Below, one piece after another: positions 1-10,543 of a stretch of 10,543 bases of DNA (the stretch's first letter is position 1; each line of letters opens with the position of its first letter). The position numbers were made by a program, and so were the translations under genes. The notes under the pieces were generated by a model, which was given only the letters and a program-made list of their open reading frames with translations, had not been told where the DNA came from and made no database searches. Source of the DNA: Fidelibacterota bacterium (GTDB lineage Bacteria; Fidelibacterota; Marinisomatia; Marinisomatales; S15-B10); NCBI GenBank assembly GCA_046861655.1, contig JBHIAI010000060.1, positions 1 to 10,543 on the forward strand, read 5' to 3'.

Positions 1-15
1 GGGACTGCACAGGAT

Positions 16-53
16 ATAAGAAAAGGGCCGGTCAACACCGGCCCTTTTCTTAT
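16..53. terminator. Rho-independent terminator, probably bidirectional
   Basis: Perfect 17-bp inverted repeat ATAAGAAAAGGGCCGGT (16-32) / ACCGGCCCTTTTCTTAT (37-53) around a 4-nt loop CAAC. The GC-rich stem is followed by TTTTCTTAT on either strand and lies 35 nt downstream of the stop codon of 89..1429(-). Confidence 0.93.
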
Positions 54-88
54 GCTTCGAGACCGTTACGTCTCTACGCGATTCGATC

Positions 89-1429
89 CTACTTCACGTA
101 GGTCATTCTCTTGGATACCATCCGGTTATTGAACTCCAGGCGGTAGATGTACATGCCTGAAGGCAAACCTGAGGCATCAAAGAGAACCCGGTAGTGTCCC
201 GGAGATTTCGGTTCGTTAACCAGTGTTGCGATTTCCCGTCCAGCCAGGTCATAGACCACCAGTTTCGCTATGCCCGCTTCCTTCAAATCATACGGAATCG
301 TCGTGGTGGGGTTGAAGGGATTGGGATAGTTCTGGCGCAGGGTGAATTCCACGGCAATGATGGGATTCCCCGGCTGATAGTCTATGCTGAGCCCCGGAAC
401 GATGGGTGGATCTCCCGGCTGAGCCGGATTTGAGTTGGTCCATTTCTTTACCACGCCGCCGTCAAAATCGGAGGTATAGGCAGTCATTCCATCCGCAGAG
501 AACGCTAACCCTCTCGGGGCGTAGTATGAACCTCCGGCAGGAGGCGTATCTCCCACCGAGGGCGGATCGGTTGTACTCGCGTTATGTCCGATCGTATCCA
601 CGGCGAAGAAATTCTGGGTGGGATCCAGGCCATACCAGCCGGTGAAGTCATTGGCGCCCACGTTCCAGTAGGTCCCTACCCACAACAGACCGTTGTTGTC
701 CCAGTCCATAGTCTGGGCCCACAGCTGTTTCTCCGTGGAGCCGTAGATCGTATCGACGAGAGCGTAAGGACCATCGGGACCGTTGTCACTGTGGTAGTGG
801 AGAATCCCGTTGTACGTGGTGTAGATGGCGCCCACGTACACATCATTTCCATCAGGACTCGCCAGTACAGAGCGCTGGATGGTGGGAACGGTGTCCGTAA
901 CGGTATTGTATACCTCAAAATCTGAATCGAGGATAACCAGGGAATGATTGTTGAGCACGTGGGTAATGTAGATGAACCCATTCGTGTCCGCCCCTGCCTC
1001 CGTGAGGGCTGCGGCCCCTCCTGATTCGAAGTCATACTTGTTCATTCCCTCGCCGGTCATGTAATTGATCCGGTACAGGAATCCGCTACAGGTCAGGATG
1101 TTCCCGTCGGCATCCAGAGAGATACCCCGGTTATTGTAGATCAGGGTATCGGTGACCCCGCCCACAGTCACAGTGCTGATTGGGGAAAAGTCCGCCTGGG
1201 TACCGTCGGAGTTGTAGACCATTATGGCCGAGGCCGTCACCGTATCGGGATCGAAGGACAACGTGTCGTTTTGATAGTACTGGGTTATCCAGATCTTACC
1301 CTCCGGATCCACCACGACGCCGTGACCCAAGGGCCCTACGTAGAAATCTTCCTCGTAGGTCCACACCTGGGCAACGGCAAGACCGGACAGGGCCACGATG
1401 ATGATCATTGCCTTTACCAATTTATTCAT
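89..1429 (-). CDS. Secreted beta-propeller (NHL-like) protein with type A T9SS C-terminal sorting domain, 446 aa
   Basis: Sec signal peptide MNKLVKAMIIIVALSGLAVA|Q. Propeller-blade motifs HGVVVDPEGKIW, RGISLDADGNIL, MDWDNNGLLW and PRGLAFSADGMTAY. A Pro-rich linker precedes a classical CTD, FTLRQNYPNPFNPTTTI...VYDLAGREIATLV...LPSGMYIYRL...KRMTYVK (TIGR04183-type pattern). Strong SD upstream. Confidence 0.9.
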   Translation of the reverse strand: MNKLVKAMIIIVALSGLAVAQVWTYEEDFYVGPLGHGVVVDPEGKIWITQYYQNDTLSFDPDTVTASAIMVYNSDGTQADFSPISTVTVGGVTDTLIYNNRGISLDADGNILTCSGFLYRINYMTGEGMNKYDFESGGAAALTEAGADTNGFIYITHVLNNHSLVILDSDFEVYNTVTDTVPTIQRSVLASPDGNDVYVGAIYTTYNGILHYHSDNGPDGPYALVDTIYGSTEKQLWAQTMDWDNNGLLWVGTYWNVGANDFTGWYGLDPTQNFFAVDTIGHNASTTDPPSVGDTPPAGGSYYAPRGLAFSADGMTAYTSDFDGGVVKKWTNSNPAQPGDPPIVPGLSIDYQPGNPIIAVEFTLRQNYPNPFNPTTTIPYDLKEAGIAKLVVYDLAGREIATLVNEPKSPGHYRVLFDASGLPSGMYIYRLEFNNRMVSKRMTYVK

Positions 1430-1432
1430 ACA

Positions 1433-1442
1433 TCACCCCCTT
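1433..1442 (-). promoter_or_regulatory. Shine-Dalgarno site for 89..1429
   Basis: The minus strand reads AAGGGGGTGA-TGT-ATG, one mismatch from the extended consensus AAGGAGGTGA. Confidence 0.75.
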
Positions 1443-1467
1443 GTTTTGGGATTACGGTGGTTAGGAA

Positions 1468-1495
1468 AGAGTACTACTTTGTCTGTCTATTTCAA
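1468..1495 (-). promoter_or_regulatory. Possible second, overlapping sigma70 promoter P2 (TTGAAA-N16-TACTCT)
   Basis: Minus strand: TTGAAA (1495-1490), 16-nt spacer, TACTCT (1473-1468). Its -35 overlaps the -10 of P1. Confidence 0.35.
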
Positions 1496-1522
1496 GTTAC
1501 TTATCTCGACACAATAGGTCAA
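1494..1522 (-). promoter_or_regulatory. Putative internal sigma70 promoter P1 (TTGACC-N17-TAACTT)
   Basis: Minus strand: -35 TTGACC (1522-1517), 17-nt spacer, -10 TAACTT (1499-1494). It lies in an AT-rich 114-bp intergenic gap within an otherwise GC-richer region. Confidence 0.6.
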
Positions 1523-1543
1523 TACAATTCTTCCAGGGGCCGG

Positions 1544-3709
1544 TCACCGGATAATCAGAAATTTCCGGATGGCCGTGTCTCCCTCCCTGTAGAGCAGTTC
1601 ATTGGTGAACGGATCCCGGTAGTCTTCCGTTACCTCAAAATGGGCCAGGTACACCCCGCTGACCACCACCTGACGGGAGGACGTTACCGAGTTCCACGGT
1701 TCATCTCCGCTGCCGTCCGTGTGATGAATGGTCTTGATGAGATCTCCCCGTTCGGTGAAAATCCGGATGGTGCACCGGGCCGGGATGTTCAGGAACATGA
1801 TCTTATCTTTTTCGCCCGTATACTGAAGGTCCCTGGCCGCAATATGGTAGGGATTCGGTACCACCCGGATATCATCGAGAGATCTCCCTGCCTGTCTCCT
1901 CAGGAAAGCCGGTTCGGTAGTCCGGGTATAGAACCGGCTGCTGTGAAGCGGTCCGGTGGGGTTTGCTTCTCCGGTGGTGTTGTTGGACCCGTCGTTGTAG
2001 GCGACGATGTAGTAGTAGTAAGAGAACCCCCGTACGGCGCTGACGTCATCGAATTGAGTCCCACCCGGATCGATGGTGGCAATCTGTTCGTACGTGGTAT
2101 CCGGCCTGCCCACAGACCGGAAGATCATGTAGCCGGCGAAGTCGGATTCTCCTTCTGAAGGACTGGGACTCCAGCTGAGGGAGATTCTGTCCCCACCGGA
2201 GGTAACTTCAAACACAGAAGAGGGGAGGGGAGGCTGGGGAATGCCGTACTCCATGTCGAAATTCCTTTTGGCCCGGCCAAAGGTCTGAAGGATGGAGTCC
2301 TTCCCCGTGTACACCCAGGTATTCTTAAACACGTCTTTGTCGCTGGTTTCTGAACCGTCGGGAAGGGTGAAGGGACCGGAATCGCTGGGATCATCGTAGG
2401 CCCTTTTCCATCGTCTCCCGATCTGTTCGCACATTTCGCGGCTCAACCCACTGATCCCCTCCGCTTCCACGATAACGATACTGTCGCCGGGGGGGATGTC
2501 GAAGGGTCCGTAGGCGATCCAGACGTTGGTGCCACCCCCGTCATTGTGGATGGTGTAGGGATCGAGCCGGTGGGTAATCGATTCCAGATAGGTTTCATCC
2601 ATCCTGTCAGTTCCCCCTGATCCTTCGCTGGGATACGGGTTGCCACTGAGCATGTCGTACACCTTGATCATGTTGGTCATATCGGAGGGGGTGATATTGC
2701 CTACCGATGGATAGGAATCCCCGGCGTGCCACCCAAGAACGGCAGGCTGGTACGGATCGTCACTTCTGTCGGTGACACTCTTATCCACATGAAGAATCGC
2801 GGTTCCCGCGTGATGGGGTGAAGTAAGACGTCCGTCGTGTCTCACATCGGGGGCACCGATATTATCGAAGGACACTCTTTCCGACTGACCGAACCAGCTG
2901 AAGCCCGCCCGGATCCAATCCACGATGGGATTCTCTTCGGTGATAGACTCCCCGGCGTGAAGAGGGTAGTCCTCGCCCCGCTTCGTAACCCAGGAGTGTT
3001 TGCCCCAGGATTGCTGGCCGTCTATGGCTATCGCCCCTTCCCGTGATACGCTGTACCGTGTTCCCCAGCCGATTCGGACACCTGTCAAGGTTTCGTTCAG
3101 CTCCCTTTCATCATCGAAGTCAACGTTTCCGGTATTCTTGAGAATGAATTCCTTGATGAAGTAATTGTCGTGGTATTGTTGACTGAACACCAGGATTCTC
3201 CGGGTCATGGTGAGTCCCAGGGCGGTGTTCACTACGTTGGTGATGATTCTGTCGGGAACCTGATCGGGATCGATCTCATCCACGTCCCCCACGTAGGGGG
3301 CGGTGATATTGTTTCCATCGACGAAAACGGAGGGAGATTCGAATTTCGCGGTCTGGGTGAGTTTCATGGGAAACAGGGAAGTCTGGACATACCCTTTGGA
3401 TACGTAGGTCGCCCAGACATCCCAGTCCTGTCCCTGAGCGTCCGTGAAGTCCTGGGCGGCAATCCAGGCCCGTTTTATCACAGCGTTGTCCTGGAGCTGA
3501 TAGTCCGCGGGCCAGATCAACCCTTCGTAGTAGGAATTGTTCCAGGCCCGCTCTGATCCGTAGGCGGAGATGTGACTCTGGAGGGACCCTACCCGGACGT
3601 ACCGTTTTTCGTTTTCTCCCACCTGGGCGGTGAGGAAGGAAAGCGTTCCCAGGAAAACTGCGATCGTGAGGGTGTTCACTGGTTTGTCAAACGGACGCAC
3701 ATGCAGCAT
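1544..3709 (-). CDS. Secreted protein of unknown function with fibronectin type III-like domain and atypical T9SS-like CTD, 721 aa; paralogue of 9865..10543
   Basis: Hydrophobic signal peptide ending FLTA|Q. FN3-like segment PQPP...FEVTSGGDRISLSW...FAGYMIFRS...FDD...RGFSYYYYIVAY. C-terminal domain IRVVPNPY...IMFLNIP..CTIRIFTERGDLIKTI...SGVYLAH...KFLIIR. The start is uncertain: ATG 3709 has no well-placed SD, and GTG 3679 is an alternative. Confidence 0.85.
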   Translation of the reverse strand: MLHVRPFDKPVNTLTIAVFLGTLSFLTAQVGENEKRYVRVGSLQSHISAYGSERAWNNSYYEGLIWPADYQLQDNAVIKRAWIAAQDFTDAQGQDWDVWATYVSKGYVQTSLFPMKLTQTAKFESPSVFVDGNNITAPYVGDVDEIDPDQVPDRIITNVVNTALGLTMTRRILVFSQQYHDNYFIKEFILKNTGNVDFDDERELNETLTGVRIGWGTRYSVSREGAIAIDGQQSWGKHSWVTKRGEDYPLHAGESITEENPIVDWIRAGFSWFGQSERVSFDNIGAPDVRHDGRLTSPHHAGTAILHVDKSVTDRSDDPYQPAVLGWHAGDSYPSVGNITPSDMTNMIKVYDMLSGNPYPSEGSGGTDRMDETYLESITHRLDPYTIHNDGGGTNVWIAYGPFDIPPGDSIVIVEAEGISGLSREMCEQIGRRWKRAYDDPSDSGPFTLPDGSETSDKDVFKNTWVYTGKDSILQTFGRAKRNFDMEYGIPQPPLPSSVFEVTSGGDRISLSWSPSPSEGESDFAGYMIFRSVGRPDTTYEQIATIDPGGTQFDDVSAVRGFSYYYYIVAYNDGSNNTTGEANPTGPLHSSRFYTRTTEPAFLRRQAGRSLDDIRVVPNPYHIAARDLQYTGEKDKIMFLNIPARCTIRIFTERGDLIKTIHHTDGSGDEPWNSVTSSRQVVVSGVYLAHFEVTEDYRDPFTNELLYREGDTAIRKFLIIR

Positions 3710-3727
3710 GACAGGGAGGGACCGTTC

Positions 3728-3748
3728 CTACGCATTACGAATTACGCA
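3728..3748. repeat. Short tandem heptamer repeat, three copies
   Basis: CTACGCA TTACGAA TTACGCA at 3728-3734, 3735-3741 and 3742-3748, in intergenic sequence. Confidence 0.5.
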
Positions 3749-3753
3749 GTACA

Positions 3754-3803
3754 GCCATGCTTCGTCCCTTCGTCAAATTCAGGGCAGACAGGCTCAGCAT
3801 GGC
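3754..3803. repeat. Nested REP-like palindromic element
   Basis: 8-bp terminal inverted repeats GCCATGCT (3754-3761) / AGCATGGC (3796-3803). The outer unit GCCATGCTTCG|ACAGGCTCAGCATGGC is interrupted at 3765-3787 by a related inner unit, TCCCTTCGTCAAATTCAGGGCAG. Both follow the pattern stem-CTTCG-N6-TCAG-stem. Confidence 0.65.
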
Positions 3804-3853
3804 AGAAGGGATCGCAGTGGAGCGTGACTCGTCGGTCCACCTGAAACAGTGCG

Positions 3854-6800
3854 TCAGAAATTTGCCCGGACGCCGATTTTGACGTTCCTGGGATTCAAGA
3901 AGGTGAAGGAGGTGAGATTTGGCATGTCGATGTACGCTTTCTTATCCAGGATCTCTTTCTTGACCCAGCTGGCGTTCCTTTCCACCCATTCATCCTCAAC
4001 GAACTGAAGGTACCGTTCCGTTTCGAGATCCCAGTACAGAACCTGGGGTTCCGGACTGGCGACGACATCCAGGCTTGACACCGACTGCATGGGTACGAAA
4101 TCAACGTTGCTGCCGCGGTATTCCCCGATCTTGTCGTTACCCCTCTCGATTCCCTCTTCCCAGTCAAAATGGAGGGATTCCATGTAGTCCAGGTAATCGA
4201 ATTGATCAGAGAAGCCGGCGTCGCTTAACAATTTGATGTTGAAGACATTCGAAATGTCGATGAACACCTGTATGTCTTGAGGACCCACCTGCACGCTCTT
4301 GGTCAGGCGGAGGTCCACATTGTGGTAGCTCTTCCACTGAACATTGTCCACAACTCCCGGCTCATTATTGGGATTGTAGGTGGTAATGGCTCCGGCTCTC
4401 CACGCGGCGAGAAAATTGAGATTCCATCCTCCCAGGGGATAGACACCGTTGAAGCTGGGTCCGAACGACCCCGGAGAGTGGAAGTCGAGCACAGTCCTCA
4501 TAAAGGGCCTGGGATGAGGCCTTTCCTGATAGGGGTTCTGTCTCAGGTATTCCCTCTGTTTGTTAGGATCCTCATAGTATTCCGTAAGTCCAAAGTACCC
4601 GAAGGTTCTCACTTCATAGGTGTAGTTGATAAATCCGGTCACCCACCTACCCATCCGCTTGTCGAGAGTCAATTCCAGACCGCGAATATCTTCGTAGTTG
4701 TTGTCTGCGGCCCTCAGGTACTGAACGGAGTTGTTGATATTCTGGTATGAAATCCAACCGTGTTCGTTCGTCACATCCTTATAGTATGCGGCCAGGGTTA
4801 CAAGGTACCGGTTGGCCAGGCTGTGGGCATACCCCAGTTCATAGGCAACCGTTCTCTCAAGAAGGAGATTGGGTTCTCCGATGGAGGTGACCAGCCCGTT
4901 GTATTCGCGTTGAATCCTAAACCGGTAGGATGAGGCCGGTTCCTGGCGAAAATGACCGTAGTTGAAGTACAATTTCGAATTCTGTGTGATGGGGTGGGAA
5001 ACTCCCAGCCGGGGACTGAGGCTCCACCGGGGTTGTGCGTCGTCCGCGGGTGCCTCCTCCTCGATAAGGTGACCGTTCCCTTCCTTGAAATAGGGATCAT
5101 AGTCTTCAAGATCATACCGGGAGGAGTTGGCGTCCGAGTAATCCAGGCGAACGCCCAGATTTGCGATGAACCCTTCGAACTCCAGTTTGTCCTGGGCATA
5201 GATCGCCAGTCGAAACGGTCGAACCCGGTACACCTGGTCTCTGGTCCAGGTGGTCATGGAAGGGCTTTCGGTGGACGACCTGATGTTGAAGTCGTTGAGC
5301 GTCAACTGAAGGCCGGTCTTAACCTGGTTGGTCATGTTCACCTGGCTGGTATGATCGAAACGGAGGGTGGTGGTTGACACGGTGGTGGAATCCCGTCCCA
5401 GGTTCATCCAGCCGCCAATCCTCATACCATCGATCCCGGTGACCCCGTACCCCCAGTAGCCGAACGGTGCCTCATCCACAAGATACCCGGGAACGATTTC
5501 AAACTTTCTCGAGGTGTCGCGGGGGGCCATTTCGTAGGTGTTGTAGTGATTCCTGTTGTGCTGAAGGGTGATCTCGTAGAAAGAACGGGAACTGAGCACC
5601 CGGTTTACTCTAATCCCCAGAATGGTCCGGGTGATGATGCTGGGGCTGAACCATCCTGGCATATAGATAATGCTGTTCCCGGAGCTGCTGGTTACGTAGT
5701 TGGCGACTTCGTAGGGAGATCTCAGGACATACCCAGTGGGTGTGGTCGTCCACTGGTAGGGGGAGACGGATTGGATTTTTCCATGCATCCCGGTGAGGGT
5801 CAATCTTGTATTCGGGTTGATGTCCGCCGTGAGTTTCAGACGGCCGATGTTTTCGTCATAGCTTTCCCGGGAGAGGGGGAAGATGAACATCTCTTTTACG
5901 TCCCGGTAGGAGAATTGAAACCGGAGACCGCCCAGAGAACTGGATATCCACGGCACAGGTCCCCCCAGGGTGATGTCCAGGGTATGATCCGGCTTCTCGA
6001 TATTGCTGGACCGGCGATGCTGCCACTTGAAAAGTTGTCGTGCCCCTTCGGGCGTAAGGTCATTGGTGGGATCGTTATCCTGGAGGGTTGCCTCCGAAAC
6101 AGCATTCCAGCCCTCAAAAGTGGGGTATTGTCTTTGGGTATAGGCGTCCCAGGCGCCACTTGCTGTACCTGTGTAGGCCACCTCTGGATCAAGATACGGT
6201 CTCAGGAAGTACGTACTGGGATCGTTCACAGACGGCCCGAAATGCTTCCTTCCCGGTGGGTCGATTCGCAGGGTGAACGATCCTGAGTAGCGGTCCCGGA
6301 GAGCGTCTTTTGTCACGATATTTATGATTCCCGACCGTACGTCGCCGTACTCTGCGTTGAATCCTCCGGTCTGGACCTGGACTTCGCTGACGCTGTTAAA
6401 GCTGACGGAGGTGTAGGGATTGTTGGATCGTTCGTCATTCAGTACGATTCCGTCCACCACGAACGCCGTCTGGCGGGCGCTGCCGCCCCGAACACTCAAT
6501 CCCTGAATCCCCGCCTGAAGACCGATGACTTCGGTGACGTCGAGGATCGGCATGGTCTCGATGGTTTCTGAGGCCACATTCAACTGGCTGTTGGAAACGT
6601 CCGGGACCACCACCGGACGTTCGGCAACGATGGTTATCTCCTCCGCAGCCAGGACTTCGGTTTTCATTCGAATGTCAAGAGTGGTAGTCTGTCCCATCAC
6701 CACAACCACATTCCTGGCGGTTACATCGGCGTATCCGATCATGGAAGTCTTGAGGGTATATTCGCCCGGGGGTACGTTCAGGATCACATAGTAGCCGTTG

Positions 6801-7012
6801 TCATCGGTGGCCGCCCCCATAGCCGTTTCTGAAAGGATGACGTTGACGCCCACCATGGGCTCCCCGGTCTGGTCGTCTGTGATCCTCCCTGCGATTTTCC
6901 CCGTGATTCCCGCCAGGAGAATACCGGGGAGGAACAGGAGTAGACAGACGAAGGGGTGGGGTTTCTTACGGGGGTAACCGGGGACGGTCTGAAGGGCCCT
7001 ACTGTCTTCCAT
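3854..7012 (-). CDS. TonB-dependent receptor with N-terminal carboxypeptidase-regulatory-like domain, 1052 aa
   Basis: Signal peptide ending ILLA|GITGKIAGRITD. CarboxypepD_reg-like domain (TGEPMVGVNV...GAATDDNGYYVILNVPPGEYTL..SMIGY). Plug motif SVRGGSARQTAFVVDGI...VQVQTGGFNAEYGDVRSGIINIVTK. Barrel motifs YAQDKLEF..FIANLGVRLDY, LSPRLGVSHPI..NSKLYFNYGHFRQ and GEPNLLLERTVAYELG. C-terminal beta-signal PRNVKIGVRANF. Confidence 0.96.
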   Translation of the reverse strand: MEDSRALQTVPGYPRKKPHPFVCLLLFLPGILLAGITGKIAGRITDDQTGEPMVGVNVILSETAMGAATDDNGYYVILNVPPGEYTLKTSMIGYADVTARNVVVVMGQTTTLDIRMKTEVLAAEEITIVAERPVVVPDVSNSQLNVASETIETMPILDVTEVIGLQAGIQGLSVRGGSARQTAFVVDGIVLNDERSNNPYTSVSFNSVSEVQVQTGGFNAEYGDVRSGIINIVTKDALRDRYSGSFTLRIDPPGRKHFGPSVNDPSTYFLRPYLDPEVAYTGTASGAWDAYTQRQYPTFEGWNAVSEATLQDNDPTNDLTPEGARQLFKWQHRRSSNIEKPDHTLDITLGGPVPWISSSLGGLRFQFSYRDVKEMFIFPLSRESYDENIGRLKLTADINPNTRLTLTGMHGKIQSVSPYQWTTTPTGYVLRSPYEVANYVTSSSGNSIIYMPGWFSPSIITRTILGIRVNRVLSSRSFYEITLQHNRNHYNTYEMAPRDTSRKFEIVPGYLVDEAPFGYWGYGVTGIDGMRIGGWMNLGRDSTTVSTTTLRFDHTSQVNMTNQVKTGLQLTLNDFNIRSSTESPSMTTWTRDQVYRVRPFRLAIYAQDKLEFEGFIANLGVRLDYSDANSSRYDLEDYDPYFKEGNGHLIEEEAPADDAQPRWSLSPRLGVSHPITQNSKLYFNYGHFRQEPASSYRFRIQREYNGLVTSIGEPNLLLERTVAYELGYAHSLANRYLVTLAAYYKDVTNEHGWISYQNINNSVQYLRAADNNYEDIRGLELTLDKRMGRWVTGFINYTYEVRTFGYFGLTEYYEDPNKQREYLRQNPYQERPHPRPFMRTVLDFHSPGSFGPSFNGVYPLGGWNLNFLAAWRAGAITTYNPNNEPGVVDNVQWKSYHNVDLRLTKSVQVGPQDIQVFIDISNVFNIKLLSDAGFSDQFDYLDYMESLHFDWEEGIERGNDKIGEYRGSNVDFVPMQSVSSLDVVASPEPQVLYWDLETERYLQFVEDEWVERNASWVKKEILDKKAYIDMPNLTSFTFLNPRNVKIGVRANF

Positions 7013-8198
7013 AATAAGGCGCGCCCTCGCGCATCATATTGACCTTCAATACCCTTCTTTCGGCCGCATCGTCGCTGTGACGATTGACGTACAGATGTTC
7101 CCCATTGCCCCAGGAGAGCCAGCTGCCAGGGGAAGTGAGTACCGTTGAATAGAAGGGTTCGGGTGTGGAAGTTTCATGAGGAGTTTGAAGGATGTACAGG
7201 GCCTCGTCCCTGTCCACTCCGATGAACATGTCTCCGCTGGCGGCGAAGGTGATAGCCTGGATGGCGGGCCCCAGATCCCCGGCGAACGTCCCCCAGTCAA
7301 ACACGAGCTCGGCGTCGCCCAGGGTAGCGCCACCAGTGATTTCATGTCTCCAGATGCCCTCTTCCGTGAGGGAGGTCCCGGTGAGATAGACATGGCTGCC
7401 GAAAACGCGTACGCAATTGAATTCCATGTCCTCGTCGTACCGCGCCACCGTTGCCGTATCCCCGCCGGGCGTGGCCAAAAACACCCTTCCTTTCTTTCCC
7501 GCCGCGTACAGGTTCAGGTCGGCATCGAAATCGAAATCCGAGACCTTTTCTTCAAACTCCACGAATGTCTCCCGTGAAAAATCATCGGGATTGATCCGGT
7601 ACAGGACGTCCCGATTGGCCGCGAAGTACAGAAAACCGTCAGGTCCCATTTTCATCCCTGTTGCGGTCAATGGGGGCCCACTCCAGGTGGCGTACGTACT
7701 TTTCTCTCCCGACGTATCCACAACCGTGATATTCCGGGAATAAAGGGAGACGTAAAGGTTTTCCTCACTGTCCATGGCCATGGCGTTCACATCGTCGAAC
7801 TCTCCGAATCCACCGTATTCCTCCACGGCGGCTTCCAGTTTGTAGGGGGAATACTCCGCAAACTCGAATGCCCCGGCCACGGCAACCTTGATGGTGATGG
7901 AATCTCCCGTGAGGTCCGGTACCTGCACCTCCAGTTGGGTCTCACTGCCGGTGAGAAGGGTAGCTACCGAGCCATCAAAAAAGACCATATTATCATCAAG
8001 GACGGGAGAGAAGTTTTCTCCAATGATCGTCACTTCCCCTATTCCTGCCAGGGAGCCGTCCACAGGCTGGACCGCGGAAATGGAGGGTGACGGGTTTCCG
8101 GTGTCACCGGGGTCCCAGATGTTTTCAGGATAATCGGGTTCCTCGCACCCGATCAAGACGAGCGCGGCGACGAACGAGAAGATCAAGGTTGGCTTCAT
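6999..8198 (-). CDS. Lipoprotein with IPT/TIG domain and C-terminal beta-propeller (NHL/SMP-30-like), 399 aa
   Basis: Start revised from 8345 to ATG 8198: GAGGG SD 7 nt upstream, lipoprotein signal MKPTLIFSFVAALVLIG|C18, and no overlap with the upstream gene. IPT/TIG pattern PSISAVQP...EVTIIGENFS....NMVFFDG...SETQLEVQVP. Blade motifs AMAMDSEENLYV, MKMGPDGFLYF, FDFDADLNLYA and ITFAASGDMFI. Confidence 0.85.
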   Translation of the reverse strand: MKPTLIFSFVAALVLIGCEEPDYPENIWDPGDTGNPSPSISAVQPVDGSLAGIGEVTIIGENFSPVLDDNMVFFDGSVATLLTGSETQLEVQVPDLTGDSITIKVAVAGAFEFAEYSPYKLEAAVEEYGGFGEFDDVNAMAMDSEENLYVSLYSRNITVVDTSGEKSTYATWSGPPLTATGMKMGPDGFLYFAANRDVLYRINPDDFSRETFVEFEEKVSDFDFDADLNLYAAGKKGRVFLATPGGDTATVARYDEDMEFNCVRVFGSHVYLTGTSLTEEGIWRHEITGGATLGDAELVFDWGTFAGDLGPAIQAITFAASGDMFIGVDRDEALYILQTPHETSTPEPFYSTVLTSPGSWLSWGNGEHLYVNRHSDDAAERRVLKVNMMREGAPYYGRQ

Positions 8199-8232
8199 CA
8201 GATTTCCCTCAAATGTCATGATGGAAGGGTTT

Positions 8233-9243
8233 TCATAAAGAGAATTGGAGAGACAGCCTGTCCACGTTGCCAAAAATTCCGAACGGGGTGGAGGAATAAT
8301 CCACAGCGAGAAGAACATTTCCCAGGCGTTTGTGGAGACCCACACCCATTGTCAATCCCCTCTCGTCCCGGTGGAACAGGTACCCACTTCGAACATCAAG
8401 AATATCGGCCAGGGTGTATTCCATTCCCAGGTTGATGTACTCGGGGTATGACCGGGGGTGAACCGCGTCCAGGGAAACTATGAGAGACTGAAACCCCTGG
8501 GCGGCTGGGAAAAAATCGAGAACATCCATGGACACACCGATGCGGAACGTCAACGGGAGTTGAAACCCCTCGGATTCGAACTTGATTTCTTCTGAAAAAT
8601 CCCGGACGGACATTCCGAAGGCGAGGCTCTTGAATCCGGTAAAATATATGGTTCCAAAGTCCAGCGCGAGGGCCGAAGCAAGGTTCTTGATGACAGTCCT
8701 GGTCGTGTCCGTGACGGGTATGACGCTGTTCCCATAGTAGGCGTGGGCGGATTTGATATGGGCCCCTACCGAGAACTTGTCGGTGAGGGCTCTGGCGTAC
8801 CCCACGCCGACGCCGAGGGCGGTAGGTGTGAATATTCCCGTATCCTCATAACCTTTTTCATTCTCAGCGACTCGGGTACCGTAGAAATCTCCGTAGTCGA
8901 CCGACAGAATGCTGAAACCGATCACCCCGTACTCTCCTCCCGAAGGCCGGAAGGAAACGCTCAGAGAGTTGTGCAGAATGTCCGCGATCCACCGGTTCTG
9001 GTTGAATCTCACGTCCACAAGGTTGGGGACTCTCGCCATACCGGCGGGATTGAAGAAAAGGGAAGTGGAGTATGCTTCCATGGTAGTCATGGCTTCGCCC
9101 ATACCGCCGGCCCTGGCATCGGAGGTAACGCTGAGAAACTGGAATCCCGTCTGAGCCAACTTCTTGTTCTGACCGGCCAGCTGGGATCCCCACGCATGAA
9201 AGATGAAGATCATGAAAAGCCGGGTACACATGAGTCTGTCCAT
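8233..9243 (-). CDS. PorV/PorQ-family (UPF0164-like) outer-membrane beta-barrel protein, 336 aa
   Basis: N-terminal family signature FQFLSVTSDARAGGMGEA...SLFFNPAGMA, followed by amphipathic beta-strands (GVGVGYARALTDKFSVG, LALDFGTIY, LPLTFRIGVS, INLGMEY, RLSLQFSL). GGAG SD 7 nt before ATG 9243. Probably a locus-specific paralogue, so no gene symbol is given. Confidence 0.88.
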   Translation of the reverse strand: MDRLMCTRLFMIFIFHAWGSQLAGQNKKLAQTGFQFLSVTSDARAGGMGEAMTTMEAYSTSLFFNPAGMARVPNLVDVRFNQNRWIADILHNSLSVSFRPSGGEYGVIGFSILSVDYGDFYGTRVAENEKGYEDTGIFTPTALGVGVGYARALTDKFSVGAHIKSAHAYYGNSVIPVTDTTRTVIKNLASALALDFGTIYFTGFKSLAFGMSVRDFSEEIKFESEGFQLPLTFRIGVSMDVLDFFPAAQGFQSLIVSLDAVHPRSYPEYINLGMEYTLADILDVRSGYLFHRDERGLTMGVGLHKRLGNVLLAVDYSSTPFGIFGNVDRLSLQFSL

Positions 9244-9264
9244 CGGTTTACTCCAATTTGCAGG

Positions 9265-9816
9265 CTATTCTTCCTCTAAAATAACCACGTGAAAGGATCT
9301 TGTGGAGGCAACAAACCGGATCAGGTATCCTTCCCCCGCTGAAAGCTCGTAGCCCAATCGTGTCCTGATTTCAGGGGCGAAGGCAAAGGTCTCGAGGGGA
9401 AAAACGTCCTGACTCACTTCGATTTCCGTCCCGCCGTCATCCATCACGGCCATGGAAACGATGTCGTCATAGAAGAAAACCAGGGTTCCCTCTCCCATCG
9501 TCCCTTCCGCGAGATTCAGAGCCACGTACGCGGTATCTCCGGGCATCCCGATTCTCCAGTTCACCTGAAGGGAGTACATCAGGACTGAATCAGCGATTAG
9601 CGAATCCAGAGTATCTGAAACTGAGGCGCTTACGGGCACAGCCAGGGTATCTCCCAGGAGAATGGTTCTGGCCTCGCTATCCAGGGGTCCCAGGGAAAAC
9701 TCTTCTTCCTGGAAGGCGTCGGGAAGAATCTCCTGACACGAGACGAAGAGAAGTAGTCCCAGACCTGCAGCCACCGGGACGATTAGCCTTTCCACTTTGT
9801 TTTTCCTTATCTTCAT
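9265..9816 (-). CDS. Small acidic lipoprotein of unknown function, 183 aa
   Basis: Basic N-region, hydrophobic core and lipobox-like LLFVS|C27 followed by acidic QEILPDAFQEEEF. It fills the gap between co-directional genes. An alternative start is GTG 9795, with AAGGA 8 nt upstream. Confidence 0.78.
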   Translation of the reverse strand: MKIRKNKVERLIVPVAAGLGLLLFVSCQEILPDAFQEEEFSLGPLDSEARTILLGDTLAVPVSASVSDTLDSLIADSVLMYSLQVNWRIGMPGDTAYVALNLAEGTMGEGTLVFFYDDIVSMAVMDDGGTEIEVSQDVFPLETFAFAPEIRTRLGYELSAGEGYLIRFVASTRSFHVVILEEE

Positions 9817-9864
9817 GTTACACCAAGTCTGCCTCTCTGTGCGTACCGAGTTTTCGGGTCAGTT

Positions 9865-10543
9865 TCACCGGATAATGATGAATTTCCGGATGGCGGCGTC
9901 TCCCTTCCTGTAGAGCAATTCTCCGGTGAAAGGATCGATGTAGTCCTCCGTTACTTCGATATGAGCAATGTAGACACCGCTCACCACCACCTGTCTTGAG
10001 GATGTGACGGAATTCCAGGCCTCATCTCCGCTCCCGTCCGTATGATTCAAGGTCTTGATCAGGTCGCCCCTTTCCGTATAGATCCGGATGGTACAGAAGG
10101 GGGGGATGTTGTAGAACATGATCCTGTTCGGATCGCTTTCCCCGAATTGCAGTTCTCTGGCCTTTATGTTAAAGGGATTGGGGACGACGCGAATGTCTGC
10201 CAGTTTATCTCCGGCGGGTCGCTTGAGGGATGCAGGCTCGCTGGTCATGGTATAGAACTTGCTGCTCACCAGAGGGACCCCCGGGTTCACGTCGTTGGCA
10301 CTTCCGTCGTCGAAGGAAACGATGTAGTAATAATAGTCGAATCCCCGGATGGCATCCGTGTCGTCGTATTCATGAACGATGGTATTCGGGGTACCCTGTC
10401 CGCATTCGAAAACAAGTTGGTAGGTCGTGTCGGGCTGGTGAATGGCCCGGTAGATCCTGTAACCCACCGCGGGATTGACGGGATTCCTTTCCGCGTTGTC
10501 TGACCAGGTCAGCGTGATCCTGTCGCCTCCGGAATTCACCTGG
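9865..10543 (-). CDS. C-terminal part (5'-truncated by the window edge) of an FN3-like protein with atypical T9SS-like CTD; paralogue of 1544..3709
   Basis: The frame is open to the window edge (…Q-V-NSGGDRITLTW aligns with FEVTSGGDRISLSW), so GTG 10539 is an internal Val. It is collinear with the last ~220 aa of 1544..3709, and 60 of the final 70 residues are identical by manual count. Confidence 0.88.
   Translation of the reverse strand, partial: QVNSGGDRITLTWSDNAERNPVNPAVGYRIYRAIHQPDTTYQLVFECGQGTPNTIVHEYDDTDAIRGFDYYYYIVSFDDGSANDVNPGVPLVSSKFYTMTSEPASLKRPAGDKLADIRVVPNPFNIKARELQFGESDPNRIMFYNIPPFCTIRIYTERGDLIKTLNHTDGSGDEAWNSVTSSRQVVVSGVYIAHIEVTEDYIDPFTGELLYRKGDAAIRKFIIIR

Follow-up and report, generated by a model that had tools for sequence, protein, structure and literature searches.

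The 10,543-nt window analysed here, which comprises an entire contig (C105), contains the 3′ portion of a duplicated module with the gene order TBDT1-cargo1-lipoprotein-PorV-like barrel-lipoprotein-TBDT2-cargo2-propeller. It is very probable that the module does import, and the chances are about even that the duplicated three-part module of transporter, cargo partner and locus-specific barrel is a machine that takes up peptidoglycan fragments without SusD, in which the cargo would be docked on the barrel beside its own transporter. ORF analysis of the window identified seven real, co-directional genes, all on the minus strand, separated from cargo 1 to the propeller gene by 48, 21, 34, -14, 144 and 114 nt (Table 1). 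Coordinates and family matches thus bear out the preliminary description of a receptor, a barrel, two lipoproteins, FN3+CTD paralogues and a propeller, as well as its statement that no SusD, glycoside hydrolase or peptidase motif is recognisable, since none of these families scored above a curated cut-off there (Pfam and NCBIfam). The two lipoboxes and the signal peptides were read by eye. The cargo 1 part is 62% identical to the C-terminal region of the 721-aa cargo 2, and its gene overruns the contig end, the N-terminal part lying on contig C120 behind TBDT1. Each cargo paralogue has its own receptor, TBDT1 being located upstream on other contigs; the C120-C105 join is based on synteny, sequence overlap being absent between C105 and any other contig. 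Three DNA runs from one study, possibly the source study and so not independent, cover all 30 bins but do not show the contig joins, and no RNA dataset was listed as holding the source sequence.

Table 1. Features of the 10,543-nt window.
Feature	Position	Strand	Description
Cargo 1, C-terminal part	9865..10542	-	225 aa, 5′-open; FN3 + PorZ/PorU-like CTD
183-aa lipoprotein, accessory	9265..9816	-	Lipobox Cys27; family-less; 26/79 related loci
PorV/PorQ-family β-barrel, locus-specific paralogue, 336 aa	8233..9243	-	NF033709; 65/79 loci
399-aa lipoprotein (from ATG)	6999..8198	-	Lipobox Cys18; IPT/TIG domain + NHL-type β-propeller; 60/79 loci
TBDT2, 1052 aa	3854..7012	-	CarboxypepD_reg, plug, barrel with large folded helical loops
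Cargo 2, 721 aa (start possibly residue 11)	1544..3709	-	β-supersandwich + linker helices, FN3, PorZ/PorU-like CTD
446-aa NHL-type β-propeller	89..1429	-	Type A T9SS CTD; 55/79 loci
18-bp hairpin	15..54	.	-29.3 kcal/mol (fold); A-run and T-run at stem ends

TBDT2 displays CarboxypepD_reg and Plug domains (PF07715 above cut-off), and every Foldseek match listed for its model (pLDDT 88.9) was a TBDT, at 10-12% identity to the solved structures. It is not a member of the SusC/RagA family (TIGR04056; 50.7 bits, cut-off 368), the match involving the N-terminal extension only. No SusD match was obtained in 79 related loci, either by phmmer with two SusD queries or by Pfam on 79 non-core ORFs (40 + 39). 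Genome-wide, the SusD profile PF07980 matched on contigs C28 and C153 only, PF14322 on C28 only and PF12771 nowhere; these SusD genes adjoin SusC-type receptors and represent true SusCD pairs elsewhere in the genome. The preliminary description had made its reading depend on there being no SusD gene just upstream, and none exists there, the SusD genes of the genome being confined to those two contigs. A canonical SusCD PUL was rejected, since no SusD was found and TBDT2 scores below the SusC/RagA cut-off. The module resembles SusC/SusD (RagA/RagB) utilisomes in presenting a CarboxypepD_reg-extended TBDT with a dedicated partner gene directly behind it, a surface lipoprotein with a TIG domain, and degrading enzymes and an inner-membrane symporter close by; the linkage to genes for glycan degradation and for uptake across the inner membrane that marks a PUL was found in the source genome and at related loci. 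In contrast, the partner is here a β-supersandwich-FN3-CTD protein rather than a helical lipoprotein, and a PorV-family barrel belongs to the unit.

The barrel is a member of the PorV/PorQ family NF033709 (175.7 bits, cut-off 90), matches the solved PorV 6h3i_F by profile (E 1.7e-15) and remains below the equivalog cut-offs for PorV (NF033710; 75 vs 250 bits) and PorQ (NF033711; 76.8 vs 220 bits). Its identification as the housekeeping PorV was rejected on this sub-cut-off score and because a different gene, on contig C124, is the strongest candidate for PorV (195.5 bits, also below 250; Pfam PorV 92.4 vs 27). Five barrel paralogues are located in TBDT loci of the source genome. The barrel of the locus is the predicted docking site of the cargo tails. 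By NCBIfam, the CTD of the cargo paralogues falls outside both type A and type B, with no match to TIGR04183 or TIGR04131 at E≤0.1 and, in Pfam, CHU_C only at E 0.049; it resembles the tail of PorZ and PorU. The propeller protein, by comparison, has a type A CTD (TIGR04183; 39.8 bits, cut-off 23). The CTD of the cargo model superposes on that of PorZ (PDB code 5M11; Z-score of 12.6 and rmsd of 2.1 Å over 90 residues), the likeness is detected by profile at E 0.0068, and the NCBIfam matches to PorZ and PorU are weak. For cargo-type tails of the source genome, matches to the PorZ and PorU models are confined to the C-terminal ends of these proteins (E 5e-8 to 6e-4). PorZ and PorU are reported to retain their CTDs and to stay bound to PorQ and PorV (PMC10202324, available part), and type B cargo to remain on cognate, co-encoded barrels (PMC9143113, PMC12618676, available parts). 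The cargo tail is of this class, which in Bacteroidota is kept uncleaved on PorV-family barrels, and it is probably retained on the co-encoded barrel, a contact that is predicted. The module resembles the PorQ-PorZ and PorV-PorU pairs in combining a PorV/PorQ-family barrel with a cargo of retained-type PorZ/PorU tail; here, however, the pair is multiplied and tied to an importer, while theirs is tied to LPS attachment. With type B CTD proteins and PorP/SprF it shares a private barrel co-encoded with a cargo, the type B cargo staying barrel-anchored in the accessible parts of PMC9143113 and PMC12618676; it differs in having a PorV/PorQ-family barrel and a tail that does not match TIGR04131. The word "TonB" is absent from the main text of both papers.

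The 721-aa cargo, predicted with high confidence (pLDDT 95.5, pTM 0.92), matched no Pfam family, a sequence search against the PDB returned FN3 and the PorZ tail as the sole matches, and the whole model gave diffuse matches in Foldseek. In the Atlas it fell into unnamed clusters only, and nothing at or above 0.9 was found there for the 183-aa lipoprotein. The N-terminal domain resembles the non-catalytic β-sandwich of GH116, GH94 and GH15 enzymes (Z-scores of 17.5-19.1 and rmsd of 3.0-3.9 Å over 232-287 aligned residues). The model lacks an (α/α)6 barrel, the sandwich and linker helices being followed directly by FN3, and identity as a GH94, GH15, GH65 or GH116 glycoside hydrolase was rejected, this catalytic domain being absent. 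It is very unlikely that the cargo is nevertheless an enzyme (lyase, epimerase or hydrolase) with an active site in the supersandwich, attached to the barrel next to the importer: the fold also occurs in mutarotase-like enzymes (Z-scores of 12-13.4), polar residues D125, N164, R239, Q293, K434 and D443 (mature numbering) are conserved, and the domain would also be exported by itself in long type A fusions, but its best fold matches are non-catalytic N-domains, the majority of the invariant columns hold Gly or Pro or lie within FN3 and the CTD, and it matched no catalytic family.

The comparison set comprised 79 related loci, drawn from Marinisomatota, KSB1, Calditrichota and Ignavibacteria. 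A TBDT lies directly 5′ of 121 of the 128 cargo genes that have upstream DNA (9 at locus edges were not counted), with a median gap of 14 nt over the 121 pairs, and a barrel is present in 65/79 loci; co-occurrence of the cargo homologues with both the receptor and the PorV-like gene, anticipated by the preliminary description, was thus upheld. The classes of TBDT and cargo (type 1 or type 2) agree in 76/77 pairs, a concordance for which joint inheritance of neighbouring genes is an equally good explanation; related genomes are also not independent of one another. Twenty control loci with cargo from other families show the architecture too, with a barrel in 20/20 and a TBDT in 19/20. Within the source genome, 6 of the 7 genes encoding a cargo-type tail (at least 52 bits) reside in clusters with a TBDT and a PorV-like gene, whereas only 5 of its 33 type A genes lie near such a TBDT.

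Direct contact of the partner with the transporter, as a lid, is tentatively proposed and has slightly less than even prospects. The N-domain is not an obligate lid, since it also occurs without a TBDT, as in a lone paralogue on contig C46 and in long fusions that carry type A tails (L050, L073, L048, P0058 and P0060). Alternatively, the cargo could be a free-standing surface binder on the barrel, making no contact with the transporter, which would be capped either by its own large loops or by the lipoprotein with the TIG domain and propeller. Propellers are known to act as lids, BtuG being an example, this lipoprotein accompanies most related loci (Table 1), the large loops of the TBDT model fold confidently without a partner, and the cargo domain can do without a TBDT. 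This arrangement is unlikely, however, as each TBDT has its own class of cargo directly downstream in 76/77 pairs, a single lipoprotein of variable position in the locus would serve two TBDTs, and its family is found in 0/20 control triads.

SprA, PorU and a PorV candidate are present in the source genome, and SprA was found in 101/101 genomes of the phylum. GldK, GldM and GldN were not found in the source genome (93% complete) with the models used; in the phylum samples GldM was found in 0/151 and GldL in 0/61 over the cut-off. The GldM search recovered 14/61 Bacteroidota over the cut-off as a positive control, while the GldK, GldL and GldN models had none, and very divergent Gld homologues may escape. 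The T9SS core genes on which the preliminary description relied are therefore present as regards SprA and PorU and not found as regards GldK, GldM and GldN in the genome and GldL and GldM in the phylum. Textbook T9SS export is thus ruled out, and export of the cargo is a prediction. SprA is retained throughout a phylum, and the source genome also encodes PorU and dozens of proteins with a CTD, yet no GldKLMN is recognisable, which constitutes a puzzle. Alternatively, the TonB-dependent barrel could function in secretion or in assembly at the surface rather than in import, energising a T9SS without the GldLM motor. PorF, a T9SS component, is TBDT-like, SprA contrasts with GldM in occurrence as given above, and CTD cargo and a PorV-like barrel always accompany this TBDT class. 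Such a function is nonetheless extremely unlikely: 28 of the 33 type A genes in the source genome are without such a TBDT nearby (5/33 have one), catabolic enzymes and a symporter are encoded nearby, and the plug, barrel and N-terminal extension of the TBDT model are all ordinary.

The preliminary description held that the substrate could not be read. Because of the neighbouring enzymes, however, peptidoglycan fragments can be proposed, and peptidoglycan is considered a reasonably probable substrate. Peptidoglycan and amino-sugar enzymes occur in 42/79 loci, and in 32 of the 44 loci of at least 20 kb (12/44 have none of those tested), against 0/20 same-architecture control loci; the enzyme queries were drawn from the cargo family's own neighbours, and the controls were hand-picked from a single order. 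A GHL10 orthologue is found in 10/10 genomes with the close cargo subfamily vs 3/31 others, at a cut-off chosen after the scores were known, and in 8 of those 10 it is on the same contig, no more than 14 kb away. The GHL10 protein Cwp19 has lytic transglycosylase activity (PMC6016235, available part), and a starch-active GHL10-type enzyme has also been reported (PMC9967864, available part). The flanks in the source genome, assigned to the locus through a 16-nt overlap between contigs and through synteny, encode NamZ, NagB, GlmU, LysA, a NagX-like protein, an SSF symporter, GH3 with a β-lactamase fold, and GHL10 with a type A CTD. As a genome-level marker NamZ is non-discriminating (38/41 genomes). 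Divergent cargos (30-39% identity) adjoin other enzymes, e.g. GH36-like.

The same architecture may instead serve another substrate, either chitin-like or other GlcNAc glycans, with which NagB, NagX-like and GH3 proteins are compatible, or, for the B12-dependent methyltransferases encoded upstream, a corrinoid or a methylated compound. Genes for a URO-D-type methyltransferase, a corrinoid protein, RACo and a homocysteine methyltransferase lie just upstream in the source genome, and subsets of them in several same-order relatives. These options are quite unlikely: the Amidase_3, AmiA-like, NamZ, SLT/MltC, SpoIID, S66 and S13 families near the loci are cell-wall-specific, and in a complete Ignavibacteria chromosome, the single one mapped, the four URO-D matches are separated from the locus by over 600 kb, leaving the methyltransferase cluster unsupported there as part of the system.

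With peptidoglycan as the substrate, foreign cell wall would be cut outside the cell by the GHL10-family glycan cutter bearing a type A CTD and, in many relatives, also by Amidase_3. The partner would reach the surface via the SprA pore, remain attached to the co-encoded barrel through a tail that is not cleaved off, and bind cell-wall glycan beside its own transporter. The two transporter-partner pairs may take different products, e.g. peptide-bearing and peptide-free glycan, and inside processing would involve NamZ, GH3/NagZ-like enzymes, penicillin-binding-fold peptidases, the sodium symporter, NagB, GlmU and LysA. Tannerella forsythia salvage (NamZ1/2, MurT/MurQ, MurK) similarly uses exogenous cell wall via NamZ-type muramidases (10.1101/2021.12.02.470905), but a TBDT-CTD cargo-PorV-like module is not apparent in the available part of that account. 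The literature searched, mostly open-access main texts, contained no description of the module, in agreement with the preliminary description, which knew of no experimental characterisation, and no outer-membrane machinery for recycling cell-wall material; overall, the earlier interpretation is partly supported. If correct, the present proposal provides an uptake route alongside or instead of SusCD in Marinisomatota, KSB1, Calditrichota and Ignavibacteria, which PUL predictions keyed to susCD would overlook, joins type IX export directly to TonB import, and supplies a marker gene set for recycling of bacterial cell-wall material. It is conceivable, if on balance doubtful, that FCB phyla outside Bacteroidia build a parallel class of uptake machines, in which a motor-less type IX translocon would place a lid on a private PorV-family barrel to cap a TBDT in a ternary complex, the cargo family described here being the version for cell-wall fragments.

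A promoter and terminator consensus scan of the window gave a shuffle-level result and did not report the 18-bp hairpin. This hairpin likely closes the operon, as a bidirectional terminator shared with a convergent GH3/β-lactamase-fold gene placed by synteny.

The window holds part of a real, conserved and apparently undescribed variant of uptake by a transporter plus capture protein. It spans all of contig C105 of a 2.06 Mb genome that is 93% complete, and its sequence is present in three DNA runs from one hydrothermal-vent study. Gene calls and Pfam/NCBIfam profile searches bore out the preliminary description of seven co-directional minus-strand genes, which are closely spaced and form a unit with a strong hairpin at its end. 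The truncated first gene encodes a paralogue (cargo1) of the 721-aa protein (cargo2). The N-terminal part of cargo1 is located on contig C120, behind a second TonB-dependent transporter (TBDT1), the start of which lies on contig C165; C165 and C120 are joined by a 16-nt overlap and C120 and C105 by synteny only. The full unit displays the order TBDT1-cargo1-lipoprotein-barrel-lipoprotein-TBDT2-cargo2-propeller and forms a single run in same-order relatives, in some of which TBDT1 is cut at the edge of the stretch. The gap between TBDT2 and cargo2 extends over 144 nt (median in relatives 14 nt) and is possibly an insertion, a repeat or a regulatory element; a loose end was observed at one position in two DNA runs. 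In both lipoproteins acidic residues directly follow the lipobox cysteine, resembling the surface-export signal of Bacteroidota. Upstream of TBDT1 lies a corrinoid methyltransferase cluster comprising MtaA/URO-D-type, RACo, B12-binding and homocysteine methyltransferase proteins, subsets of which also precede the module in several other genomes of that order; the cluster was not found near the module in one Ignavibacteria chromosome.

The gene neighbourhoods of homologues of the 721-aa protein uphold the proposed association of cargo with receptor and barrel. The 79 loci surveyed, obtained from 80 of 203 stretches confirmed by a GTDB scan, carry the labels Marinisomatota, KSB1, Calditrichota, Ignavibacteria and others. 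A TBDT gene lies directly 5' of 121 of the 128 cargo genes with upstream DNA, nine cargo genes at locus edges being left out. Among the seven exceptions, two adjoin a TBDT in another map of the loci, two are separated from one by a single small gene, two lack an in-frame cargo-type tail and lie apart from any TBDT, and one is preceded by a 933-aa gene without assigned family. The barrel is present in 65 of the 79 loci, two cargos and the TIG-propeller lipoprotein in 60 each. The type A propeller occurs in 55 loci, whereas only 26 have the small lipoprotein. L032, L036 and L038 have a doubled propeller of about 780-870 aa, and in L031, L096 and L099 the small lipoprotein is roughly double its length here, at about 335-390 aa. 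TBDT class matches cargo class in 76 of 77 pairs, an agreement that would fit a partnership and, equally, plain co-inheritance. The cargo family extends to 320 clusters (50% identity) at E<=1e-30.

No SusD match was detected in the 79 loci by a search with SusD queries or by Pfam analysis of 79 non-core ORFs. A SusD gene just upstream of the window would have argued against the preliminary description; the SusD genes of this genome are on contigs C28 and C153, beside SusC-type receptors and away from the module. The module would work like a SusCD utilisome but falls outside that group by SusCD membership tests, and would anchor its cargo like PorQ-PorZ but falls outside that system by its membership tests. 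A full-text literature search, with subscription papers and supplements outside its reach, found no description of the module.

The cargo model (pLDDT 95.5, from a 150-row alignment) comprises a mutarotase-like beta-supersandwich plus linker helices over mature residues 1-462. A non-catalytic N-domain of similar structure occurs in GH116, GH94 and GH15 enzymes (Z 17.5-19.1), but where these have a catalytic helical barrel the cargo has FN3 and CTD modules. A lone third paralogue on contig C46 has no TBDT or barrel nearby, and an extra copy resembling it lies 5' of a TBDT gene in L047. The N-domain is reused in proteins of 1100-1700 aa (in L048, L073 and L050, and P0002, P0005, P0058, P0060, P0105 and P0107), which combine it with beta-helix or BNR domains, end in a type A or FlgD-like tail and lie outside TBDT loci wherever context is visible.

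By NCBIfam models the cargo CTD falls into neither the type A nor the type B class. Its model superposes on the PorZ tail (Z 12.6, rmsd 2.1), and the cargo-type tails of this genome match solely the ends of the PorZ and PorU models. In the accessible text of a review, PorZ and PorU keep their CTD and stay on PorQ and PorV, and cognate barrels are suggested to shield CTDs from cleavage (PMC10202324); type B cargo is likewise described, in the accessible parts of two papers, as kept on co-encoded PorP/SprF barrels (PMC9143113, PMC12618676). Clusters of TBDT and PorV-like genes hold six of the seven genes with a cargo-type tail in this genome, counting one gene 7 kb from its barrel and excluding an eighth (26 bits), and all five PorV-like paralogues lie inside TBDT and tail-cargo clusters; a better PorV candidate is a separate gene on C124. 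Twenty control loci with other cargo families, hand-picked from tail-only matches, include the barrel in 20/20 and a TBDT of the same class in 19/20, with no SusD match in the 20. Because control loci and own-genome clusters share the triad of TBDT, tail-bearing cargo and barrel, this represents a general architecture, of which the window is one family. The four further clusters of the genome, L001, L002, L003 and L004 (C57, C61, C32 and C58), encode unrelated cargos of 740-1200 aa; their neighbours include S8 peptidase, LVIVD, OB-fold/DUF5689 and CBM56-like proteins, a hint that the substrates may be proteins or nucleic acids. On contig C44 a weak PorV-family match adjoins a CTD-bearing gene, possibly a PorQ-PorZ pair.

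Cell-wall enzymes accompany the module. A gene combining GHL10, the family to which DigH belongs, with Big_5 and CTD is found in 32 of the 79 loci, an Amidase_3 plus CTD gene in 15 and NamZ in five, with NagB, GH3, SpoIID and SLT as further enzymes. At least one such enzyme occurs in 42/79 loci, and in 32/44 of those of 20 kb or more, compared with 0/20 control loci, six of them <20 kb; the enzyme queries were drawn from the cargo-family loci themselves, and relatives are not independent. Across 41 genomes, a GHL10 orthologue is present in 10/10 with the close cargo subfamily versus 3/31 without it. The upstream contig of this genome encodes a class A beta-lactamase-fold protein, a sodium symporter, LysA, GlmU, NagB, NamZ and a NagX-like gene, and the contig beyond position 1, placed by synteny, carries GH3 with a beta-lactamase fold and GHL10 with a type A CTD. 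The accessible text of the respective papers describes the GHL10 domain of Cwp19 as a peptidoglycan lytic transglycosylase (PMC6016235) and denuded glycans as cut by DigH (PMC12288456). The hydrolases carry export tails and thus point to foreign rather than own cell wall as their putative target. Against peptidoglycan, none of the tested enzymes was found in 12 of the 44 long loci and NamZ is near-universal in the order; one paper title, moreover, reportedly concerns a starch-active GHL10-type enzyme. In G030 (C19) and G036 (C9) a shorter, 618-aa GHL10 orthologue and NamZ share contigs with tail-bearing cargos of other families, and therefore a different family of cargo may be used for this substrate in these genomes.

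A mechanism drawn from the observed parts, gene order, modelled folds, tail class and enzyme linkage would have secreted hydrolases cut foreign peptidoglycan; each cargo would exit via SprA, remain on the co-encoded barrel and bind product beside its own TBDT, TonB would drive import, and periplasmic and cytoplasmic enzymes would complete the breakdown. Contact between cargo and TBDT is the least supported step: TBDT loops fold well alone in models, and the cargo domain also occurs without TBDTs.

The expectation of type IX core genes held in part, as SprA (C101, L128) and PorU (C89, L132) are present in this genome, while profile searches of it gave no match to GldK, GldM or GldN. SprA exceeds the cut-off in 101/101 genomes of the phylum, GldM was detected in 0/151 phylum genomes and GldL exceeded the cut-off in 0/61 genomes; GldM, as a positive control, exceeded it in 14/61 Bacteroidota. 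Five module carriers from other lineages likewise gave no GldM match. With SprA and PorU kept and GldK, GldL, GldM and GldN not found, export would therefore proceed by a non-canonical system, apparently a type IX translocon without its known motor and ring throughout the phylum, as judged from gene content. A FliG_C gene is present on contig C46, and its product is a candidate for energising this export.

Locations of individual features (G000, the genome of the window)
Feature	Location
TBDT2-cargo2 gap	window 3710-3853
Loose end	window 3763
Acidic residues after lipobox cysteine, both lipoproteins	window 8198-8100 and 9816-9700
Corrinoid methyltransferase cluster	C165, L006:5367-9988
Lone third cargo paralogue	C46, L005:5933-8083
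Protein reusing the cargo N-domain	L048:7567-12750
Weak PorV-family match and CTD-bearing gene	G000:C44:44050-46622
FliG_C gene	L162 (G000:C46:53524-53838)
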